Positions 1 to 64,000 of a DNA stretch of 64,000 nt are shown here, in pieces (positions within the stretch are counted from its first letter, which is position 1; every line of letters begins with the position of its first letter). The stretch lies in sequence record PV806337.1. One strand, 5' to 3'. Made by a program: the position numbers and the translations under genes. The notes below the pieces were generated by a model. It worked only from the letters and a program-made list of their open reading frames with translations. It was not told the DNA's origin and ran no database searches. Origin of the DNA: a phage.

Positions 1-864
1 TATAATAGTCTCTCGATATTCAGGATGATTATACACATCGTTAGCACGTAATGCCCATGGTACGTTTTGATTTCCTGATAGCTCAACAGGCACGGAGTAC
101 CTATGGATTGTAGGAGCAACAGTATTATTAACCGGAGGACTAAAGATTTTATATCCAAAGAAATCTTTGAACATAACTTGCAAGCCATCCTTACGTTTTA
201 ACGTACCAGATAGTCCAATCTTGTAGCGAGCACATGATATTTCTAGGAAGTTAGTGAAAGTTGTAGCCACACAATGGTGAACTTCATCAACTATAACAGT
301 ACCGAATACTTTAGAAAGATTATTCGCATGTTTATTCACTGTTTGAATATTACTGACTACAATTGGTGGATCAATATTGTATTTCCCAGAACCTATGATG
401 CCCGGTTCAAACCCAAACCATTTACGAACTTCTGCCGCCCACATTTCACGAATGGATGTATTCGTACAGATTACCAAAGTTTTCTGGCCAAATTTATACG
501 CAAGTGCAAGGGCTAGGATAGTTTTACCAAATCCAGGCTTACCATTAATAATACAGGTATCATCGCATTCTTCATATATTGGAAGCTGATCTTCTTCACG
601 CAGCTTGAACTTAGGTTTTGGTATATCTACCGGAGCTAATGTGCGTTTATCGACTAATTCATATTTTATTCCTTTAGCATCTAGTAAGTCCAGACGCGTA
701 ATAGGAATCCACTTAATCTCTTTGGCAACAACACCACTATTCTTATACATAATAGGGTATTTACTAGTCATTGTCTCAATGTGATAAGTGGTTTGTTTAC
801 TACAATAATCCCAAAGTTCATCATCGGGCTTGAAATAGGCTTTATTAGATATAACAACCTTCAT
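1..864 (-). CDS. SF2 DExH-box helicase, N-terminal part (ORF runs off window start; T5 D10-like)
   Basis: Minus-strand ATG at 864-862 gives MKVVISNKAYF...; Walker A GKPGFGKT and DExH box VDEVHH in translation; frame open to position 1; start overlaps upstream stop (ATGA). Confidence 0.75.
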   Translation of the reverse strand, partial: MKVVISNKAYFKPDDELWDYCSKQTTYHIETMTSKYPIMYKNSGVVAKEIKWIPITRLDLLDAKGIKYELVDKRTLAPVDIPKPKFKLREEDQLPIYEECDDTCIINGKPGFGKTILALALAYKFGQKTLVICTNTSIREMWAAEVRKWFGFEPGIIGSGKYNIDPPIVVSNIQTVNKHANNLSKVFGTVIVDEVHHCVATTFTNFLEISCARYKIGLSGTLKRKDGLQVMFKDFFGYKIFSPPVNNTVAPTIHRYSVPVELSGNQNVPWALRANDVYNHPEYRETII

Positions 865-1358
865 AATTTTATTCTAAGTCTAGGAATTTCAGGCTCCTCT
901 TGATGGACTTGGTAAATAACAGGGCTATTATTTACCAGAATATAGCTTATATAAGCTGGAACATAGGATAATACAAATGGATATGGAACTTTAGCTACAT
1001 AGCATTGGTATTTTCCGTTGTAAATTCTAGCTGAATGCAAAACTTTAGAGGTGACAACATCATAAAACGTAGTTTTCTTCCAGTTAATAAGATTTCCATC
1101 AGAATCTATAAATTGGCTACGCTTTGACCCAACTAATTGAGACAACATGGATATTCTGCCCCTAATAGGATAGAGCTTATATGGTAATTCTTTCCGTTTC
1201 TCAAATAGAATAAGCCTACGTTGAGAAAAAGTGCCAGGCAACTTCCTGTTATCTAGTACATATTTATTATATCTTGTTGTAATTACGGAATAATCACCTT
1301 CTTGCTCAATTGATACAAAAGCCCGTAAAGCATATACGGGCAATTTGAAATCAAGCAC
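861..1358 (-). CDS. hypothetical protein (165 aa)
   Basis: Track ORF; GTG start overlapping polymerase stop; no recognisable motif. Confidence 0.5.
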   Translation of the reverse strand: MLDFKLPVYALRAFVSIEQEGDYSVITTRYNKYVLDNRKLPGTFSQRRLILFEKRKELPYKLYPIRGRISMLSQLVGSKRSQFIDSDGNLINWKKTTFYDVVTSKVLHSARIYNGKYQCYVAKVPYPFVLSYVPAYISYILVNNSPVIYQVHQEEPEIPRLRIKL

Positions 1359-3918
1359 CGAGAATCCTTCTCACGTTATCCAAATCTTTACATACAGCAA
1401 TAAACTTATCATCCTTGTATTTGCTATGATCTGGATGCTCTTTATCCATTGCAGCTAGTTTCTTATACTCGAATTCTGCATCAAGTAATACACCCTTGAC
1501 ATAACGAGTATATTCATCATCATCAATACAAGCGATTGATGGGTGCTGTTTCTTCATCTTACCACAAGAGTAGTCGCGAGAACCTCCAGCTTCAGAATCT
1601 GAATCAATACCAATCGGACAGCCAGGAATACTAATACCGCGGTCTTTCTGAATATTACGAATCAGGATTTCATTGTATTGGTCGATCAAATCCTCACGAA
1701 CAATAGCAACTACGGAGTCGTGAACCAGCATAACAATCTTCATCTCTTGTTCTAGGCCAAGAGAAATGATCTCATTATCTGCATCTACAGCACCTAAAAG
1801 GAGACTATCAGAAGAAGCAGACTGAATGATTGCGTTAAATCCAGAACGGATTTCTTCACCTTGAACACCACGGTCTTCGGAGTGGATATTATGCAGACGA
1901 CGTTTACGACCAAAGTGACTATAGATAAATCCATGATTCTTGATCTGATCATGGCACTTATCAATCCAACGCTTAAGCTGCGGGAACTGACCGAAGTAAG
2001 TTTCTATATACTCTTTAGCATCTGCAACCGTACACTCTACAAACGGTTCGCCTGTCTTAGCAGCCTGTTCCAGAAGAGCTTCGTTAACAGAATGAGCTAC
2101 TTTAGCTGGGCCAGAACCATACAGAATACCAAAGGTGATTGCTTTAGCTGCTTGACGCAGAGCTGGGAATAACTTTTTAACATCACGAGGCTCGCATTGG
2201 AGCTTAAATACCATGTGTGCGATGTTAGAGTGGAAGTCGGGGTATTTATCTGGTTCATTTCTCATGTTGATAAATACTTGTTGCATATTTCTATCACCAG
2301 ATAGAACAGCAGCATAATAAACTTCCGCAGTTGTTAAGTCCCATGCGATTACACGATACCCAGGAGGAGCTACTACACAACCCTTGATAATAGATTCATC
2401 ACGAGGTAACTGTTGCAAGTTCAGTTTACCGGAAGAACTCAGACGACCAGAAGTAGTCATATGTTCGTGGAAACCAGTACGAATGCAACCATCTGCATCA
2501 ATACTCAGAAGAATCTTCTCAACATAAGTAGAGATCAGCTTAGTTAGCTTACGAATCTCTAGTAGAGTCTTAGCAATTGGATGCTGCGTAGACAATTCGT
2601 TCAGAGCTTCTGCATCTGTAGAATCTGCTCCAGTATCCGTCAATTTACCTGTTGGAGTTAAGCCAACATAATCAAACAGAAGAACACGGAGTTGTTTAAC
2701 AGAGTTTGGGTTAAACGCTTCGTTCTGATCTTTCTCTAGCTGAACGACTTCTGGATAAGTATACAGTTTTTCACGAGCTTTATTCAGATTATGGGTTAAC
2801 TGGTACTGAGCTTCTTTTAAACGATCAATAGAAATAGGTACACCACGATCCTCAACACGCTGGAGAAATACACAACCAGGCATTAGGACATCATAATACA
2901 GACTACAAAGTTTTTCATTCTTCTCAATTTTTGGTAAGAAGAAGTTGTGCAAACGTATGGTAGCATCGGTATCTTTCGCAGCGTAAGGCCACATAATATC
3001 AAACGGAATTAAATCATAGGTGAAATCTTCTTTCTTGATTTTATGTGCTTTGCAGTAATCCTCTTTGAACTTATCTAGTTCGAAGTCATAGTCACCCATA
3101 TCGGTATACTTCATTGCTAGAGATTTCAAGCCATGAGTACCACGACGTTCATCTAGAACATAATGCTGCAACATAGTATCATGGAGCCTGCGTTCTTTAT
3201 GCGCTTTATCAAAAGTAAGTCCCAGATGGTACTTATAAAAGTGCATATCAAACTTCAGGTTGTGAAAAACAATAGTGTGGTTTTCACTATCCAGAATTTT
3301 CTGGAGATAATATACTGCAACCTCTGTGAGACAATCAGAATCGATATATACACCCTGATACTCTTGGTGAGACATAGAAACACCAAGCAGATAACCATCT
3401 CGACAGTATAGTGCTGAGGTTTCGGAGTCGAATGCGACAGGTCCGATAACCATATTATACACCATCTTGATATATTCTTCCGCCTCGTCAGGGTCAGTAA
3501 TAGGACGGTAATCACCAGCTTTTGCAATCTTCTCACGACCATTGATAATATCGTGGATATTCTCTACTGTTGCATCGAAAACTGGTTTCATTTCAGGCTT
3601 AAAGTGTAACTGGGCTGGGCTGATACTCGCAATCCAGTTAGCATATCCATTATACTCTACACGTTTACCGGTATAATCACCAATACCTTTCTTACCTGCA
3701 AAGTACAGGAAAGGTTCGGCACCTACTAGTATAACAAAATCATAATCATTAGGATCAAATGGGTTTTCTGGTGTTCCAATAGTAATGTGCTTTTTAAGCA
3801 AACGACCAGATAACTTCTCGTTACACATATGGAATACATCAACTTCCTCGCCGTATAGCTGGAAATGTTTATCATAACGAGTGTTATTTAGAGCTTTATC
3901 AACTACTGCGATTTTCAA
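1351..3918 (-). CDS. DNA polymerase, family A with 3'-5' exonuclease domain (855 aa)
   Basis: Exo motif VAFDSETSALY; motif B RQAAKAITFGILYGSG; motif C LVHDSVV; length equals the 855 aa I recall for T5 polymerase. Confidence 0.9.
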   Translation of the reverse strand: MKIAVVDKALNNTRYDKHFQLYGEEVDVFHMCNEKLSGRLLKKHITIGTPENPFDPNDYDFVILVGAEPFLYFAGKKGIGDYTGKRVEYNGYANWIASISPAQLHFKPEMKPVFDATVENIHDIINGREKIAKAGDYRPITDPDEAEEYIKMVYNMVIGPVAFDSETSALYCRDGYLLGVSMSHQEYQGVYIDSDCLTEVAVYYLQKILDSENHTIVFHNLKFDMHFYKYHLGLTFDKAHKERRLHDTMLQHYVLDERRGTHGLKSLAMKYTDMGDYDFELDKFKEDYCKAHKIKKEDFTYDLIPFDIMWPYAAKDTDATIRLHNFFLPKIEKNEKLCSLYYDVLMPGCVFLQRVEDRGVPISIDRLKEAQYQLTHNLNKAREKLYTYPEVVQLEKDQNEAFNPNSVKQLRVLLFDYVGLTPTGKLTDTGADSTDAEALNELSTQHPIAKTLLEIRKLTKLISTYVEKILLSIDADGCIRTGFHEHMTTSGRLSSSGKLNLQQLPRDESIIKGCVVAPPGYRVIAWDLTTAEVYYAAVLSGDRNMQQVFINMRNEPDKYPDFHSNIAHMVFKLQCEPRDVKKLFPALRQAAKAITFGILYGSGPAKVAHSVNEALLEQAAKTGEPFVECTVADAKEYIETYFGQFPQLKRWIDKCHDQIKNHGFIYSHFGRKRRLHNIHSEDRGVQGEEIRSGFNAIIQSASSDSLLLGAVDADNEIISLGLEQEMKIVMLVHDSVVAIVREDLIDQYNEILIRNIQKDRGISIPGCPIGIDSDSEAGGSRDYSCGKMKKQHPSIACIDDDEYTRYVKGVLLDAEFEYKKLAAMDKEHPDHSKYKDDKFIAVCKDLDNVRRILGA

Positions 3919-4011
3919 ATTTAATCTCCTCTTGGTAAGTAAGTATAACTTCAGTGTTTCTTCTCTAACTTACCAATATATTATATCAAAATATTGGGAT
4001 AATAGCAAATA

Positions 4012-4341
4012 CTATTTATAGGTGTGAAGTAATTTACGCATTTCATTGCGCTGCTTTTCTAGTACCCGAAATTCTTCATCTATACGCAGAAAAGCATCTA
4101 GCGCTTTCATAGATTGCTCAGTATTTTCTACAACAGCCCAATCATATGTTAGGTATACCTCTTGACCTGTATCTTTTACTTTAAAGTAAATATAAGATGC
4201 AGGTAATTTAGGATCACCAAATAAATGGAAATTCTTTCGTTTATTAAGGGACTCCAGTGTTGTAAACCGCTCTAGTTTAACCTCTTTGTGTGTTACACTA
4301 TCATACACTGGAACATCCGCATAAATATATACATATTCCAT
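4012..4341 (-). CDS. hypothetical protein (109 aa)
   Basis: Track ORF between polymerase and primase; no motif recognised. Confidence 0.5.
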   Translation of the reverse strand: MEYVYIYADVPVYDSVTHKEVKLERFTTLESLNKRKNFHLFGDPKLPASYIYFKVKDTGQEVYLTYDWAVVENTEQSMKALDAFLRIDEEFRVLEKQRNEMRKLLHTYK

Positions 4342-4367
4342 AGTAGCTCCTCAGTTATTTAGGACTA

Positions 4368-5258
4368 TTATACCAAATCTTTAAGCGATTCAGCAACTAA
4401 AATTTCAATACGTTTTGCTAACGTATCGACTTCTTCTTTATTTAAATCACCAGGATCCTTACCCTCTGGAAGTAAGAAGTTAGCAACTACAGGTGTTAAA
4501 CGTGTTTTTGTACGGATTAGTTTAGCCAGTGCTTGCGCAGCTTTATTACCAGAAGCATCATTATCTAGTAAGATAACAACAACTTTTACACCGGCAATAA
4601 TATAAGGACTGAACTTATCTGCAATGTTATCTGAAGTAAACTGATGTGTACCAAAGCAGCAAGAAGTATAGTCTATACCATTATCCTCTAGGTTCAGCAT
4701 ATCAAAGATGCCTTCAACTAGAATAAGAACTGGAGTATTATATCGTACAGGAAAAATTGGCGGTGAAACTTGTTTTGGTTTTACTAAGTATTTAGGAGGG
4801 GCAGAACTGTTTATAGAACGACCCAAAAATAGGATATTGCGTCCAACAGCATCTGTGATTGGGAATACAATTCTGCCTTCCCAGTCTGCTTGGTGTTGGA
4901 AAGCAAAATATTTCTTCAAGGTCTTAGAACTTATACCTCGGAAATCACCTTCGAAAAGGCAAGCAGATTCAGGAATTGCAAGATTCGTTGATCCATTCCT
5001 AATCTCTGAAATCTTTTTACGTACTTGCGATAGCCTTGGGGACTGTCGGTACTGAGTCTCATTAAAATAATGGTAAATGCTCGGTATACCTTTACCGAAG
5101 CCACAACTCAAGCAGTGCATAATACCTGTTTCAGGGTCAATACGCAAACTTGGGTGTTTATCGTCATGATCTGGATTGAGACAACAGATGAGGATGTCCC
5201 CACCTGTGTCTTTATATTCAATGCCTTTCAGATCAAGTAGTTCTGTTATTCTACTCAT
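4368..5258 (-). CDS. DNA primase (DnaG-like: CHC2 zinc finger + Toprim)
   Basis: Zinc finger CCLNPDHDDKHPS...HCLSCG; Toprim Glu (LILVEGIFD) and DxD (ILLDNDASG). Confidence 0.8.
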   Translation of the reverse strand: MSRITELLDLKGIEYKDTGGDILICCLNPDHDDKHPSLRIDPETGIMHCLSCGFGKGIPSIYHYFNETQYRQSPRLSQVRKKISEIRNGSTNLAIPESACLFEGDFRGISSKTLKKYFAFQHQADWEGRIVFPITDAVGRNILFLGRSINSSAPPKYLVKPKQVSPPIFPVRYNTPVLILVEGIFDMLNLEDNGIDYTSCCFGTHQFTSDNIADKFSPYIIAGVKVVVILLDNDASGNKAAQALAKLIRTKTRLTPVVANFLLPEGKDPGDLNKEEVDTLAKRIEILVAESLKDLV

Positions 5259-6778
5259 ATATCGCTGGCCTGTTCACCTGTTGAATTTTCAGTTTTGTCT
5301 TTCTTAGCACGTTTAGGTTGAGCCGGCTTATCCTTCTCAATAGGGATAACGAACTCAGCTTCCATTTGAGATATATCTTCCATTGCTAGATTGGTAGTGT
5401 TATCCATCCGCAGGGTTTCCCAGTTCATTTTAGGCATAAACTTCACGCTATCAGAAGAACGAGTCTTAACGAAGTCAAACATAATAGCACCTTGACCATT
5501 ATCAGCTTTTGCAGCATTAAGATTAGCAGCCATGTCTGCGGAATCAAGAATCCCCTTTGACATACGTGTTCTACCATCTTGATCGATCTGGTAAGGAGCT
5601 ACGCCAGCCACGTTATGTTTCTGGCAGATGGATTTGAAAGACGAGCTAACAACCATCTGTTCTTTCCAGTCATACATATCAATGGTTTTAGAATCTGGAA
5701 GTCGGGTTTGGTTAATATAGTCCAGTAAAGCTACTGTAACTTTATCACCATATCTAGCAACTAATTTATTTAATTCTACGTCAACTGTTGTAATGGACAG
5801 TTCAGGGTCATAAACGATAATCATAGGAGTATGTAGTTCATACCCTTCTATTAGCTTACTCTCCATATCGTAGAAATCACTCATCTTAGCCATTGTATAC
5901 TGTTTAACGAAGTTATCGAAAAGCTCTTCACCACCGTTGAACATTCTAGCTCTAGTTCTGGCTAATCTCAATAGAGCTGCACCTTCTAGAGTATTATTAC
6001 GCATTGCTAGTGCTGATACCCCGGCTAACATGGCTAGATTACGTCTAAATACTTCATGTTCTTTCATCTCAATTGAGAAGTATGGAGCAATATCTCCATT
6101 CAAATATTGCTGAACCTGTATGTTTGAACAGATAATGGATTTACCAGTACCACGCCAACCACCAAGCAGTAACGTTTCTGTGCGAGCTAAACCAATTTGA
6201 GCGTCGAACTCATTACAAATACCAAGAGCGATTAAGTTCAGTTTGGTATCTTCTTCTCTCTGGAAAATACGCATGTTATCTGCGTTGAATACTTTTCCAG
6301 TATTCGTTACTTTCTCTTCTAATTTTAAGTGAAGGGAGGCAACTCGGTTGAGAATTTCTCCCTGATCCAGCATTGTTAAATCTTGAAGCACGTCTGTTTC
6401 TAGAAGCTTCAGGAATAAATCCTGTGTATATTCAGCCTCTAGGACTTCAAGTGCCTGTTCCATGCTCACTTCTGGAATTTGAGTGTTAGCTAAGACGACT
6501 AGAGCTTGAGAAAGGCGGGCGTTCCTATTAGCTTCAAGCATAAGTGCGTCAATGGACGGCATTGTGTTATATTTTTTATAATAATTCTGGACGGCTTGGT
6601 AAATTGAGGAGAAAGCGTCATTAAAATGATCTTTATGCAGTTTTGAGAATGTTTCCAATGCTATTTGCTTCTGTTCGGAAGCTAGAAGCATCTTCAACAC
6701 TACAGCTTGCACGTTAAACAAGGTCATTCTCCTTTGCACGCTTTCGTGCCTTCTAAATGCAAAAAGGGGAAGGAGCAT
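5255..6778 (-). CDS. replicative DNA helicase (DnaB/RecA-fold, 507 aa)
   Basis: Walker A GGWRGTGKS; directly upstream of primase in same operon; strong RBS (AAGGGGAGGGGG) before ATG 6778. Confidence 0.7.
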   Translation of the reverse strand: MLLPLFAFRRHESVQRRMTLFNVQAVVLKMLLASEQKQIALETFSKLHKDHFNDAFSSIYQAVQNYYKKYNTMPSIDALMLEANRNARLSQALVVLANTQIPEVSMEQALEVLEAEYTQDLFLKLLETDVLQDLTMLDQGEILNRVASLHLKLEEKVTNTGKVFNADNMRIFQREEDTKLNLIALGICNEFDAQIGLARTETLLLGGWRGTGKSIICSNIQVQQYLNGDIAPYFSIEMKEHEVFRRNLAMLAGVSALAMRNNTLEGAALLRLARTRARMFNGGEELFDNFVKQYTMAKMSDFYDMESKLIEGYELHTPMIIVYDPELSITTVDVELNKLVARYGDKVTVALLDYINQTRLPDSKTIDMYDWKEQMVVSSSFKSICQKHNVAGVAPYQIDQDGRTRMSKGILDSADMAANLNAAKADNGQGAIMFDFVKTRSSDSVKFMPKMNWETLRMDNTTNLAMEDISQMEAEFVIPIEKDKPAQPKRAKKDKTENSTGEQASDI

Positions 6779-6800
6779 AGCCCCCTCCCCTTAGGTTTAA
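6764..6800 (-). promoter_or_regulatory. hairpin plus T-run spanning RBS and start codon of the DnaB-like helicase gene
   Basis: Minus-strand AAGGGGAGGGGG-CTATGCT-CCTTCCCCTT then TTTTT; start codon lies in the loop. Confidence 0.45.
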
Positions 6801-6809
6801 TTTACCAGA

Positions 6810-7577
6810 TTATTCAGCAGCCGCAGCTTTTGCATCCAGTTTAGCACGCTTAGCGGCACCATCATAGTCCTTAGCAACCAGACCACGACGAGACAGCATA
6901 GATTTAACACCGCGCTCAGACTTACCAGTTTTCTCAGCGATCTCAGCAACAGTCATGTTAACCAGATCCAGACCTTCTAACAGATCTTCACGAGTTTTAG
7001 CACTTGAGGTTTCCTGTACCGGCATAGCAGCGATACGACCTTCACGAAGCAGGCTCAGAGCTTTACCGCGGATCTGCTTAATATTACGACCGAAGTGAGC
7101 AGCGATAGCTTCAATAGTAGCACCAGCAACAACCTGATTAACAAAATCAGTTTCTTCATCTGGAGTGAAGGAACGAACAGCAGCAGCTTTTTCGGTTGGC
7201 TTAACAGAAGCGGTCATTTCCAGACTCAGAATCTTACCCTGTACCTGCTTAGCACCGAACTGACCACCAGCCACAGCAGCAGCGATTTCAGCATAGGTAT
7301 ACTGACCAGCATGAGCGTTCAGGAAATCAACCAGTTCAGCTTCCTGCTCAGGAGTCCACGGGGATTTCTGTACTTCGTTAGCTTTCTGTACTTCAAAACC
7401 TTCTTTACGCAGTTTAGAGCCAACAGAGCGAGCGGTAACATCTTTGCCAGTTTCAGCGGCCAGTTCAGCAGCGATAGCAGCTACTTGTTCTTGAGAGATT
7501 ACAGCAACACCCAGAGCAGTGGCTTTTGCTTTCAGAGACTCGGTTACACCTTCTACGTTCCAGTTCAGTTTAGACAT
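6810..7577 (-). CDS. DNA-binding protein with three internal HTH-like repeats (T5 D5-like)
   Basis: Three repeats (YAEIAAAVAGG..., IEAIAAHFGRNIKQIRGKALSL, VAEIAEKTGKSERGVKSMLSRRGL); Ala-rich; sits in replication module. Confidence 0.6.
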   Translation of the reverse strand: MSKLNWNVEGVTESLKAKATALGVAVISQEQVAAIAAELAAETGKDVTARSVGSKLRKEGFEVQKANEVQKSPWTPEQEAELVDFLNAHAGQYTYAEIAAAVAGGQFGAKQVQGKILSLEMTASVKPTEKAAAVRSFTPDEETDFVNQVVAGATIEAIAAHFGRNIKQIRGKALSLLREGRIAAMPVQETSSAKTREDLLEGLDLVNMTVAEIAEKTGKSERGVKSMLSRRGLVAKDYDGAAKRAKLDAKAAAAE

Positions 7578-8340
7578 TATTATTTTTCTCCAATAGTTCT
7601 TTAATCGACAGGATTTCTATCCCATTCGTTTCGGCTTTCTTATAAGATGAGGAAGAACGTTTTGATTCATCCTCACAGATTAGGTATTTGACGTCTTTGG
7701 TAACGGATTTCTTAACCGTGTATCCTAGACCTTCTAAGTAGTTTGTTGCATCCGTTCGATTTGCAAAATCTTGCAAAGATCCGGTAATACATACCGCGAT
7801 TCCATTTGGCTGGGCAACTAAATCATCAGTAACGACGGTTTTAGCTTTAGCACCAGTTGAGAATTTCCACGGTAATTCGATAACATCCTTGCCTTGTGGG
7901 GAATTTAGCCAGGCTTTATAATTTTCTCCAGCCTTGCCGTCAGCCTTCACATCATGGAAGCTAGTGCAATTTTGGGATAATTTCTTTGCTGCAACCTCTC
8001 CAATTAGAGGGATTCCTAAAGAACCGAGAACTGAACCAAAGTCAATGTCTCCGCGAACTTTAGTATTTAATTCGCTAATTAACTTAGCGGCAACCTTGCT
8101 ACCCACGGCTCTAACCAAATCTTCTTCGGTTAGGTAAAAGAGTTCTGAAATCTTCGTCAGCTCCAGCTTCTCAATAGTTTTCGGGCCAAAGCCCTTTAAC
8201 TTCATTTTTGAACAGAAGTTCTCAATTAACTTACTTGATTGCGCTGGACAGTTGGACTTATTCCGACAGAATAATTGTCCGTTGACAAGATCTAGCTTAG
8301 AACCACAAGAGGGACATTGTGTTGGAATTTCGATTTTCAT
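7570..8340 (-). CDS. ligB: NAD-dependent DNA ligase, C-terminal subunit (Zn finger, HhH, BRCT)
   Basis: C4 zinc finger CPSCGSKLDL...CRNKSNC, HhH-like GFGPKTIEKL, C-terminal BRCT-like region; track start 8343 is TTG, ATG at 8340. Confidence 0.8.
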   Translation of the reverse strand: MKIEIPTQCPSCGSKLDLVNGQLFCRNKSNCPAQSSKLIENFCSKMKLKGFGPKTIEKLELTKISELFYLTEEDLVRAVGSKVAAKLISELNTKVRGDIDFGSVLGSLGIPLIGEVAAKKLSQNCTSFHDVKADGKAGENYKAWLNSPQGKDVIELPWKFSTGAKAKTVVTDDLVAQPNGIAVCITGSLQDFANRTDATNYLEGLGYTVKKSVTKDVKYLICEDESKRSSSSYKKAETNGIEILSIKELLEKNNNV

Positions 8341-8370
8341 CAAATTTCTTCCTTATCAATTTATATAAAT

Positions 8371-8399
8371 ATTATAGCAAGTATTTAAGCATTTAGCAA
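8371..8399 (-). promoter_or_regulatory. T5-type promoter upstream of ligB
   Basis: -35 TTGCTA and -10 TATAAT on minus strand, 17-bp spacer, then RBS AAGGAAG. Confidence 0.65.
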
Positions 8400-8542
8400 C
8401 TACAATTTTAACTAACTTTGCTTACCCTCGCCATAACTTTCTATCCCTCAACTGAATGATAATAGTATATACCTAAGCGGCGAAAATGTCAATAACCACT
8501 TTATAATTCCGATATGGTAGATGGGTAGCAAAGGGTTATGTA

Positions 8543-9514
8543 TTAATCGTATACTCGCTCTACTATGCACGGGATTACACCACCAGCACGAATCACTCGA
8601 ATTTGGCAACCGATCTCTAGATCAAGAGAGTTAATATAATCAACGTTATTAAGAGTCGCTTTAACAATTGTAGCATCATCAATAATTACCGGTTCGAAAT
8701 AACCAACTGGAGTTACTTTACCAGAAGCCCCTACCTGCCATTCAACTTTAGTAAGAGTTGTAATCTCACCTTCTTCATCCTCTTTAATAGCGAATGCTCC
8801 ACGAGGGAATTTATTAGTCCAGCCTTCTCGGAAGAACTTGTTGTTGTCGTTAATACGAACAACTTTACCGTCCGTCGGAATCCATTTAAAGAAGGAACGC
8901 ACATTAACAACTGTTAAGAAGTTCTCATTCTCTAGCCAAAGCATATCTTTTAAATACGCTTCTGTAATACCTACAGATTCAGCAGAACACTGGATACCAT
9001 ATGCAACGAAGATTAAACCACCTTCCCCGATACGTTGTACAAAATCATCACTATCTTTGAGGTTAATAGCACCAGAGGCAAAGTTACGTTTATTTTCTAC
9101 TTCTTTTGTAATTAGAACTTCACCAGTGATTTGAGTAGGTACTTTTTGGGAAATCTTTTTAGGGATGTTCAGCAATCTTACGTTGCTTGTGACATCATTC
9201 CCTAGAATACCATTACCACGAGTTAGTGCTTGAACAAATTCGCCATTAATATATAACAGAGAAATCGCACAACCATCTAACTTATCAGTTTCTACTTGAC
9301 CTAACGGGTTAAATGGGGGTTTATCTCCACGATTATAATAAACTTTCTGTAAAGAATACATACGATACAGATGTGGAATATCACCCTTAGGTCCGATCTC
9401 TTCTTCTAACGGGAAGCGTTTTACCAGGCAATCATACTCCTCATCTGAGATTAAAGACATACCTTGATAATATGCTTCTTGGCAACGTTTAATAAAGTCT
9501 TTTACATTGGTCAT
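8543..9514 (-). CDS. ligA: NAD-dependent DNA ligase, adenylation/OB subunit
   Basis: KxDG adenylation motif (KLDGCAISLLY); N-terminal Ia-like region; separate gene from Zn/HhH/BRCT part, as in T5 split ligase. Confidence 0.8.
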   Translation of the reverse strand: MTNVKDFIKRCQEAYYQGMSLISDEEYDCLVKRFPLEEEIGPKGDIPHLYRMYSLQKVYYNRGDKPPFNPLGQVETDKLDGCAISLLYINGEFVQALTRGNGILGNDVTSNVRLLNIPKKISQKVPTQITGEVLITKEVENKRNFASGAINLKDSDDFVQRIGEGGLIFVAYGIQCSAESVGITEAYLKDMLWLENENFLTVVNVRSFFKWIPTDGKVVRINDNNKFFREGWTNKFPRGAFAIKEDEEGEITTLTKVEWQVGASGKVTPVGYFEPVIIDDATIVKATLNNVDYINSLDLEIGCQIRVIRAGGVIPCIVERVYD

Positions 9515-9787
9515 TTATTCTGCCTCATAGTATGTGGGTTGTCTAGTGGATCCGTGCCATGTATAATTTTTGCAAAGATGCAAATATGTAGTTTTTACTA
9601 GCCTATCTGACAACGGAGAGTATATTTCAGCTACTAATACTTCTTTTTCGTAATGAAGTGAAATCAGCTTATACCCACTTCTAGTTTTAGTATACTTTTC
9701 TCCATTAATCTTCTCCTCCCACATAAGTATAAGAGGCTGTCCGATGTACGGGAAAGGTTTAAGTGTACTTATACTTATCTTTTTCAC
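9515..9787 (-). CDS. hypothetical protein (90 aa)
   Basis: Track ORF, GTG start, own T5-type promoter upstream. Confidence 0.5.
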   Translation of the reverse strand: MKKISISTLKPFPYIGQPLILMWEEKINGEKYTKTRSGYKLISLHYEKEVLVAEIYSPLSDRLVKTTYLHLCKNYTWHGSTRQPTYYEAE

Positions 9788-9817
9788 TTTGCAACCCTCT
9801 CATTAATTTATATAAAT

Positions 9818-9846
9818 ATTATATAACAAAACTGAGTTGAAAGCAA
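9818..9846 (-). promoter_or_regulatory. T5-type promoter
   Basis: -35 TTGCTT, 17 bp, -10 TATAAT on minus strand upstream of 9515-9787. Confidence 0.65.
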
Positions 9847-9873
9847 GTACATTTATAAAGAAAAAGCCAAGAA

Positions 9874-10182
9874 CTAGGCATTCTTGGCTTTGAGTTCTTC
9901 AGCTCGTTTCTGTACTTCATGTAAAACCTCAGATTCGCTAAGAATCTGTGTAAACGCATAGAAAAGCTGTGATGTTGTTTCTAGGGTGTAAGGAAAAGAG
10001 AAGCCAGATTTCGTTGGAAACCATTCATCATTAATATCAAGAAGCCAGTAACGAATACCCATGTATAGATTCCCACGAAATTCAGATACTGTTAATCTTA
10101 CTTGTTCCCCCTCCTTCTCCCAAAGTATGATGGACTGGTCATCAACGTGTCCTTCATAGTTTTGATTTACCTGTTCGCTCAT
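9874..10182 (-). CDS. hypothetical protein (102 aa)
   Basis: Track ORF; no motif recognised. Confidence 0.5.
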   Translation of the reverse strand: MSEQVNQNYEGHVDDQSIILWEKEGEQVRLTVSEFRGNLYMGIRYWLLDINDEWFPTKSGFSFPYTLETTSQLFYAFTQILSESEVLHEVQKRAEELKAKNA

Positions 10183-10200
10183 TTACATATCCCAAATACA

Positions 10201-10222
10201 CAAAAAGCCCCATATAGGGGCT
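10201..10222 (-). terminator. rho-independent terminator
   Basis: Minus-strand AGCCCC-TATAT-GGGGCT followed by TTTTTG, just after stop of 10233-10529. Confidence 0.65.
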
Positions 10223-10232
10223 AATTGGTTTC

Positions 10233-10529
10233 TTATCGGCCTACTGGAGAAGCACGATCTAACTCTGATTGGAGGCTAGTCACACGACGGACTTTCTCGA
10301 CAGGAATAAAACGGAAGCTATCATTAGTACGAGAGAAGACAAGGATCTCATCATCTTTCGCTTTACGAATACGTTCACGTTTAATACGCTCAGCCAGATA
10401 TTTATCTTGGGCTGGATCAAATTCCATCGTACCCTGAAGGTACGTGGTTCCTTTCTGACGAAGTTTCTCGTAATGAAGATAAAACTCACCAAATTTTTCA
10501 CATTGTGCGATAATTTCAGCTTTGGTCAT
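10233..10529 (-). CDS. hypothetical protein (98 aa)
   Basis: Track ORF; followed by minus-strand terminator hairpin at 10201-10222. Confidence 0.5.
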   Translation of the reverse strand: MTKAEIIAQCEKFGEFYLHYEKLRQKGTTYLQGTMEFDPAQDKYLAERIKRERIRKAKDDEILVFSRTNDSFRFIPVEKVRRVTSLQSELDRASPVGR

Positions 10530-10565
10530 AACTGTGTTCCTTTTGTTGGTGGATTTATCTAAAAA

Positions 10566-10976
10566 TTACTTAGTGATAGCTCGGATTGCTTCTGCCAGAT
10601 GAGCAGCCGCTTTACCGGTCAGTTTGTCGATAATTGCATCATCCAGAAAATCTGGTGCTAGGCCAGCATCAGAGAATGCTGAACGAAGATCGGCATGAGC
10701 TTGGGCTTTGGAAGTGCGAGAACCACCAGAAGCTTTTTCTCCAGTAGATGCACTAGATTTAGAAGCAGAGCCAGCAGCTTTCTTGATATATACACCTGCT
10801 TTGGTCAACTTCATACGAAAACCGTTCGGAGTTACACCATTTTCCTGAGCAATTTCGCTAACAATTTCCATGCTAACACCCGGACGTTCATCCTCTGGGA
10901 ATTGCTCCATACGAGCAACGTATTCGGAAGACATTTTTTCGAACAGTTCATCAGTCCACTGAGTTGGAGTAGTCAT
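10566..10976 (-). CDS. hypothetical protein (136 aa), S/A/G-rich linker
   Basis: Track ORF; RBS AAGGAA; T5-type promoter upstream on minus strand. Confidence 0.5.
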   Translation of the reverse strand: MTTPTQWTDELFEKMSSEYVARMEQFPEDERPGVSMEIVSEIAQENGVTPNGFRMKLTKAGVYIKKAAGSASKSSASTGEKASGGSRTSKAQAHADLRSAFSDAGLAPDFLDDAIIDKLTGKAAAHLAEAIRAITK

Positions 10977-11033
10977 ATTTTATATTTCCTTAATTAAGAA
11001 TTAAACAGAATAGTTCTTTCAAACTATGAGAAT

Positions 11034-11062
11034 ATTATATCAAGAATTATAGGATTAAGCAA
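11034..11062 (-). promoter_or_regulatory. T5-type promoter
   Basis: -35 TTGCTT, 17 bp, -10 TATAAT on minus strand upstream of 10566-10976. Confidence 0.65.
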
Positions 11063-11079
11063 CTGAAATTTTTCTGTAG

Positions 11080-11355
11080 TTACTCCACCAGGCCAACAGC
11101 AAGCATATCATCAATGCTGGCAATCTCCCAATCGTCAGCAATAGCTTCGCATACTGTTAACGTAACAACCTCACTATAGGGATAATTACCAGCTACCCAG
11201 GTATGTTGGGTAACTACATCTGAGTCAGCGTCTAAAGTTAGTAACACTAAGCCATTATTGTCATTATCCCAGCTTCTACGATATAGAGTTTTTACTTCCC
11301 CATCTTTAAGCAAATCTGTTAGCTTACTCACGGCGTTTTCCTTTTTCTTTATCAA
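11080..11355 (-). CDS. hypothetical protein (91 aa)
   Basis: Track ORF overlapping stop of upstream gene. Confidence 0.5.
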   Translation of the reverse strand: MIKKKENAVSKLTDLLKDGEVKTLYRRSWDNDNNGLVLLTLDADSDVVTQHTWVAGNYPYSEVVTLTVCEAIADDWEIASIDDMLAVGLVE

Positions 11356-12028
11356 GTTTCAGGGCAGCCTTAACAGCTTCGTTAATCAACGTAATAATTT
11401 CTTCACGAGTCCACTTATATCCTAGAGATTTTACGTCTACCCCTAACTTTTCCAGATGTTTAACAGAAGCCAGCTCGTAATTCATATAATGAACGTTCTG
11501 TTGTTTGCCTTCTGATAGAAGCCATACACGGTAACAACCAACAGGGTTATCCATTGCTTTTTTGATTTCACCGATACACTGGTATCCAGGAACCCAAACA
11601 AGCTCACCAACTGCAAATTCTTCTGCTACAGCATCATCAGGAATAATTGGAGGATTCAATGGATCTACAATATCATTCAAACGAAGCAGAGCACCATATC
11701 GTTCCAGAACAGATTTAACCATTGCTACAGAGCGGTAATTACGATCGGCAATCTCTTCGAAAGAATCACCAGATAAATACTGCTCAATAACGTTAGCTAA
11801 CTCAATGCCTTCAATGAGTGTGCCACGTTTCTTTTTCTTCATTTCGGCAACTTGAATCTGGCGGTCTTGCCACTCCTCAATCATCCTTTCCATAGTTGGA
11901 TTGGATGATACGCCGAGCATTTCACATGCTGCTTTCTTGGTACCACCGTTCTCCAGATGCTCTATAACCTTTTTAAAGACTTCATCTGGGATTTCATGGA
12001 TATGTTTCTTTCTACGAGAACCGGCCAT
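11324..12028 (-). CDS. hypothetical protein with HTH-like segment (234 aa); first gene after PN25-type promoter
   Basis: RBS GAGAGAGGAG and ATG at 12028 immediately downstream of PN25-like promoter; possible HTH KKAACEMLGVSSNPTMERM. Confidence 0.6.
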   Translation of the reverse strand: MAGSRRKKHIHEIPDEVFKKVIEHLENGGTKKAACEMLGVSSNPTMERMIEEWQDRQIQVAEMKKKKRGTLIEGIELANVIEQYLSGDSFEEIADRNYRSVAMVKSVLERYGALLRLNDIVDPLNPPIIPDDAVAEEFAVGELVWVPGYQCIGEIKKAMDNPVGCYRVWLLSEGKQQNVHYMNYELASVKHLEKLGVDVKSLGYKWTREEIITLINEAVKAALKLDKEKGKRRE

Positions 12029-12059
12029 ATTTAAACTCCTCTCTCAAATTTATGAATCT

Positions 12060-12088
12060 ATTATACAGAAAAATTTTCCTGAAAGCAA
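12060..12088 (-). promoter_or_regulatory. T5 early promoter, PN25-type
   Basis: Reverse complement reads AAAAATTTATTTGCTTTCAGGAAAATTTTTCTGTATAATAGATTCATAAATTTGAGAGAGGAGTT; -35 TTGCTT, 17-bp spacer, -10 TATAAT. Confidence 0.85.
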
Positions 12089-12096
12089 ATAAATTT

Positions 12097-12339
12097 TTAC
12101 GATTCCTTGAGCAAAGAAGCAAGTTCAGCATAGACTTTATCTAACTCAAAGCCTATGCGAAGAGACACGTTAGTTTTCCGTTGTTTAAGTAACCACTCGG
12201 ATATGTTAGGGATGCCAGCTAATCTATGTGGTACCACCCTACATAACTTTTCCGAAGTGTCGTAAACAGGAACTTTACGTTCTTTTACTGGGAACTTCCT
12301 TATTTCCCATTTTTTATTCTTCACTGTCATTTCTAGCAC
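12097..12339 (-). CDS. hypothetical protein (80 aa)
   Basis: Track ORF; no motif. Confidence 0.45.
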   Translation of the reverse strand: MLEMTVKNKKWEIRKFPVKERKVPVYDTSEKLCRVVPHRLAGIPNISEWLLKQRKTNVSLRIGFELDKVYAELASLLKES

Positions 12340-15103
12340 CTAGTTCTGCCATTGCTTCATCATGCATATGTTTCTCCTCATCAGTCATAAACTTATATGG
12401 GATTGGCATACACTCGATTTTACAATAGGTTCTGTACCAGTCTACAATATTCTCCGTGTTCATATCCTTACCAATACCCATCATACCAAGATACATTCTT
12501 GCATATTTAGGGTTAGCACTCTGACCTGTTTTAAGGAAGAAATCTTTCTTCTTACCTTTCAGAGCTTCTATGAATGGTTTGATAGTGACGTTTGAACACT
12601 TCTTAATATCTTCCCAGAACATCTCGTGCATCTTATGGAAGAATGCAGCCCGATCATTAGGTTTATCCTTGATATATTGTTCAACATGCTCAACTGTTAC
12701 ATCTTTAATAGACTCAAGATGGTAATAGCGAACAAGAAGTAGTTTAGCTTCATACGCATCTGCATGTCGTGGAGCACAATAATCAGGAGTTGAATACAAA
12801 ATGGCTTTGATTCGCTCTTCTGTATACTCTTTACCTGCACCTTCGATAGTTCCCCAGCTTTCACTGAAAATATCAATAGTTGCACCCTGATCAAGCAAGT
12901 AATAACGTAAAGTACTAGTATAGTTCCTAGACTCCAGCTCCCTGCGACGTGCGTATAATTGCTGTGCTAACTCCAGCCAACCTTCATCAATGTTATATTG
13001 TTCAGAACCTGCGGAGAATCCACTCGTAGATTTATCAATAAAATAATAAATGTTCTGAGCACCACGGTCGCGCCTGATTGCTTGGAAACGCATGTTTGGC
13101 GCCTGGTTACTAGTTCTAGTAATAACAAATACGTTATCAAAATAGTTGAAGTCAACTCCACTCGTTACGGATGGACTACATAATAAGCAATCAATTTGTT
13201 GGTCAATTAGCTCATTAGTTGTATAATCCAGAATACGTCTAATATCCACATCAGATGTAGAGTTTGAGTGGATTTCCTTAACTAACGCACCCGTATTACG
13301 ACGCAATGCCATGCCCTTCTCATTCAGTTCATCTGGCCCACAGTCAGATACTAGGATAGATTTCTCACCCATCTCTAGAGAAGTCTGAAGTGCAACCCAA
13401 ATACTGGATTCATCAGGGAACTCATAAGCATGAGCTTTTGATAGCATTTTACGGTGATGATTATAAAATGCAACCGGTTTATCAAACTCAATCAAAGAAC
13501 CATATGCTTCAATTGTTTCTGCACTAATATCCCCATCAGATAATATAATGATTTTTGCAGTTGCAAGAATATCCCGAAGAACCTGAATACATTCACGACG
13601 TTGTTTAACAACCGGGGCGAATAATAGGTCGTTCATTACTGCATCACATTCATCGATAAAGATTGCATCAATTTGACCAATAAAACTCTTGAACTTATGC
13701 AAAGAGTGAATAGTTGTGGACATACGGTCAATAGCACCACGCTTAAAATTAAGCATATCTACAGACTTATCGTATTGTCCTGCACTAAATTTCTTAGCAT
13801 TTGAAGATACCAGTGCTCTAGTATTGGTAATTGCTAAAAAATTACCTTTAATAACTCCTGAATCTAACCAACGCACAACCGCCGTGGTTTTACCTGTGCC
13901 TAAACTCGCTTTTACAAAAGTCATATAACCTTCTGGTGGCACAGTATTTAGTTTCAAGAAATTATCAGTTTCTAGAGAATTAGTTTCTAGCTTTTTAAGT
14001 GGAATACCTTTTAAAATATCGGGTATATCGCGTTTAGAATTATTAACAAACGCTTTCAGAGCCTGCTTACGACCGTTATTAAAATAATCTTGAATATTAC
14101 GACTGTTATCTTTAGTTGCGATATATTCTGATAAGGCTGGACGGATTTCTTTTTCTAGCCATGCAAAATCAACACCATCCTCTAATGCTCTATGGTATAG
14201 TTTGGGGATAATACGCAAGTACACCCCATCCTCAGCTTCTTCTAGTTCGCTGATAGTTTCCTCTACTTTATCAGAGGCAGCTTTTTTACCTTTAATTTGA
14301 TCGAGTAAAGAGTAAAACTCCTCCTTAAACTCACCTCTAGTTGTTTCATAGTCAACCAGATTATTTGGTAAATTTACTTTAGAACCTTTAACAAATACCA
14401 GACGTGAAGCACCCTCCGCTTTAAACGGATCTACTATACCATCGGTAAATAACGGATCTGCAAAATAATGGAGCTGTACGGAAGAGTAATAAGCTAAGTC
14501 GGCAATATCAAAGCCGTACTTTTGTCTACTACTTTCATTGATAGATGTAAATAAGAATTTGATTTGACCCTGAGTTACTTTAACATTAGATTCTAGTATT
14601 AAGTGCATTCGGATACCTGGTTTTAGCCCAGCCGAAGACGATGCATGAGCGATAAACCCTGCATCAAGAGGAAACATATCCTCACTAATACTATTTAACA
14701 TCCTAATAATATGTCGAGCCATGCCAACAAGATCAAACTTGTTACAACCACCTGTATCTACAATACCATCCACGTCCATTGCAATTATATGACTTGGGTT
14801 AGATACATTAAAGTTGCCCTTCTTACGTCGCACATTATTTTTAGGTGCAAGACATCGACCTCGTACCGCAACGATATGAGGGTCAGACGTTAAACGTCTC
14901 ATAAGAGGAAGCATTTCTACTAGGGTTTGAGGATCAACTTCATCAATTACATCAAACTTGAAGGGCATTGAGGCTGGTTTACCTTCAGGATGCTTTGAGG
15001 AAAATCTTTTAGCAAAAAGATAGTCTTCTGCTTTAACTTCTCGCCAATTGCCTGTGGCTAAATCGCGATGAAATCCTGCATGACCTTGTAGGATTGAGAA
15101 CAC
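12314..15103 (-). CDS. large SF2 helicase / putative replication-origin-binding protein (T5 D2-like)
   Basis: Walker A ASLGTGKTT, Walker B IFIDECD; about 930 aa; track start 15181 is TTG, likely GTG at 15103 with AGGAG 7 nt upstream. Confidence 0.7.
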   Translation of the reverse strand: MFSILQGHAGFHRDLATGNWREVKAEDYLFAKRFSSKHPEGKPASMPFKFDVIDEVDPQTLVEMLPLMRRLTSDPHIVAVRGRCLAPKNNVRRKKGNFNVSNPSHIIAMDVDGIVDTGGCNKFDLVGMARHIIRMLNSISEDMFPLDAGFIAHASSSAGLKPGIRMHLILESNVKVTQGQIKFLFTSINESSRQKYGFDIADLAYYSSVQLHYFADPLFTDGIVDPFKAEGASRLVFVKGSKVNLPNNLVDYETTRGEFKEEFYSLLDQIKGKKAASDKVEETISELEEAEDGVYLRIIPKLYHRALEDGVDFAWLEKEIRPALSEYIATKDNSRNIQDYFNNGRKQALKAFVNNSKRDIPDILKGIPLKKLETNSLETDNFLKLNTVPPEGYMTFVKASLGTGKTTAVVRWLDSGVIKGNFLAITNTRALVSSNAKKFSAGQYDKSVDMLNFKRGAIDRMSTTIHSLHKFKSFIGQIDAIFIDECDAVMNDLLFAPVVKQRRECIQVLRDILATAKIIILSDGDISAETIEAYGSLIEFDKPVAFYNHHRKMLSKAHAYEFPDESSIWVALQTSLEMGEKSILVSDCGPDELNEKGMALRRNTGALVKEIHSNSTSDVDIRRILDYTTNELIDQQIDCLLCSPSVTSGVDFNYFDNVFVITRTSNQAPNMRFQAIRRDRGAQNIYYFIDKSTSGFSAGSEQYNIDEGWLELAQQLYARRRELESRNYTSTLRYYLLDQGATIDIFSESWGTIEGAGKEYTEERIKAILYSTPDYCAPRHADAYEAKLLLVRYYHLESIKDVTVEHVEQYIKDKPNDRAAFFHKMHEMFWEDIKKCSNVTIKPFIEALKGKKKDFFLKTGQSANPKYARMYLGMMGIGKDMNTENIVDWYRTYCKIECMPIPYKFMTDEEKHMHDEAMAELGARNDSEE

Positions 15104-15602
15104 AACAATACTCCTGTGTTGGAAATAAAATAAGTTTTCTTTAGGACTATTCAGAAAGAATAGAACAACTGTTACTGTCAATTTCTCAACAAATTAATCG
15201 CAAATACTGAAGTGGGGTGGCAACTTCCACTTTCACGCTGCGCTGCTGCTTTGCTATATCGCACAAATCCTTGAGGATGGCCGCTAAGCCAGATTTGCTC
15301 ACCTAATGCTTCATATACTAGCTCATACTAGATGCAATATAACTTACAGAATCACGTCTCGGAGTTTTTCACTCCTCCCATCTCACTTCACAACCACCTC
15401 ATACTAGGTTGCTTCGAGGCCTTACCAGGGTTCCTATGGGACGCAGATCGCTAAGTATTCTATTAACTATTTGTTTAAAAACTAACACGTAACAGTTAAA
15501 ACAACCCTTAATGGGGCAGCCTAACTGTTCCGTATCGCGGATTGTAAACAAGAAAAATTAGCAAAATCAATTTTTACTAATGTCTCTCAATTCAATATAA
15601 AT

Positions 15603-15631
15603 ATTATATCAAGATTTTGGGCATCCTGCAA
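15603..15631 (-). promoter_or_regulatory. promoter heading a roughly 500-nt leader before the D2-like gene
   Basis: -35 TTGCAG, 17 bp, -10 TATAAT on minus strand; no ORF for about 500 nt downstream. Confidence 0.5.
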
Positions 15632-15722
15632 GTAAAATTTTCCGGATGGTGCTATCATTGGTCTTGAGTACGGATAAAACCGAGCCAAAATGACTCGGTA
15701 ATCAGAGTTCAGCTAATAAAAA

Positions 15723-16115
15723 TCATTCATCATTTAAGCCTGGAACATAAATCCCAACACGGTTTAATTGTTCTTTAGCTTCTTTGAGAATATCTGGAGT
15801 GTACTCCCAAATATCATCTTCCACCTGTAAAAGATGGGGCGAACAACCATCATCCGACACACGACATATGGCCAAACCACGTGGGTGGAACAAAGAGAAA
15901 TTTAGGGCAACAATTAAACCCATAGCAGACAACTCATTCCAATCCAACTCCCATTCCCCCGCGTAGCCGGATAGGAAAACACCAACACAGGGATCATCTA
16001 TTTGCTGCTCCGGAAAAGTGAAGGAGGCTTGTCTTACCCCCAACCAACGTTGTAGCAGCTTCTCCGCACGTTTCACCAAACTAGGATCAATCTGACGCCA
16101 ATATACTTGTTCCAT
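15723..16115 (-). CDS. hypothetical protein (130 aa), paralog of 16125-16553
   Basis: Shares blocks with neighbour (PCVGVFLSG, MGLIVALNFSLFHP, RVGIYVPGLN vs PCIGLIVQV, MGLVFALNYKLFMP, RFGYMIPGLT). Confidence 0.5.
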   Translation of the reverse strand: MEQVYWRQIDPSLVKRAEKLLQRWLGVRQASFTFPEQQIDDPCVGVFLSGYAGEWELDWNELSAMGLIVALNFSLFHPRGLAICRVSDDGCSPHLLQVEDDIWEYTPDILKEAKEQLNRVGIYVPGLNDE

Positions 16116-16124
16116 TCTGCCTCC

Positions 16125-16553
16125 TTAAGCAGTTAAACCTGGGATCATATACCCGAAACGTCGAAGTTTCTGAATCCCCTCATTTACTTCTTCCGGTGAG
16201 TAAGACCAACCATAACGTTCATTAACCTGAAAACCAGGAGATTCACTAGTTTTATAGTTAACAACAAGGCGATGCTTAGCAGGCATAAACAGCTTATAAT
16301 TTAACGCAAAAACTAAGCCCATTTCGTCTAACTCTTTCCAGCCCACAATCTCTTCAAGACCATCCTCTACCTGCACAATTAAACCAATACAGGGGGCCTC
16401 ATCAATATCATCTTTAAAAGCAAAGGAGATTTCGTTATTCTCACACCATATTTTCAAGGAGTTAATAGCCTCATTATACAGGCTAGCCGGTAGAGTACGC
16501 CAAAAGTTAACCAAAATTGGGTTAGCTTCTTTAGAGAATACATTATTGAACAT
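16125..16553 (-). CDS. hypothetical protein (142 aa), paralog of 15723-16115
   Basis: Same motif blocks as neighbour; tandem duplication. Confidence 0.5.
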   Translation of the reverse strand: MFNNVFSKEANPILVNFWRTLPASLYNEAINSLKIWCENNEISFAFKDDIDEAPCIGLIVQVEDGLEEIVGWKELDEMGLVFALNYKLFMPAKHRLVVNYKTSESPGFQVNERYGWSYSPEEVNEGIQKLRRFGYMIPGLTA

Positions 16554-16555
16554 AT

Positions 16556-17062
16556 TTACACCTTAAATTGTTGTAGGGCTTTACACATTTCAAGATCTGG
16601 ACTAAATTCTAGCATATAGCTAACAGCCATTAAATCTTGAAGATTTATTCCAGTTCTACCGTTGACTATAACCGTTGGATACTGGTACATCATAGCACCA
16701 GCGTCATCCAGAACACACCAATGTTTGAGCTTATGCTTTTCAACGAAGCGAAGAACAGAATTACCCCTAGATAATCCACCCCCAGTAAAATCCGTTGTAC
16801 CAAGAAAACGATCGATAAGACCTAATCCGGTCATAATCTGAACGTTCTCCATCTCATTCCTGACAGAGAACCATGAGGATACTCCAACAATCATTATCGG
16901 AGAAGGACGAATAAAGTCCTGAAAAGCCTTGAGAAGCGGTTTGAAAACCCAATCACTTCCAAAGAAAATCTTTTCGTCATCAGGTGCATGATGGTGGGAG
17001 ATGCTCGAATTGAGCACCCCATCAATATCTAGAAAAATAATTGGAGTATTACTTATTTCCAT
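16556..17062 (-). CDS. HAD-superfamily phosphatase-like protein (168 aa)
   Basis: HAD motif I IIFLDIDGVLNS and motif IV-like VLDDAG. Confidence 0.6.
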   Translation of the reverse strand: MEISNTPIIFLDIDGVLNSSISHHHAPDDEKIFFGSDWVFKPLLKAFQDFIRPSPIMIVGVSSWFSVRNEMENVQIMTGLGLIDRFLGTTDFTGGGLSRGNSVLRFVEKHKLKHWCVLDDAGAMMYQYPTVIVNGRTGINLQDLMAVSYMLEFSPDLEMCKALQQFKV

Positions 17063-17258
17063 TTTTGTTCCTTTCTAAGAACCTATCATACTCAACCGTA
17101 TCAACATATATAACACCATAGTCATCGGATTTATAGTCCATCTCCCACAGCTCACAGCGATAGCACCAACTACCATCCGCCCATACAAATATATCATCGG
17201 GGTGTGTATACACAGATTTAACTATGGACATACCTGTTTCCCTTGCTTCTCGACACAT
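17049..17258 (-). CDS. hypothetical protein (69 aa), Cys/Trp-rich
   Basis: Track ORF overlapping both neighbours. Confidence 0.4.
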   Translation of the reverse strand: MCREARETGMSIVKSVYTHPDDIFVWADGSWCYRCELWEMDYKSDDYGVIYVDTVEYDRFLERNKNGNK

Positions 17259-18054
17259 AAGGTCTACCCTCTAAATGAGCTTCTACACGAGCAATAAAAT
17301 CAGGATCACTAAAAGCATCTACCGCACCTTTACTCCAGTAAGGGACACCACGTTCTTCCAGCTGGTACATCTCACTACGAGTCATACCTTGATAGCCCGG
17401 TTCCGCCGCGAGGGCACTATCATAGTAGTTAACTACCATAAATTTCGCAGCAGTCCTATTAAGAACAGGAAATAATTCCCAGTAGAAGTTAATTACTTGG
17501 TTAGAGCAACCAACCACAATGATCATATCTTGACTGGTAATACCATCAAAAACATTATACATTTCTGCGTATGCAGGAGCATGCTCTCCAAAGAAGATTA
17601 CATTAGGTTTAACCCATTTATAATCATCTGGATCAATAGAATTGTATCCTACATCAATAATCCGTTTATTGCTACTATTGTAGCTATCAGCTACAACAAC
17701 CTCTTTTAAATATCCGTGAATATGCAGAATGTCACTATGTGGAACGCCAGCACGCTCAATAAGGTCATCAACGTTGGTAGTCAAGTTTACTACTTGACCT
17801 GGATATTGTTTATACCATTCACCAATACGCAAATGCGCAAGATTGGGTTCAACAGTTTTTAGCTCTTCACGACGCTTGTTGTAAAACATATGGGTTTTAT
17901 GATAAAAATTACCACGAAAGGCATGAATATTACATACTTCTTCTAGATCATAGTCATCCCACAATGCTTTACCACTAGCAGTATCAGTACGGAAGGCTCG
18001 TACACCACTTTCAACACTCAAACCCGCACCACTAATAATAATTAATCTACGCAT
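17218..18054 (-). CDS. Sir2-family (sirtuin-like) NAD-binding protein lacking the zinc ribbon
   Basis: Sirtuin motifs ISGAGLSVESGVRAFR, TTNVDDLIERAG, HIHGYL, KPNVIFFGE, IIVVGCS; no CxxC...CxxC zinc module. Confidence 0.65.
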   Translation of the reverse strand: MRRLIIISGAGLSVESGVRAFRTDTASGKALWDDYDLEEVCNIHAFRGNFYHKTHMFYNKRREELKTVEPNLAHLRIGEWYKQYPGQVVNLTTNVDDLIERAGVPHSDILHIHGYLKEVVVADSYNSSNKRIIDVGYNSIDPDDYKWVKPNVIFFGEHAPAYAEMYNVFDGITSQDMIIVVGCSNQVINFYWELFPVLNRTAAKFMVVNYYDSALAAEPGYQGMTRSEMYQLEERGVPYWSKGAVDAFSDPDFIARVEAHLEGRPYVSRSKGNRYVHS

Positions 18055-18268
18055 TTTTCACCTGTTCTCTGAAGTTTTGCCCAATACTGTCTAATAGCTC
18101 AGCTAATTCTTTATTGCCTTTCTCCATTAAGGTATTAGCAATAACTTCTAGCATAGTAGCGCAGGATTCAACACCATCCTTATAGCCAGTTTCCCACTGC
18201 TGCATTAATGCATTTTCCAAAGCGGAGTTTAAACCCTTATCTGGTAGCATCGGCTTCGAGAATGCCAT
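18047..18268 (-). CDS. hypothetical protein (73 aa)
   Basis: Track ORF in overlapping operon. Confidence 0.45.
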   Translation of the reverse strand: MAFSKPMLPDKGLNSALENALMQQWETGYKDGVESCATMLEVIANTLMEKGNKELAELLDSIGQNFREQVKNA

Positions 18269-18461
18269 AAAGTTTCTCCTCTAGTTCCATAACACGATTT
18301 TCATAAGAGGCACGCAACTTTTCAATTGCCAGTGCACGCACTGTAACCTCATTAGAGTTAATAGCTAATTGGGCCAGATCTTCTGTTTCCATACGTCCGT
18401 TGTAAATTAATCGATATTTAAGGTGTTTCACATTCTTAGTCATTATTAAACTCCACTGCAA
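18237..18461 (-). CDS. hypothetical protein (74 aa)
   Basis: Track ORF in overlapping operon. Confidence 0.45.
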   Translation of the reverse strand: MQWSLIMTKNVKHLKYRLIYNGRMETEDLAQLAINSNEVTVRALAIEKLRASYENRVMELEEKLYGILEADATR

Positions 18462-18816
18462 CTGTTTCTAGGTCTTCGTCAGAAAAACTAGAGTATACAT
18501 CTTTAAGATACTGTTTAATACTCCAAGTAATATCTTCGTACCCATTGGGGCTACGTTGGTATACTTTTAACACTCTATTATACACAAATTCAAGATTACA
18601 TTTTACTTCATCTCTGTCTTCATCAAACAAGCAATATGGGTTATAAGGCGATACATCTAGATTTGTTCCCACCCAATCGCCAATAATGGTAGGGTATCCA
18701 ACACCCTCTATATGCGAGTAATCACCTGTGGCAGCAAAGACAGCCTCAGCAATATCATCTACACCCAGATGGAAACTACCACATGTAGATTCAACTATAT
18801 AGGGCTTTAATTCCAT
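18436..18816 (-). CDS. hypothetical protein (126 aa)
   Basis: Track ORF; RBS GAGAGGAGAAAG; T5-type promoter upstream. Confidence 0.55.
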   Translation of the reverse strand: MELKPYIVESTCGSFHLGVDDIAEAVFAATGDYSHIEGVGYPTIIGDWVGTNLDVSPYNPYCLFDEDRDEVKCNLEFVYNRVLKVYQRSPNGYEDITWSIKQYLKDVYSSFSDEDLETVAVEFNND

Positions 18817-18844
18817 ATCTTTCTCCTCTCAAATTTATAAATCT

Positions 18845-18873
18845 ATTATATATAAATTTTTGGCTGAAAGCAA
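18845..18873 (-). promoter_or_regulatory. T5-type promoter for the 18816-15723 operon
   Basis: -35 TTGCTT, 17 bp, -10 TATAAT, then ATTTATAAATTTGAGAGGAGAAAG RBS region. Confidence 0.7.
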
Positions 18874-18915
18874 ATAAAATAAAAGCCAGGTCGACTAGCA
18901 ACCCGGCTGATTAGC

Positions 18916-20763
18916 TTACTTAGCTCGAATATCCTGATGTTTCACCCTGCCCATAACCTCATGCTGTTTGCCTGGGTTAAATGGACGAGCACCTGGATTT
19001 CCAAGATACCCACAAACTCGACGAGTTACTTCAAGAGTTTCGGGGTCATGATTACCACAGATAGGGCACTTAAATCCATCTTCGGATGCTATTGTTTCAC
19101 CTAAGAATCCACATTTACCACAAGAATCCACTGGAGTATTAATACCGAAGTAATGAACTTTACTAGCAGCATAATTAATAACCCATTCTAGTGCATCTGG
19201 GAATCGTTTCATATCCGGTAGTTCTACATAGGAAATACACCCACCAGAAGCAATCGGAGTAAAGTTAGATTCATAATCAAATTTCACATTGGGAGCAACT
19301 TTACGTTCCACATCAAGGTGGTGAGAGTTAGTGTAGTATCCTTTGGACAGAATATCTTCATGCTCCGGGAAATATTCACGATCTAAACGGCAAAACCTAT
19401 CACACAGGGACTCTGACGGTGTAGCATACAGGCTATAACCTAACTTAGTTTCTTCCTTCTTCTGATCGACTCTATCTCGCATGTACTGCAATACACGCTG
19501 AACAAACTTGATGCTGGTCTCGGACATTGTGTCTACATCTTTGCCAAACATGAACTGTAGCATTTCATGACAACCAATATATCCTAGAGATACAGAAGCA
19601 CGGTTATAGAAATGATCGAATACGTATTCATCAGGCTCCAAGCGCAGTCCAAAGGCTCCTGACATATAGAGGATGGGTGCAGCTTTAGCTTGAATGTATT
19701 TTAAGCGATCAACTCTCCACTCCAACGCTTTTAATGCTGTATCCACACGTAGCTCAAGCAAATCAAAGAATAGATCAATATTTCCTTCAGCTTCGATAGC
19801 AATTCTAGGCAAGTTTACAGAAACAACACCTAAGTTATTACGACCTGCAGTTTCACCATCTTCTGTAGCAGCTAGGAATGAACGGCAGCCCATAGAAACT
19901 TTATAGTCACCAGTAACTTCCACAACCTTATCATAGCTGATATAATCTGGATACATACGTTCAGCAGTACATTTCATAGCTAACTTCTTGATGTCATAAT
20001 TAACATCCCCTGGTTTCATATTAACGCCATCACGGAGTACAAATACCAGTTTAGGGAAGATAGCTGTACGCTTATTGATACCTAAACCATCCATGCGTAC
20101 TTTCAGTATTGCTTTCTGTACTAGACGTGCTTCCCAAGAAGTTCCTAGACCAAAACCAAAGGTAATAAATGGACTCTGCCCATTAGAGTTGAACATGGTA
20201 TTGATTTCATATTCTAAACCCTGACAAGCGTCATAGACTTCTTTTTCAGTCATCTCCGTAGCCATTACGGATGCTTTGGCTTCATCCTTAGTCCAACGTT
20301 TTGCAAACGCATGATTTTTGTCATAAGATTTACGAACATAAGGGGCTAATACTTCATCAAGGCGATCTACAGAAGTACCACCATACTGATGGGAGCTAAC
20401 CTGAGTGATAATCTGAGCAGTAATAGCCGCCGCAGTAGTGATAGAGTTTGGAGTGCTAATTTCAGCATTACCAACCTTCATACCATTCTTCAACATATCT
20501 TCCAGAGCTACCAGGCAACAGTTAGTCATACCTAATGCAGCATAATCAGCATCATGGAAATGAATATCCCCAATCATATGAGCATTTCGAATCTGAATTG
20601 GCATTTCTTCTAAAATCAGATACTTACTCAATTCACCTGCAAGCATATCCCTTTGTGTAGGGAAACGTTCACTCGGTTTGTTCGCGTTATTAAAAAGTAA
20701 CTCTTCATTGGCAGATCCCTCAATAATTTCCTTACAATTTCTAATCAATTCATCTTTGTTCAT
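18916..20763 (-). CDS. nrdD: anaerobic ribonucleoside-triphosphate reductase (class III RNR)
   Basis: C-terminal zinc site CGKCGF...CPICGNHD and glycyl-radical motif RVCGYLG; 615 aa. Confidence 0.9.
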   Translation of the reverse strand: MNKDELIRNCKEIIEGSANEELLFNNANKPSERFPTQRDMLAGELSKYLILEEMPIQIRNAHMIGDIHFHDADYAALGMTNCCLVALEDMLKNGMKVGNAEISTPNSITTAAAITAQIITQVSSHQYGGTSVDRLDEVLAPYVRKSYDKNHAFAKRWTKDEAKASVMATEMTEKEVYDACQGLEYEINTMFNSNGQSPFITFGFGLGTSWEARLVQKAILKVRMDGLGINKRTAIFPKLVFVLRDGVNMKPGDVNYDIKKLAMKCTAERMYPDYISYDKVVEVTGDYKVSMGCRSFLAATEDGETAGRNNLGVVSVNLPRIAIEAEGNIDLFFDLLELRVDTALKALEWRVDRLKYIQAKAAPILYMSGAFGLRLEPDEYVFDHFYNRASVSLGYIGCHEMLQFMFGKDVDTMSETSIKFVQRVLQYMRDRVDQKKEETKLGYSLYATPSESLCDRFCRLDREYFPEHEDILSKGYYTNSHHLDVERKVAPNVKFDYESNFTPIASGGCISYVELPDMKRFPDALEWVINYAASKVHYFGINTPVDSCGKCGFLGETIASEDGFKCPICGNHDPETLEVTRRVCGYLGNPGARPFNPGKQHEVMGRVKHQDIRAK

Positions 20764-21421
20764 TAATTATTTCCTCAATAAACCTTGCTACTACTTCTGG
20801 CTCAATACTAAAAAATTCTGTAGCACCATCAAAATCTTTATATTGACAATTATATTCCTTAAACTGTAAATGGGTTTCTCTCTCAATATGCATAGCTTTT
20901 GATCTATCTGAAAAGCTATACTCCTTAAATATTTTTAAATCATGTATGTTAGAGGAAGTTTTAATATCTCTGAGTCTATCTTTAGTTCTGCTAGACACAC
21001 CTATTTTGGTTCCCACATTACTTACTAAAATATATACGTTAGTAGGATAATTATCCTTCTCTAATAAACATATAGGACAACCAGAATTATGATTTCTAAC
21101 ACTATCAAGTGTAGACTCCCATTTATGATCATTCTCACAGCTGAACATGATTTTACTCTTGGAATTGATATATTTACCTTCCATCTTTATTCCACGGGCA
21201 GCTAAAGATTCATTTACTTCTTTAAGATCTAAAGTACGGCTAGCACAATAAGGGCAACCTCTACCACCTTTTACGTTATCTACTCTAGCCTCCCAACTAT
21301 GCCCATTAGAGCACTTAAATATAGCCTTGGATTTAGCTGATACATACGTGCTTAGCATAACTATTCCTCTAGGAGCAAGTGCTAAGTTCACATCTTCTGT
21401 AGTTATTTTCTTTCTTACCAT
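20750..21421 (-). CDS. zinc-ribbon x2 plus T5orf172/GIY-YIG-like domain protein (homing-endonuclease-like)
   Basis: Two repeats C..GH.W......CP.C; C-terminal NVYILVSN...KIGVSSR...EFF resembling T5orf172 domain; overlaps nrdD start. Confidence 0.6.
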   Translation of the reverse strand: MVRKKITTEDVNLALAPRGIVMLSTYVSAKSKAIFKCSNGHSWEARVDNVKGGRGCPYCASRTLDLKEVNESLAARGIKMEGKYINSKSKIMFSCENDHKWESTLDSVRNHNSGCPICLLEKDNYPTNVYILVSNVGTKIGVSSRTKDRLRDIKTSSNIHDLKIFKEYSFSDRSKAMHIERETHLQFKEYNCQYKDFDGATEFFSIEPEVVARFIEEIINEQR

Positions 21422-21442
21422 TAAATTCTCCTTAATTCACAT

Positions 21443-21471
21443 ATTATACATAATTCCACCCCATACGTCAA
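21443..21471 (-). promoter_or_regulatory. sigma70-like promoter for 21421 gene and nrdD
   Basis: -35 TTGACG, 17 bp, -10 TATAAT on minus strand; RBS AAGGAG. Confidence 0.6.
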
Positions 21472-21643
21472 CTACATTTTTCTAATACTATTTGACTTTT
21501 GATTTTTATCAATTTTTATTGATGCTATACAGCATAATATCTTTACATATAAATAAATGATTATCTAGTATCATATTTCTACCTTTATAAGCAAGTAAAT
21601 TTTTTATTTAAAAGCAATATCATAGGTTTATTTAAAATTATAC

Positions 21644-21673
21644 TTGCTTTTTGCTGTAAACCTTGTTATAATA
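21644..21673 (+). promoter_or_regulatory. T5-type promoter for phoH
   Basis: -35 TTGCTT, 17 bp, -10 TATAAT about 75 nt upstream of phoH. Confidence 0.65.
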
Positions 21674-21748
21674 TATTTGTAAGTTGATAAACAAGATCTC
21701 TTTGTTGATCCTCTGTTAGAAGCGAAGTACACTATAGGAGTGTTATTT

Positions 21749-22501
21749 ATGGGAAAAGCACGTCAAAAAAGAGAGAACCGCAATGGTTCAAGAAAGCGTG
21801 GCAACAAGTATGAGAATAACGTAATTCAGGCTGATTTTTCTAATGATTACGCTAACCCAGTTGCTAAATCCCTAGTAGGTAAAAACCGCGAGCAAAAATC
21901 ATATATCAATATGATCAAGAACAACACAGTGACTGTGGGCATCGGTGAGCCAGGTACTGGTAAAACCTTTATTCCGTCCGTTCTTGCAGCTCAGGAACTC
22001 GTAGACATTCACTCAGATATTGAGCAAGTGATCCTCGTACGTCCTAATGAACCTCTAGGTAAGTCTCTTGGTATGCTTCCTGGTGATCTAGCAGAAAAGC
22101 TAGAGCCTTGGTTGGAGCCAATAGCTGATGGTATGAAATGGGCCATCGGCGATCATGCCTATAAGGGATATGTCGAACGTCAGAAAATTAAATTTTTGGC
22201 TGTCGAACATGCTCGTGGCAGAACTTTCAACAACTCCTATGTAATTGTCGATGAAGCTCAGAATATTTCCGTTGAGGCAATGATTTGTCTTCTAACTCGT
22301 GTAGGGCAAGACTGCCGTTTAATTATCTGCGGAGATATAGCTCAGAAAGACATTAAAGGTGACTCAGGTCTAGCACTCCTTATGGAAGTCTATGAGAAAT
22401 ACGAAAATGCCCCATTCTCAATGATCGAATTGATTGATAACGTTCGTTCTGTTGAGTCTAAAGCATTCTATGACATCTTTAAAGACATGGGGAAGGTGTA
22501 A
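21749..22501 (+). CDS. phoH: PhoH-like ATPase
   Basis: Walker A GEPGTGKTF, Walker B VIVDEAQN; track start 21740 is GTG, ATG at 21749 with AGGAG upstream. Confidence 0.85.
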   Translation: MGKARQKRENRNGSRKRGNKYENNVIQADFSNDYANPVAKSLVGKNREQKSYINMIKNNTVTVGIGEPGTGKTFIPSVLAAQELVDIHSDIEQVILVRPNEPLGKSLGMLPGDLAEKLEPWLEPIADGMKWAIGDHAYKGYVERQKIKFLAVEHARGRTFNNSYVIVDEAQNISVEAMICLLTRVGQDCRLIICGDIAQKDIKGDSGLALLMEVYEKYENAPFSMIELIDNVRSVESKAFYDIFKDMGKV

Positions 22502-22502
22502 T

Positions 22503-22724
22503 ATGGGAAACGTCGTTCATCTGAGCCGTAAAACTAAAATACATCGTACTTCACTGAGTGCTGCTAATATGATTACACGTAAGGAAGGGGAAGAAAGTCC
22601 TAAGACAACCCTAGCGTGGAAAATTGTAACCTCAAATCCAAATAAACCATTCAATTATAACGAGTTGAGCACCTCCATAGATATTCTATTAAAAGAAGTA
22701 GCTAGAACTAAAGTAATTGAATAA
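22503..22724 (+). CDS. hypothetical protein (73 aa)
   Basis: ATG at 22503 with RBS GGGGAAGG; track start 22434 lies inside phoH. Confidence 0.5.
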   Translation: MGNVVHLSRKTKIHRTSLSAANMITRKEGEESPKTTLAWKIVTSNPNKPFNYNELSTSIDILLKEVARTKVIE

Positions 22725-22866
22725 GCTAAAAAGCTAGACTGGTAATATACAGGGCCTGGGTATGAAAATACTCGGGCCTTTTCTATCAGAAAATTTTATT
22801 TGCCTAATGACCGATAATAAAGTAGAATATTCCTTAAATCCTGATAACTATAAAAAGGAAAGCCAA

Positions 22867-25197
22867 ATGAGCCATCGCATTGAAAAAGTAATTAAACGTG
22901 ACGGTACTGTAGAAGACTTTGCTCCTGAAAAAATCAATGGTTGGGCAGAGTATGGTTGCAAAACAGTTGATGTAAGCTGGTCAGCCATTACTATGGCTGC
23001 TCAAAAAACTCTGCCTAAAGGGGTTGTAGATTCCGACACTCTGATGGATGCATTAATTAAAGCTGCTGAAAGTCTTATTAAAGATAATCCAGCATACGAT
23101 GTGCCAGCAAAGGAATTACGTCTTGCGCAAATGCGTAAACGCCTTTATGACTCTTTCGAACCACCTTCTTTACGCTTCTTCCATGACCACATGGTTAGCG
23201 TAGGTGCATGGGAAGACATGAGTGCATGGATTACCGATGAGCAATTTGAAGCTCTGAATCAGGTTATCGACCATGATCGTGACCGTCTTTTTACTAGTGG
23301 TGGGCTGAAGCAGTTCTTTGATAAGTATTCCCGTCGTAATATAGCCACTGGTGAAATTTATGAAACCCCGCAATTCGCCTACATGGGTATGGCAATGGCG
23401 ATGTTATCTCAACCTAACTGGACAATTCTAGATGCAATCGACCTCTACAACGCAATGTCGCTCCACAAAATCAACGTTCCTACGCCGCCACTGGTTGGTC
23501 TGCGCTCTAGTGACCGTGGATTTGCTAGTTGCTGTCTCGTGGATTCCACTGACACGTTGGATTCAATCGACACCGCCGAGCACATCGTCTTCAAAATGGT
23601 CGCAGCCAGAGCGGGAATCGGGTATCATCTTGAAAGCCGATCAATTGCTGATCCGGTGCGAAATGGGGCATTCCCGCATTCCGGAAAACTGCCATATTAT
23701 CGACACATTGACCGCTCAGTAAAGGCCAATACTCAGCAAACTCGTGGTGGTTCTGCTACAGTGTCTTATCCATACTTCGACCCTGAAATCATTCAATTGA
23801 TGCAGGTTAAGCAACAACGTGCTACAGATGAGAATAAAATCGATAAGATGGATTATTCTCTGAGCTTTAACAATCTTTTGTTAAAACGTTATCTTAAAAA
23901 CGAAGATATTACGCTAATGTCATACTTCTATGCTCCAGAAGTTCATGAAGCGTTTTATAGTGATGACGAGGCTAAATTTGAAGAAATCTACGTGGCAGCG
24001 GAGAAACGTGTGGCATCTCTTACAAAGATCGACCACGAAGGAAAAACAGTTCCTGCAGCTCCTAAAGTCTCTGCAAAAGAAATCCTAGATACTTGGCTAC
24101 GTATCCGAATGGAAACAGGACGTATGTATGCTCACCACATTGGGGAATCTAATCGTCACGGTAACTTCCTTGATCCGATCCGTATGACAAACCTTTGTGT
24201 TGAAATTACTCAGCCTACACGCCCGTTCCATCACATTACAGAGCTGTACAAGACAAAAGAGCAGCTTGATCAAATGAAGCCGGAGGATATTGGTGAAGTA
24301 TCTCTGTGTAACTTAGGTGGTGTTGTACTTGGACGCATGGAATCTCTGGCTGAGTGGGAAAAAACTTGCTACATCCTTCTGAAGTTTGTTGATACAATTA
24401 TTGAAATTCAGGATTATCCGTTCCCAACTATGGAATATACGGCCAAGAAACGTCGTAATGTCGGTATTGGCCTAATGAACGCAGCAGGTGCAATGGCAGC
24501 AGAAGGTCTGGCTTACGAAGGTATTGAAGCTCGTAACTGGATCCACCGTGAGGCTGAAAAACTGTCTTACTTCCTGCATAAAGCCTCTGTACGCCTGGCT
24601 AAGGAACAGGGTGCATGTGAGTGGTTTGATCGTACTAAACCATCTAAAGGAATTCTGGTAATCGACACGTACAAGAAAACTGTTGATGAGCTGGTATCCG
24701 TAGGTCTAGAAATGGACTGGGAGTCTCTGCGTGCAGATATTCTGAAATATGGTATGCGTAACTCTGTTCTGACTGCTCAGATGCCGGGAGAAAGTTCTTC
24801 TGTTCTGTTAGGTGTTACTAACTCTATCGAACCACCTCGTAAGATTGTATCTATCAAGGGTAGTGCAGTAAATAAAGTAATTGCAATTGCTCCAGGTGCA
24901 ACCGATTGGGAAACGTTAATGAGCTATAAATTGGCTTATGATGTAGATCGTATCGAGTGGATCAAATGGGTAGCAACTATGCAGAAATTCTTCAGCCAGT
25001 CTGTTAGTACTAATATGTACTACGACTACACCAAGTTTGAGAATGAAATTATTCCTGGCCCAGTAGTAGTTCGTGATTTCATGACTGCTGTTAAATACGG
25101 GTGGAAAACTTGGTATTATGCTAACTTCAACACCGCAAATGGTGGTGGTGCTGGAGAAGAAGCAGCTGGTTGTGCATCAGGCGGTTGTACTATTTAA
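22867..25197 (+). CDS. nrdA: ribonucleotide reductase class Ia large subunit
   Basis: N-terminal ATP-cone-like region, C-terminal redox pair GCASGGC; likely start M36 of track ORF with RBS AAAGGAAAG. Confidence 0.9.
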   Translation: MSHRIEKVIKRDGTVEDFAPEKINGWAEYGCKTVDVSWSAITMAAQKTLPKGVVDSDTLMDALIKAAESLIKDNPAYDVPAKELRLAQMRKRLYDSFEPPSLRFFHDHMVSVGAWEDMSAWITDEQFEALNQVIDHDRDRLFTSGGLKQFFDKYSRRNIATGEIYETPQFAYMGMAMAMLSQPNWTILDAIDLYNAMSLHKINVPTPPLVGLRSSDRGFASCCLVDSTDTLDSIDTAEHIVFKMVAARAGIGYHLESRSIADPVRNGAFPHSGKLPYYRHIDRSVKANTQQTRGGSATVSYPYFDPEIIQLMQVKQQRATDENKIDKMDYSLSFNNLLLKRYLKNEDITLMSYFYAPEVHEAFYSDDEAKFEEIYVAAEKRVASLTKIDHEGKTVPAAPKVSAKEILDTWLRIRMETGRMYAHHIGESNRHGNFLDPIRMTNLCVEITQPTRPFHHITELYKTKEQLDQMKPEDIGEVSLCNLGGVVLGRMESLAEWEKTCYILLKFVDTIIEIQDYPFPTMEYTAKKRRNVGIGLMNAAGAMAAEGLAYEGIEARNWIHREAEKLSYFLHKASVRLAKEQGACEWFDRTKPSKGILVIDTYKKTVDELVSVGLEMDWESLRADILKYGMRNSVLTAQMPGESSSVLLGVTNSIEPPRKIVSIKGSAVNKVIAIAPGATDWETLMSYKLAYDVDRIEWIKWVATMQKFFSQSVSTNMYYDYTKFENEIIPGPVVVRDFMTAVKYGWKTWYYANFNTANGGGAGEEAAGCASGGCTI

Positions 25198-25206
25198 TAA
25201 AAACAA

Positions 25207-25233
25207 GGAGATCTTCGGGTCTCCTTTTTCTTT
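25207..25233 (+). terminator. rho-independent terminator after nrdA
   Basis: GGAGAT-CTTCGG-GTCTCC followed by TTTTTCTTTG. Confidence 0.7.
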
Positions 25234-25243
25234 GAAATTTTAC

Positions 25244-25272
25244 TTGCTAATCGCTACCAGATTTGCTATAAT
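25244..25272 (+). promoter_or_regulatory. T5-type promoter for nrdB
   Basis: -35 TTGCTA, 17 bp, -10 TATAAT directly after terminator hairpin. Confidence 0.7.
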
Positions 25273-25303
25273 ATTCCTGAAATAGTGAGAAAGAGGAAAA
25301 TCA

Positions 25304-26449
25304 ATGACTACTTTACTAAACCTGAATTGGGATCATACTAACGCCGACCTTTTCCTGGGAGATTCTCTCGGTATCGCAGATTATGTACGTGTAGCACATC
25401 CAGAACTAGAACGTCTGGCACTTCTGCAGCGCTCTCAATTTTGGACTGAAACTGAAATCAGTCTGGAAGCAGATAAGAAACAATGGCCTAATCTCCCACG
25501 AGAAATTCAGGAAATTACACTCCTGAACTTAGCATGGCAAACTCAAACTGATTCCTTTATCAGTCGTGCCCCTGAAGCAGCTATTATGCCGCTTGTAAGT
25601 CGTCCAGAATTGGAAGGTATGCTCAAACAGTGGAGCTATTTTGAAGACCTGCATAGTCGTGCTTATAGCAATATTATTCGTAATGTGCTGACTGATCCAG
25701 CAGAATTTATTGATTCTGTAACCAAAAACCAAGAAGCATTCGCGCGCATCGCTGATTCTGTTGAACTATTCGATGAACTGTACCAGTTAGGTCAGTATTT
25801 CATCGCAGTACGCGATCATCGTGGCGACAATACATATCCAGAAACTGAGTTCCCTGAAGTTAAACGTGAAACTCAGGCTAAACTATTAGACGCTTACTTT
25901 GCGATCTATGGTCTGGAAGCAATGCAGTTTTACGCATCCTTTGCATGTACCTTTGCATTAGCAGAGAACGATATTCTGCAAGGTATTGCTAAAAATCTGC
26001 AATTAATCGCTAAAGATGAAGCTCTGCACACTCAGATGTCCAAAGCAATCATCCAGATTATGTTTCAGCAATTTGACAAAGATCTGGTAGATGAAGCAGT
26101 GGCTAAAGCACCAGCACAGCTCCTGAAAACTCTGAAAACTGAAATTGAATGGGGTCATTTCATTTTCAAAGGTCGTAGTCTGATTGGCTTGAATGCAGAA
26201 CTTCTAGAAGAATATCTGTATTTTGTGGGACGTAATGCATTTATGCACATCGGTGTAGAATGGCCTAGTCATTTACCAGTAATCACCAAAAACCCTATTC
26301 CGTGGATTATGAACTGGTTGGATACTACTTCTCTACAGCCTGCTCCACAAGAAATCCAGATTGGTGCAGCCTACCGTGTAGGTCAGGTAACTGAGACCTC
26401 TACTGATACTCTGAAAGATCTGGGTAATGAATTTGGAGATTTCTTATGA
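25304..26449 (+). CDS. nrdB: ribonucleotide reductase class Ia small subunit
   Basis: Diiron ligand blocks (EAMQFYASFA, DEALHTQ); own promoter and terminator upstream. Confidence 0.9.
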   Translation: MTTLLNLNWDHTNADLFLGDSLGIADYVRVAHPELERLALLQRSQFWTETEISLEADKKQWPNLPREIQEITLLNLAWQTQTDSFISRAPEAAIMPLVSRPELEGMLKQWSYFEDLHSRAYSNIIRNVLTDPAEFIDSVTKNQEAFARIADSVELFDELYQLGQYFIAVRDHRGDNTYPETEFPEVKRETQAKLLDAYFAIYGLEAMQFYASFACTFALAENDILQGIAKNLQLIAKDEALHTQMSKAIIQIMFQQFDKDLVDEAVAKAPAQLLKTLKTEIEWGHFIFKGRSLIGLNAELLEEYLYFVGRNAFMHIGVEWPSHLPVITKNPIPWIMNWLDTTSLQPAPQEIQIGAAYRVGQVTETSTDTLKDLGNEFGDFL

Positions 26450-26979
26450 TTACAGCAATGTATGCAGTTGGGCCGAATGGGGAGTTCGGCCTCCGCGGTA
26501 AACTTCCATGGGGTTCCTTCAAAGAAGAACTAGATGCTTTCTATTCTCAACTGGACGTGTTGAATCCAGATAACATCATCATTGGTGCGGGTACTTATTT
26601 AGCTCTTCCATACGCCGTTAGAGAACGTATGATTGGAGCTTCTGACCTATTTATTCGTGCTGATCGTCCACTGCCAGATGATATTACACATGATATTTAC
26701 ACCCCAATTTCTAAGATTGGGGATGCTTTACCTACATTTCTGAAAGATCAGCAGACAGTAGTTCTAGGTGGTGCTAACCTTCTTCTAGAAATGTATCAAT
26801 ATGGTCATATTGAAAGTGCTTTTGTATCCACAATCTTTAGTAATCAAAAACTAGAGGCAGATGTATATCTGGATAATACGATTCTAGATTACAACTATGA
26901 ATCTACTCGTTTAGTTTACGCAACTGGCGCAAACAGTGATAACAGCCTGCGATTTGTACAGGAATTGGTTACTTATTAA
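26446..26979 (+). CDS. frd: dihydrofolate reductase
   Basis: N-terminal [23 protein letters not shown] signature; overlaps nrdB stop and thyA start. Confidence 0.8.
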
Positions 26980-27833
26980 TGGATCAGTATATAGAAGTTG
27001 GAAAACGTATTCTATCAGAAGGTCAGTGGGTAACGAATCCCAGAACAGGGGTTCGTTGCCTCACCATTATTGATGCAGATTTTACTTTTAACGTAGGTGC
27101 AGGTGAATTCCCACTTATTACTACTCGTAAGGCGTTTGCAAAACAAGCAATAATGGAAATGATTGGGTATCTACGTGGGTATGATTCAGCAGCACAATTC
27201 CGCGCTATTGGTGTTAACACATGGAATGCTAATGCAAATGAAAACTTAGCTTGGCTAGACAATCCATACCGTAAAGGTGAGGATGATATGGGACGAGTCT
27301 ATGGTGTTCAAGGACGTCAGTGGACTAATTCCGATGGTCTTATGTTTGACCAACTAGTCAAGATTTATCATAATCTGAAAAAGGGCATTGATGATCGTGG
27401 GGAAATTCTAACCTTCTGGAATCCGGGGGAGTTCTCAAAGGGTTGCTTACGTCCATGTATGCATACTCATCAGTTCTCTATTTTGGGAGATACATTATAT
27501 CTGAACTCTTTCCAGAGATCTAATGACTTCCTGTTAGGCCAAGTATTTAACATGGTTCAGTGCTATACGCTTCTAGCATTAATGGCACAGATTACAGGCC
27601 TTAAACCAGGAATTGCACGCCAGAAGATTATCAATCTTCATATCTATGAGGATCAGTATAATGTTTTGATGGAGCACAAGCAATTCGATCGTGAACCTTT
27701 TGCACTCCCAACTCTAGAAATTAATCCAAATATTAAGACTTTAGATGACGTATTGACTTGGGTAAGTAAGGATGATTTTACTGTTCAAGGTTATGAACAT
27801 CATCCAGCTATTGCATACCCATTCACTGTTTAA
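26979..27833 (+). CDS. thyA: thymidylate synthase
   Basis: ThyA-like blocks (FWNPGEF, catalytic Cys region [19 protein letters not shown]); adjacent to frd. Confidence 0.8.
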
Positions 27834-27846
27834 TTTAAAATATTAT

Positions 27847-27876
27847 TTGCTTTAATCCCAGTACTTATAGTATAAT
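27847..27876 (+). promoter_or_regulatory. T5-type promoter for HNH endonuclease gene
   Basis: -35 TTGCTT, 18 bp, -10 TATAAT. Confidence 0.65.
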
Positions 27877-27903
27877 ATCTCCTATATACATTATAGGAGA
27901 TAT
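27875..27903 (+). promoter_or_regulatory. 12-bp perfect inverted repeat occluding the RBS of the HNH gene
   Basis: ATATCTCCTATA-TACAT-TATAGGAGATAT; right arm contains the AGGAG Shine-Dalgarno 5 nt before ATG 27908. Confidence 0.6.
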
Positions 27904-27907
27904 ATTT

Positions 27908-28462
27908 ATGATCGTACAAGAGGGGTGGACAAAAGAATCCGCACGTAATAGGTTTATCTATAATCCTCTTACTGGGGAGATTTTAAATAGAATTAACAGT
28001 GGTAGGGCTAAGAAAGGACAGATAGCCGGGTACCTAGACAAGTCTACTGGATATATTCGGGTAACATTGGCAGGAAAAAGAATGAAAGGACATCAGTTAG
28101 CCTTCTTATACATGGAAGGATATATACCTGATACTATAGATCACATCAACAGAATAAAATCTGATAATAGATGGTGTAATTTAAGGGAATCTTCACCCCA
28201 AGAGAATGCTAGAAATATTAAAGCAAGAAGTAAATCTGGTTATTTAGGGGTTGGGTGGCATAAGCCAAGTCAAAAATGGTGGGTATATACTAAAGATGTA
28301 AAAGGAGCGCAGATTAATGGTGGTTACTTTGATTATACGAAATTAGAGGAAGCAGTCAATAAAGCTAATGAACTCCGTCAGCAATTACATGGACATACTG
28401 CTATTTTAGAAGTTTTTAATCCTGATCAACCAATACCTACCATAGAGGAACTTAATAAATGA
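27908..28462 (+). CDS. HNH homing endonuclease with AP2-like DNA-binding region
   Basis: HNH motif HQLAFLYMEG...IDHINRIKSDNRWCNLRE; AP2-like GYLGVGWHKPSQKWWVY. Confidence 0.75.
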   Translation: MIVQEGWTKESARNRFIYNPLTGEILNRINSGRAKKGQIAGYLDKSTGYIRVTLAGKRMKGHQLAFLYMEGYIPDTIDHINRIKSDNRWCNLRESSPQENARNIKARSKSGYLGVGWHKPSQKWWVYTKDVKGAQINGGYFDYTKLEEAVNKANELRQQLHGHTAILEVFNPDQPIPTIEELNK

Positions 28463-28935
28463 GTGTTTTCCACATTTACACAGATGGTGCTTGTAAGTCT
28501 AACCCAGGTCCAGGTGCTTGGGGATTTATTGTCTATGATGATAACGATGATCGTTTAGGTTCTAAATCTGGATATAGTCCTAAAACTACAAATAATGAGA
28601 TGGAACTCACGGCTATTGTAGAGGCTCTACGTTGGTCAGTTAAAAAAGATAATAGACCAATTGTTATCTATACTGATTCTGCTTATTGCAAAAATGGTAT
28701 GGAAAGTTGGATGTTTTCTTGGCAAAGGAAAGGCTGGAAGAAAGCAGATGGTGAAGTTCCTCTTAATCTAGAACTTTGGCAGGAAGCATTTAAATTAACA
28801 CAGCAGTATATCAACTTTCATAATACTAACCCTACCTTTATTAAGGTTAAAGGACATTCTGGTATTAGTGGTAATGAAGCTGTAGACGCCTTATGTAACA
28901 CAGTTATTACTGAAGCTGAAATGGCTGAGATGTGA
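28459..28935 (+). CDS. rnh: ribonuclease H (RNase HI)
   Basis: HIYTDGACKSNPGPGAWGF, ELTAIVEAL, IYTDSAY, GHSGISGNEAVDAL. Confidence 0.85.
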   Translation: MSVFHIYTDGACKSNPGPGAWGFIVYDDNDDRLGSKSGYSPKTTNNEMELTAIVEALRWSVKKDNRPIVIYTDSAYCKNGMESWMFSWQRKGWKKADGEVPLNLELWQEAFKLTQQYINFHNTNPTFIKVKGHSGISGNEAVDALCNTVITEAEMAEM

Positions 28936-28956
28936 TAAATAAATTAAAAAATTTTC

Positions 28957-28985
28957 TTGCTTAAAGCCCTCTAATTTAGTATAAT
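28957..28985 (+). promoter_or_regulatory. T5-type promoter
   Basis: -35 TTGCTT, 17 bp, -10 TATAAT upstream of 29013. Confidence 0.7.
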
Positions 28986-29012
28986 ATTCGTATTGAAAGT
29001 GAGGAGGGCTTT

Positions 29013-29291
29013 ATGAGAATTTATAACTCAAATTCATTAGGATTTAAACCGTTGAGAAAACGTGCACAATCACCTCGTCAAATAAGAAAGGCTAATATTG
29101 GTGAGCCAGAAACACGTCTTCCACCTCCTCCGGAACAACGTTTAGTTTATCTGGATGAAGAATTAGCTGAACGCGAAAGAAAAGCTCAAGAAGAGATTGA
29201 GCGTAAGAAAATGTGTACTGCTCCAGCATATAATAAAGGAGCGTATCAATATGTTTCCGATGCAGAACAAGCCAAGATGGTTGGTAGATAA
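29013..29291 (+). CDS. hypothetical protein (92 aa)
   Basis: Track ORF with T5-type promoter and RBS GAGGAGGG. Confidence 0.55.
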   Translation: MRIYNSNSLGFKPLRKRAQSPRQIRKANIGEPETRLPPPPEQRLVYLDEELAERERKAQEEIERKKMCTAPAYNKGAYQYVSDAEQAKMVGR

Positions 29292-29307
29292 TTTTTAAAA
29301 AATTCAT

Positions 29308-29336
29308 TTGCTAAACGCTTCAAATTCTCGTATAAT
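29308..29336 (+). promoter_or_regulatory. T5-type promoter
   Basis: AAAAATTCATTTGCTAAACGCTTCAAATTCTCGTATAAT; -35 TTGCTA, 17 bp, -10 TATAAT. Confidence 0.75.
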
Positions 29337-29374
29337 ATACTTCATAAATTGATAAACAAAAAGGAAAATAAATA

Positions 29375-29890
29375 ATGGCTAAGCAGAAAAACGCAAAAAC
29401 TCAAGCAGCCCCGGCAGTTAAAACTTTCCCTCAGACTGAGGCTAACCGCAAAGCTCGTCTGGAACGCCACCTGCGCAAGCACCCTACTGATGCTCAAGCT
29501 GCACAGGCACTGAATCGTCCGGCTCCGATTCGTCAAAAGCCGAAGGCTAAGAATACCACTCGTTCTGTAGTCCGCCTTGTGACCTATGTACAGGGTTATG
29601 GTCACAAATCTGTTCCAGTAGCACTGAGTTTCAATGCTGGAGCAGAATTGTTCCCTCGTAATGGCATGGCCATGAAAGATTACGAGAAAGCAGTTAACCA
29701 GAAACGCAAACCAACGGCAGATGTATTGCGTGATACTCGTGGACAGTTTGGTTCTGTTAAGCCAAATATCTTCGGTGTAGAGTATAGCAAAGATAATGTT
29801 CGTGCTCTATGTTACGGTGTAGGCATTAAGTTCACGGGTGATTCTGCTCGTAAATCTGCTAAACCAGCTCGTAAACGTAAAGCGAAGTAA
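29375..29890 (+). CDS. hypothetical basic protein (171 aa)
   Basis: Lys/Arg-rich; own promoter; RBS AAAGGAAAA. Confidence 0.55.
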   Translation: MAKQKNAKTQAAPAVKTFPQTEANRKARLERHLRKHPTDAQAAQALNRPAPIRQKPKAKNTTRSVVRLVTYVQGYGHKSVPVALSFNAGAELFPRNGMAMKDYEKAVNQKRKPTADVLRDTRGQFGSVKPNIFGVEYSKDNVRALCYGVGIKFTGDSARKSAKPARKRKAK

Positions 29891-29899
29891 TAGATAAAT

Positions 29900-29915
29900 A
29901 GGGGCAGAAGCCCCT
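29900..29915 (+). other. GC-rich GNRA-tetraloop hairpin (intergenic RNA element)
   Basis: AGGGGC-AGAA-GCCCCT immediately after stop of 29375-29890; no T-run. Confidence 0.5.
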
Positions 29916-29954
29916 ACAATCTACTAATTCTCTAACTAATCAAGGATATTTTTT

Positions 29955-30170
29955 ATGTTCTCTAAGAAACCACGTTCCGTTACTGAAATCGTTGCTTCCT
30001 TTACCACTATCACTGATGAGCTTCAAGCTCGTATTGAGGCTGATCAAAAAATTGCGGCGGATATTCAGAAACAGCAGGAAGAACTCGCTTTAAAGTTGGC
30101 TGAAACCAACAAGAGTGAAAAATCTGCCCAAACTATTATGGAAAATATCCTTAAACTGCTGGGCAAGTGA
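29955..30170 (+). CDS. hypothetical protein (71 aa), coiled-coil-like
   Basis: Track ORF with RBS AAGGA. Confidence 0.5.
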   Translation: MFSKKPRSVTEIVASFTTITDELQARIEADQKIAADIQKQQEELALKLAETNKSEKSAQTIMENILKLLGK

Positions 30171-30178
30171 TTTAAATC

Positions 30179-30196
30179 AGGGGGCGAAAGCCCCTC
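30179..30196 (+). other. GC-rich GNRA-tetraloop hairpin (intergenic RNA element)
   Basis: AGGGGGC-GAAA-GCCCCT after stop of 29955-30170; near-identical to hairpin at 29900. Confidence 0.5.
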
Positions 30197-30211
30197 TTAT
30201 TTGGAGAAACT

Positions 30212-30448
30212 ATGCGTAATTTTGTAGCAAAGAATGATTTTAACCGTGCTAGCACTCATAAGTCCGCTAGAGATTATACACGACTTTCTAGTCATGAGGT
30301 AATGGACACCTGTTATGAAGAGCTGGAAGGTAGCTGGAATGAATGGCCCGACTTCTCTATGGAAGAGAACTGGGATGTCAGTGAGGATATGCTTCCTGGC
30401 TTTAAAGACCCCAAGAAGTGGGAGTCTATTAAAGAGCTGTCTCTTTAA
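30212..30448 (+). CDS. hypothetical acidic protein (78 aa)
   Basis: Track ORF with RBS GGAG. Confidence 0.5.
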   Translation: MRNFVAKNDFNRASTHKSARDYTRLSSHEVMDTCYEELEGSWNEWPDFSMEENWDVSEDMLPGFKDPKKWESIKELSL

Positions 30449-30476
30449 TAGTTTTCTACACAATAAAGGATAAGTT

Positions 30477-31178
30477 ATGAAAGTAAAACCATTTGGTATG
30501 CTAGATATTGAATCTCTGGGAACTCCAGGAGATTGTGGTACTACTCATATCGCAATGCCTTCTTTCGCTTTTGTGGCTATGCATGGAATTGATAAAGACC
30601 CTGATCTAATATTTGTTACTTTGGATGTACAAGATCAGCTTAATTCTGGTGCCAAAGTTACAGCATCTACTCTAGCATTCTGGATGGATCAAGCTAAAAA
30701 TAGCCCGTCTGCTATCCACATTATGGAAGCTATGAAGGAACGTAATCCAAAACTGATTGCCTTCCAAAATGGTAAACATCATTGCACTAATAAACTCGGC
30801 TCTAACTATGCTGCCTACTCTATGGCTAAAAATATTATGGAGTTGGCTTTAGGCGAAAATGCTTTGTATTATGGAAACGGTCCAGAGTTTGATATGACTA
30901 TCTACTCTGCAAACACGTTCCATGCTGGAACCAATGAAGAGGTAGTTCCGTGGAAATTCTGGAATTTGGGTAATGTTCGATCTCTTCGTAACCTCTGGAT
31001 GCAGGCTGGATACAGTTATAAAGCTCTAGAGACCGAAGGTATTAGCTGGGCAATAGCTAAAATGGAGAAGATGGACACCATTCGTTATGGGATCTATCCG
31101 GTTAAGCACGACCCAGCATTTGATGCCTTAGTTGAGAGCTATTGTGTTGCAGCTATGATCGAAAAAATGAAAATTTGA
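30477..31178 (+). CDS. DEDDh-family 3'-5' exonuclease-like protein
   Basis: Exo I-like MLDIESLG and Exo III-like HDPAFDALVE. Confidence 0.6.
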   Translation: MKVKPFGMLDIESLGTPGDCGTTHIAMPSFAFVAMHGIDKDPDLIFVTLDVQDQLNSGAKVTASTLAFWMDQAKNSPSAIHIMEAMKERNPKLIAFQNGKHHCTNKLGSNYAAYSMAKNIMELALGENALYYGNGPEFDMTIYSANTFHAGTNEEVVPWKFWNLGNVRSLRNLWMQAGYSYKALETEGISWAIAKMEKMDTIRYGIYPVKHDPAFDALVESYCVAAMIEKMKI

Positions 31179-31179
31179 T

Positions 31180-31208
31180 TTGCTTCCGGCTCCAAAATTC
31201 TGTATAAT
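31180..31208 (+). promoter_or_regulatory. T5-type promoter
   Basis: -35 TTGCTT, 17 bp, -10 TATAAT upstream of 31249. Confidence 0.7.
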
Positions 31209-31248
31209 ATATTCATAAATTTGAGAAAACAATAAAAGGAAAACAAAT

Positions 31249-31431
31249 ATGCCAGTATCTAAAAATGTTCGTAAAAATGGTAAGAAAGCTACTCGTAATC
31301 TGGGTATCCGTCGTATGGCTGAACGTCAATCAGGTATCCAGAAAATCTTTGATCTGCTAAATCGTGCTAATCCTAAAATTGATAACAGTAACGATACTGT
31401 TCTGCGCACTCTGCTGGCAATTGGTCTGTAA
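31249..31431 (+). CDS. hypothetical small basic protein (60 aa)
   Basis: Track ORF with own promoter. Confidence 0.5.
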   Translation: MPVSKNVRKNGKKATRNLGIRRMAERQSGIQKIFDLLNRANPKIDNSNDTVLRTLLAIGL

Positions 31432-31484
31432 TAGACCAACTTTAAACAAATTCAAATCTCAAACTTCATATAAGGAAGCAAATA

Positions 31485-32123
31485 ATGACTACTCGTATCT
31501 CTAAAACTCGCGCTCTGGCAACTATCAAATCTCTGGAAGCTAAAATCCGTAAAGCTACTGAACAACAGCTTCTGATCGCTGTTGGTGAAGGTAAGGATAA
31601 AAATAAGGTTGTAGTTGGCGCTGCAATCGAAGTAGATGATTTATCTGAGCGTATTAAGACAGATTTCCAGTCCCTGCTGGATATGATGTCCCAGCGTGAT
31701 CGTATCAAAGCTGCTCTGATTAAGAGCAATGCAGAAACGATCGTTGAGATAGGCTCTCGTAAAATGACTGTTGCGGAAGCAATTGAAGCTAAGCGTTCTA
31801 TGGAACTTAAAGCCCAACTGCTGGCTAACATGCGTAAGCAGTTCCATGCCGCCACGGTTAAGTTTAATACGCAGAAAGCACAGTTTGATGCTAAATATGA
31901 GCGTTTGCAGGATAGCATGGCTACCCGTGATAAGAAAACTTCCGAAGATGAAGTTAAAATGCAGCTCAACCTGCTGGAACTCAAGAATACTCCATTCTTG
32001 ATTGATCCGCTGGAACTGGAGAAGCTGATTAAGCAGCATGACGAGGAATACCAGGACTTTGCAACAAATGTTGATTTTGTTCTGTCCGAGTCTAACGCCT
32101 CTACCTTCATTGAAGTAGAGTAA
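31485..32123 (+). CDS. hypothetical protein (212 aa), coiled-coil-rich
   Basis: Track ORF with RBS AAGGAAG; antisense track ORFs look spurious. Confidence 0.6.
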   Translation: MTTRISKTRALATIKSLEAKIRKATEQQLLIAVGEGKDKNKVVVGAAIEVDDLSERIKTDFQSLLDMMSQRDRIKAALIKSNAETIVEIGSRKMTVAEAIEAKRSMELKAQLLANMRKQFHAATVKFNTQKAQFDAKYERLQDSMATRDKKTSEDEVKMQLNLLELKNTPFLIDPLELEKLIKQHDEEYQDFATNVDFVLSESNASTFIEVE

Positions 32124-32506
32124 TAATTTAAAAGCTAGTAAATCGGTAGACGAAAGCCCAAGCATCTTACCTCGCAGCAGCGGTTGAAATACGAGGTTAA
32201 ATAAGACCGCTGACCATACTATAAAGTATAATCTATTGGAGATTATGTTTATTACACCAGCCTTTTAAGCTGACACGTAAGAACAAAGCGTCGTTGATAT
32301 TACCGACACAACTTCAAAGATCAACATTTAAGTATGAAAGCTGAAAAGTTTAAAGAACTCAAACTTCTAAACTTCTAAAGCTAAAAGATGCAAAGTATTC
32401 GTTGATGATTCAAACCCTAGATCAAAGGTACATGGCTCATAAGATATGGCCTGTGGCGCCTCTAGGCTGTTTATCGGTTTACTAGTTTCACAATTTAAAA
32501 ATGTAT

Positions 32507-32535
32507 TTGCTAATTTACTAAGTTATCTGTATAAT
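32507..32535 (+). promoter_or_regulatory. T5-type promoter
   Basis: -35 TTGCTA, 17 bp, -10 TATAAT upstream of 32566. Confidence 0.7.
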
Positions 32536-32565
32536 ATATTTTTAAATTGATGAAACGAGGCTATT

Positions 32566-32883
32566 ATGACTTTTCATATTTTGATTGATGATGTGCGTAA
32601 TCTTCACGGAATGGATATTATCATTCGAACCCCAGAAGCCGCTGTAGAGTTTCTGAATAAAACTGATACCACCGGCCATTTCGTTTATATGGATAATGAC
32701 TTGGCTGTAGATGGTATGGAAGGTTATCAAATTCTTCGTTTACTCTTAGAATTTGGGCAGAGACCAAAGAAAGTGGTACTAGTAACCTCGAACCCAGTAG
32801 CTAAGCAAAATATGCGTAATGATTTGCTTGACTTAGGGTATAAAGAAAATCCCAATCGTGTTGAATATGATTGGCAGGAGTAA
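32566..32883 (+). CDS. hypothetical protein (105 aa), possibly receiver-like fold
   Basis: Track ORF with own promoter; acidic residues ILIDDV...MDNDL; weak. Confidence 0.5.
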   Translation: MTFHILIDDVRNLHGMDIIIRTPEAAVEFLNKTDTTGHFVYMDNDLAVDGMEGYQILRLLLEFGQRPKKVVLVTSNPVAKQNMRNDLLDLGYKENPNRVEYDWQE

Positions 32884-32888
32884 AAAGA

Positions 32889-33338
32889 ATGAAGGCAGCT
32901 TTGCTTTTAGTAGCTGCCCTTACCTTCAGCTTTAGTAGTCAGGCATCGCACGATGCAAAAGAAATAGATTGCATTGCTAAAAATATCTATTTCGAAAGTC
33001 GTGGTGAGGGCATAAAGGGAATGACGGCGATTGCACATGTTACTAAAAACCGTGTAAACTCCGGTAAATTCCCAGATTCCTACTGTAAAGTAGTATATCA
33101 GTCTAACCAGTTCTCTTGGGTATCTAAGAGACCAAAAGTTGATAAAACTGATGAGGCTTGGCAAACCGCTAAGAATTTAGCTAGAGTGATATACTACGTT
33201 GATTTACCACAAGATCCTACATATGGAGCACTATACTTCCATAGTGGTAAAGATAAACCTTACTGGACAAAGAAGTTTAAGAAAACAACTAAGATTAAGG
33301 GACATACATTCTATAAACCTGTTGTCACTAAAACTTAA
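32889..33338 (+). CDS. secreted cell-wall hydrolase, SleB/CwlJ-like
   Basis: Signal peptide MKAALLLVAALTFSFSSQA; block NIYFESRGEGIKGMTAIAHVTKNR typical of SleB-type hydrolases. Confidence 0.6.
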   Translation: MKAALLLVAALTFSFSSQASHDAKEIDCIAKNIYFESRGEGIKGMTAIAHVTKNRVNSGKFPDSYCKVVYQSNQFSWVSKRPKVDKTDEAWQTAKNLARVIYYVDLPQDPTYGALYFHSGKDKPYWTKKFKKTTKIKGHTFYKPVVTKT

Positions 33339-33346
33339 AAATTTAC

Positions 33347-33375
33347 TTGCTTAGCTACTTAAATTTCTGTATAAT
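33347..33375 (+). promoter_or_regulatory. T5-type promoter
   Basis: -35 TTGCTT, 17 bp, -10 TATAAT upstream of small ORF 33407. Confidence 0.7.
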
Positions 33376-33406
33376 ACTTTCATAAATTAATGAGAGGAAG
33401 CGAAAT

Positions 33407-33577
33407 ATGAAATCAGTTGTAATTATTGGTGTTAACACTCGCGGTATTCGTACTACGAAAACTGTTAAAACTTCTAACGTTGCTGAAATAACTACGAACC
33501 CTAAAAAGTTTGATTTCGCCAAAGTCTCAGCAGTTATGACAGAACAATCTTTTAACCAAGCATTGGGGATGAAATAA
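33407..33577 (+). CDS. hypothetical small protein (56 aa)
   Basis: Not in track (<60 aa); T5-type promoter and RBS GAGAGGAAG upstream; stop overlaps next start. Confidence 0.4.
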   Translation: MKSVVIIGVNTRGIRTTKTVKTSNVAEITTNPKKFDFAKVSAVMTEQSFNQALGMK

Positions 33578-34011
33578 TGGGTGAAAATATTCTAATGACC
33601 CTTCGTGGACTACTTAGTCTAGCACGTACTCACGGTGATAAGGAACGGGCACTTAATCTTCAGACCATGATTGGTGATCTGCAACGTATTGATAAAGACA
33701 TTGTTACTCGAACCGAGTTCGTAGCCTATCTGAAAGCTCAGATTAAGGCTCTAGAAAATGCAAAACAACGCGCTATTAAAGTTGGTATGGAAGTTCCTAC
33801 TGATGTAGACTATGAGCAACTGCTTTATTCCATGCTGCAAGAGTATCAGCCAAGTCAACTGACTGAGGTTCAGATTCGTGAGTATTTTGCAGAACTGGTT
33901 AAATTAAACCCAGGTATTACCAAAGCTCTATTAATGAAAACTATTAAGGCAGAATTTCCCGGACGTTATGACGGTAAAACAACTGCTTTGATTGCTAGTG
34001 AATTTTTCTAA
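33577..34011 (+). CDS. hypothetical protein (144 aa)
   Basis: Track ORF. Confidence 0.55.
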   Translation: MGENILMTLRGLLSLARTHGDKERALNLQTMIGDLQRIDKDIVTRTEFVAYLKAQIKALENAKQRAIKVGMEVPTDVDYEQLLYSMLQEYQPSQLTEVQIREYFAELVKLNPGITKALLMKTIKAEFPGRYDGKTTALIASEFF

Positions 34012-34019
34012 AAATTCAT

Positions 34020-34048
34020 TTGCTAAATGCTTATAAATTCTGTATAAT
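34020..34048 (+). promoter_or_regulatory. T5-type promoter driving an about 800-nt non-coding transcript ending in tRNA-Arg
   Basis: -35 TTGCTA, 17 bp, -10 TATAAT; no ORF with RBS until 34955. Confidence 0.7.
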
Positions 34049-34270
34049 ATATTCATAAATTAGGGAACAGCGAGCCGATTACGCTGAGTGCAGAATCCCA
34101 ACCGGAGCGCATTGAATAGAGTCGGTGGGTTAGTTGTAAAACTAGTACACAGGGGGCGGCAATCCCGGTTAGTGGCTAGAACGTGTAAAATGAGGCGTCT
34201 GAAACCTCTCCCCTAAACTCTTCTCTGATTTATAAATAGTGGGGTGTGGAAATCACTTATGTAGTAACAC

Positions 34271-34342
34271 TGCCGTCCTAGTATAATTGGTATTATCAAG
34301 CCGTAACTGGTGGAAGATGTAGGTTCGAATCCTACGGTCGGT
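34271..34342 (+). ncRNA. degenerate tRNA-like fragment (T-arm and acceptor only)
   Basis: T-arm GTAGG-TTCGAAT-CCTAC and 6/7-bp acceptor GCCGTCC/GGTCGGT, no convincing anticodon arm, no CCA. Confidence 0.3.
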
Positions 34343-34845
34343 AAGAACTGGATAACTGATGCTTTTAACATAAAAGCTTCCGAGGTTAGTTGCGCACTGC
34401 CTAAACCACGCGGTAGTTGGTTCCAGACTAACCAACCAGTCTGCTGAATAGTTTTATTACGATTTAACTATGTCCAGGCTAAAGAAGAACTTTAGAAGGT
34501 ATTCTAGGATAGTGAAGTTCTTTCTCCATATCGGAGTAGTTTTTCAAGCTATCCACAAAGTGGGAAATGCTGACATGAGAGATGTCACTAATGGTGCACA
34601 ATAGCACAGGTAATTCGCGATAACTCCTGTTGAGTAGCAGCAAAAGGTGGGAAGTCATGACCCCAAGCCTAACCGAGTCCTCAATATACCGCAGGACATA
34701 ACCACTAAGTCACCCTGACTTAAACTGGAAAATAATAGACGTTACTGTATTTTGTCTTGAAATACTTAATGAGTGAGACTTATGACTCTCCCGGTATCGT
34801 CTGTATTTTTAAGAGTTTTTACGAGAGTTCTTAAAAATACTTAAA

Positions 34846-34920
34846 CGGGGTGTAGTCTAAGGGAGAGGCAGGAGTCTTCTAAATTCCTTTATGCAGGTTC
34901 GAATCCTGTCACCTCGGCCA
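34846..34920 (+). tRNA. tRNA-Arg (anticodon TCT)
   Basis: Acceptor CGGGGTG/CACCTCG, anticodon stem GGAGT/ATTCC with loop CTTCTAA, T-arm GCAGG-TTCGAAT-CCTGT, encoded CCA. Confidence 0.8.
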
Positions 34921-34954
34921 ATTTTATTAACTGTAACTAAAACAAAGGAAATAT

Positions 34955-35902
34955 ATGTTTGCTACTAAAAATATGAAAGAACTGACTTCTGAGCAGAAAG
35001 TAATTCGTACTATTAAACGTTGGGGTATTGGTGCTGTAGTTGGTTTAGCAGGTTTAATCCTAGCTTTTAATTCATATACTATTGTTTCTGATGGTACGGT
35101 TAAAACCCAAACATTCCTGGGTAAAGTAGACCCTAATCCAGTATTGCCGGGCTTCCATCTTGTAAACCCGTTTGCATCTTTCGATACTTTTAGTACAAAA
35201 GATATTGCTGTAAAATTAGATAAACTTCAGGTTCCTAGCCAGGATAAGTTTAAATCCACTGTTGACCTGACTGTTATGTTGCAGTTTGATGGTTCTAAAG
35301 CACCGATTAACCGTATTAACGCAGGTACTCAGGATCAGGCACTAGACAAGTATGTAACTGAAAAATTACTGTCTACTATTCGTGAGTTTGGTAAGTCTGT
35401 ACCTAAAGCACAAGATTTATTTGATGCTAAAATTCAGGCTCAATTGCAAACTGCAATTCAACAGGAAGTTGAAGAGTATGCGCGCCCATATGGTTACACA
35501 GTTAAGCAGGTATTCCTTCAGGATATTACCTTGCCGCCAGTAATCATGGAACAGGTACAGAATACCAAAGTTCGTGAAGAGCAAGTTAATGCTGCGAAAG
35601 CTGAACTTGCTCGCGTTGAACAGGAAGCACAGCAAAAAGTTAAACAAGCAGAAGCAGATCGTGAAGCTCGTAACAACCAAGCTATTGCTAATGAACGTGA
35701 CGCAGATGCTAAACTGTACGCAGCTAAGAAAGAAGCTGAAGCTAACGCCGCATTGCAACGTACCATTACTCCTGAAATGATTCGTTGGAAACAACTGGAA
35801 GTTGAAATGATCCGTGCTCAGAAGTATCAAGGTGGTGTACCTCAGACTGTGGTAGGTACTGGCTACGATGGTCAAATGATCATGGATATGCGTAACAAGT
35901 AA
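34955..35902 (+). CDS. SPFH/band-7 (stomatin/prohibitin-like) membrane protein
   Basis: N-terminal TM (WGIGAVVGLAGLILAF), SPFH-like core, long Ala/Glu/Gln coiled coil. Confidence 0.65.
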   Translation: MFATKNMKELTSEQKVIRTIKRWGIGAVVGLAGLILAFNSYTIVSDGTVKTQTFLGKVDPNPVLPGFHLVNPFASFDTFSTKDIAVKLDKLQVPSQDKFKSTVDLTVMLQFDGSKAPINRINAGTQDQALDKYVTEKLLSTIREFGKSVPKAQDLFDAKIQAQLQTAIQQEVEEYARPYGYTVKQVFLQDITLPPVIMEQVQNTKVREEQVNAAKAELARVEQEAQQKVKQAEADREARNNQAIANERDADAKLYAAKKEAEANAALQRTITPEMIRWKQLEVEMIRAQKYQGGVPQTVVGTGYDGQMIMDMRNK

Positions 35903-35925
35903 TAGTTACACGTAATCTTCGAACC

Positions 35926-35960
35926 AAGCCCGCGTTTCCTACGAGAGCGCGGGCTTTTCT
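35926..35960 (+). terminator. rho-independent terminator after SPFH gene
   Basis: AAGCCCGCG ... CGCGGGCTT followed by TTTCTGTATTT. Confidence 0.7.
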
Positions 35961-35970
35961 GTATTTAAGG

Positions 35971-36015
35971 CAAAAGAAAAAGCCCCTTACCTTTCGGCAG
36001 GGGCTTTTGTTTTTG
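35971..36015. terminator. bidirectional terminator between convergent units
   Basis: AGCCCCT-TACCTTTCGGC-AGGGGCT flanked by A-run upstream and T-run downstream. Confidence 0.65.
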
Positions 36016-36221
36016 GTTTAGAACCATACTCTCGGTGTACAGCAACCACCCATACGGGAGGCCAATCTTGACTGAAAATCTACTCTAGGGGGCAGGATAA
36101 GAGTAGGCTTAAAGGCAAAGGGATTGAACGCCGGTATTTGCGTAAACATTGCTGGAGAGCAACAACGTGCTACAGGCACTGGGCAGCACGAAACAGATTT
36201 TCTGCAACACATATTTCCTCC

Positions 36222-36638
36222 TTAGGAGTTACTACCCCCATTTTGAGCTTTTGCAACTTGGCTTTGGCAGAAGCTATTAAACTTACCCATAAGTGATACA
36301 AGCTGTTTCCCATCCTCTGTCTTTGCGAAGTCTTCGAAAAGGGCTAGTACTGCCTGTCCTTCCGCAGAAACCTGCGGTTGTTGGGTTTGTTGCTGAACTT
36401 GCTGCTGAGGCACCTGTTGCTGCATTTGTTGAGGCATTTGCGACTGCCCGCTCATTTGCTGCATCATTTGCATAGGACTCACACTTCCAGGGTTTTGCTG
36501 GAGTTGTTGCTGCATCTGTTGCGCTTCTGCTAAACGCTGTTGCAACTGTTGTAAGTAGGGGTTATCCAGACCCGGAATGGGCTGCTGGGAGCCCATACTT
36601 TGATTAAGTCCGTTATTTACAAAACCATATTTACTCAT
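36222..36638 (-). CDS. Gln-rich low-complexity protein (138 aa)
   Basis: Track ORF; extreme Q/M/P composition (QQMQQQLQQ...). Confidence 0.5.
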   Translation of the reverse strand: MSKYGFVNNGLNQSMGSQQPIPGLDNPYLQQLQQRLAEAQQMQQQLQQNPGSVSPMQMMQQMSGQSQMPQQMQQQVPQQQVQQQTQQPQVSAEGQAVLALFEDFAKTEDGKQLVSLMGKFNSFCQSQVAKAQNGGSNS

Positions 36639-36659
36639 AATGGGCTCCTCCCCTTAATA

Positions 36660-37649
36660 TTAAGCCGGCAGTTTAGCCTGCAGACCAGCCAGAGTCTGAG
36701 TGATAGCACCAAGACTTAAAGCGATTTGATTAATTACCTGACCGTTAGCACCGCTACCCGCAGCGATTGCTTCACGTAGGCGACATGCGTCTAACTCATC
36801 CTGGATACGCGCAGTAGTTACACCAGCGATCGCAGTCTGAAGTTCACAGCAACATTCAGCGATCTGACGTTCCAGAGAGTTCTGGTTAGCACACATCTGA
36901 GCCTGAACAGCGGCAAACTGGTTATTAGTTTGTAAAGTCTGCTGGAAAGCGATCTGTGCAGAATCAAACTTATCTTGTGCACGAGCTATCTGGTTAGCTG
37001 CGAAAGATTGATCAATCTGGCGAGAAAGATCGAACTGACCCTGAATAACGTTGCGAGTTTCCTGGCAGATCTGATTAGACAGATTAGCACCTGTACCGTA
37101 GATCGTAGTTAGTACAGACTGAGTATCACGGCTCTGGTTTTGGGTTGTCTGGCTAAAACCATTGTTAACTGCGCTTAAAACAGCTCCAGTACCCTGGTTA
37201 GCCTCTGTACGAGTAGTGTTGATAGCTGCTAGAATACTAGCGGTATCTTGGTTCTGAAGTACTGCATCAACTGCGGTACCTTCACCAACTACACCACGTC
37301 CACCGAATCCACCGAAACCACCGAATCCGCCGGTTAATAGAGCACCGATTAGGATAGCTCCGAATAGTCCCATACCTTCACCACCGAAAGCACCTGCGTT
37401 TGCTGGGTAACCACCCAGTAGGCCAGGGAAGCCACTAGTGAATACGTTTACTGGTTCTTGCATTTTATGTTTTCCATATTTATGACAATGTTCATCATCG
37501 TCATCTTCTTCTTCATCATCGTGTTCACGATGTTTTTCTTCGTAGGCTCTGACCTTCTCCCACTTTTTCTTATCTGATTCCTCGTGACGGTGCAGTTCTG
37601 CTGCAACGCTAGCGACGGTCTCAGGACTCTTAGCTACTTCTTCTGTCAT
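36660..37649 (-). CDS. membrane protein with His/acidic N-terminus, Gly-rich TM and Q/N/T-rich C-terminus
   Basis: Likely start M21 of track ORF with RBS AGGAGGTG; HREHDDEEEDDDDEH block; GALLTGGFGGFGGFGG; own sigma70-like promoter. Confidence 0.55.
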   Translation of the reverse strand: MTEEVAKSPETVASVAAELHRHEESDKKKWEKVRAYEEKHREHDDEEEDDDDEHCHKYGKHKMQEPVNVFTSGFPGLLGGYPANAGAFGGEGMGLFGAILIGALLTGGFGGFGGFGGRGVVGEGTAVDAVLQNQDTASILAAINTTRTEANQGTGAVLSAVNNGFSQTTQNQSRDTQSVLTTIYGTGANLSNQICQETRNVIQGQFDLSRQIDQSFAANQIARAQDKFDSAQIAFQQTLQTNNQFAAVQAQMCANQNSLERQIAECCCELQTAIAGVTTARIQDELDACRLREAIAAGSGANGQVINQIALSLGAITQTLAGLQAKLPA

Positions 37650-37711
37650 ATTTTGACACCTCCTAGTATATAGAAAATGTGTGTCTCTTTGATCACTCAT
37701 CCATAACATAT

Positions 37712-37740
37712 ACTTTACACTACCCCAGCGAAAATGTCAA
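37712..37740 (-). promoter_or_regulatory. sigma70-like promoter for antisense island gene
   Basis: -35 TTGACA, 17 bp, -10 TAAAGT on minus strand; lacks the T5 early promoter downstream box. Confidence 0.5.
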
Positions 37741-37856
37741 GGGGTCTTTAAAAATTGCCCCCGGATTTTTAGTGGGGTCACAAATTTTGGTCCTCCCCAC
37801 TTATCTGCTACCCTTAAGTGCCCTATGATTTTCCTCTAAAAAGTTAAAAAATTTGA

Positions 37857-37885
37857 TTGCTTGAATGCTAAATTCTCTGTATAAT
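37857..37885 (+). promoter_or_regulatory. T5-type promoter for Toprim gene
   Basis: -35 TTGCTT, 17 bp, -10 TATAAT. Confidence 0.7.
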
Positions 37886-37915
37886 ATATCTATAAATTTG
37901 AGAGAGGAACCAAAT

Positions 37916-38434
37916 ATGAATGTTGATGAGCTAACACAGCACCTCTTATCCAGAGGATTTGATACAGATAAATATCATTGCTGGTTAAGTCCGGAAGGAT
38001 GGCTAACAGTCCCGTTGTATGACTTCTCCGGGATGTTGCGAGGCTATCAGACGTATAATCCTTCTGCTCCAAAAGGTCATGGTAAGTGTCCCTTTGAAGC
38101 TAAATATTTTACTTATTCTACTACCCAGTGTGTATGGGGACTAGAAACTCTCAATGGAGATGAAAAAGTAGTATTGATCGCTGAATCTGTATTTAAGGCA
38201 GTTGCGCTACATAACGCTGGTTATCCAGCCCTGGCAATGTTAGGTTCTTCTCCAGGAAAAGCGTTATTAAAGCAACTGAAATTATTACCTTTTAAATTGG
38301 TAGCTGTCGGAGACAACGATCCTGCGGGTGAAAAATTTGCTAGAAAATTAAACGGCTTTGTTTCTCCCGTAGATGTGGATGAGATGTCTACCGAAAACTT
38401 GAAAAATTTTCTTGCTATGAAGCTAAATTTCTAA
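37916..38434 (+). CDS. Toprim-domain protein (possible RNase M5-like/primase-like nuclease)
   Basis: Toprim Glu (VVLIAESVFKAV) and DxD (AVGDNDPAGEKFARKL); likely start M18 of track ORF. Confidence 0.6.
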   Translation: MNVDELTQHLLSRGFDTDKYHCWLSPEGWLTVPLYDFSGMLRGYQTYNPSAPKGHGKCPFEAKYFTYSTTQCVWGLETLNGDEKVVLIAESVFKAVALHNAGYPALAMLGSSPGKALLKQLKLLPFKLVAVGDNDPAGEKFARKLNGFVSPVDVDEMSTENLKNFLAMKLNF

Positions 38435-38440
38435 TATAAT
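38412..38440 (+). promoter_or_regulatory. T5-type promoter directly upstream of tRNA-Ser
   Basis: -35 TTGCTA, 17 bp, -10 TATAAT; tRNA starts about 16 nt after -10. Confidence 0.65.
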
Positions 38441-38455
38441 ATATCTTATAAATTC

Positions 38456-38544
38456 GGAAGAATAGCATAACGGTATTGCAGCAGATTGCTAATCTGTCGG
38501 TTTGAAATATAGCCTTGTGGGTTCGATTCCCACTTCTTCCGCCA
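38456..38544 (+). tRNA. tRNA-Ser (anticodon GCT), long variable arm
   Basis: Acceptor GGAAGAA/TTCTTCC, anticodon loop TTGCTAA, T-arm GTGGG-TTCGATT-CCCAC, CCA; T5-type promoter directly upstream. Confidence 0.8.
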
Positions 38545-38550
38545 AATTCT

Positions 38551-38628
38551 GGTTCTCAAGCTCATATGGTATGAGCACCCGGCTCATAACCGGAAGGTAC
38601 GTAGGTTCGAATCCTCGGGGAGCCACCA
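38551..38628 (+). tRNA. tRNA with CAT anticodon (Met/fMet/Ile2), non-canonical T-stem
   Basis: Acceptor GGTTCTC/GGGAGCC with G-U pairs; anticodon loop CTCATAA; T-loop TTCGAAT with bulged stem; CCA. Confidence 0.55.
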
Positions 38629-38648
38629 ACTTAATTAGGGGATTACAA

Positions 38649-38837
38649 GTGGAATTATACATAGTTTATGTTGTATTTATTCAAGATAGAGAATACCCGG
38701 ATGAATATAAAAAAGGATATAGGTTAGCCAGAGCTACCTCTGAGGCCCAAGCTATGGATAAAGTGGCAGATTATATGATTATGGTAGAAAACGTATACTA
38801 TATCGACTCCCTTGAAGCCTCAAAAGTAATTGACTAA
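38649..38837 (+). CDS. hypothetical small protein (62 aa, GTG start)
   Basis: C-terminal part of track ORF 38502..38837 downstream of two tRNAs; weak. Confidence 0.3.
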   Translation: MELYIVYVVFIQDREYPDEYKKGYRLARATSEAQAMDKVADYMIMVENVYYIDSLEASKVID

Positions 38838-38846
38838 GGAGACTAT

Positions 38847-39032
38847 ATGTCCAAGTTTCAAGAACTCAAGCAAGAGCTAGAAGAATGTGCCTGCCCTGAG
38901 TGTAGGGGAATTGGTGAAAGTTCTGATGCAGAAGCAGGAGATACTTTTTGCAATATCTGGATTTGTTCAAATTGCAACGGTACAGGTATTAATCCTAACT
39001 GCGGTGTTTCCCTAGATATTGAACGAGGATAA
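38847..39032 (+). CDS. small Cys-rich zinc-ribbon-like protein (61 aa)
   Basis: CPECRG...CNIWICSNCNGTG; RBS AAGGAG. Confidence 0.5.
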   Translation: MSKFQELKQELEECACPECRGIGESSDAEAGDTFCNIWICSNCNGTGINPNCGVSLDIERG

Positions 39033-39037
39033 TACCT

Positions 39038-39127
39038 GTGAAACTAAAAGATTATTATATTGGTTGGTTTGTGGGACTAGTAGTAGGATTTTCACTAGGC
39101 TATAATATGTATCAACTAATAAACTGA
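39038..39127 (+). CDS. possible hydrophobic micro-peptide (29 aa, GTG start)
   Basis: VKLKDYYIGWFVGLVVGFSLGYNMYQLIN; speculative. Confidence 0.2.
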   Translation: MKLKDYYIGWFVGLVVGFSLGYNMYQLIN

Positions 39128-39133
39128 TTACAT

Positions 39134-39210
39134 GGGGGTGTAATCGAATTGGCATAGGTACTGGACTTAAAATTCAGGTTTTGTGGGTTCGAATCCCACC
39201 ACCCCTACCA
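39134..39210 (+). tRNA. tRNA, probable anticodon TAA (Leu), short variable arm
   Basis: Acceptor GGGGGTG/CACCCCT, anticodon stem CTGGA/TTCAG with loop CTTAAAA, T-arm GTGGG-TTCGAAT-CCCAC, CCA. Confidence 0.6.
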
Positions 39211-39225
39211 ACTTAAGGAAATAAG

Positions 39226-39393
39226 ATGTATAGACATCCACCTCCGCCAACACGTCGTTCTAGGGAAGTCATCCTTATGGAATTGACTAAAAACTTCAAG
39301 GCAACTCTTGAAGATAGAGATTTAGGCACGGATGAAGACATTGATTTTATTTGTAGACTATTAAAGATGAAACTGGAGAAACAACATGGCTAA
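39226..39393 (+). CDS. hypothetical small protein (55 aa)
   Basis: ATG 11 nt after RBS AAGGAA; stop overlaps next start (ATGGCTAA). Confidence 0.4.
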   Translation: MYRHPPPPTRRSREVILMELTKNFKATLEDRDLGTDEDIDFICRLLKMKLEKQHG

Positions 39394-39592
39394 TCCTGAA
39401 ATTACCGCACAACGTTTCATGCTTAAAGGCATGATTGCTGAAGCAGGTATGACTCAAGAGGTTGCAGACTTTCATAAGCAATTTCTTGATATTATAACTC
39501 TAGCTAAAGAGACTGGAGAAAGAGAACACGGTGCAGCAATTATGGCTATATCTCTTATTAGCCTAGACTTAGCTGAAGAATCTGGAATTTAG
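39386..39592 (+). CDS. hypothetical protein (68 aa)
   Basis: Track ORF. Confidence 0.5.
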   Translation: MANPEITAQRFMLKGMIAEAGMTQEVADFHKQFLDIITLAKETGEREHGAAIMAISLISLDLAEESGI

Positions 39593-39622
39593 CTCCTCCA
39601 AACAGAATTTTTAAAAATGTAC

Positions 39623-39652
39623 TTGCCTTTTGCTTTAAATTTCTGATATAAT
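39623..39652 (+). promoter_or_regulatory. T5-type promoter
   Basis: -35 TTGCCT, 18 bp, -10 TATAAT upstream of 39683. Confidence 0.6.
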
Positions 39653-39682
39653 AGTTATATAAATTGATGAAGGAGTTAACTA

Positions 39683-39958
39683 ATGCAAAATCGTGTTGTA
39701 GCAACTGGTATTGAAAGTGCAATCTGTAAATCCTGGGAAGGCTGGGAAGGTGAGATTGAATGGCTTTATTTCTATGATGTAGAACTTCTACCGGAAGTTA
39801 AAGCTAAATGTGTTGAAGCTGGCATGGCTCCAGATGCAAAAGCTGATATTGATATTTCAATGTCTGAACTTAAAGGTCGTGTAATTACTGTTAGTGATGA
39901 GGGCGAAGAAGTCTTCGAACTTCCATTCTCCTTAACTGTCACTCCTAAGTTCGACTAA
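39683..39958 (+). CDS. hypothetical protein (91 aa)
   Basis: Track ORF with promoter and RBS AAGGAG. Confidence 0.55.
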   Translation: MQNRVVATGIESAICKSWEGWEGEIEWLYFYDVELLPEVKAKCVEAGMAPDAKADIDISMSELKGRVITVSDEGEEVFELPFSLTVTPKFD

Positions 39959-39994
39959 CTAATACAGCATTGGGTAAGTTCTTTAAAATTTGAC

Positions 39995-40023
39995 TTGCTC
40001 AGTGCCTTAAAACTTGGTATAAT
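39995..40023 (+). promoter_or_regulatory. promoter for tRNA sub-cluster (Tyr, Glu, Trp)
   Basis: -35 TTGCTC (overlapping TTGACT), 17 bp, -10 TATAAT. Confidence 0.6.
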
Positions 40024-40039
40024 AGTTATCTAATTTGGA

Positions 40040-40089
40040 AACATATTTAAAAGTGTTTAAACTAGTATTTGAATACTTTTAAATATGTT
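40040..40089 (+). promoter_or_regulatory. 15-bp perfect inverted repeat in tRNA leader
   Basis: AACATATTTAAAAGT ... ACTTTTAAATATGTT separated by 20 nt; right arm ends 3 nt into tRNA-Tyr. Confidence 0.6.
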
Positions 40090-40177
40090 GGATTAGTATC
40101 GTAGAGGTAGCGAAGCAGACTGTAAATCTGCCGACTCGGAAGGGTCTCGGGTGGTTCGACTCCATCATCCAACACCA
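40087..40177 (+). tRNA. tRNA-Tyr (anticodon GTA), long variable arm
   Basis: Acceptor GTTGGAT/ATCCAAC, anticodon stem GCAGA/TCTGC with loop CTGTAAA, T-loop TTCGACT, CCA. Confidence 0.8.
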
Positions 40178-40184
40178 AATTTAA

Positions 40185-40261
40185 GTCCTGTTAGACAAAC
40201 TGGTAAAGTCACTACCCTTTCAAGGTAGGATTTGCGGGTTCGATCCCCGCACAGGACGCCA
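40185..40261 (+). tRNA. tRNA-Glu (anticodon TTC)
   Basis: Acceptor GTCCTGT/ACAGGAC, anticodon stem CTACC/GGTAG with loop CTTTCAA, T-arm GCGGG-TTCGATC-CCCGC, CCA. Confidence 0.8.
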
Positions 40262-40267
40262 TTTTCT

Positions 40268-40346
40268 GCATTCCTAGAGTGTTACTGGACAGCATGTCGG
40301 TCTCCAAAACCGTACGGTCTAGGTTCGAGTCCTAGTAGGTTTGCCA
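40268..40346 (+). tRNA. putative tRNA-Trp (anticodon CCA); acceptor and D stems poorly paired
   Basis: T-arm CTAGG-TTCGAGT-CCTAG then ...G-CCA; anticodon loop CTCCAAA; weak acceptor pairing, possible pseudogene. Confidence 0.45.
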
Positions 40347-40352
40347 AAATTT

Positions 40353-40427
40353 GCACCTTTAGCTGAGATGGATTAGCGCTTGCCTGAAGAGCTTGAGAGG
40401 TTGGATCGTTACCAACGGGGTGCTCCA
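40353..40427 (+). tRNA. tRNA-like, possibly Phe (anticodon GAA), non-canonical T-loop
   Basis: Acceptor GCACCTT/GGGGTGC, D-arm GCTG...TAGC, anticodon loop CTGAAGA with mismatched stem, T-arm GTTGG-ATCGTTA-CCAAC, CCA. Confidence 0.45.
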
Positions 40428-40444
40428 AATTGAAGGAGCTGCTG

Positions 40445-40717
40445 ATGCATCCTGAAAACTTCTTTATTTACTGCGCTGATAAGTCGCTGAAACGTAGAAT
40501 TAACAAAGTCTATCATTATAGTGCTAGTCAACAGCCTTATGTATACGCTTTTGACGGTGATCACATTCCACTAGAACAATTATCTTGTGATTACATGATA
40601 TTGAAGAACTTTGATGAGACGAAGATCTCGAGCGTTCACAATCGACAGAATCCATTAACGTGGAAATATAAGAAGAAAAAGAAAGGCATCAAATTCTTAA
40701 AAAATGTAGTTGCTTAG
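40445..40717 (+). CDS. hypothetical protein (90 aa)
   Basis: ATG 40445 with RBS GAAGGAG; track start 40430 is TTG. Confidence 0.5.
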   Translation: MHPENFFIYCADKSLKRRINKVYHYSASQQPYVYAFDGDHIPLEQLSCDYMILKNFDETKISSVHNRQNPLTWKYKKKKKGIKFLKNVVA

Positions 40718-40738
40718 TTTCCAAAAGTTCTGTATAAT
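40710..40738 (+). promoter_or_regulatory. T5-type promoter upstream of tRNA-Cys
   Basis: -35 TTGCTT, 17 bp, -10 TATAAT. Confidence 0.65.
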
Positions 40739-40786
40739 AATTACATAAATTGAACTGGAGAAGCAACATGACAGAACAAGATAAAC

Positions 40787-40862
40787 CGACCGTTGGCTGA
40801 ATGGCTTAGGCGAAGGATTGCAAATCCTTTTTATGTGAGTTCAAATCTCATGCGGTCGTCCA
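40787..40862 (+). tRNA. tRNA-Cys (anticodon GCA)
   Basis: Acceptor CGACCGT/GCGGTCG, anticodon stem AAGGA/TCCTT with loop TTGCAAA, T-loop TTCAAAT, CCA; promoter directly upstream. Confidence 0.8.
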
Positions 40863-40883
40863 AATTACTAAAGGAAAGAAGTA

Positions 40884-41402
40884 GTGCATACAAAAGTTTT
40901 TGATAGTTTGGTAAAGAAAGGCGTTGTTACTAACGAGCCCTTCTATATAACCGCAGAACTAATCCAGAGATTTATGGAAGAATATATAAATCTTTCAGGA
41001 ACCAATGGTAATACCAAAAAGAATACAAATACTATGTATTCGAGAAAACTTGCTGCACTTTCCTTTATAAAGTTTAAGCAGGAAAATAAACTTCCTATTT
41101 CTGAAGGTTTTGTATACTGTATTAGTAATCCTGCATGGAAAAATCAGTATAAAATAGGTATGAGTCAAAATCCAAAAGAGAGATTAGCTCAATATCAGAC
41201 TTATTCCCCTTATAGGGATTATAAGTTAGAGCATTGGTCTTTTTGGTTTGACAAACGAAAAGGTGAAAAACTAATTCACCAGTATTTCAAAGATTTAAAA
41301 GAACATGAGTGGTTTAGTATAAATTCTAGGGATCTTAGTAAATATCTAGAACGTATTAACTCTAGTTCTGACTTATATGGTTCCTTAGCTCTAATTGGTT
41401 AG
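40884..41402 (+). CDS. T5orf172/GIY-YIG-like domain protein
   Basis: GFVYCISNPAWKNQYKIGMSQNPKERL...EWF; GTG start with RBS AAGGAAAG; last 24 nt overlap a tRNA 5' end. Confidence 0.6.
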   Translation: MHTKVFDSLVKKGVVTNEPFYITAELIQRFMEEYINLSGTNGNTKKNTNTMYSRKLAALSFIKFKQENKLPISEGFVYCISNPAWKNQYKIGMSQNPKERLAQYQTYSPYRDYKLEHWSFWFDKRKGEKLIHQYFKDLKEHEWFSINSRDLSKYLERINSSSDLYGSLALIG

Positions 41403-41456
41403 AGCGGCATCTTGTTAAGTTGAGGGTTGCTGGTTCGAATCCTGCAGGAACCGCCA
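41379..41456 (+). tRNA. tRNA, probable Asn (anticodon GTT)
   Basis: Perfect acceptor GGTTCCT/AGGAACC, D-arm GCTC...GAGC, loop TTGTTAA, T-loop TTCGAAT, CCA; 5' end overlaps CDS 40884-41402. Confidence 0.6.
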
Positions 41457-41558
41457 AATTCTGTGTAGAGTTAAGTAAACCGGTAGCCAACCAGCTATCA
41501 TTGCTGACATCGAATTCAGCCATAGATACCATTTTCGTTAATAACTGAGGAAACAAGC

Positions 41559-41744
41559 ATGTCCAAGAATGTAATTGCGCAGCTAGAAGTTCATCGTGAT
41601 AGCACTATCAACAATATTGAAGTTGAGAAGAAATACATAGAAGAACTTAAACATGATATACTGGTAAGTCTCAACCGTCTTAATGTACGAAAAGAGTTTC
41701 TTAAAGAACTTAATGCAGCTATTGAAAAACTCAAAGCTGAGTAA
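41559..41744 (+). CDS. hypothetical protein (61 aa), coiled coil
   Basis: Track ORF with RBS GAGGAAA. Confidence 0.5.
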   Translation: MSKNVIAQLEVHRDSTINNIEVEKKYIEELKHDILVSLNRLNVRKEFLKELNAAIEKLKAE

Positions 41745-41753
41745 ATGAATTAT

Positions 41754-41830
41754 GCGACCGGGGCTGGCTTGGTAATGGTACTCCCCTGTCACGGGAGAGA
41801 ATGTGGGTTCAAATCCCATCGGTCGCGCCA
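41754..41830 (+). tRNA. tRNA-Asp (anticodon GTC)
   Basis: Acceptor GCGACCG/CGGTCGC, anticodon stem CTCCC/GGGAG with loop CTGTCAC, T-loop TTCAAAT, CCA. Confidence 0.8.
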
Positions 41831-41847
41831 AATAAGGTAGGTTAGCT

Positions 41848-42006
41848 ATGGAACGTAGGGAGTTTACTCCAGAAGAGATAGAGCAGATAAAAGAATCTGC
41901 TATGAAAAATGCTAGAATATCTCTGTCACTGGAAGGTATCATTATTAGTGATGTAAACTTTGAAAAAATCAAAGCCATAGCTGATGAACTGGAAAAAGTA
42001 ATTTAA
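41848..42006 (+). CDS. hypothetical small protein (52 aa)
   Basis: Not in track; ATG after RBS AAGG. Confidence 0.35.
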   Translation: MERREFTPEEIEQIKESAMKNARISLSLEGIIISDVNFEKIKAIADELEKVI

Positions 42007-42007
42007 T

Positions 42008-42083
42008 ACATCCATAGCTCAATGGTTAGAGCTACCGCCTCTTAAGCGGAGGGTTCTAGGTTCAAGTCCTAGTGGGTGTACCA
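42008..42083 (+). tRNA. tRNA-Lys (anticodon CTT)
   Basis: Acceptor ACATCCA/TGGGTGT, D-arm GCTC..GAGC, loop CTCTTAA, T-arm CTAGG-TTCAAGT-CCTAG, CCA. Confidence 0.65.
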
Positions 42084-42109
42084 AATTAAACTAGCACGAG
42101 AAATATGCT

Positions 42110-42457
42110 ATGATTAATGCTAAAGAAGAATTGTTACTTGCCCTAAAGAATACTAATTCTGAAGTTAAGTGTATTAAGATAGAATTCGGTTATTATGGGG
42201 ATAAAGAAGTTTGGGTATTACCCGTAGGTTATACAGAAAAAGATATTGAAGATTTTCTAGATAATCTAGACTTTAAATATGATTCTGGTTTCGGCGGACA
42301 ATTGCTTTATGGTAACGTATGGTTTACCGATGGAACTTGGTTAGAACGTGGTGAATATGATGGTTCTGAATGGTGGGAATATAAGACTACACCAGCAATC
42401 CCAGAAGAATGCCGAACAATTAATGGTGAAGTAGATCGTACTTTACTATTAAATTAA
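42110..42457 (+). CDS. hypothetical protein (115 aa)
   Basis: Track ORF. Confidence 0.55.
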   Translation: MINAKEELLLALKNTNSEVKCIKIEFGYYGDKEVWVLPVGYTEKDIEDFLDNLDFKYDSGFGGQLLYGNVWFTDGTWLERGEYDGSEWWEYKTTPAIPEECRTINGEVDRTLLLN

Positions 42458-42579
42458 CAAAATTTCAGTGCAGAACACGGAGCTAGCAATTCGGAAGTGC
42501 TGACTCATGATAAGCTGCCTATGTACTTGCGAAGCGGTCGTGTCCAAGACTCGGACTCTTGCACTGAAAACAATCAAAC

Positions 42580-42700
42580 ATTCTAGCGTGGTTGATGGGG
42601 AAACCAGCTTGGCGAGGGCAGAAGCTCGTTCGATTCGAGTGAAAGAATGGTTCTCGTAAGTCCGCACAAGTGATAACAGGTTCGAGTCCTGTCTAGAATG
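42580..42700 (+). ncRNA. tRNA-like element about 121 nt, tRNA ends with expanded internal region
   Basis: Perfect 7-bp acceptor ATTCTAG/CTAGAAT, D-arm-like TGGTT-GATGGGGA-AACCA, 3' T-arm ACAGG-TTCGAGT-CCTGT, internal second T-arm-like CTCG-TTCGATT-CGAG; no CCA. Confidence 0.4.
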
Positions 42701-42711
42701 ACACTATAAAG

Positions 42712-42833
42712 TTTACTTATTATGTAGGTTCCGATAGACCGGCGGGTCTATTCTGGCATTTAAGAGAGGTCTCGCAAACTTCTTTGTCAGCCGTGGGGTT
42801 GGTAGCCTCCAGGTGGCCTACACAATAAGTAAA
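42712..42833 (+). ncRNA. structured non-coding element closed by a 17-bp long-range stem
   Basis: TTTACTTATTATGTAGG pairs with CCTACACAATAAGTAAA 105 nt downstream (16/17); internal hairpins AGACC-GGCG-GGTCT; no ORF. Confidence 0.4.
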
Positions 42834-42849
42834 TTTATTAAAAATTCAT

Positions 42850-42878
42850 TTGCTATTCTGCTTTATTATCTGTATAAT
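42850..42878 (+). promoter_or_regulatory. T5-type promoter
   Basis: -35 TTGCTA, 17 bp, -10 TATAAT upstream of small membrane ORF 42911. Confidence 0.7.
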
Positions 42879-42910
42879 ATATTTTATAAAGTGAAGAGAA
42901 GGAAAGCAAA

Positions 42911-43069
42911 ATGAAACACAAGATAGCTCAAGTTTTTATGGCATTATGGTGTATACCAATAGCTATAACAGCATTTAATCTAGATACTTTTACTATAGAA
43001 GAAAAATGTATCGGATTAGTTAGCGGTTTTATTATGCTGGGCTTATCTTTGCTGTGGTTAAAGAACTAA
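42911..43069 (+). CDS. small membrane protein (52 aa)
   Basis: Promoter and RBS GAAGAGAAGGAAAG; two hydrophobic segments. Confidence 0.4.
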   Translation: MKHKIAQVFMALWCIPIAITAFNLDTFTIEEKCIGLVSGFIMLGLSLLWLKN

Positions 43070-43073
43070 TATT

Positions 43074-43151
43074 CTCCGTGTAGCTCAGTTTGGCCAGAGC
43101 GTTTCGTTTGGGGCGATAGGGTCGGGGGTTCAAATCCTCCCACGGAGACCA
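43074..43151 (+). tRNA. tRNA-Pro (anticodon TGG)
   Basis: Acceptor CTCCGTG/CACGGAG, D-arm GCTCAGTTTGGCCAGAGC, loop TTTGGGG, T-loop TTCAAAT, CCA. Confidence 0.7.
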
Positions 43152-43157
43152 AACAAT

Positions 43158-43235
43158 TGCGGGTTAGATCTCTGGTAGAGATCGCTAGTCTCATAAGCTA
43201 GAAAGAGGTAGGTTCGATTCCTGCACCCGCTTCCA
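43158..43235 (+). tRNA. tRNA with CAT anticodon (Met/fMet/Ile2)
   Basis: Anticodon stem CTAGT/GCTAG with loop CTCATAA, T-loop TTCGATT, CCA end. Confidence 0.65.
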
Positions 43236-43255
43236 CTTTAATAGAGGATTTCGAA

Positions 43256-43423
43256 ATGAAAGTATTTCGATTAGTAGTAAGTGACAAACGTTTAGGTAAG
43301 AATACCTCAAAATCCTTACTTGCTCATTATGGAAAAGATGAGAAAGAAGTAATGGCGGAGTTTGGGATTAATCACCCTTACTTGAAAGTTCACTCTATTA
43401 AAGAAGTATATAATGGTTACTAA
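43256..43423 (+). CDS. hypothetical small protein (55 aa)
   Basis: ATG after RBS AGAGGA between two tRNAs. Confidence 0.4.
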   Translation: MKVFRLVVSDKRLGKNTSKSLLAHYGKDEKEVMAEFGINHPYLKVHSIKEVYNGY

Positions 43424-43424
43424 T

Positions 43425-43503
43425 AGATCGCTAGCTCAATAGGTTTAGTAGCATCCGACTTTTAATCGGAAGGTTCTGGGTTCGAGTCCCAGGCGATCTA
43501 CCA
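43425..43503 (+). tRNA. tRNA-Lys (anticodon TTT)
   Basis: Acceptor AGATCGC/GCGATCT, anticodon stem TCCGA/TCGGA with loop CTTTTAA, T-arm CTGGG-TTCGAGT-CCCAG, CCA. Confidence 0.8.
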
Positions 43504-43521
43504 ATTTCAAGAAAAACGCAG

Positions 43522-43550
43522 TTGCTTGATGCTTAATTTCTTGTTATAAT
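43522..43550 (+). promoter_or_regulatory. T5-type promoter driving a structured leader and tRNAs
   Basis: -35 TTGCTT, 17 bp, -10 TATAAT; followed by GAAA-tetraloop hairpin 43564-43583. Confidence 0.65.
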
Positions 43551-43563
43551 ATTTATATAAATT

Positions 43564-43583
43564 GATGAGGAGAAATCCTCATC
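43564..43583 (+). other. GAAA-tetraloop hairpin at 5' end of a promoter-driven transcript
   Basis: GATGAGGA-GAAA-TCCTCATC, about 14 nt downstream of -10 TATAAT. Confidence 0.5.
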
Positions 43584-43787
43584 ATAGTTCACTAAGGTAT
43601 TAGCTCGACCTAGGACTGGCTACCAAAAAGCACGATCCCTACGATTTGGAGAAGTTCTAGATTAGTCCACTAGATTCAGCGGCAACTGAATAGTGTATTG
43701 GGTTTGCGAGATGACGCAGTTCCTTCCGCTCGAAGCGAAGGTGCTGTAGTTACGCCGAGCTAATAGCCTTAGTAAACTAAAGAATTT

Positions 43788-43866
43788 GGGGGATGGGTCT
43801 GCTAGGGGTGGACACCTCACTTGCACCGAGGACATCAGAACGATTCGAATTCGTTATCCTCCACCA
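43788..43866 (+). tRNA. tRNA, probable Ala (anticodon TGC)
   Basis: Acceptor GGGGGAT/ATCCTCC, D-arm GTCT...GGAC, loop CTTGCAC, T-arm AACGA-TTCGAAT-TCGTT, CCA. Confidence 0.6.
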
Positions 43867-43871
43867 AATAC

Positions 43872-43948
43872 GCGTGATTGATGGAATTGGCATACATACC
43901 GTCCTTAGAAGTCGGGTTTTGAGGGTTCGAATCCCTTGTCACGCACCA
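43872..43948 (+). tRNA. tRNA, probable anticodon TAG (Leu), short variable arm
   Basis: Acceptor GCGTGAT/GTCACGC, loop CTTAGAA, T-arm GAGGG-TTCGAAT-CCCTT, CCA. Confidence 0.55.
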
Positions 43949-44073
43949 AATTTGATGGTCAGAGTAAATTAAACCTACTATCTCGGTTGAGCTGTTTTAA
44001 TGGGTTCGAATCCCAGCGAGGCGTAACTGCCTGGTGTGATAGAGGCATCATTCCACTAACATTGGAAAAACTA

Positions 44074-44304
44074 ATGAAACGAAAATTAAAAAAGTCTTAT
44101 ATAATTAAGATAAATAAGCTACGAAGTAGGGCAAAAGGATGGCCACTTCGAATATTAATTGCGGATAACCATACTAGATACCATGCGGAACAACGTCATT
44201 ACAAACAGTGGGAGTCATACTGCCGCTCAAAAGCAGGTCGTTTAGATGGATCTTATGAGTTTCTATTTGGTAAGAAGCCTACTAGAGTAGCTTTAGGTAA
44301 TTAA
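44074..44304 (+). CDS. hypothetical small basic protein (76 aa)
   Basis: Internal ATG of track ORF 43936..44304, whose N-terminus overlaps a tRNA; weak RBS. Confidence 0.3.
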   Translation: MKRKLKKSYIIKINKLRSRAKGWPLRILIADNHTRYHAEQRHYKQWESYCRSKAGRLDGSYEFLFGKKPTRVALGN

Positions 44305-44309
44305 TACTT

Positions 44310-44400
44310 GGAAGAGCAAATCGAATTGGCGACGAAAACCGCTTGGAAAGTGGCTGACTGGTAAAACGGCTTGAGAGTTCAAATCTCTCCTCTTCCGCCA
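44310..44400 (+). tRNA. tRNA-Ser-like (probable anticodon GGA), long variable arm
   Basis: Acceptor GGAAGAG/CTCTTCC, T-arm GAGAG-TTCAAAT-CTCTC, CCA; candidate loop TTGGAAA. Confidence 0.55.
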
Positions 44401-44412
44401 AACAATTTATAT

Positions 44413-44507
44413 GGTAGGTCAATCCAATGGCTGGCGTGGGACTCCGACTTGAAATCGGTTGATCGTAGTGATACGGTGTAAGGGTTCGATCCCCTTACCT
44501 ACCTCCA
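44413..44507 (+). tRNA. tRNA-Ser-like (probable anticodon TGA), long variable arm
   Basis: Acceptor GGTAGGT/ACCTACC, anticodon hairpin CCGA-CTTGAAA-TCGG, extra arm CGTA-GTGA-TACG, T-arm AAGGG-TTCGATC-CCCTT, CCA. Confidence 0.6.
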
Positions 44508-44512
44508 AATCT

Positions 44513-44644
44513 TGAAGTATGCCGGAATCGGTAGACGGGGCTGCCTAAAAGGTTTATAGGGAACATCCACTCCCTGCAACATACCTCATAAAGCGGCTGA
44601 GATAAATGGTCTATCTCGTGAAGGTTCAAGTCCTTCTGCTTCTT
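44513..44644 (+). ncRNA. tRNA-Leu-like element about 130 nt with extra internal sequence
   Basis: 5' TGAAGTA-TG-CCG-GAATCGGTAGA-CGG resembles type II Leu D-arm; 3' T-arm GAAGG-TTCAAGT-CCTTC; acceptor 6/7 pairs; extra hairpin GAGATA/TATCTC. Confidence 0.35.
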
Positions 44645-44873
44645 GATATATCTATGGCTCAAAGTGTAACGGTGCTATTTGATGCTCTTAGTAAGACTTT
44701 CCCGACATGCGTTCGGGAGTAAGCTGCTAAGGCTAGAGTAGAAGAGTTTCGGAGAGCCGCCACAATTGAAAATTCGTACTCGTCTTGAGCTGCGCGCAAT
44801 AGGAGATAACTTGATTAGTATTCTAGAACATGCTAATTGAGGATGGTTTCGCTAACCCTGCGAGTTTTCAATT

Positions 44874-44950
44874 GTGGCTATATCATAATTGGTTAATGAT
44901 CCTGATTGTGAATCAGGCCTATGTGGATTCGAATTCCACTAGCCACCCCA
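44874..44950 (+). tRNA. tRNA-His (anticodon GTG)
   Basis: Acceptor GTGGCTA/TAGCCAC, anticodon stem CCTGA/TCAGG with loop TTGTGAA, T-arm GTGGA-TTCGAAT-TCCAC, CCA. Confidence 0.8.
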
Positions 44951-44975
44951 AATTAACTTAAACAGGAAATAAAAT

Positions 44976-45170
44976 ATGGCTGATTTCTGCAAACAATGCT
45001 CCATTGATATGTGGGGCAGAGATACTGGTGATCTTTCTGGTTTGATTACAGAAGCTGAAGTTAAAGAAGGCTACGGTGCAGTTGTAGTTTGCGAAGGCTG
45101 TGGAGTTATTCGAGTAGATCATGAAGGCAAACGTTTAGAAGAACCTGGGCCAACTACTCTAATTCCATAG
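44976..45170 (+). CDS. hypothetical Cys-containing protein (64 aa)
   Basis: Track ORF with RBS AGGAAA; CxxC...CxxC. Confidence 0.5.
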   Translation: MADFCKQCSIDMWGRDTGDLSGLITEAEVKEGYGAVVVCEGCGVIRVDHEGKRLEEPGPTTLIP

Positions 45171-45182
45171 AGTAATAATTAT

Positions 45183-45258
45183 TGGGATGTAGATCAATTG
45201 GCAGATCGTCGGCCTCTGACTCCGAAGGTTCCACGTTCGATCCGTGGCATCCCAGCCA
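45183..45258 (+). tRNA. tRNA-Gln (anticodon CTG)
   Basis: Acceptor TGGGATG/CATCCCA, D-arm GATC..GATC, loop CTCTGAC, T-arm CCACG-TTCGATC-CGTGG, CCA. Confidence 0.7.
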
Positions 45259-45264
45259 AACAAT

Positions 45265-45340
45265 TGGAGAGTAGTGTAACGGTTAGCACAACGGCCTTTG
45301 ACTCCGTTAATGGTAGGTTCGATTCCTCCTTCTCCAGCCA
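45265..45340 (+). tRNA. tRNA-Gln (anticodon TTG)
   Basis: Acceptor TGGAGAG/TTCTCCA, loop CTTTGAC (paralogous to previous tRNA), T-loop TTCGATT, CCA. Confidence 0.7.
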
Positions 45341-45348
45341 AATAATAA

Positions 45349-45424
45349 GCGGTTAAGCACACGGGTTGTGTCGCAGGCCTTCCAAGCCTCGCTGAGTAGG
45401 GTTCGATTCCCTCTAGCCGCTCCA
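45349..45424 (+). tRNA. tRNA-Gly (anticodon TCC)
   Basis: Acceptor GCGGTTA/TAGCCGC, anticodon stem AGGC/GCCT with loop CTTCCAA, T-loop TTCGATT, CCA. Confidence 0.7.
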
Positions 45425-45440
45425 ACTTTAAGGAAATGTT

Positions 45441-45662
45441 ATGCACGTTTTTGAGTTTCGTAATAAAAATACTGATAAGCGAGTTATCATTATTGGAGAA
45501 ACATACCGAGCATATGAACAAACTGACGGCTCTGTTATCTTGAATGATGAGAAAGGAGGTTTTAGCTTTTATCCAGAAGAACCTTATGAAGAGTTTCGTA
45601 CTAAGTTTCTTTTACCAGACTGGCTAGCAGTAGCTGAGCAACGAGAATCCGAAGATGGCTGA
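45441..45662 (+). CDS. hypothetical protein (73 aa)
   Basis: Track ORF with RBS AAGGAAA. Confidence 0.55.
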   Translation: MHVFEFRNKNTDKRVIIIGETYRAYEQTDGSVILNDEKGGFSFYPEEPYEEFRTKFLLPDWLAVAEQRESEDG

Positions 45663-45819
45663 TAACCTAAAATTAAGGGTCGACAAACAAAAGAAATACA
45701 TTGAGGTTGAATTAGGCGAAGAACGCTTAAAGCTAACTTTCGAGTTTCTTCAGCAGTTGGCAATGACAGTTATGACTGATAAGTCTCCTGTTATTGAAAA
45801 AGAAATCCCGTTGAAATAA
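45655..45819 (+). CDS. hypothetical small protein (54 aa)
   Basis: ATG overlapping previous stop (ATGGCTGA); not in track. Confidence 0.35.
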   Translation: MADNLKLRVDKQKKYIEVELGEERLKLTFEFLQQLAMTVMTDKSPVIEKEIPLK

Positions 45820-45827
45820 CGGGTTCT

Positions 45828-45902
45828 GCTCCTAAAGCATTGCTGGCGATGCAGTTGCCTTGTAAGCATCTGAACCGGGTTCGATTCCTGGTGGGAGCAC
45901 CA
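45828..45902 (+). tRNA. tRNA-Thr (anticodon TGT)
   Basis: Acceptor GCTCCTA/TGGGAGC, D-arm GCAT..ATGC, loop CTTGTAA, T-arm CCGGG-TTCGATT-CCTGG, CCA. Confidence 0.7.
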
Positions 45903-45917
45903 AATTTAAAAATTCAT

Positions 45918-45946
45918 TTGCCTTCTCTCTTATTTCTTGTTATAAT
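45918..45946 (+). promoter_or_regulatory. T5-type promoter
   Basis: -35 TTGCCT, 17 bp, -10 TATAAT upstream of 45977. Confidence 0.7.
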
Positions 45947-45976
45947 ATTTATATAAATTAATGAGAGGGAAACCAA

Positions 45977-46270
45977 ATGAAACGTTATCTTTCTGTAGTA
46001 TTTCAAACTGGTGGTCAAAGATATACCTATGAATTTCCTAACTCTTGGAAAATCAAAGAAGGTGATCAAGTTGTTGTGTTAACACCACGTGAAGGATATA
46101 AAGTAGTAACTGTTAAACAAGTATTCCCAAAAGATCATGAACCAGCTAAAGGCATTTGCTATAAGATGATTCATGGTGTAGTTCGTCAAGTACCACGAGC
46201 GGAAGTCGAAATCAAAATAGATAAAGATGGTAAACTTAAATACACCTCCTGCTTAGACGAGTTGCTATAA
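45977..46270 (+). CDS. hypothetical protein (97 aa)
   Basis: Track ORF with promoter and RBS GAGAGGGAAA. Confidence 0.55.
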   Translation: MKRYLSVVFQTGGQRYTYEFPNSWKIKEGDQVVVLTPREGYKVVTVKQVFPKDHEPAKGICYKMIHGVVRQVPRAEVEIKIDKDGKLKYTSCLDELL

Positions 46271-46476
46271 TGAGGATTACTTTTACAGAAAAGATCATGA
46301 GTAATGGTGTTATGATCATTACCGCATGGGATGGTAATCAGTGGTGTAGTGTTTCAGGTATTAAACCTGAAGAACAAACACTAGAAAATATCTCAAAGAT
46401 TAAGCGAAGAATGGCAGAACGTGCACGACTTCCAGGTGCACCCAGAAATGGCAAACGTTCTGCAACTAAATGTTAA
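46270..46476 (+). CDS. hypothetical protein (68 aa)
   Basis: Track ORF overlapping previous stop. Confidence 0.5.
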   Translation: MRITFTEKIMSNGVMIITAWDGNQWCSVSGIKPEEQTLENISKIKRRMAERARLPGAPRNGKRSATKC

Positions 46477-46477
46477 T

Positions 46478-46554
46478 GCTTCGGTAGCTTAGCGATCTAA
46501 AGCACTCGGCTGATAACCGAGAGATCGGGGGTTTAAATCCCTCCCGGAGTACCA
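46478..46554 (+). tRNA. tRNA-Ile (anticodon GAT)
   Basis: Acceptor GCTTCGG/CCGGAGT, anticodon stem CTCGG/CCGAG with loop CTGATAA, T-loop TTTAAAT, CCA. Confidence 0.75.
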
Positions 46555-46650
46555 AATTTAGGAATTAAGACTATGCGTCCAGGAAAGTTTAAAAAAGCTA
46601 ATTGGTCTAAAGAGTATAAAGAATACTTACTTAGTCTAATAAAACATAAT

Positions 46651-46726
46651 AGTTAGTTGGCAGAGTGGTTATGCACCTCCTTCATACGGAGCGATTACAG
46701 TGGTTCAAATCCACTACTAACTACCA
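46651..46726 (+). tRNA. tRNA with CAT anticodon (Met/fMet/Ile2)
   Basis: Acceptor AGTTAGT/ACTAACT, anticodon stem CTCC/GGAG with loop TTCATAC, T-arm AGTGG-TTCAAAT-CCACT, CCA. Confidence 0.7.
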
Positions 46727-46763
46727 TTAAAAGAGCTAGAGATAGCTAAATATAGGAGCAGTT

Positions 46764-46958
46764 ATGTTAACAGTTAAAGTAATGGCCACTAATGGTGGTG
46801 AAGAAATTCATGACGGTACTAGTGTAGGATTTAATCCCAAAAATAAAAGTATTCATATTTCAGGATTAGATCAACCAATTTTCTTAAAAGAGAATGAAGT
46901 TGCCTATGTTATGAACCAAAATGGTAAAACTGTTTCCGTATACTATGGAAAAGTATAA
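46764..46958 (+). CDS. hypothetical protein (64 aa)
   Basis: Track ORF with RBS AGGAG; terminator follows. Confidence 0.55.
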   Translation: MLTVKVMATNGGEEIHDGTSVGFNPKNKSIHISGLDQPIFLKENEVAYVMNQNGKTVSVYYGKV

Positions 46959-46968
46959 AGAATAAAAT

Positions 46969-46995
46969 ATCAGGCCTTTGTGCCTGATTTCTATG
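46969..46995 (+). terminator. rho-independent terminator
   Basis: ATCAGGC-CTTTGT-GCCTGAT followed by TTCTATGTTTATT. Confidence 0.6.
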
Positions 46996-47143
46996 TTTAT
47001 TAAGCTGAATGGGACTATCAATCCACAAGCCGGACTACGAGCGATTATCGGGTATTCACTTAATAAACAGCCTGCCTTCCAGTTTTTATCTTGCTTCTGG
47101 GTTAACAAAAAGCTGAGCCAAATTCTAACATCGGGGAGATCTA

Positions 47144-47512
47144 ATGAAAGCATATCAAAATCTTAAATCTGGCGTAATTAACCTTGTTCATGAAAATCAG
47201 ATTATTCAGCTGTACTCCGACAATGGTGAACTTAAACAGAAAGTTCTAGTTGAAGATCTAGAAGGTATCACACCACAATTCGATTCCGAAGCCTTCCGTG
47301 AAGTCAAAGTGGAAGTCGCTCCTCAAATCGAAGGTGGTCAGCACCTAAATGTCAATGTGTTAAGCCGTGATCAGCTTTTGGATGCGCAGAAACATCCTGA
47401 AAAATATCCTCAGTTGACCATCCGTGTCTCTGGCTACGCTGTTCGATTTAATGCACTGACTCGCGAACAACAGAACGACGTTATTAGTCGTACGTTTACT
47501 CAGGCGATGTAA
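47144..47512 (+). CDS. grcA: autonomous glycyl-radical cofactor (GrcA/YfiD-like)
   Basis: C-terminal half [57 protein letters not shown] closely resembles E. coli GrcA incl. RVSGY glycyl radical motif. Confidence 0.8.
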
Positions 47513-47593
47513 TGGGGTTTGGATACGATTTCTCCCAGCTACGCAAGGTAGTCGAGCAAACTCCATTTATCTCCCAAGTTTTAGGAGAAATGT

Positions 47594-47908
47594 GTGGATC
47601 GAGCATTAAGACGCCATCACCGGCAACGTATGAAGAACAACCGCAAGAAGTACTGGACAGTCTTTCCACATGAAGAAAGCCCTAAGCGGTTAGGTATCAT
47701 CACTACTACTCCTTGCATCTGTTCTTGTTGGATGTGTGGGAACCCTCGCAAATATTATAAGAATAGTAAAGCAGGACTGAAAATTTCGGAGATTAGGAAA
47801 ATGGAAGCAATGATTATGGGCATTTCAAATGATGAATTTGATGGCTTTGTAGGATTCGGAGAAGGAATCAGCTCAGGCTGTTTCGAAGATGAATGCCACG
47901 ATCTGTAA
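47594..47908 (+). CDS. hypothetical protein with basic N-terminus and CxCxCxxC cluster (104 aa)
   Basis: GTG start with RBS AGGAG; TPCICSCWMCGNP; not a CX3CX2C radical-SAM motif. Confidence 0.5.
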   Translation: MDRALRRHHRQRMKNNRKKYWTVFPHEESPKRLGIITTTPCICSCWMCGNPRKYYKNSKAGLKISEIRKMEAMIMGISNDEFDGFVGFGEGISSGCFEDECHDL

Positions 47909-47917
47909 TTAATAACA

Positions 47918-47953
47918 AACCCCAGCTATTGAACAAGTAGTCTGGGGTTTTTC
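47918..47953 (+). terminator. rho-independent terminator
   Basis: AACCCCAG ... CTGGGGTT followed by TTTCT. Confidence 0.7.
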
Positions 47954-48029
47954 TGTATACAGGTAAATAGTTTATGTATAATAAAATTCATCCACATTAG
48001 GTTAATTTAAAAGACTTAATGGAGGTAAT

Positions 48030-48377
48030 ATGAGCCGTACTTATCGTAAACAATCTGGTGATCAGTGGTGGAAGTCTAAAGAACAATTCTCTCAAGAATA
48101 TTCTTTCATCAAAGAAAATGGCTACTGGATTCGTGTTATTTATGCCAAATCTTGGGACTACATCAAAAAAGAAATGAAGGAAGCAACCATTCGTAATGAG
48201 AAAAAGGATGGTTATAACTGGAATTCCATTAGTAAGAATGTTAAGTGGCACTCTAATAAAATGGTTCGTCAAGGGAATCGTCAAGAACTCCACCGCGTGA
48301 TGAAAGATACAGAAAATTATGATTATAATCGCGATCATGACATGCGTAAGCGTGGATTATGGTGGTGCTATGACTAA
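48030..48377 (+). CDS. hypothetical protein (115 aa), Trp/Lys-rich
   Basis: Track ORF with RBS GGAGG. Confidence 0.55.
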   Translation: MSRTYRKQSGDQWWKSKEQFSQEYSFIKENGYWIRVIYAKSWDYIKKEMKEATIRNEKKDGYNWNSISKNVKWHSNKMVRQGNRQELHRVMKDTENYDYNRDHDMRKRGLWWCYD

Positions 48378-48394
48378 ATTCTGAAATAATTCAT

Positions 48395-48423
48395 TTGCTA
48401 AACCTCTCTTTTCTTGCTATAAT
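48395..48423 (+). promoter_or_regulatory. T5-type promoter
   Basis: -35 TTGCTA, 17 bp, -10 TATAAT upstream of 48454. Confidence 0.7.
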
Positions 48424-48453
48424 ATATTTATAAATTGATGGGAGAGGTTTGAA

Positions 48454-48735
48454 ATGAAAACTCGTCTAGACTGTGCCCTTCATGTTCTTGAGCATGATGT
48501 TGTGGGAACCTGTATGTCTTACCACGAAGCAGGTCGTTTAATTAAAGAACGTGTGGCAGATGTGTGCGGATTGAAGATTACTGCTGAGGAATCTGAGGAT
48601 CTTTTAGGTCAAGCACTGGAGAAAACCGAAATGTTTCTCTGCGATTCTTGTTCTTGGTGGTGTGAAGCTCACGAACGTTCTTTCAACGATTATGATGTAT
48701 GTCGTGATTGTAGTGGGGAGGATGAAAATGAATAA
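48454..48735 (+). CDS. hypothetical Cys-rich protein (93 aa)
   Basis: Track ORF with promoter; CDSCSWWCEAH...CRDCSG. Confidence 0.55.
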   Translation: MKTRLDCALHVLEHDVVGTCMSYHEAGRLIKERVADVCGLKITAEESEDLLGQALEKTEMFLCDSCSWWCEAHERSFNDYDVCRDCSGEDENE

Positions 48736-49027
48736 GTTTATTATTGCACTGATGATCTCCGCAGTTAGTTTCGGTTCTATGGCGTCTACCAAAGTTTCTA
48801 TGAAAAATGGCAGTGTTAAAGTCCAACAGAACGGCATTATTACCGAGTATGGTAAAGTTCGTGATGTTAAAGAACGTAATGGTAAAGTAGAAATCTATAC
48901 TAACAAAAACTTTTCTACTCCAGCTGTTACTATTGGCAAACGCGGTGAAATAACCACTCAACGTACTAATAGCTCTAGTTCTTTTACTTGTCGTTATGAT
49001 TGCGACTTTGAAGGTGAAGATGAATAA
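48728..49027 (+). CDS. secreted protein with signal peptide (99 aa)
   Basis: MNKFIIALMISAVSFGSMAS signal peptide; RBS GGGAGG; track start 48662 lies in upstream gene. Confidence 0.5.
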   Translation: MNKFIIALMISAVSFGSMASTKVSMKNGSVKVQQNGIITEYGKVRDVKERNGKVEIYTNKNFSTPAVTIGKRGEITTQRTNSSSSFTCRYDCDFEGEDE

Positions 49028-49412
49028 TTTAGACCCTAGAATTAAATTTGCAATTACCGAAATCCAAGATCAAATTGATGAGGACTTTACTGTTTGGTCA
49101 AGGTCCGGTAACGGGGAATACTGCCAGCTTTATAGTATGAAAATGGGTATCTCAATTGAGCTTAATATCAACTCTGAGGGTAGAGTTGAAGCCCAACCCA
49201 TGTTCAGTGTTCCAGGCTTCTCTGGATTTGTTGCAGGTATAAAATTGTGCCTACCAAATAACCATCTTCATCGAGTTATTTGTCAGCTAGAGACTATTAA
49301 GCATTTCTTGCCAGAAGGTAATATTAATGACTACTACCATGAAGTTGTAGCAGCTCATATGATGAAAGAAAGTAAACGTCGGAGAGAAGAACGTGAAAAG
49401 ACTAAACATTAA
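49020..49412 (+). CDS. hypothetical protein (130 aa)
   Basis: Internal ATG of track ORF 48996..49412 with RBS GAAGGTGAAG. Confidence 0.5.
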   Translation: MNNLDPRIKFAITEIQDQIDEDFTVWSRSGNGEYCQLYSMKMGISIELNINSEGRVEAQPMFSVPGFSGFVAGIKLCLPNNHLHRVICQLETIKHFLPEGNINDYYHEVVAAHMMKESKRRREEREKTKH

Positions 49413-49689
49413 CAGCACAGTGCAGATTCCAGCAACTAAGGATGTTTTAACATTCCTACGAAGTGAAAACGCTCAGTTTTGGCATGATCATGTTGTAAAG
49501 AACGGTAGTATTCCAGATGTAGTTGCCTTTGCCAAAAAACGTATCGAAGAATATAAAGATCCAGAGATTAAAGATGGGATGATCACTATGCAATTGTGGG
49601 TAGCCATGAATACGTTTGGACCTACTATGAGTCTAGGAGTTACTCCACTGTTTACTAATATTCTAATTAATGAAAAGGATCTGAAATGA
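49393..49689 (+). CDS. hypothetical protein (98 aa)
   Basis: Track ORF, GTG start. Confidence 0.5.
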   Translation: MKRLNINSTVQIPATKDVLTFLRSENAQFWHDHVVKNGSIPDVVAFAKKRIEEYKDPEIKDGMITMQLWVAMNTFGPTMSLGVTPLFTNILINEKDLK

Positions 49690-49970
49690 TTATCTCTCCA
49701 TTTGCTCTTTGGTTCGTCATTGGATCTATAGTAGCTATTTACAGCTTGGTTGATGATCTGTATATTTCTAAGAATAAAGATGTAATATTATACGTTATAC
49801 ATAAAACTCGACCGTTAGATCTGCCTCCTCTTGATGATAAAACATTACTCAGATGTGCTAGATCTATGATATTTATTGTGGATATTCTTCTAGGCCCAAC
49901 ATCTGTGTTTTTCTTTTATAGAAAGACTCGTAATATGAAAAAATTTAAAGCTGAAATGCAGAATACCTAA
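49686..49970 (+). CDS. membrane protein (94 aa)
   Basis: Track ORF; N-terminal TM FALWFVIGSIVAIYSLV. Confidence 0.5.
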   Translation: MIISPFALWFVIGSIVAIYSLVDDLYISKNKDVILYVIHKTRPLDLPPLDDKTLLRCARSMIFIVDILLGPTSVFFFYRKTRNMKKFKAEMQNT

Positions 49971-50080
49971 AGAACTCGCGTAGGACCGAGTTGCGTCACC
50001 TGCAACTGTTACGGATAAGGGAGTCGTGCCCCTTAGTGCGGTAAGTGGTGAGGTGGCTGCTAGCCATAACTGGAGATAAT

Positions 50081-50425
50081 ATGACTATATTACTAATTCT
50101 TGTTACAACTTGGTTTTTAATCGGTGCTGTATATGCGATAGCTATTATTAGACATTTGGATGAACATTCTGCTGAATGGTTTGTTAAGTATCTACGTATT
50201 GATGATCAAGAACAGAAGTTTAAAGATGAAAAGCAGAAAAAAGCAGTAAATAATATGACAGCCAAAGAATGCTTGTTCTACATGCGTATTGTAGGGTTCT
50301 TTGGACTATTAGTTGCTGGCCCAATTGGTTCTACCATTGCTCCATATAAAGAAACAGTTGCTGACATCAAATTGTGGAGAAATGCAGGGGTACTACGCAA
50401 AGCTAGAGAAACTAATATTACATAA
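50081..50425 (+). CDS. membrane protein (114 aa)
   Basis: ATG with RBS GGAGA; two predicted TM segments; terminator follows. Confidence 0.5.
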   Translation: MTILLILVTTWFLIGAVYAIAIIRHLDEHSAEWFVKYLRIDDQEQKFKDEKQKKAVNNMTAKECLFYMRIVGFFGLLVAGPIGSTIAPYKETVADIKLWRNAGVLRKARETNIT

Positions 50426-50469
50426 GATTGATACTAAATCAACTTACTAGCAAAAGCAAATAATGACAA

Positions 50470-50505
50470 AGCCCAGCCTGCACTTTTGCGACTGGGCTAT
50501 TTTTA
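50470..50505 (+). terminator. rho-independent terminator
   Basis: GCCCAG-CCTGCACTTTTGCGA-CTGGGC followed by TATTTTTAT. Confidence 0.65.
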
Positions 50506-50519
50506 TAATAAAATTTTAG

Positions 50520-50548
50520 TTGCTTAGATGCCCAAACTTTTGTATAAT
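50520..50548 (+). promoter_or_regulatory. T5-type promoter
   Basis: -35 TTGCTT, 17 bp, -10 TATAAT upstream of 50580. Confidence 0.7.
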
Positions 50549-50579
50549 ATGTTTATAGATTGAGGCAAGAGGATTAAAT

Positions 50580-51278
50580 ATGAGGATTATTTCTAAGTTC
50601 GCCGATGTGTATGATTTGCAGAACAGTTTGTTCGACCCAGATCGTGTTTGGGAGCGTAAAACTGAAGAGTTGCTGGTTAAAGTAACCGATGATGCAGAAA
50701 AGAACATTGTGCATACTCGCCAGGTATTTCGTGATGGCTCGCTATCTTTTCGTGGTGATTTCGAATATTTTGTAAACCCACTATTTGTTGCAGGTGAAGT
50801 TTACTGGTTGCACGAGCTGTACTGCTGGCATCCGGCATTTAGCTTCAAAACGTTCAACCTCGACACTATGTTCGATAAAATGGAAGAGATGGGGTTGCAT
50901 GCCCGCTCTTATTTAATGGATAAGAGTCGCGGAGATGTTCGTGAAACAATGCGTGATTTGCTCGCTGAAGCAAAACCTAAAGCAGAACGTATCTTATCCG
51001 AACTGCGTGTACCGATTGCATATGTGAAAGGTATTAAAAAGAACGATAACGATGATGTTCGTAACTTCGTGATTCAGACTAACATTCGTTTCCATCAGTC
51101 AGGTATTCCGTGGCAGGAAATTGAAAGTAACTTATACCGTTTACACCAAGTTCTCGAACAGTATATCTTCGGTGTACTAGGAACTGGTGAGCCTGATATG
51201 ATTAAAGTATCAGATAAAGACAGGTTAGCAGCGCATGGATTTGATACAAAAACTTCTTTCAGGAATATGGCAAGGTAA
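50580..51278 (+). CDS. hypothetical protein (232 aa)
   Basis: Track ORF with promoter and RBS. Confidence 0.6.
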   Translation: MRIISKFADVYDLQNSLFDPDRVWERKTEELLVKVTDDAEKNIVHTRQVFRDGSLSFRGDFEYFVNPLFVAGEVYWLHELYCWHPAFSFKTFNLDTMFDKMEEMGLHARSYLMDKSRGDVRETMRDLLAEAKPKAERILSELRVPIAYVKGIKKNDNDDVRNFVIQTNIRFHQSGIPWQEIESNLYRLHQVLEQYIFGVLGTGEPDMIKVSDKDRLAAHGFDTKTSFRNMAR

Positions 51279-51684
51279 GTGGTATATCCTGGGAGCAGGT
51301 CTAGCGATAGGCATCGGGTTCGGTGCTTATCACTTAGTAGATAAAGTGGAGACTTTAGCAGGAGATCTTGCGGTAGCTACTAAAAAGATTTCTTCTCTAG
51401 AGACTTCCCTCAATAAGGTGAAAGCTGAAAGCGAACTTCGTGAGACTAGAATGAATCAGTATTTCACAATGAATAATATTTCGCAAGCAGATCTAGACAA
51501 AAAGATTAAGCAGTTAGACAAAGCTCTTAGTCGCCAAGATATTATAGCTGCAAAGCCTGGATTGGTAACATTAATTGCTAAAAAGCAGAGTAAAGAGTTC
51601 GAGGAAAGATTAGCATGTTTAACTGGAAACTTGGAATACTGCTCGCAGCCGCAATCACAATCACAGGCTGTGCAGAAGAAATAA
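51235..51684 (+). CDS. membrane-anchored coiled-coil protein (possible i-spanin-like)
   Basis: N-terminal TM WYILGAGLAIGIGFGAYHLV then coiled coil; overlaps both neighbours. Confidence 0.5.
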   Translation: MDLIQKLLSGIWQGKWYILGAGLAIGIGFGAYHLVDKVETLAGDLAVATKKISSLETSLNKVKAESELRETRMNQYFTMNNISQADLDKKIKQLDKALSRQDIIAAKPGLVTLIAKKQSKEFEERLACLTGNLEYCSQPQSQSQAVQKK

Positions 51685-51968
51685 AACCAGAGCCATCTCA
51701 TGAGTTAAAGCAAGCTCATGTAGACTGGCCTAAAGGACTTCAACCTTGTAGCTTTGACTTTAAGTTTGAAAAGAAAGTAGCTACAAATGGAGAAGATGGC
51801 GTAGTAGTTGTTGTACCATATAAAGATTGGAATATGTTGGCAAAATGCCGTGAGGCAGAATATTCATATATTTCACGACTGACAAGTATGGTTTGCTTCT
51901 ATCGCCAAGATTTACAAGAAAAACGTTGCTTAGTTTACTATCCACCCATTACAAATAGGAAAGATTAA
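51615..51968 (+). CDS. lipoprotein (possible o-spanin-like)
   Basis: Lipobox LAAAITITGC; start embedded in upstream gene; RBS GAGGAAAG. Confidence 0.5.
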   Translation: MFNWKLGILLAAAITITGCAEEIKPEPSHELKQAHVDWPKGLQPCSFDFKFEKKVATNGEDGVVVVVPYKDWNMLAKCREAEYSYISRLTSMVCFYRQDLQEKRCLVYYPPITNRKD

Positions 51969-52720
51969 TGTCAGTATTAGTCGGTTTACATGGTGAAGCT
52001 GGTTCGGGAAAAGATACCGTTGCAAAATTAATTATCGATTGGTGTAATGACACGTATCCAACGTGTTTACCCCGTCGTTATAGTTTTGCTAAGCCCGTTT
52101 ATGAACTTGCATCCGTAATCCTCGGTGTAACTCCAGAGTTTCTAGGAGAGCGCAGGGGAAAAGAGGTTGACCAATGGTTTACGGTCACACAATCTCAATT
52201 GGAGCGAGCCAGAGATGTGTGGTTTAAGTACGGTATCGATAAGTTTGAAGACTTCTCGTACGTTTGGCCTATTTTTGAGGAAAAATATCTTAATCCTCAA
52301 CAACTTATCTCAGAGAGTAAAAAAGACGGACTTTATAGTTTATTTATTTCTCCGAGAAAAATGTTACAGCTCGTAGGAACTGAGCTAGGAAGGCAGCTGG
52401 TGCATGAACGCATTTGGCTCATAATTCTGGAGCAATCCATCGCTAAAGACGACCCAGACGTCGCCGTAATAACAGATGTTAGATTCCCCAATGAAGGAGA
52501 GTTACTCAGAGAAACAAACCATTTAGATATGGATTCTTTGATAGTAAATGTAGTACCCGCTGAGCAGAAGTTCACTATTAAATCAGATCATCCATCTGAA
52601 AGTGGTATTCCTGCAAAATATATTACTCACGAATTAGTTAATAAATTCGATGGTATCAATAACCTTAAACTAGAAGTTTATAACTTCTGTGACTTAGAGC
52701 TAGAACCACTAGTTGGATAA
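51968..52720 (+). CDS. deoxynucleoside monophosphate kinase-like P-loop kinase
   Basis: P-loop GLHGEAGSGKDT at N-terminus; about 250 aa. Confidence 0.65.
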   Translation: MSVLVGLHGEAGSGKDTVAKLIIDWCNDTYPTCLPRRYSFAKPVYELASVILGVTPEFLGERRGKEVDQWFTVTQSQLERARDVWFKYGIDKFEDFSYVWPIFEEKYLNPQQLISESKKDGLYSLFISPRKMLQLVGTELGRQLVHERIWLIILEQSIAKDDPDVAVITDVRFPNEGELLRETNHLDMDSLIVNVVPAEQKFTIKSDHPSESGIPAKYITHELVNKFDGINNLKLEVYNFCDLELEPLVG

Positions 52721-52732
52721 TCAAGGATCGCT

Positions 52733-53332
52733 ATGACTAATAAAAAAGAAGAAAAGACTAACCTGTTTCACTCCATTCGCCAATCTAATGAGTATACCTT
52801 TTTCTTTGATGAAGAATTAGGTCCACCTGATGAATACCGTGATTTATCAATGGTACTTATGCAGGCAAATGAGGACGACGAAATTAATCTGATGATTAAT
52901 GGCCCGGGTGGTTATGTTGATACTGCCGCACAGTTATCTAACTTAATTGCTAATTGCCGTGGAACAGTTATAGGACACCTGATTGGTCCTAGTGCTTCTG
53001 CTTACTGCACAATTTTCCTATCTTGTCATGGATGGGTAGTACACCCACATGCTACGCTAATGGGACACACGTTCTCTGGCGGGTTCTGTGAGAAAGGTCA
53101 AGAAATCAAGAAAGCCTATGAATCTTACAACAAGTTCGTAGAAGATATGATGCTAGATGTCTACTATCCATTCTTCTCAATAGATGAAATCGACGAGATG
53201 GTAAAAGACAACAAAAATATCTATCTAGATAGCAAGGAAATACATAAGCGTATTGAAATCTTGGCAAAATATCGATCTGAGCAATATAATAAAATGCAGT
53301 TACCTCAATCCGAGGGGCACAACGAAGAGTAA
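52733..53332 (+). CDS. ClpP-like serine peptidase (S14 fold)
   Basis: ClpP-type INGPGGYVDTAAQL and Ser/His region GPSASAY...HPHATLMGH. Confidence 0.55.
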   Translation: MTNKKEEKTNLFHSIRQSNEYTFFFDEELGPPDEYRDLSMVLMQANEDDEINLMINGPGGYVDTAAQLSNLIANCRGTVIGHLIGPSASAYCTIFLSCHGWVVHPHATLMGHTFSGGFCEKGQEIKKAYESYNKFVEDMMLDVYYPFFSIDEIDEMVKDNKNIYLDSKEIHKRIEILAKYRSEQYNKMQLPQSEGHNEE

Positions 53333-53342
53333 GTAATTTTAA

Positions 53343-53374
53343 GCCAGGGTTAAGTACCCTGGCTTTTCTTTTAT
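53343..53374 (+). terminator. rho-independent terminator before lysis cassette
   Basis: GCCAGGG-TTAAGTA-CCCTGGC followed by TTTTCTTTT. Confidence 0.75.
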
Positions 53375-53434
53375 CTAAAATTCTTCTTGACAACGACATA
53401 ATTTTGTGCTCCAAGTGTAACATTTAAAAACCCA

Positions 53435-53463
53435 TTGAAATTTTCCTCCAAAATTAGTATAAT
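53435..53463 (+). promoter_or_regulatory. promoter for holin-endolysin cassette
   Basis: -35 TTGAAA, 17 bp, -10 TATAAT, then RBS AGAGGAGG and TTG start. Confidence 0.6.
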
Positions 53464-53488
53464 GGTACTGGTTAGAGGAGGTTACAAA

Positions 53489-54145
53489 TTGGAAAAGTTC
53501 TTACAATTATTAACAGTACTGCTCCAAGAAGCGAAAGACCCAGCATCGCTTCTTAAACGTCTGCTAACTATCTTAGTTGCTGTCATTATTTTCTTATTTG
53601 TTAGTAATACTAGTGAAGTGATGTCATTCTTAAAGACTTTTTCCACGTCTGCAGTTTTACAGGATTTACAAACCCAGAGGATAGATAACTTCCCTAATGT
53701 GGCGAGGGAAAAGAGCATGGTTCTCTTCTCTCAGACGGGTGCAGATGCTGTTTTTGTAGTCAAGTATAAACCAGATGCTATCAATGACTATTCCAATATT
53801 ATTGCATGGGAAAGTAATGCGCAATTAGATAGGGCTGACTTGGCCGATAAAGCGGTAAATAAAACGTCTGAATTATACAGACGTCATTTAGAGGGCTTTA
53901 ACTACGCATCGGATCTAAGTGTAAGAGTAAATAAATATATGGGGTTAAATATACCTGCGTTTAAAAACGTTACTTTTAATTACATATACACTTGTCCATA
54001 CTTCAATCTAAAAAATATCTATGCTGGGTACATTGGTATTGCTTGGAAAGATAATCCGGTAGATACAGCTGATTCTGAACAGTTCAAGGAATATTTAGCA
54101 AAGCTCTGTTCCCCACAACAGAGATCTTTAGGTAGATCAATATGA
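53489..54145 (+). CDS. hol: holin (218 aa, TTG start)
   Basis: RBS AGAGGAGG then TTG; N-terminal TM; immediately upstream of and overlapping endolysin. Confidence 0.65.
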   Translation: MEKFLQLLTVLLQEAKDPASLLKRLLTILVAVIIFLFVSNTSEVMSFLKTFSTSAVLQDLQTQRIDNFPNVAREKSMVLFSQTGADAVFVVKYKPDAINDYSNIIAWESNAQLDRADLADKAVNKTSELYRRHLEGFNYASDLSVRVNKYMGLNIPAFKNVTFNYIYTCPYFNLKNIYAGYIGIAWKDNPVDTADSEQFKEYLAKLCSPQQRSLGRSI

Positions 54146-54555
54146 GTTTTAAATTTGGTAAAAATAGTGAAAAACAATTAGCTACCGTTAAGCCCGAACT
54201 ACAAAAAGTAGCTCGTAGGGCTTTAGAACTATCTCCGTATGATTTCACAATCGTGCAAGGTATTCGTACAGTAGCACAAAGTGCCCAGAACATTGCTAAT
54301 GGTACTTCATTTCTAAAAGATCCTAGTAAAAGCAAACATATTACTGGGGATGCTATTGATTTTGCTCCATATATTAATGGCAAAATTGATTGGAATGACT
54401 TAGAAGCATTTTGGGCAGTTAAAAAGGCTTTTGAACAAGCTGGTAAAGAGCTAGGCATTAAACTTCGTTTTGGTGCTGATTGGAATGCTTCGGGAGATTA
54501 TCACGACGAAATAAAACGTGGTACCTATGATGGCGGTCATGTCGAACTAGTTTAA
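54142..54555 (+). CDS. lys: endolysin, zinc L-alanyl-D-glutamate peptidase (M15)
   Basis: 137 aa MSFKFGKNSEKQLATVKPEL... matches my recollection of T5 endolysin; zinc ligands HITGDAID and GGHVEL. Confidence 0.9.
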   Translation: MSFKFGKNSEKQLATVKPELQKVARRALELSPYDFTIVQGIRTVAQSAQNIANGTSFLKDPSKSKHITGDAIDFAPYINGKIDWNDLEAFWAVKKAFEQAGKELGIKLRFGADWNASGDYHDEIKRGTYDGGHVELV

Positions 54556-54566
54556 TTAATAACTGA

Positions 54567-54590
54567 GGCGGGAATATTCCCGCCTTTTTA
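54567..54590 (+). terminator. rho-independent terminator after endolysin
   Basis: GGCGGGA-ATAT-TCCCGCC followed by TTTTT. Confidence 0.8.
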
Positions 54591-54632
54591 GGCAAAGGGG
54601 GCTTTAATAATTTTTGAAGATAGGAGAAAGCC

Positions 54633-55049
54633 ATGTTTGCAGAACTATTCACTATGATGCTGCTAGGTATCTGGAAAATAAGTCTAGTAGTATTCGTTTT
54701 AATGATAGTCTTTACTATCATTGCATTAACTACCCGAAATAGCTTATTAATAAAGGTTATTCACGGACTAGAGTATATAATTATGGGTTCATTCGGCGTT
54801 TGTAAATGCAATTGCCATAGAGATACGAAATATTGTTGGTTATGGATGGAACTAGAGAATCCTATATCCATAGCTTTGGCTGTTTCATTCGGTATGATTC
54901 TTATGGCCCTTACTCTAGCATTAATACCTTTGATGTTAGCTGGGGGAGTTACAGCGTATTTCACCCTTTTCTCCCCGATACTTATGTACTCAATTTACCC
55001 AATAACTATGTATCTAGTTAGGAAAAAATTTATACATACAGTAGATTAA
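54633..55049 (+). CDS. multi-pass membrane protein (138 aa)
   Basis: Track ORF with RBS AGGAGAAAG; four hydrophobic segments. Confidence 0.5.
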   Translation: MFAELFTMMLLGIWKISLVVFVLMIVFTIIALTTRNSLLIKVIHGLEYIIMGSFGVCKCNCHRDTKYCWLWMELENPISIALAVSFGMILMALTLALIPLMLAGGVTAYFTLFSPILMYSIYPITMYLVRKKFIHTVD

Positions 55050-55062
55050 GATAAAAAAGTAG

Positions 55063-55091
55063 TTGACTTTTAGCCCTAGTTATTATATAAT
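55063..55091 (+). promoter_or_regulatory. sigma70 consensus-like promoter
   Basis: -35 TTGACT, about 17 bp, -10 TATAAT upstream of 55125. Confidence 0.65.
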
Positions 55092-55124
55092 ATATACATA
55101 AATTAGTTAAGAGAGGTATATATT

Positions 55125-55556
55125 ATGTCTGATCGTTTCTATACTCAAATGGCGGAACATTTTCGTATACCACATTACGAGCTAAACATTGCACTCCGTG
55201 ATCATGACTCTCCTGAGTACAAAAAGCTCGAAAAGAAAGCGGAAAAATCTATTGATACAAAGGTAGGTGCATCTATGTCTAAGGGCAAAAAGTTAACTCG
55301 TCTTGATCTTAATAAAATTTTAACTGAACTTTTGGGTACTGATATTGAAGGTGCTAAATTACCGCTTCTTGTACTAGAGACTATGATTAAAAAGGTCAAA
55401 AATAAAGAATATAAGAAGGTAGAAGTGCCAGAAGGCAGATTGAAGGCTCCTTATCAGGAAGCATTAACCGAGTGTTTGGGTGTAAATCTTGATCTAAGCA
55501 CCGCAACCGTAAAAACTATGAAAAACTTCTTAGAGGCCATTAATAACTATGAGTAA
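55125..55556 (+). CDS. hypothetical protein (143 aa)
   Basis: Track ORF with promoter (TTGACT/TATAAT) and RBS. Confidence 0.55.
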   Translation: MSDRFYTQMAEHFRIPHYELNIALRDHDSPEYKKLEKKAEKSIDTKVGASMSKGKKLTRLDLNKILTELLGTDIEGAKLPLLVLETMIKKVKNKEYKKVEVPEGRLKAPYQEALTECLGVNLDLSTATVKTMKNFLEAINNYE

Positions 55557-55839
55557 ATTAGTATATCTATTGAAAGGTTCCACTTGCAATCCTTGCAAAA
55601 TGTTTGAGCCAGTATTTGATAAAGTAGTCAATGACTATAATTTGGAAATCCATAAAGAGACTGATAATACAGAATTAATGCAGAAATTTGGTGTGCGCCA
55701 AGTTCCTGTAGTAGTTCTGGCAGATCGCTTACCTAATGGTCGAGTAGAAGCTAATCATATTCTGATTGGACGTCAGCTTCGTAAAGAAACTATGCACGAA
55801 GCTATTAAAAATTTCCTGGATGATAATCCAGAGGACTAA
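55549..55839 (+). CDS. thioredoxin/glutaredoxin-like redoxin
   Basis: CxxC active site GSTCNPCKMFEPVF near N-terminus; 96 aa. Confidence 0.6.
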   Translation: MSKLVYLLKGSTCNPCKMFEPVFDKVVNDYNLEIHKETDNTELMQKFGVRQVPVVVLADRLPNGRVEANHILIGRQLRKETMHEAIKNFLDDNPED

Positions 55840-55847
55840 TAAACAAA

Positions 55848-55878
55848 GCCTGATCTTAGCGGATCAGGCTTTTATTTT
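55848..55878 (+). terminator. rho-independent terminator
   Basis: AGCCTGATC-TTAGCG-GATCAGGCT followed by TTTATTTT. Confidence 0.75.
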
Positions 55879-55880
55879 AC

Positions 55881-55909
55881 TTGCTTTTTGCTAAAAATTT
55901 TGGTATAAT
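55881..55909 (+). promoter_or_regulatory. T5-type promoter
   Basis: -35 TTGCTT, 17 bp, -10 TATAAT upstream of 55937. Confidence 0.7.
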
Positions 55910-55936
55910 ATTTATATAAATTGATCGGAGGATTAA

Positions 55937-56182
55937 ATGTTAGCGGAACAGGCAAAACGTTTAGCCAGAATAAATAGAGCTGCACTTCTTAAAAGCAGAA
56001 AGAAACAATATAAGTATGTTAAAAAGAGAATAGTTTCTTCTGTGGGGATTGGAGGTTCTTTTGTACAGTTTAATCGTGATGAAATTGGTTATGAAGCTAT
56101 AAAAGCCCTCTATAAAGAGGGTTATACCCTCCAACTATCTAATGATTATGGCACAACTATTTTAACTGTTATTTGGGAATAA
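55937..56182 (+). CDS. hypothetical protein (81 aa)
   Basis: Track ORF with promoter and RBS GGAGGA. Confidence 0.5.
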   Translation: MLAEQAKRLARINRAALLKSRKKQYKYVKKRIVSSVGIGGSFVQFNRDEIGYEAIKALYKEGYTLQLSNDYGTTILTVIWE

Positions 56183-56184
56183 TT

Positions 56185-57048
56185 ATGAAAAAAGAATTTA
56201 ATGTACATAAAACTCTAGTAGTGCCGGATGATGCCAACTTGTTTTTCGTTGGTGATATTCATGGGTGCAACGATTTGCTAGAAGATGCGTTAAAATTAGC
56301 TGGGTATAATAGCAAAAAAGATTGCGTAGTATGTGTTGGTGACTTAATTGACCGAGGCACACAAAACTTACAAGTTTTAGCCAAATTCCTGTATAATCCA
56401 CGCTTTATCAGTGTCCGTGGCAATCATGACCAATTTATGATTGTGGGAGATTGGGCTAACTGGATGTATAATGGTGGTATGTGGGCCATGAATGAACTAG
56501 ATGCTGACACCATTAAAAATATTGCCGAAGATATGGCTGAAAAAATGCCAGTATTCCTAACTGTTAGACATCGTGGTAAGAAGTTTGGTGTTGTTCATGG
56601 TGGTATACCTTTTACATACAAAGAATGTGGTAATGAAGTAGAAACCCCAGTATGGGATAATCTTATTGCACAAGTAGAAGCAACTAAGGAAGACCCACAT
56701 GACCATCCGGGATACCATGTTGAACCATATTTATGGGATCGAGATGTAATCCAAGAAATAGGCTTCTACTTGTCCAAAAATGGTGAGGAACACCCATATT
56801 TCCAGCGTTATGCAGGATTTAAAGAAAAATACATGGTAGAAGTGCCTGAAGTTAAAGGGGTAGATTTCGTGTTTCACGGGCATACTGGGGTCCCTTACCC
56901 ACTTCTTTATAAAAACCGTGTTTATCTTGATACTGGCGGTGTTTTCAACGGGCAGTTGACGGTTGCGCAGGTTAATGATGAAACGGGCAAAATCACCACA
57001 TTTACTACACTCCGGGAAGATAGCTGTGGTGTACAGAGGATTCTTTAA
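56185..57048 (+). CDS. Ser/Thr protein phosphatase (PPP-family metallophosphatase)
   Basis: GDIHGC, GDLIDRG, GNHD, GH motifs; track start 56173 is TTG, ATG at 56185. Confidence 0.8.
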   Translation: MKKEFNVHKTLVVPDDANLFFVGDIHGCNDLLEDALKLAGYNSKKDCVVCVGDLIDRGTQNLQVLAKFLYNPRFISVRGNHDQFMIVGDWANWMYNGGMWAMNELDADTIKNIAEDMAEKMPVFLTVRHRGKKFGVVHGGIPFTYKECGNEVETPVWDNLIAQVEATKEDPHDHPGYHVEPYLWDRDVIQEIGFYLSKNGEEHPYFQRYAGFKEKYMVEVPEVKGVDFVFHGHTGVPYPLLYKNRVYLDTGGVFNGQLTVAQVNDETGKITTFTTLREDSCGVQRIL

Positions 57049-57347
57049 TGAATGATAGAATGAAAGAAGTACGAGAAGAATTACGAGCAATGCGTATTGA
57101 TGCCCTTCGTTGGAGGGCATTAGTTAATGCTTTCGTCAAAGGAGATACTGGGGTAATATATTCTGGGATAGCAGTCAATTTTTGTTTTAATTCTCCTACT
57201 GAAATAGAGGTAGAAACAAGGCTTACTACCTATCTTAATGAGGTAGACCTTAAGGAAGGAGAGACTTCCGAGGAGTTTAAAACCAAAGTGTTAACCTCTT
57301 GGGTTGATAGTTTAATACAGAATAAGGAAAAGAGTAATGAAAGTTAA
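57048..57347 (+). CDS. hypothetical protein (99 aa)
   Basis: Track ORF overlapping previous stop. Confidence 0.5.
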   Translation: MNDRMKEVREELRAMRIDALRWRALVNAFVKGDTGVIYSGIAVNFCFNSPTEIEVETRLTTYLNEVDLKEGETSEEFKTKVLTSWVDSLIQNKEKSNES

Positions 57348-57927
57348 ATTCTGGTCAGACTTGCACCTAGACCACCCTGGAGCGTTACGTTTCCGTCCGT
57401 GGTTTAAGAACATGAAGGAGCACGATGAGTATATTCTAGACACTTTGTCCAAGCATATTGGTAAACGAACAAAACTTATTTTGCTAGGAGATATTGCAGT
57501 AGGTCGTGAAGGTCTGGCCAAGTTAAAGTCGGTTATCCACAATGTCCCTAATCAACTCATTATGGGTAATCATGATGCGGAGCGTCAAGGACTGAGTATT
57601 AGGGACTTAGCGGAAGTTTATGACGATATTCAAGCTCTAGGCAAACAGACTGGAGGTGGCAAAAAGTTTTGGCTATCTCACTGCCCTTTGCATCCCAATG
57701 AACTTCGTGGCAAACTAAATATTCACGGACATGTACATACTACTTCTTTACGTGACCCACGTTATATTAATGTCTCATTTGAAATGAGTAGAACTCCAAT
57801 TCCACTAGAGGATATTGTGTCTGGTAAGTTTACTAGTTACGATAGAGTGGTTAATTGTACTACCGGCGAGGTATTACAAATAGGAGAAGACGTAGCTGCT
57901 GTATTGCGTGGCGATATAAATGTCTAA
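57337..57927 (+). CDS. calcineurin-like metallophosphoesterase
   Basis: SDLHLDH, LLGDIAVG, GNHDAE, GHVH motifs. Confidence 0.7.
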   Translation: MKVKFWSDLHLDHPGALRFRPWFKNMKEHDEYILDTLSKHIGKRTKLILLGDIAVGREGLAKLKSVIHNVPNQLIMGNHDAERQGLSIRDLAEVYDDIQALGKQTGGGKKFWLSHCPLHPNELRGKLNIHGHVHTTSLRDPRYINVSFEMSRTPIPLEDIVSGKFTSYDRVVNCTTGEVLQIGEDVAAVLRGDINV

Positions 57928-58035
57928 GTATATAGCTGAGGTTATTATTAAACGAATCATACAGGCGATAGCAATACTTATAATCATTTGTATTGCTATT
58001 GGCACAGGATTAGGCATTTTAATTAAAAGTTTTAT

Positions 58036-58064
58036 TTGCTAAAATGCTTAAGTTTCTGTATAAT
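58036..58064 (+). promoter_or_regulatory. T5-type promoter
   Basis: -35 TTGCTA, 17 bp, -10 TATAAT upstream of 58095. Confidence 0.7.
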
Positions 58065-58094
58065 TGCTGTATAAATTGATGAGAAGGAATCAAA

Positions 58095-58526
58095 ATGAAC
58101 AAAGTTGATAAAGCTCTAGTTTTCGCAGCAGCAGATAAGTTTGAACAAGTTAAGGCAACTTTCCGAACCCTGTTTCAGTCTTACGTACAGGATAAGTCTA
58201 ATCCTATTTCTGAACGCTTGATGGTTTGGGAGTGTCATGCTTGCAATGCCTTATTAATTGCGGATTATCGTAGCGATATAGATAAAGATCTATGCGAAAT
58301 TCTTATCGCTGAGGAGGCAGAACGTTATCAGTTAGTCTCTTTCCAAGATTTGGCGGAGCATATCATTCCCGATGATCTTTGGGATAAATACTATGGTGAT
58401 CCTGAAGATGAAGGAATGACTCCAGAAGCATGTATTGAGCTGATCTGCAAAGATCATCCTGAAATTGCAGAGAAATTTGAAAAAGTTTTTGCTTCTGAGT
58501 TCTCCGGCGTTGTTAACGATTGGTAA
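58095..58526 (+). CDS. hypothetical acidic protein (143 aa)
   Basis: Track ORF with promoter and RBS. Confidence 0.55.
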   Translation: MNKVDKALVFAAADKFEQVKATFRTLFQSYVQDKSNPISERLMVWECHACNALLIADYRSDIDKDLCEILIAEEAERYQLVSFQDLAEHIIPDDLWDKYYGDPEDEGMTPEACIELICKDHPEIAEKFEKVFASEFSGVVNDW

Positions 58527-58543
58527 GTAATTAAAAAATTCAG

Positions 58544-58572
58544 TTGCTTTAAGCCTTAAAATTCTGTATAAT
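58544..58572 (+). promoter_or_regulatory. T5-type promoter
   Basis: -35 TTGCTT, 17 bp, -10 TATAAT upstream of 58605. Confidence 0.7.
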
Positions 58573-58604
58573 AAGTTCATAAATTAATGAGAGAGGAAAT
58601 TCTA

Positions 58605-58856
58605 ATGGAAAACATGACTAAAAACGAAATGGCTAACGTTCTGGCAATTCTCCTCGACATGCAGGGTTTTGAAGGACAGCTCATGAAGATGTCTATTCCG
58701 GCGATGAAAAAGATGTATGATTCTCTGAATAAGAATGCTATGGCGTTCAACCTTGCAAAACAGGAAGCTCGTTTTGCTAAAGAGCATCAAGCGACTGCCG
58801 AACGTCGTGCAGCATCTTTTGAGCGTGAAGTTAAGCAACTGAAAGGTAAGAAATAA
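58605..58856 (+). CDS. hypothetical protein (83 aa)
   Basis: ATG after RBS GAGAGAGGAAA; track start 58587 lies in promoter leader. Confidence 0.5.
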   Translation: MENMTKNEMANVLAILLDMQGFEGQLMKMSIPAMKKMYDSLNKNAMAFNLAKQEARFAKEHQATAERRAASFEREVKQLKGKK

Positions 58857-58878
58857 GGACTAAGGGAGTATATAATTA

Positions 58879-59160
58879 ATGTTGATTGAAATTCTTATTG
58901 GGTTACTAGTTCTTACTACGCTAGTAGCGATTGGCGGAGTTATTGGGATTGTGAATGCACGAAAAAGCATGGAAAATATGCTTATTACTAATGATGGACT
59001 ACACCACCGTTTGCTAGAGCAAGAGCAGGATATTGAATTAGCACAAAGACGCTCGGATATTCTTAAGGAAAAATTAAATAATATAGAAGCAGTAGTTGGG
59101 AATAATAAATTACCTGCTAAAGTAATGCGTACACAGATAATCACGGAGATTAAAAAATGA
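58879..59160 (+). CDS. membrane protein (93 aa)
   Basis: N-terminal TM LIEILIGLLVLTTLVAIGGVIGIV; RBS AAGGGAG. Confidence 0.5.
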   Translation: MLIEILIGLLVLTTLVAIGGVIGIVNARKSMENMLITNDGLHHRLLEQEQDIELAQRRSDILKEKLNNIEAVVGNNKLPAKVMRTQIITEIKK

Positions 59161-59402
59161 TGATGTTTATCCTAGCATTTTATTTGATTGTGGTAGGGGT
59201 TCTAGTTACTAAGTACCACATATGGGCACCAAATAATGTAGGTAAGGTAGCACTGTTTGTTATCCCAGTTCCACTTATTATACTTTCTATGTTACTGGTG
59301 ATGTTAATAGGTAAAGTAACAAAAACAGATGTTAAGCGCATTGCTGACGAATTGCAACAGTCCTGTGATATGGTTGAGGATATTCTTAAAGATGAAGTTT
59401 AA
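59157..59402 (+). CDS. membrane protein (81 aa)
   Basis: Two TM segments; overlaps previous stop. Confidence 0.5.
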   Translation: MMMFILAFYLIVVGVLVTKYHIWAPNNVGKVALFVIPVPLIILSMLLVMLIGKVTKTDVKRIADELQQSCDMVEDILKDEV

Positions 59403-59718
59403 TTTTAATGAATTAAATACCTTACATGAGATATTACAGTTTGTGAATAATAATATTAGTATTCCAGATGATACACTAGAAGTTCTCATGTTAATCGAGA
59501 AAAAGGTAGGAATTGAAATTGAGGATTCTTGGAAACCACTTTCTGTATTAACACCTCTTAATATGAAAGTGATAGTTAAAAATATTGATACTGGTGAAGA
59601 GTGTGAAATGATTCGTAAAGAACTAGCTGATAGCTACTCACCAAAGTCTGTAGTAATGTACCATGATGATACCGCTAAGACTCTACAGACAGCTAATTAC
59701 GTATGGCGTCTCCCATGA
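59392..59718 (+). CDS. hypothetical protein (108 aa)
   Basis: ATG overlapping previous stop; track start 59329 lies in upstream gene. Confidence 0.45.
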   Translation: MKFNFNELNTLHEILQFVNNNISIPDDTLEVLMLIEKKVGIEIEDSWKPLSVLTPLNMKVIVKNIDTGEECEMIRKELADSYSPKSVVMYHDDTAKTLQTANYVWRLP

Positions 59719-59817
59719 TTAATTTAGTACCAATTACTGCGTGGCTAATAGCACTATTAGTGCTCGCAGTTTTTATTATTGTGGAGCAGGCCAAAGTAAT
59801 AAGGAGACTTAAAAACA

Positions 59818-60018
59818 ATGATAAAACGTCTTGTTTATCAGGCACCAAAGATTGTAACTGAGTATTTTGTATTACTGCCTCAGATTGTATTTCTAACAGC
59901 ATTATTTAATATACTTTTTCGACATCTAGGAATAACGGAAAATATCTTCTACACTTCTGGACTACTTCCTTTTATGTACGAAGGCATTATCGTGGCAATT
60001 AACGGAGTTCGTAAATGA
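59818..60018 (+). CDS. small membrane protein (66 aa)
   Basis: Track ORF with RBS AAGGAGA. Confidence 0.4.
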   Translation: MIKRLVYQAPKIVTEYFVLLPQIVFLTALFNILFRHLGITENIFYTSGLLPFMYEGIIVAINGVRK

Positions 60019-60476
60019 CAGCACTACAACAACTACAGAATTACTGGTTTGATAACCAATTTAACGATCTTTTCATCCAGTTGTTTGTCGAAACGAACGG
60101 ACGCTTCAACTACCGATTCTTTAACAAGTTTCACGAAACAAAATTCTCGCATACAGAAATTAATGCAGCGATCCAAGACCTAACTGGTTCTAAAGTAGTT
60201 CAATATCGTGAAGTAGACTTTACACCAGATTGTTTTGGGTTTGAGTTGTTTAAGAAAGCATATAAATTTGGTAAGTTTGAGGATGCTCGTCAATGGGTTC
60301 ATGATTTCTGGTACAACACTGATATTGTTCCTAGTCGTGTACTGATTCTTAACTGGATTGCTAAACAACATCCGCCTAAAGCTCAATCATCCTTCTTACC
60401 AACTGACACAGGAAACCTCTACCATGACAGAAAAGAAAAATCCATTATTGGAGCAGATGAAGGAGTGGGAGAGTAA
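60015..60476 (+). CDS. hypothetical protein (153 aa)
   Basis: Track ORF overlapping previous stop. Confidence 0.5.
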   Translation: MTALQQLQNYWFDNQFNDLFIQLFVETNGRFNYRFFNKFHETKFSHTEINAAIQDLTGSKVVQYREVDFTPDCFGFELFKKAYKFGKFEDARQWVHDFWYNTDIVPSRVLILNWIAKQHPPKAQSSFLPTDTGNLYHDRKEKSIIGADEGVGE

Positions 60477-60795
60477 TATTGAATCTGGTCTAGTAGACGG
60501 AGAAGATATTGTTAACTCCATGCTAGAAGTAACAGTAGATAATATTAATCCTATTTTGGCCAAAGAAACCTCCGATCTTATAGGACTCTCTAGCACATTT
60601 GATTCTTTAGCTAAATTAGCCTTAGATGACGAAGAGATAACCAAAGAAGATCTCGCCTCAGCTATGAATATGGCTATTAACGCTTACATTGGTAAACGTA
60701 CCGATGAACTTGGTAAACAGATCAATAAGCGTGATGCTACGCTAGGTCTTATGGAAACGGCCACTATGTTAAGAAGTGGTAAACAACTTCATTAA
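60424..60795 (+). CDS. hypothetical protein (about 123 aa)
   Basis: Internal ATG (MTEKKNPLLEQ) of track ORF 60358..60795; start uncertain; terminator follows. Confidence 0.45.
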   Translation: MTEKKNPLLEQMKEWESNIESGLVDGEDIVNSMLEVTVDNINPILAKETSDLIGLSSTFDSLAKLALDDEEITKEDLASAMNMAINAYIGKRTDELGKQINKRDATLGLMETATMLRSGKQLH

Positions 60796-60802
60796 TTCTA
60801 GA

Positions 60803-60840
60803 GGCCAGGACTTAATTGTTCTGGCCTTTTGAGTACATAT
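60803..60840 (+). terminator. rho-independent terminator
   Basis: GGCCAG-GACTTAATTGTT-CTGGCC followed by TTTT. Confidence 0.65.
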
Positions 60841-60854
60841 AAAAGGAGACTATA

Positions 60855-61088
60855 GTGGAAATTGTATTAGTTATTCTTGCAATAGCACTATTATTCGCAA
60901 TCAGCGTATCTATTAAAAAGACTCGTGATCTTAATAGGACTATAGATGATAACAGAAAACTACGTGGTGAAAAGGCTAGGCTTAACCTACAACATGAAGC
61001 TCTGAAGTTATTTGTAGTTCAGGGCAATAGAAACCATACTCCTGAAGACTTTATTAAACAGCTTAAAAAGCACTTAGGGCTCAAATAA
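60855..61088 (+). CDS. small membrane protein (77 aa, GTG start)
   Basis: RBS AAGGAG; N-terminal TM IVLVILAIALLFAISV. Confidence 0.45.
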   Translation: MEIVLVILAIALLFAISVSIKKTRDLNRTIDDNRKLRGEKARLNLQHEALKLFVVQGNRNHTPEDFIKQLKKHLGLK

Positions 61089-61273
61089 TGGAAACTCTTT
61101 TTCTTTTAATGCTCGTAGGTTCTCTGTTACTAATACTAGCACTTCTACTAATCTGCAATATTCTTAATAATAAGAATCTAGAGCTAAAGTGTGAGAACCA
61201 AATCCTTAACCGTGAACTTAAACAATATAATCTAGCAGCCTATAAACTGTTAGACAAACTGGAGAATAAATAA
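61088..61273 (+). CDS. small membrane protein (61 aa)
   Basis: TM LFLLMLVGSLLLILALLLI; overlaps neighbours. Confidence 0.4.
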   Translation: METLFLLMLVGSLLLILALLLICNILNNKNLELKCENQILNRELKQYNLAAYKLLDKLENK

Positions 61274-61875
61274 TGACTTTTAATGCGCAACAATCTATTC
61301 AAGTAGTGCCAGATCATGAACTGAACACATGGGATTATAGCTTTAAAGATTTAACCGCTACTGTACAATTTAAATCTATGAAGCTAACATTTGCACACAC
61401 TGACCTTAGAGCATGTAAAGGTCTTGAGGATAAGCTCGAAGATGCTCGCAAGATTTTTGGTAAGGCTCGCATCCCAGCTGATAATCTAATTAACGCATTA
61501 ATCGATGCAGGGTACAAACTTGTGAAGACTGAGGTGAACCGCCCTAGTACTCCAGTGACTATTAGAGATCCGTGGCAGTCAGGGACAATCGCAATGCTGA
61601 ATAAATCATCGGATTTGCACAATGTTCCTTGTGGGGGTGTGATAAGTAGTACGCAGTCATATAAGTTTGGGGAAGATTACGGCCCTTCTGTACAGTTGAA
61701 ACATACTCAAGAAGCTTTTGAATCTGATATGCGAAGCGTAGCACCTGCGGATGCTGAAGGTTTTAGAAGTCCCATCTATGTTACTCACTTTAATAATCTT
61801 AGGCCTGGGAGTATAAATGATGCTATCCTTGAAGCGTTGGGAGCTGCTATTAATGAAGATAAGAGGGGTAATTAA
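61273..61875 (+). CDS. hypothetical protein (200 aa)
   Basis: Track ORF. Confidence 0.55.
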   Translation: MTFNAQQSIQVVPDHELNTWDYSFKDLTATVQFKSMKLTFAHTDLRACKGLEDKLEDARKIFGKARIPADNLINALIDAGYKLVKTEVNRPSTPVTIRDPWQSGTIAMLNKSSDLHNVPCGGVISSTQSYKFGEDYGPSVQLKHTQEAFESDMRSVAPADAEGFRSPIYVTHFNNLRPGSINDAILEALGAAINEDKRGN

Positions 61876-62600
61876 TGAGTATAAAAAAGAATTTAGCAGA
61901 GATTATTAAGTTAGCTAGAGCTTGTAATGGAAAATGTGTTTCTCAGCTTAATGAACTAGAAGCACATGCAGTAGCATTTTGTGCAGAGTTTTATCCTGCA
62001 TACCTTAATGCTAGTGGGCAACCTAAATATAATAAGGATGCCGAAGAAGTTACGTTAGCTCCTTCATATATTAGCTTGCGTCGTTTAATTCAAACCGTTG
62101 ATCCTACTATTAAAGGATTCTCAGCAGATTCATTCCACGTCTTTGCAGATAAAGAACTCCCGTATTTTAAAGAAGGAAATGCAAAGTCATGTTTAGAATG
62201 TTATCCTAATATACTGATGATTCCTCAAAAGCAATGTAAATACGATCATCTTCCTAGACTTACAAAGAAAGTAGCACCACCTTATTCTTCTCTATCTGAA
62301 TTAAAGCTAGGAATTGTATCTACACTTGCGCAGATTCATCTAAGTATAGTTGACGACTCAACAACATCTAACCCTATTCTAGATGCTGCTCACTTTGAAA
62401 TTTTACGTGATCCTGAACAAGCTAGAAAAGTTGCTAAGTCTGTTAAGTTTGATATATCAACAATTCTTGACACTAAACAAGAAACTAGACCTAGAGGAAG
62501 TGTAGATTATTCTGCGCTAAATTCCGAGTCATCTTACTTAGCAACATTCCTTTTCATGGCGTCAAAAGGGGTTATTCTAAAGGTTAATAAAGATGGATGA
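61875..62600 (+). CDS. hypothetical protein (241 aa)
   Basis: Track ORF. Confidence 0.55.
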   Translation: MSIKKNLAEIIKLARACNGKCVSQLNELEAHAVAFCAEFYPAYLNASGQPKYNKDAEEVTLAPSYISLRRLIQTVDPTIKGFSADSFHVFADKELPYFKEGNAKSCLECYPNILMIPQKQCKYDHLPRLTKKVAPPYSSLSELKLGIVSTLAQIHLSIVDDSTTSNPILDAAHFEILRDPEQARKVAKSVKFDISTILDTKQETRPRGSVDYSALNSESSYLATFLFMASKGVILKVNKDG

Positions 62601-63321
62601 TTTACGTGCTGAAATTAATAAAAAGTTACGAGAGGAAGCCCGGAGGTTTCCTCTTAAAAACTTTTTGAAGTCAAATGGCTCTACTAATATAACGAAGATT
62701 AGGCAACTTCACCCTGACTTCCAACAAGAGGCCTTAAACCTTATCTTTATTAGGAAAGCTTTAAAAGTCCAGAAAGAAGAGTATGGGTATGAAAGAGTTA
62801 ATTATAAGACAGCCAATCAGTTAGTAGAGATATGGTGCTATAAACATAAAGGATACTTTATGCAAACTGCTAGATCTCACCTAGATGGGCACGGTTGTTT
62901 ACAATGTGCTAGGGAAAGCAACCTAAATACACCTATCGAGAAACCGGAGGTAGAAGAAGATGTTCAGTCCCCCACATATCTCTATATCTTCTCTAATAAA
63001 GATCAGTCTAGGAAGAAATTAAAGACAAAGATTGGGGTTTCTAGAGAGCCACATCAAAGGTTTAAGAATCTAGAGTATGATAAATTGCGTGTGCCGGGTT
63101 TTGAAGATATGGAAGTATTTGGTATCTACCAGTATAAGAAAGGATCGAAAGAACTCGCTTACAAAATAGAACACCAAGCACATAAATTTTTCGAGAATAA
63201 ATTTGCTAACCATTATAAATTCGATGGAGCAAAAGAGATATTCAACATTAAAGCTGTAGAGGCAGAAGAATATCTATTAAGTCAAGGTTGCATAAAAATT
63301 TACCCAACTCCAAACTCATGA
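62593..63321 (+). CDS. zinc-ribbon plus T5orf172/GIY-YIG-like domain protein
   Basis: N-terminal CYKHKGYF...GHGCLQCAR; C-terminal YLYIFSNKDQ...KIGVSREPHQR...GAKEIF, same family as 20750-21421 and 40884-41402. Confidence 0.6.
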   Translation: MDDLRAEINKKLREEARRFPLKNFLKSNGSTNITKIRQLHPDFQQEALNLIFIRKALKVQKEEYGYERVNYKTANQLVEIWCYKHKGYFMQTARSHLDGHGCLQCARESNLNTPIEKPEVEEDVQSPTYLYIFSNKDQSRKKLKTKIGVSREPHQRFKNLEYDKLRVPGFEDMEVFGIYQYKKGSKELAYKIEHQAHKFFENKFANHYKFDGAKEIFNIKAVEAEEYLLSQGCIKIYPTPNS

Positions 63322-63348
63322 CAAAAATTTAAAAGTAACGAAATCTGC

Positions 63349-63378
63349 TTGACATTCGTGAGAATAATGTGTTATAAT
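63349..63378 (+). promoter_or_regulatory. sigma70 consensus promoter facing the repeat region
   Basis: -35 TTGACA, 18 bp, -10 TATAAT; no ORF downstream within window. Confidence 0.6.
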
Positions 63379-63699
63379 AATCTCATAGATTAAAAACATC
63401 AACTTGTTTTTACCTCTAGGCCGTAGATTTACATCATTCCTCGTAGGAAAACACTTGATGACGGTTCTGCTCGCAGGTTCTCGTCAATTGTTCTTCCACA
63501 CCGAGACTTAGGAGGATGTATCAAATCGCACGCGCCTAGAGGGGCTAACTCTCATGAAATGGGGGTATATTTACTTTTAAATAACTAAAAAATATTTAAA
63601 GGCAATATCTGTGTTCAAGATGATACACCTGTTGCCGCTCTCCATCTCTAGGATCACATACACTTTCCTAGAAACTCCAGAGTTCTCACTAAATACTCA

Positions 63700-63950
63700 C
63701 GAAATATCACACTTCTAGTGGGCGGTTCTCCTAAGTTTCTAGGAACATATACTAGGCGGTTAATATAGGGCGGTTAATATAGGGCGGTTATTTCTAGGAG
63801 ACATTTTTCCAAAACACATTTCCAGAAATTACTATCGGATTTGCACATTGTGTTTCTAGAAATTTATGGTCGGATTTGCACAAACGCCTAAGTTTTTAGG
63901 AACTCTTACTCCCCTGAAAATGGCAGCATTATTTCGGGCCGAAGGCCCAT
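63700..63950. repeat. iteron-like direct repeats and repeated motifs in non-coding region
   Basis: Three tandem copies of about 14 bp (TAGGCGGTTAATA, TAGGGCGGTTAATA, TAGGGCGGTTATTT); GGGCGGTT 4 times; CTAAGTTTCTAGGAAC twice; TCGGATTTGCACA twice; hairpin GGGCCGAAGGCCC. Confidence 0.6.
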
Positions 63951-64000
63951 AATTGCCTGAGTTTTTAGAGCCACAGAAATTTTCACTTGTCAAGCTATTT

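What the first reader, a model, noticed from the sequence alone, without database searches (positions are those of the whole stretch)
15723..18816. Sir2-like NAD-binding protein in an overlapping operon with a HAD phosphatase and a tandem paralog pair, next to nrdD
The 278-aa ORF carries the sirtuin NAD-pocket motifs (GAGLSVESGVRAFR, TTNVDDLIERAG, HG, KPNVIFFGE, VVGCS) but no zinc ribbon, which is the configuration of Sir2 domains acting as NADases or ADP-ribosyltransferases rather than deacetylases. It is co-transcribed from one T5-type promoter with three small unknown ORFs, a HAD-type phosphatase and two paralogs. A Sir2/HAD pairing could process NAD or ADP-ribose-derived nucleotides, so this is a candidate host-takeover or counter-defence module.
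Basis: partly seen in the sequence, partly recalled or inferred. Interest (0 to 1): 0.65.

Follow-up and report, generated by a model that had tools for sequence, protein, structure and literature searches.

The report
T5 phage sirtuin–HAD phosphatase operon
This is the known early operon T5.100–T5.107 of a T5-like coliphage, pairing a zinc-less sirtuin with a small HAD phosphatase; the pairing was described by computation in 2022, no biochemical test of it turned up, and it most likely works on NAD/ADP-ribose-linked phosphates.

Summary
The window is a Tequintavirus, 99.9% identical to Escherichia phage EC148 over this operon. On the minus strand, 18816→15723 is one tightly overlapping eight-gene operon, orthologous to T5.100–T5.107. 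It has a TTGCTT-17-TATAAT promoter and a terminator hairpin.

- **Profile hits:** Sir2 (Pfam 8e-25), HAD_SAK_2 (4e-20) and two DUF7415 paralogues are all significant.
- **Zinc ribbon:** no family member has the zinc-ribbon cysteines.
- **Affinities:** in sequence and predicted fold the sirtuin is closest to class III deacylases (CobB, SIRT5). It keeps their invariant Y-x-x-R anion-binding dyad and matches no defence-type Sir2 model.
- **Prior work:** T5.102 is annotated as a Sir2 in the T5 reference record. Iyer et al. (2022) described this sirtuin–HAD neighbourhood and predicted Tpt1-like removal of RNA 2'-phosphate.

- HAD–Sir2 linkage survives gene-order permutation, together with two small conserved partners (orfA, orfD).
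- Homologues of this HAD sit inside NARP1 NAD⁺-reconstitution operons, and next to DUF4326 in an Aeromonas phage.
- DT57C lacks both enzymes through natural deletions, so the pair is not needed for that phage to be isolated and grown on E. coli.
- The Sir2 cassette is mosaic: 53% identity between flanks of 90–97%.

The function is untested. This is a known feature with a sharpened, testable hypothesis.

The parts
18884..18908 (-). Terminator-like hairpin ending the upstream nrdD transcription unit
   Evidence: Scan (10 pairs, 6 G-C, T-run). The T5 record annotates a terminator at the same place.
18845..18873 (-). T5 early-type promoter: -35 TTGCTT (18873-18868), 17-nt spacer, -10 TATAAT (18850-18845)
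   Evidence: Read from the sequence. The T5 RefSeq record annotates a promoter directly before T5.100. The consensus scanner did not call it.
18436..18816 (-). orfA, 126 aa, unknown function (T5.100 orthologue, phrog_11748). A conserved member of the module in divergent T5-like phages.
   Evidence: phrog_11748 at 1e-73. 94% identical to T5.100. Homologues lie between HAD and Sir2 in L013 (E 9e-12) and L015 (E 4e-6). No Pfam or PDB match.
18237..18443 (-). orfB, 68 aa from the ATG (74 aa from an upstream TTG at 18461), unknown function (T5.101 orthologue, phrog_5236)
18047..18268 (-). orfC, 73 aa, unknown function (phrog_5827). Overlaps the Sir2 start by 8 nt and diverges together with Sir2. 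Not annotated in EC148 or T5.
   Evidence: phrog_5827 at 3.8e-31. Only 38% identical to its counterpart in phage S126.
17218..18054 (-). Sirtuin, 278 aa (T5.102 orthologue). Derived from class III sirtuins, lacks the zinc ribbon, and keeps all NAD-pocket and catalytic residues plus the Y58-x-x-R61 dyad.
   Evidence: Pfam SIR2 at 8.2e-25. CobB 1s5p at 2e-17 with the FYNKRR/FYNARR alignment. Invariant residues across 30 homologues. AF2 model with pLDDT 86. Foldseek top hits CobB, SIRT5 and Sir2Af1, TM 0.82-0.85 on the target.
17049..17231 (-). orfD, 60 aa (69 aa from an upstream ATG at 17258), unknown function (T5.104 orthologue, phrog_5116). A small partner found directly downstream of Sir2 in divergent lineages.
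   Evidence: phrog_5116 at 1.6e-29. Homologues follow Sir2 in L009 and L015 and share a W-D-I-F...G-x-W-C-Y-R motif.
16556..17062 (-). HAD-superfamily phosphatase with no room for a large cap domain, 168 aa (T5.105 orthologue). Widely mislabelled 'Sir2' in phage records.
16125..16553 (-). DUF7415 protein a, 142 aa (T5.106 orthologue)
   Evidence: PF24187 at 2.6e-35. phrog_2502.
15723..16115 (-). DUF7415 protein b, 130 aa (T5.107 orthologue), paralogue of protein a
   Evidence: PF24187 at 5.3e-31. 32% identity to protein a, E 7e-21.
15674..15699 (-). Intrinsic terminator closing the operon: 9-bp stem at 15699-15679, then UUUAU
   Evidence: RNA fold of -13.2 kcal/mol, z = -4.1, matched by 0 of 200 shuffles. 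A terminator is annotated at the same offset after T5.107.

Best explanation
The locus is an early-expressed accessory module of T5-like phages that one natural isolate does without. Its two enzymes act in the NAD+/ADP-ribose network on phosphate-bearing substrates.

The sirtuin is derived from class III sirtuins and has lost the zinc ribbon. I infer that it uses NAD+ to transfer ADP-ribose onto an anionic acceptor. The most likely acceptor is a 2'-phosphate left on RNA, probably tRNA, after cleavage by a host nuclease. That would clear the phosphate as Tpt1/KptA does, releasing nicotinamide and an ADP-ribose phosphate.

The HAD phosphatase, which lacks a large cap, then removes a phosphomonoester. 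The substrate is either the remaining 3'-phosphate on the RNA end or, as its other genomic contexts suggest, the phosphate on the ADP-ribose by-product, giving plain ADP-ribose. Two small conserved proteins, orfA and orfD, are likely partners. The DUF7415 pair is co-transcribed but functionally separate.

Shown here: family membership, intact catalytic residues, operon structure, conserved linkage and natural loss in one isolate. Inferred: the acceptor, the chemistry and the biological target.
For: 1. The sirtuin keeps every NAD-pocket and catalytic residue across 30 homologues: GAG..S, FR, TNVD, H113, FGE, G.S and N209.
2. The Y58/R61 dyad is invariant and aligns with CobB Y92/R95. From established knowledge, that dyad binds the carboxylate of succinyl- or malonyl-lysine. 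This argues for an anionic acceptor.
3. Sirtuins 55-66% identical to this one sit in RNA-repair operons. V5 has RnlA - hyp - Sir2. L019 has four consecutive genes, RnlA - cREC - AAA_33 kinase - Sir2. Iyer et al. 2022 describe exactly these three neighbourhood types, including the T5-like sirtuin + SAK-type HAD, and propose KptA-like 2'-phosphate removal (PMC9503650).
4. HAD-Sir2 linkage survives rearrangement. T5 has Sir2 - orfD - HAD. L009, L013 and L015 have HAD - (orfA-like) - Sir2 - (orfD-like), with HAD only about 40% identical.
6. The nearest non-T5 relatives of this HAD are the first gene of NARP1 operons. They overlap the Adps-like gene by 4 nt in Serratia phages ChuuTotoro and Kashira, in Acinetobacter phage ABPH49 and in metagenomic contigs. 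Another lies beside DUF4326, which is predicted to remove ribose-linked phosphates of ADPr, two genes from RnlA in Aeromonas phage phiAS5.
7. Published precedents exist for accessory enzymes in NARP1 operons that convert modified ADPR to ADPR: the Macro-domain Adpp and RyDEP.
8. The phage carries 21-23 tRNA genes.
Against: - No biochemical or genetic test of any phage member of this sirtuin clade was found.
- No RNA-ligase or polynucleotide-kinase profile hit appeared among the operon proteins or the roughly 20 other window ORFs scanned, and neighbouring genes in the T5 record carry no such annotation. A full heal-and-seal pathway is therefore absent. It would have to rely on host enzymes or act only on 3' ends.
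- The sirtuin retains the FGE loop typical of peptide-binding deacylases. Its closest solved relatives are protein deacylases.
- The HAD's substrate cannot be told from the fold. T4 Pnkp phosphatase and MDP-1 both appear among weak matches.
- Sugarlandvirus phages keep Sir2 without the HAD, and some Vequintavirinae keep the HAD without an adjacent Sir2. The two enzymes are therefore not obligate partners.
- DT57C shows that the pair is not needed for that phage to be propagated.
Confidence: 0.4

Rival explanations
1. The sirtuin is a genuine protein-lysine deacylase, CobB/SIRT5-like and preferring acidic acyl groups such as succinyl or malonyl. It would remodel the acylation state of host or phage proteins early in infection. 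The HAD would be an unrelated nucleotide or sugar phosphatase that happens to be co-transcribed.
For: - The best sequence and fold matches are CobB, SIRT5 and Sir2Af1.
- The catalytic His, the FGE substrate loop and the Y-x-x-R dyad for acidic acyl-lysine are invariant.
- The operon lies among nucleotide-metabolism genes: nrdD, nrdA, nrdB and thymidylate synthase.
- Sir2 occurs without the HAD in Sugarlandvirus.
Against: - Scores against the NCBIfam CobB equivalogs are far below their cut-offs (100 bits against 243-320).
- The zinc module, which in canonical sirtuins is part of the small domain forming one wall of the substrate cleft, has lost its metal ligands in the whole clade.
- Close orthologues sit in operons with RnlA, cREC and a kinase. 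A protein deacylase does not explain that.
- HAD linkage is retained through rearrangement.
Confidence: 0.25
2. The pair is a counter-defence module acting on small molecules, not RNA. It would destroy or convert NAD-derived products or signals made by host defence systems, such as ADPR-1''-phosphate from RES-type NAD phosphorylases, 2'-phospho-ADPR or ADPR-based signals. The HAD would be the phosphatase and the sirtuin a glycosyl or base-exchange enzyme.
For: - HAD homologues are the first gene of NARP1 operons in at least three isolates and three metagenomic contigs.
- A HAD homologue is adjacent to DUF4326.
- NARP1 accessory enzymes that feed ADPR into the pathway are an established theme.
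- The Sir2 cassette is mosaic: 53% identity between flanks of 90-97%. That pattern is common for genes in host-virus conflict.
- The pair is lost in a natural isolate, as expected of an accessory gene whose value depends on the host.
Against: - No Adps or Namat was seen in this window, so producing ADPR would not rebuild NAD+ here.
- No sirtuin is known to act on free ADPR derivatives. (The early CobB/CobT link to phosphoribosyl transfer is cited in PMC9503650.)
- The sirtuin clade's own conserved neighbours are RNA-repair genes, not NAD-salvage genes.
Confidence: 0.2
3. The sirtuin is a bulk NADase that depletes host NAD+ as a host shut-off weapon.
For: Only the loss of the zinc ribbon. From memory, defence NADases of the Sir2 superfamily also lack it.
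Against: - No PADLOC Sir2 model matches at E <= 0.01.
- No defence Sir2 appears among the top 50 Foldseek PDB hits.
- The phage's own DNA ligase is NAD-dependent (window 8543-9514 and 7570-8343; ligA/ligB in T5).
- Related T5-like phages invest in NAD+ rebuilding through NARP3 in Bas30.
Confidence: 0.05

Closest known systems
Phage sirtuin + 'Swiss-army-knife' HAD neighbourhood of Escherichia phage SP15-type phages (Iyer, Burroughs, Anantharaman & Aravind 2022, Viruses 14:1977, section 3.7.3)
   Same: This is the same system: a distinct clade of phage sirtuins next to a PF18143-type HAD in T5-like phages. The authors predict NAD-dependent, KptA-like clean-up of RNA 2'-phosphates.
   Different: Nothing differs at the level of the locus. 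Three points here go beyond the sections of that paper I read: two further conserved small partners (orfA, orfD), permuted gene order, and the HAD's presence in NARP1 operons. The prediction remains untested.
E. coli CobB and human SIRT5 (class III sirtuin deacylases)
   Same: They are the best sequence match (2e-17) and fold match (TM 0.82-0.85 on the target). They share the GAGIS, TQNID, HG and FGE motifs and the Y-x-x-R dyad.
   Different: Identity is only about 24%. There are no zinc ligands. The protein has an extra C-terminal segment (about residues 190-278) and scores far below the CobB equivalog cut-offs. Its genomic partners are RNA-repair and NAD-network genes.
Tpt1/KptA RNA 2'-phosphotransferase
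   Same: [quoted passage not shown] Both are associated with RNA ligases in phage genomes.
   Different: The fold is unrelated (ART fold against a Rossmann-type sirtuin). No activity data exist for the sirtuin.
NARP1-AP accessory phosphatase Adpp (Macro domain) of Vibrio phage Gary (Osterman et al. 2026 bioRxiv 10.64898/2026.01.28.702374)
   Same: It is a phosphatase gene embedded in a NARP1 operon that turns ADPR-1''-P into ADPR. Homologues of the T5 HAD occupy an equivalent operon position.
   Different: The fold differs (HAD against Macro). The T5 copy is linked to a sirtuin, not to Adps/Namat. The HAD's substrate is unknown.
Phosphatase domain of T4 polynucleotide kinase/phosphatase (Pnkp)
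   Same: It is a DxDxT HAD acting on RNA 3'-terminal phosphates in a phage tRNA-repair pathway. PF18143 was defined on RNA-repair proteins.
   Different: The structural match is weak (Foldseek E 0.1). No kinase domain is fused and no ligase was seen in the operon or among the neighbours examined.
SirTM, macrodomain-linked zinc-less sirtuins that ADP-ribosylate proteins (recalled from memory; Rack et al. 2015)
   Same: They are sirtuins without a zinc ribbon that act as ADP-ribosyltransferases rather than deacylases.
   Different: No Macro-domain partner is present here, as Iyer et al. also note. SirTM structures do not appear among the top fold matches.

Membership tests
Sirtuin superfamily (Pfam SIR2, PF02146) | Profile match above the curated threshold | tested here: met
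   88.2 bits against a cut-off of 24, E 8.2e-25, covering profile positions 1-178 of 180.
Sirtuin superfamily (Pfam SIR2, PF02146) | NAD-pocket and catalytic residues: GAGxS, FR loop, TxNxD, catalytic His, G-x-S and the ribose-binding Asn | tested here: met
   G9, A10, G11, S13, F21, R22, T93, N94, D96, H113, G182, S184 and N209 are invariant in 30 homologues.
Sirtuin superfamily (Pfam SIR2, PF02146) | Sirtuin fold | tested here: met
   AF2 model with pLDDT 86. Foldseek gives 282 PDB matches at E <= 1e-3, and nearly all of the 50 listed are sirtuins.
Canonical sirtuin deacylases | Cys4 zinc ribbon in the small domain | tested here: not met
   No Cys between H113 and K149 in this protein or in any of 29 homologues.
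Class III sirtuins (CobB/SIRT5) | Y-x-x-R dyad that recognises acidic acyl-lysine | tested here: met
   Y58 and R61 align with CobB FYNARR (Y92/R95) and are invariant.
Class III sirtuins (CobB/SIRT5) | Score above the NCBIfam CobB equivalog or subfamily cut-offs | tested here: not met
   Best score is 100.7 bits against a cut-off of 243. The others score 44-90 bits against cut-offs of 221-395.
Class III sirtuins (CobB/SIRT5) | NAD-dependent lysine deacylase activity | not testable with these tools
   Needs enzyme assays.
Defence-type Sir2 NADases (ThsA, DSR1/2, SIR2-HerA, pAgo-associated) | Match to a defence Sir2 profile | tested here: not met
   No PADLOC family at E <= 0.01. None appears among the top 50 Foldseek PDB hits.
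Phage RNA-repair-associated sirtuin clade (Iyer et al. 2022) | Close homology to sirtuins encoded with RnlA, cREC and a kinase, and, for type 3, adjacency to a SAK-type HAD in a T5-like phage | tested here: met
   55-66% identity to V5-type and Mydo-type sirtuins. Their contexts were verified. HAD_SAK_2 lies two genes downstream here.
Phage RNA-repair-associated sirtuin clade (Iyer et al. 2022) | NAD-dependent removal of RNA 2'-phosphate | not testable with these tools
   This is a prediction only. No experimental paper was found.
HAD superfamily, HAD_SAK_2 (PF18143) | Profile match above threshold, and the four HAD motifs | tested here: met
   73 bits against a cut-off of 27.5. Motif I is D12-x-D14-G-V, motif II is S62/S63, motif III is R99 and motif IV is D119-D120, all invariant.
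HAD superfamily, HAD_SAK_2 (PF18143) | HAD Rossmannoid fold | tested here: met
NARP1 accessory phosphatase (Adpp-like role) | Encoded inside an Adps-Namat operon | tested here: not met
   No Adps or Namat at this locus or among the window ORFs examined. The feature is met only for homologues at 37-41% identity in other phages.
NARP1 accessory phosphatase (Adpp-like role) | ADPR-1''-phosphate phosphatase activity | not testable with these tools
   Needs LC-MS assays as in 10.64898/2026.01.28.702374.
DUF7415 (PF24187) | Profile match above threshold | tested here: met
   120.8 and 107 bits against a cut-off of 27, with two matched stretches each. BLAST between the two halves of protein b did not reproduce an internal repeat.

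The most novel reading that the evidence does not exclude
The T5-type HAD may be a previously unrecognised accessory phosphatase of the phage NAD+/ADP-ribose counter-defence network, a third kind of NARP1 add-on after the Macro-domain Adpp and RyDEP. The four-gene set orfA-Sir2-orfD-HAD of T5-like phages would then be a stand-alone anti-defence module. It would use NAD+ to strip defence-installed phosphates from RNA ends, for example 2'-phosphate, or pyrophosphate placed on tRNA 3' ends by toxSAS-type enzymes, and then detoxify the resulting ADP-ribose phosphate. That would make a sirtuin the functional analogue of Tpt1.
Probability: 0.2. Interest if true: 0.75.

Novelty: already known. Interest (0 to 1): 0.4.

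Why it matters
T5 is a model phage, and this sirtuin clade occurs in over 1000 sequenced phage genomes. No experimental test of it turned up in the searched literature.

If the sirtuin removes RNA phosphates with NAD+, it would be a new chemistry for the sirtuin fold and a second, convergent Tpt1-like enzyme.

If the HAD dephosphorylates ADP-ribose phosphates, it would extend the fast-moving picture of phage NAD+ reconstitution (NARP1, NARP1-AP, RyDEP, NARP3) with another accessory enzyme.

There is also a practical point. The HAD gene is mislabelled 'Sir2 (NAD-dependent deacetylase)' in many of the listed phage records, which carry two 'Sir2' labels at this locus. The likely cause is a PHROG family that also matches a deletion chimera of the two genes.

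Tried and rejected
- **Defence-type Sir2:** a PADLOC scan of all eight operon proteins gave no hit.
- **CobB orthology:** NCBIfam scores are far below the cut-offs.
- **PDB sequence searches:** nothing significant for the HAD as a single sequence or as a profile, for DUF7415, for orfA or for orfD.
- **NARP3 genes (PnuC/NadR) in this window:** ten candidate ORFs scanned, none found. The scan was not exhaustive.
- **Gene upstream of Adps in contig L019:** it is not a HAD but a weak wHTH-like protein, so the HAD is an accessory of only some NARP1 operons.
- **Internal duplication in DUF7415 proteins:** BLAST between the two halves gave E 1.4, although Pfam reports two stretches.
- **DUF7415 homologue search:** it returned only T5-like proteins with no informative fusions.
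- **Structured RNA in the 540-bp gap downstream:** Rfam found only tRNAs in the window.
- **Literature:** searches for experiments on a phage or T5 sirtuin found none. Several hits only cited defence Sir2 systems.
- **Promoter scanner:** it did not call the operon promoter, and its overall counts did not exceed shuffles.

Full report
**Identity of the window.** Bases 15500-19000 are 99.9% identical to Escherichia phage EC148 (Tequintavirus) and 93-99% identical to many other T5-like phages. In total 531 phage records match. The locus is the orthologue of T5.100-T5.107 in the T5 reference genome. There T5.102 is annotated as Sir2, with a promoter before T5.100 and a rho-independent terminator after T5.107. 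Amino-acid identities to T5 are 94% (orfA), 95% (Sir2), 99% (HAD), and 93% and 95% (the DUF7415 pair).

**The observation.** Eight minus-strand ORFs run from 18816 to 15723. Pfam gives SIR2 (E 8.2e-25) for 17218-18054 and HAD_SAK_2 (4e-20) for 16556-17062. It gives DUF7415 (2.6e-35 and 5.3e-31) for 16125-16553 and 15723-16115, and NRDD (1e-172) for the upstream gene. PHROGs places each of the four small ORFs in a phage family of unknown function, so they are real genes.

The DUF7415 proteins are paralogues at 32% identity, E 7e-21. Successive genes overlap by 8, 32, 8, 14 and 14 nt, followed by gaps of 2 and 9 nt. A TTGCTT-17-TATAAT promoter (18873-18845) follows the nrdD terminator hairpin. 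A hairpin with a U-run at 15699-15674 folds at -13.2 kcal/mol, z = -4.1. The only correction is that there are four small unknown ORFs, not three.

**The sirtuin.** The best solved relatives by sequence are E. coli CobB (2e-17), archaeal Sir2Af1/2 and SIRT5. An AlphaFold model built on 30 homologues (pLDDT 86) matches CobB with TM 0.82-0.85 on the target, then SIRT5 and Sir2Af1. No defence Sir2 is in the top 50. PADLOC has no match. NCBIfam CobB models match far below their cut-offs.

Across 30 homologues of 54-86% identity, the NAD-pocket and catalytic residues are invariant. No sequence has cysteines between the catalytic HG and KPNV. The loss of the zinc ligands is therefore a feature of the whole clade. 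The model keeps a beta-hairpin at that position.

The class III Y-x-x-R dyad is invariant (Y58, R61). It aligns with CobB Y92/R95 in the HMMER alignment. The numbering was checked against the CobB sequence as I recall it. In SIRT5 and CobB this dyad binds the carboxylate of succinyl- or malonyl-lysine (established knowledge). Here it argues for an anionic acceptor but does not say which one.

**Distribution and context of the sirtuin clade.** tblastn finds it in 1008 phage records. These include T5-like phages, Vequintavirinae, Phapecoctavirus, Sugarlandvirus, KVP40-like vibriophages and jumbo phages.

- In V5 it follows RnlA RNA ligase.
- In a 151-kb contig it is the fourth gene of RnlA - cREC - AAA_33 kinase - Sir2, with a NARP1 pair transcribed divergently about 5 kb away.
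- In Sugarlandvirus it sits beside nrdD without a HAD.
- In Phapecoctavirus its neighbours are uncharacterised.

Iyer et al. 2022 (PMC9503650) describe these neighbourhoods. [quoted passage not shown] They propose a KptA-like removal of RNA 2'-phosphate. The core finding is therefore already in the literature as a computational prediction. I found no experimental follow-up.

At 168 aa the protein has no room for a large cap domain. That suits a bulky or exposed phosphomonoester (inference).

Its genomic contexts are informative:

1. Divergent T5-like contigs keep it with the sirtuin but upstream of it: HAD - small ORFs - Sir2.
2. In Serratia phages ChuuTotoro and Kashira, Acinetobacter phage ABPH49 and three metagenomic contigs, a 37-41% identical homologue is the first enzyme gene of a PRPP-synthetase-like plus NAPRTase-family operon. 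In several cases it overlaps the Adps-like gene by 4 nt. That gene pair is the signature of NARP1.
3. In Aeromonas phage phiAS5 it lies between thymidylate synthase and a DUF4326 gene, two genes from RnlA. Iyer et al. predict that DUF4326 removes ribose-linked terminal phosphates of ADPr.

Two accessory enzymes embedded in NARP1 operons have been characterised. The Macro-domain Adpp converts ADPR-1''-P to ADPR. RyDEP converts cADPR isomers to ADPR. Term searches of those two papers found no mention of a HAD or haloacid phosphatase. The HAD-NARP1 link is therefore, as far as I could check, a new lead. It favours an ADP-ribose phosphate as substrate at least as much as an RNA end.

**Extra members and dispensability.** orfD-like proteins of about 60 aa, with a W-D-I-F...G-x-W-C-Y-R motif, directly follow Sir2 in divergent contigs. 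orfA-like proteins lie between HAD and Sir2 there. The conserved set is therefore orfA, Sir2, orfD and HAD, in permuted order.

Phage DT57C carries a 91-codon chimera. It joins Sir2 residues 172-213 to HAD residues 134-168. All catalytic motifs of both enzymes are missing, yet both DUF7415 genes are retained. The enzymes are therefore not needed for that phage to be isolated and propagated on E. coli, and the DUF7415 pair is a separate unit.

That chimera and HAD fragments (SHSML-45) probably underlie phrog_18062, which is labelled 'Sir2'. It matches the HAD at 2.8e-57 and the sirtuin only at 5e-6. This would explain the double 'Sir2' annotations in many of the listed records.

**Mosaicism.** Against Salmonella phage S126, NrdD is 97.5% and the HAD 89.9% identical. 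Sir2 is only 52.9%, orfC 37.7% and orfD 57%, and orfA has no counterpart. The sirtuin and its overlapping small neighbours therefore behave as an exchangeable or fast-evolving cassette.

**Mechanism.** The best-supported reading (confidence 0.4) joins the published prediction with the new context.

- The sirtuin uses NAD+ to ADP-ribosylate an anionic acceptor, most likely an RNA 2'-phosphate.
- The HAD removes the remaining phosphomonoester, from the RNA end or from the ADP-ribose phosphate by-product.

A bulk NADase is unlikely because the phage's own ligase is NAD-dependent. A CobB-like protein deacylase remains a serious rival (0.25). So does a small-molecule counter-defence role (0.2).

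Weak points of the main model:

- No RNA-ligase or kinase profile hit appeared among the ORFs examined in T5-like phages.
- The deacylase-type substrate loop is retained.
- The two enzymes occur apart in some lineages.

**Verdict.** This is a real, correctly delimited feature. Its enzymes are correctly named, but it is already annotated and already interpreted in print. It stays of moderate interest because the function is untested, the topic (phage NAD+ biology) is active, and the HAD-NARP1 link, the four-gene conserved set and the DT57C natural deletion make it directly testable.

Noticed in passing
window 16556-17062 (HAD); L003 3854-4126 (DT57C gp102): The HAD gene is labelled 'Sir2 (NAD-dependent deacetylase)' in many of the listed phage records, which show two 'Sir2' labels at this locus. 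The likely cause is phrog_18062. It matches the HAD at 2.8e-57 and the sirtuin at 5e-6, which fits a family containing deletion chimeras such as DT57C gp102 (Sir2 residues 172-213 fused to HAD residues 134-168).
   Followed up: yes
L010 6001-9217, L011 6001-9569, L012 5001-8519, L020 12001-15222: Homologues of the T5 HAD (37-41% identity) open NARP1-like operons: HAD - (small ORF) - PRPP-synthetase-like - NAPRTase-family. This is seen in Serratia phages ChuuTotoro and Kashira, Acinetobacter phage ABPH49 and three metagenomic contigs. Each is preceded by a conserved 126-140 aa protein. Term searches of the two NARP1 accessory-enzyme papers found no mention of a HAD or haloacid phosphatase.
   Followed up: partly
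window 17049-18268 compared with L021 3307-4512: The Sir2 cassette is mosaic. Against Salmonella phage S126, Sir2 is 53%, orfC 38% and orfD 57% identical, while the flanking NrdD is 97.5% and the HAD 90% identical. orfA is replaced by an unrelated small gene.
   Followed up: partly
window 20746-21554: An 809-bp segment replaces 206 bp of phage EC148. It carries a 223-aa ORF (20750-21421, minus strand) with DUF4379 zinc-finger, T5orf172 and MUG113 domains, and it overlaps the nrdD start. It looks like a mobile homing-endonuclease-like insertion. A similar gene precedes nrdD in contig L009.
   Followed up: partly
window 15182-15722: A gap of about 540 bp without convincing ORFs lies between the operon terminator and the replication-origin-binding gene (12314-15181). 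It contains promoter-like TTTACT/TATAAT elements near 15630-15600 on the minus strand. T5 annotates a promoter there. No Rfam family matches.
   Followed up: partly
window 34272-34343, 38551-38625, 40353-40424; 44413-44507: The tRNA callers disagree. Rfam reports three tRNA-like hits that ARAGORN does not list. ARAGORN reports a tRNA-Ser (tga) at 44413-44507 that is absent from the Rfam table. The totals are 21 against 23.
   Followed up: no
window 7570-8343 and 8543-9514 (minus strand): The NAD-dependent DNA ligase is split into two ORFs: an adenylation + OB part and an HhH + BRCT part, as with T5 ligA/ligB. The phage therefore depends on NAD+ for ligation, which bears on any NADase hypothesis.
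   Followed up: partly
L005 4980-5736 (Aeromonas phage phiAS5): A HAD_SAK_2 homologue overlaps a DUF4326 gene (a rhodanese-phosphatase clade predicted to act on ADPr phosphates). It lies between thymidylate synthase and GIY-YIG/RnlA, with a tRNA nucleotidyltransferase 4 kb downstream.
   Followed up: partly
L008 5083-5762 (Klebsiella phage IME260): Sugarlandvirus keeps nrdD - small ORF - Sir2 but has no HAD. It retains one full DUF7415 gene plus a 95-aa ORF matching only part of DUF7415a.
   Followed up: partly

What the first reader, a model, noticed from the sequence alone, without database searches (positions are those of the whole stretch)
20750..21421. Three T5orf172/GIY-YIG-like domain genes scattered through the window
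ORFs at 20750-21421, 40884-41402 and 62593-63321 share a C-terminal block (hydrophobic YI[FL], KIG[VM]S, conserved Arg/Glu, EFF/EIF/EWF) typical of the T5orf172 nuclease-like domain; two also carry N-terminal zinc ribbons. Their placement beside nrdD, inside the tRNA array and at the module boundary is typical of mobile homing-endonuclease-like genes.
Basis: partly seen in the sequence, partly recalled or inferred. Interest (0 to 1): 0.5.

Follow-up and report, generated by a model that had tools for sequence, protein, structure and literature searches.

The report
Three mobile nuclease genes in T5-like phage
The window comes from a T5-like phage and carries three selfish "homing endonuclease"-type nuclease genes of the T5orf172 family, each a clean insertion that close relatives lack; this kind of gene is already documented in T5-like phages, so the finding is correct but ordinary.

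Summary
ORFs 20750-21421(-), 40884-41402(+) and 62593-63321(+) all pass Pfam's curated T5orf172 cut-off, and they are the only three copies in the window. Gene 1 has two treble-clef zinc fingers (DUF4379/CapR type) and gene 3 has one. Gene 2 has a helical N-terminal module instead.

The window is a Tequintavirus (T5-like phage). Each gene is a presence/absence polymorphism among close relatives:
- Site 1 is empty in EC148, holds an HNH gene in SSP1, and holds a 45%-identical allele in AKFV33.
- Site 2 is empty in NBSal003.
- Site 3 is empty in oldekolle.

Flanking sequence shows recombinational import. At site 1, identity to EC148 is 100% in the backbone and decays towards the gene. At site 3, a 1.6-kb block is 100% identical to DaisyDussoix. 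Gene 2 travels with a different tRNA-Asn allele.

The Tyr/Arg/Glu catalytic positions are conserved, dN/dS is 0.03-0.35, and an AlphaFold model of gene 2 matches GIY-YIG nucleases best (modest scores). Cleavage and homing were not shown.

Barth et al. 2023 already describe T5orf172 homing endonuclease genes (HEGs) as abundant in T5-like phages, near ribonucleotide reductase genes. Verdict: already known, low-to-moderate interest. The side points worth following are the tRNA-Asn allele swap and T5.023 as a nuclease-less relative of gene 3.

The parts
20750..21421 (-). g1: free-standing T5orf172 gene, 223 aa. Two tandem treble-clef zinc-finger modules (aa 29-61 = nt 21239-21337; aa 80-118 = nt 21068-21184) followed by the T5orf172 nuclease domain (aa 127-218 = nt 20768-21043).
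   Evidence: dN/dS 0.15 against YJin-2024a and 0.35 against the AKFV33 allele
21443..21471 (-). Promoter-like site TTGACG-17-TATAAT (11 of 12 matches), 22 nt upstream of the g1 ATG and inside the inserted segment.
   Evidence: a consensus match only, not shown to function
20749..21554 (.). Site-1 cassette: 806 nt that replace 203 nt of the empty-site phage EC148. It rewrites the first codons of nrdD (MNKDE... instead of MNRNEELKYKEMQA...).
20000..21750 (.). Co-conversion-like tract around g1. Identity to EC148 is 100% outside it and falls to 75-82% next to the cassette. In nrdD, 44 synonymous and 1 non-synonymous codon differences.
   Evidence: crossover points vary between g1-bearing phages (NG_A1)
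18916..20763 (-). nrdD (anaerobic ribonucleotide reductase), the conserved neighbour whose 5' end is remodelled by the g1 cassette.
40884..41402 (+). g2: 172-aa T5orf172 gene, positional ortholog of T5.069. Helical N-terminal module (aa 1-67 = nt 40884-41084) followed by the T5orf172 domain (aa 75-158 = nt 41106-41357). No zinc finger.
   Evidence: dN/dS 0.06 against T5
41379..41456 (+). tRNA-Asn(GTT) 'type A' allele. Its 5' end overlaps the last 24 nt of g2, and it travels with g2-family genes. HEG-less phages carry an unrelated 'type B' 5' two-thirds.
40867..41431 (.). Site-2 cassette: 565 nt (g2 plus the 5' two-thirds of type-A tRNA-Asn) that replace 61 nt in NBSal003. The left edge is the 3' end of tRNA-Cys and the right edge is the T-arm of tRNA-Asn.
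40787..40862 (+). tRNA-Cys, left border of the site-2 cassette.
62593..63321 (+). g3: 242-aa chimeric T5orf172 gene. The N-module plus one CxxH...CxxC finger (aa 1-106 = nt 62593-62910) is 63% identical to T5.023. The T5orf172 domain is aa 129-226 (nt 62977-63270).
   Evidence: dN/dS 0.03 against slur09
62599..63335 (.). Site-3 insert: 737 nt that correspond to 6 nt in phage oldekolle.
61850..63450 (.). Block (ORF X 61875-62600 plus g3) that is 100% identical to phage DaisyDussoix while the surrounding sequence is 67-96% identical, indicating recent lateral transfer of the block.

Best explanation
The three ORFs are free-standing homing-endonuclease-type genes of the T5orf172 branch of the GIY-YIG nuclease superfamily, in a T5-like phage (Tequintavirus).

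Inferred mechanism: during mixed infection with a related phage that lacks the gene, the protein's N-terminal DNA-recognition module binds a site in or beside the empty allele. That module is two treble-clef zinc fingers in g1, one in g3, and a helical module in g2. The C-terminal nuclease domain (Tyr, Arg and Glu active site) then cuts nearby. Recombinational repair from the gene-bearing genome copies the gene, plus a variable length of flanking sequence, into the recipient.

What is shown here: family membership, conserved catalytic positions, intact genes under purifying selection, clean presence/absence polymorphism at all three sites, other endonuclease genes occupying the same site, and flanking-sequence patterns expected from such repair.

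What is inferred: nuclease activity, target sites, and present-day homing.

Site by site:
- g1 carries its own promoter-like element and a rewritten nrdD start.
- g2 carries a replacement tRNA-Asn allele. Its target is probably in or next to the alternative (type B) tRNA-Asn gene, as with T4/T6 SegB, which cuts in tRNA genes.
- g3 is a fusion of a T5.023-like DNA-binding module with a nuclease domain, and it moves together with the upstream ORF X.
For: - Family: T5orf172 and MUG113 pass curated cut-offs for all three; DUF4379 and CapR pass for g1. PHROG 'endonuclease' phrog_681 matches g1 (1.9e-49) and g3 (1.3e-22).
- Active site: Y/KIG/R/E/E[FWI]F positions are present in all three. In the g2 family, G75, Y78, K90, G92, R100, E128, E142 and W143 are invariant down to 28% identity.
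- Selection: dN/dS 0.03-0.35, no stop codons in orthologs.
- Site 1 polymorphism: only 15 of 446 records cover the region. It is empty in EC148, holds an HNH_3+AP2 gene on the other strand in SSP1, and holds a 45%-identical ZnF-T5orf172 allele in AKFV33.
- Site 2 polymorphism: 82 of 450 records have g2; NBSal003 has tRNA-Cys and tRNA-Asn 10 nt apart.
- Site 3 polymorphism: 737 nt against 6 nt in oldekolle; full-length g3 occurs in about 35 records.
- Co-conversion: identity to EC148 is 100% at 19000-19999 and 21750-23400 and falls to 75-82% next to g1, with 44 synonymous and 1 non-synonymous changes in nrdD. NG_A1 has the identical cassette with a different crossover point. A block 100% identical to DaisyDussoix covers X plus g3.
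- tRNA-Asn linkage: type A is in 134 records and type B in 291. A 47%-identical g2 homolog in Klebsiella T5-like phages ends 15 nt before a type-A tRNA-Asn.
- Independent assortment among relatives: mar004NP2 is g1-/g2+/g3-; slur09 is g2-/g3+; EC148 is g1-/g2-; oldekolle is g2-/g3-.
- Literature: T5orf172 HEGs are abundant in T5-like phages, carry CapR/DUF4379-type fingers and sit near RNR genes (PMC10448857). The T5orf172 protein Odn cleaves DNA and its E180A mutant is dead (PMC8263062). SegB cuts within tRNA genes (PMC13096335).
Against: - No cleavage, target site or homing cross exists for any of the three proteins or, as far as I found, for any T5-encoded T5orf172 protein.
- The Pfam GIY-YIG model is not passed.
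- No related solved structure is detectable by sequence.
- At site 2 the flanks show sharp borders rather than a graded tract.
- The tRNA-Asn/g2 association is not perfect: S124 has type A about 1.1 kb from its g2-like gene, and oselot has a g2-like gene together with type B.
- The dN/dS values rest on few substitutions.
- Purifying selection and the retention of g2 in T5, BF23 and many relatives would also fit a function useful to the phage.
Confidence: 0.78

Rival explanations
1. The genes are retained because they benefit the phage rather than spreading selfishly. One possibility is sequence-specific nucleases directed against competing phages, satellites or host DNA, like ICP1 Odn. Another, for g2, is a SegB-like driver of recombination or amplification in the tRNA cluster that helps against tRNA-targeting host defences.
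For: Purifying selection on all three. g2 is retained in T5, BF23 and about 80 relatives at 95% identity or more, and always in the same slot. g2 co-travels with an alternative, apparently functional tRNA-Asn (51.7 bits). Precedents exist in PMC8263062 (Odn) and PMC13096335 (SegB amplifies tRNA loci against Septu).
Against: Each gene is present in a minority of otherwise near-identical genomes and assorts independently. The same site can hold a different class of endonuclease gene. PADLOC gives only weak domain-level matches. This reading is not exclusive of homing; SegB does both.
Confidence: 0.12
2. The pattern is ordinary insertion/deletion mosaicism. The genes are passive cargo, or inactive relics, that are lost by deletion and shuffled by general recombination, with no nuclease-driven mobility.
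For: T5-like genomes are highly mosaic, especially in the tRNA region. Nuclease-less relatives such as T5.023 show that decay or truncation does occur in this family.
Against: A simple deletion would leave flanks identical up to the junction. Instead, divergence rises towards g1 on both sides in an otherwise 100% identical backbone. The ORFs are intact with conserved catalytic positions and low dN/dS. Different endonuclease classes recur at one site. The identical cassette is found with different crossover points.
Confidence: 0.06

Closest known systems
T5orf172 homing endonuclease genes of ICP1, T5-like and other phages (Barth, Dunham & Seed 2023, PMC10448857); Odn/Gp88 of ICP1 (PMC8263062)
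   Same: Same Pfam domain. Same architecture for g1 and g3: an N-terminal CapR/DUF4379-type zinc-finger repeat followed by a C-terminal T5orf172 domain. Free-standing, located next to a ribonucleotide reductase gene, with turnover of endonuclease classes at one site, repeated DNA-binding modules and domain shuffling. T5-like phages are explicitly listed as enriched.
   Different: The paper is a survey. It does not describe these particular loci, the nrdD start rewrite, the tRNA-Asn allele swap or the T5.023 relationship. g2 lacks any zinc finger, which is the minority architecture in that survey. Odn is a domesticated anti-satellite nuclease with a RepA_N module.
T4/T6 SegB, a free-standing GIY-YIG homing endonuclease in the tRNA gene cluster (PMC13096335 and work cited there)
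   Same: For g2: a free-standing nuclease gene embedded among phage tRNA genes, with its 3' end touching the next tRNA gene. SegB cuts within tRNA genes and drives preferential inheritance or recombination of the tRNA region.
   Different: SegB is a canonical GIY-YIG (Seg family) protein of T-even phages. g2 is a T5orf172-branch protein with a different N-terminal module. No sequence relationship to SegB was tested here, and no cleavage data exist for g2.
T4 I-TevI and the Seg/Mob free-standing endonucleases near nrd genes (own knowledge; structure 1ln0)
   Different: Domain order is reversed: I-TevI has the nuclease at the N-terminus, and here it is at the C-terminus. The Pfam GIY-YIG model is not passed. 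I-TevI is intron-encoded.
PLE CapR, a domesticated zinc-finger module of a T5orf172 HEG acting as a repressor (PMC10448857 and the Netter et al. preprint 10.1101/2020.11.28.402263 listed)
   Same: T5.023 of T5 stands to g3 as CapR stands to the ICP1 HEGs: the same DNA-binding module without the nuclease domain. g1 passes the Pfam CapR model (35.5 bits).
   Different: T5.023 is phage-encoded, not satellite-encoded. Its function is unknown, and it passes no Pfam model.

Membership tests
Pfam T5orf172 (PF10544) / MUG113 (PF13455) | Whole-protein HMM score at or above the curated gathering cut-off | tested here: met
   g1 41.7, g2 47.6 and g3 27.6 bits against a cut-off of 20; MUG113 38.3, 59.3 and 23.5 against 22.3
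GIY-YIG nuclease superfamily | Match to the Pfam GIY-YIG catalytic-domain model PF01541 above its cut-off | tested here: not met
   Only g2 matches, at 13.6 bits against 22.6; g1 and g3 give no hit at E of 1 or less. T5orf172 is a separate model that the literature places in the same superfamily (PMC8263062).
GIY-YIG nuclease superfamily | Conserved catalytic positions: Tyr of the first strand, the 'YIG'-equivalent strand, Arg in helix 1 and the metal-binding Glu | tested here: met
   g1 Y130, K139-I-G141, R149, E180; g2 Y78, K90-I-G92, R100, E128; g3 Y131, K146-I-G148, R156, E193. These positions are invariant in 25 g2-family sequences down to 28% identity. Equivalence to I-TevI R27/E75 is by analogy with the published Odn alignment, not by my own structural superposition.
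GIY-YIG nuclease superfamily | GIY-YIG alpha/beta fold | tested here: met
Free-standing homing endonuclease gene | Presence/absence polymorphism at the same locus among closely related genomes, outside any intron or intein | tested here: met
   Site 1. Site 2. Site 3.
Free-standing homing endonuclease gene | Co-conversion of flanking markers with the gene | tested here: met
   Graded divergence on both sides of g1 in a 100%-identical backbone. Variable crossover points. A 100%-identical X+g3 block in a diverged context. A tRNA-Asn allele swap with g2. This is pattern evidence, not an observed event.
Free-standing homing endonuclease gene | Site-specific cleavage of the gene-less allele, with resistance of the gene-bearing allele | not testable with these tools
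   Needs purified protein and empty-site DNA substrates.
Free-standing homing endonuclease gene | Nuclease-dependent biased inheritance in mixed infection | not testable with these tools
   Needs phage crosses with active-site mutants.
DUF4379 / CapR treble-clef zinc-finger DNA-binding module | HMM score above the cut-off and a Cys/His ligand pattern | tested here: met
   g1: DUF4379 56.4 bits (2 stretches) and CapR 35.5 bits, with ligands C37,H41,C56,C59 and C95,H99,C115,C118 read from the sequence.
DUF4379 / CapR treble-clef zinc-finger DNA-binding module | The same, for g3 | tested here: inconclusive
   No Pfam hit for the g3 N-terminus. However, the pattern C82-x2-H85-x16-C102-x2-C105 is present, the region is covered by phrog_681 (52-234) and phrog_4605, and the ligands are conserved in T5.023.
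SegB / Seg family | Sequence membership in the Seg family of canonical GIY-YIG proteins | not tested
   No SegB sequence or model was compared. The resemblance claimed is positional and functional only.
Known anti-phage defence systems (PADLOC) | A significant match to a defence-system protein model beyond the shared nuclease domain | tested here: not met
   Only PDC-S57 at 16-30 bits, over the T5orf172 domain alone, for g1 and g2; none for g3.

The most novel reading that the evidence does not exclude
The g2 family may be a tRNA-gene-specific homing system that carries its own replacement tRNA. Homing would then swap one phage tRNA-Asn gene (type B, 291 records) for an unrelated-sequence isoacceptor (type A, 134 records). 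In that case a selfish nuclease drives allele turnover of phage tRNAs, which could change susceptibility to host tRNA-targeting defences. In parallel, T5.023, which is conserved in about 300 T5-like genomes, may be a domesticated nuclease-less copy of the g3 DNA-binding module that regulates or protects the same DNA site.
Probability: 0.15. Interest if true: 0.6.

Novelty: already known. Interest (0 to 1): 0.27.

Why it matters
The finding mainly serves as confirmation. It shows that three 'hypothetical protein' genes in this phage are mobile nuclease genes of a published kind, and it gives exact cassette borders and empty-site partners that make experiments easy to design.

In practice, these genes and their co-converted flanks distort phylogenies and identity-based taxonomy of Tequintaviruses. 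They should be masked in such analyses, a point the BASEL authors also raise (PMC8594841).

Three details are testable additions to the existing picture of how such genes reshape essential loci:
- the rewritten nrdD start;
- a tRNA-Asn allele that travels with g2;
- a widespread nuclease-less relative of g3.

Tried and rejected
- Sequence search of all three proteins against PDB chains gave only noise: GBP5, antibody chains, KsgA, uL23.
- The Pfam GIY-YIG model was sub-threshold.
- PADLOC gave only weak domain-level PDC-S57 hits, so a defence-system reading was dropped.
- I tried to verify that T5.069 (172 aa) is the ORF that gave T5orf172 its name. Iyer et al. 2002 is not held, and older T5 and BF23 records label the ORF only T5p067 or 'ORF trn 2.8'. 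It remains a plausible but unverified inference.
- I tested whether T5.022 or T5.023 retain a decayed nuclease domain. Neither has a Pfam family, and BLASTP homology to g3 stops right after the zinc finger. Only the PHROG profile match extends to g3 residue 144.
- I considered that the cluster of silent changes in nrdD next to g1 is an immunity (cleavage-resistance) variant. I rejected it as a requirement, because NG_A1 has the identical cassette with an EC148-type nrdD flank.
- I looked for further endonuclease classes among ten mid-sized ORFs in and around the tRNA region and found none.
- The N-terminal module of g2 matched nothing informative outside its own family.
- I ran no further search on g1 and g3, because Pfam already places them.
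Full report
**Identity of the window.** Megablast of the three regions against 50,697 phage records finds 440-530 matching records, almost all Salmonella or Escherichia T5-like phages (Demerecviridae, Tequintavirus). The best matches are 97-99.5% identical: SA001, YJin-2024a, AZ23/AZ21/NG_A1, mar004NP2 and DaisyDussoix. The window runs antiparallel to the T5 map, and its last 250 nt correspond to T5 10436-10187, the border of the left terminal repeat.

**The observation.** The three ORFs exist exactly as described.
- All pass Pfam's curated cut-offs for T5orf172 (41.7, 47.6 and 27.6 bits against 20) and for the closely related MUG113 model.
- g1 also has two DUF4379 treble-clef zinc-finger stretches (56.4 bits) and passes the CapR model.
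- g3 has one C-x2-H-x16-C-x2-C module that only PHROG profiles cover (phrog_681 'endonuclease' and phrog_4605).
- g2 has no finger. Its N-terminal 67 residues form three helices in a confident AlphaFold model (pLDDT 90).
- A domain HMM and jackhmmer against all 587 stop-to-stop segments find exactly these three copies.
- Ten other mid-sized ORFs in and around the tRNA region show no HNH, LAGLIDADG or GIY-YIG domains.

**Is it a nuclease domain?** The Pfam GIY-YIG model is not passed (13.6 bits for g2 only), and PDB sequence searches give noise. Three lines still support a GIY-YIG-type active site.
- The Tyr / K-I-G / Arg / Glu / E-[FWI]-F positions align in all three proteins.
- In 25 g2-family proteins down to 28% identity, the invariant columns include G75, Y78, K90, G92, R100, E128, E142 and W143.

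**Site 1 (g1, beside nrdD).** Only 15 of 446 records cover the region fully. Four states occur:
- empty (EC148);
- the window-type gene (YJin, SA001, NG_A1);
- a 45%-identical allele with the same architecture (AKFV33 orf100);
- an HNH_3+AP2 gene on the opposite strand (SSP1).

Against EC148 the window is 100% identical over 19000-19999 and 21750-23400. Identity falls progressively to 75-82% next to an 806-nt cassette (20749-21554) that replaces 203 nt of EC148. The cassette supplies a promoter-like element (21471-21443, 11 of 12 matches) and a new nrdD start: MNKDE... instead of MNRNEELKYKEMQA..., which is 9 residues shorter. The g1 stop codon overlaps the nrdD ATG.

Within nrdD there are 44 synonymous and 1 non-synonymous codon differences, 19 of them in the ~95 nt next to the cassette. 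This exact flank variant occurs in only 7 records, all of which bear g1. NG_A1 has a cassette 100% identical to the window's, but its nrdD flank is EC148-type to within a few bases of the junction. Crossover points therefore differ between events, as expected for repair-mediated co-conversion. The silent cluster is a passenger and not a requirement for self-immunity. The right-flank variant (21555-21750) is shared by the three g1-bearing phages examined and differs from EC148, SSP1 and AKFV33.

**Site 2 (g2, in the tRNA array).** T5 has the positional ortholog T5.069, also 172 aa, between tRNA-Cys and tRNA-Asn with the same 24-nt overlap onto tRNA-Asn. BASEL annotators call the DaisyDussoix ortholog 'putative homing endonuclease'. 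Only 82 of 450 records have it. NBSal003 has tRNA-Cys and tRNA-Asn 10 nt apart, and SP15 and slur09 have an unrelated 152-nt spacer.

The cassette (40867-41431) begins at the end of tRNA-Cys and ends in the T-arm of tRNA-Asn, so it brings a different 5' two-thirds of tRNA-Asn. Both alleles have anticodon GTT and pass the Rfam tRNA threshold: type A 51.7 bits, type B 59.0 bits. Type A is in 134 records and type B in 291. In Klebsiella T5-like phages a 47%-identical g2 homolog ends 15 nt upstream of a type-A tRNA-Asn.

The association has exceptions: S124 and oselot. slur09 carries g2 paralogs in other inter-tRNA slots. The closest functional analog is SegB of T4/T6, a free-standing GIY-YIG endonuclease in the tRNA cluster that cuts within tRNA genes (PMC13096335). 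By analogy, I infer that the g2 target lies in or beside the type-B tRNA-Asn gene.

**Site 3 (g3, at the early-region / terminal-repeat border).** Full-length g3 occurs in about 35 records. In about 300 others only residues 1-106 match, at about 62% identity. That match is T5.023, a 148-aa protein with the same N-module and zinc finger but no nuclease domain and no Pfam family. It lies at a different locus, in the T5.024-T5.022 block, which this window lacks. DaisyDussoix has both genes.

Oldekolle has ORF X but only 6 nt where the window has the 737-nt g3 insert (62599-63335). T5 has the unrelated T5.018 in place of X plus g3. A block at 61850-63450 (X plus g3) is 100% identical to DaisyDussoix, while neighbouring sequence is 67-96% identical. 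This indicates recent transfer of the block. g3 has no promoter of its own and overlaps the stop codon of X.

**Interpretation.** The three genes assort independently among near-identical genomes: mar004NP2 is g1-/g2+/g3-, slur09 is g2-/g3+, EC148 is g1-/g2-, and oldekolle is g2-/g3-. The pattern as a whole is what free-standing homing endonuclease genes produce:
- clean replacement-type indels;
- other endonuclease genes occupying the same site;
- graded or block-wise flank exchange;
- a conserved active site;
- purifying selection.

A simple-deletion model does not explain flank divergence rising towards the gene in a 100%-identical backbone. A purely regulatory model does not fit which residues are invariant. 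A beneficial, domesticated role cannot be excluded and need not conflict with homing, as the SegB and Odn precedents show.

**Comparison with what is known.** Barth, Dunham & Seed (2023, PMC10448857) report that T5orf172 HEGs are abundant in T5-like phages. They describe CapR/DUF723/DUF4379 zinc-finger DNA-binding modules, often repeated, and note that 33% of the gene neighbourhoods contain ribonucleotide reductase genes. They also report that HEG classes turn over at a given site and that HEGs bound regions of genetic exchange. g1 and g3 fit that description point by point. g2 is the finger-less minority architecture and is probably the eponymous T5 ORF (unverified).

GenBank already holds proteins 99% or more identical to these, annotated 'T5orf172 domain-containing protein', 'GIY-YIG nuclease family protein' or 'putative homing endonuclease'. 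The finding is therefore correct and already known in kind. Three locus-level details were not found described in the papers I could search and are worth a bench test: the nrdD start rewrite with variable crossover points, the tRNA-Asn allele that travels with g2, and T5.023 as a widespread nuclease-less relative of g3.

**Limits.**
- No biochemical or genetic evidence exists for these proteins.
- The target sites are unknown.
- Only one of the three proteins was modelled.
- Counts of records are inflated by duplicate GenBank/RefSeq entries and by the sampling bias of the collection.
- Association statements rest on the summary counts and on the rows that the tools displayed.

Noticed in passing
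window 40353-40424 (+): A tRNA-Phe-like gene with a non-canonical T-arm (GTTGG-ATCGTTA-CCAAC). ARAGORN does not call it. Rfam tRNA scores it 31.5 bits (cut-off 29), against 42.4 bits for the orthologous tRNA-Phe of SP15. It may be a weakened or variant tRNA.
   Followed up: partly
window about 60830-60945; T5 NC_005859 12916-13850 (L009): The T5.024-T5.023-T5.022 block (about 930 nt) is absent from this phage. T5.023 is a 148-aa protein with the N-module and zinc finger of g3 (63% identity) but no nuclease domain. It is present in about 300 T5-like records and could be a domesticated or decayed endonuclease relative.
   Followed up: partly
L011 (SP15) 1664-1815; L012 (slur09) 2044-2195: A 152-nt sequence unrelated to g2 sits between tRNA-Cys and type-B tRNA-Asn in some relatives. 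It has no Rfam match and no annotation, and its nature is unknown.
   Followed up: partly
L012 (slur09) about 487-985: An unannotated g2 paralog lies between tRNA-Tyr and tRNA-Glu (70% nt identity to window 41106-41249), and slur09 has a second g2-like copy at 102047-102460. g2-family genes therefore occupy several different inter-tRNA slots in different T5-like phages.
   Followed up: no
window 63349-63378 (+): A perfect sigma-70 consensus (TTGACA-18-TATAAT with an upstream TG) lies 14 nt to the right of the g3 insert border and points towards the terminal-repeat border.
   Followed up: no
window 61875-62600 (+): ORF X (241 aa, phrog_8993, no Pfam family) is translationally coupled to g3 and lies with it in the block 100% identical to DaisyDussoix. 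T5 has the unrelated T5.018 at this position.
   Followed up: partly
window 37865-38434 (+): A 189-aa ORF with a Toprim domain matches only the middle of a DNA-primase PHROG profile (positions 141-337 of 435). It sits inside the tRNA region and could be a fragment or a small Toprim protein.
   Followed up: no
L002 (SSP1) 1985-2476: The alternative occupant of site 1 in SSP1 is an HNH_3 + AP2-domain endonuclease gene on the opposite strand. It is inserted into an EC148-type intergenic region and leaves the nrdD start unchanged.
   Followed up: yes
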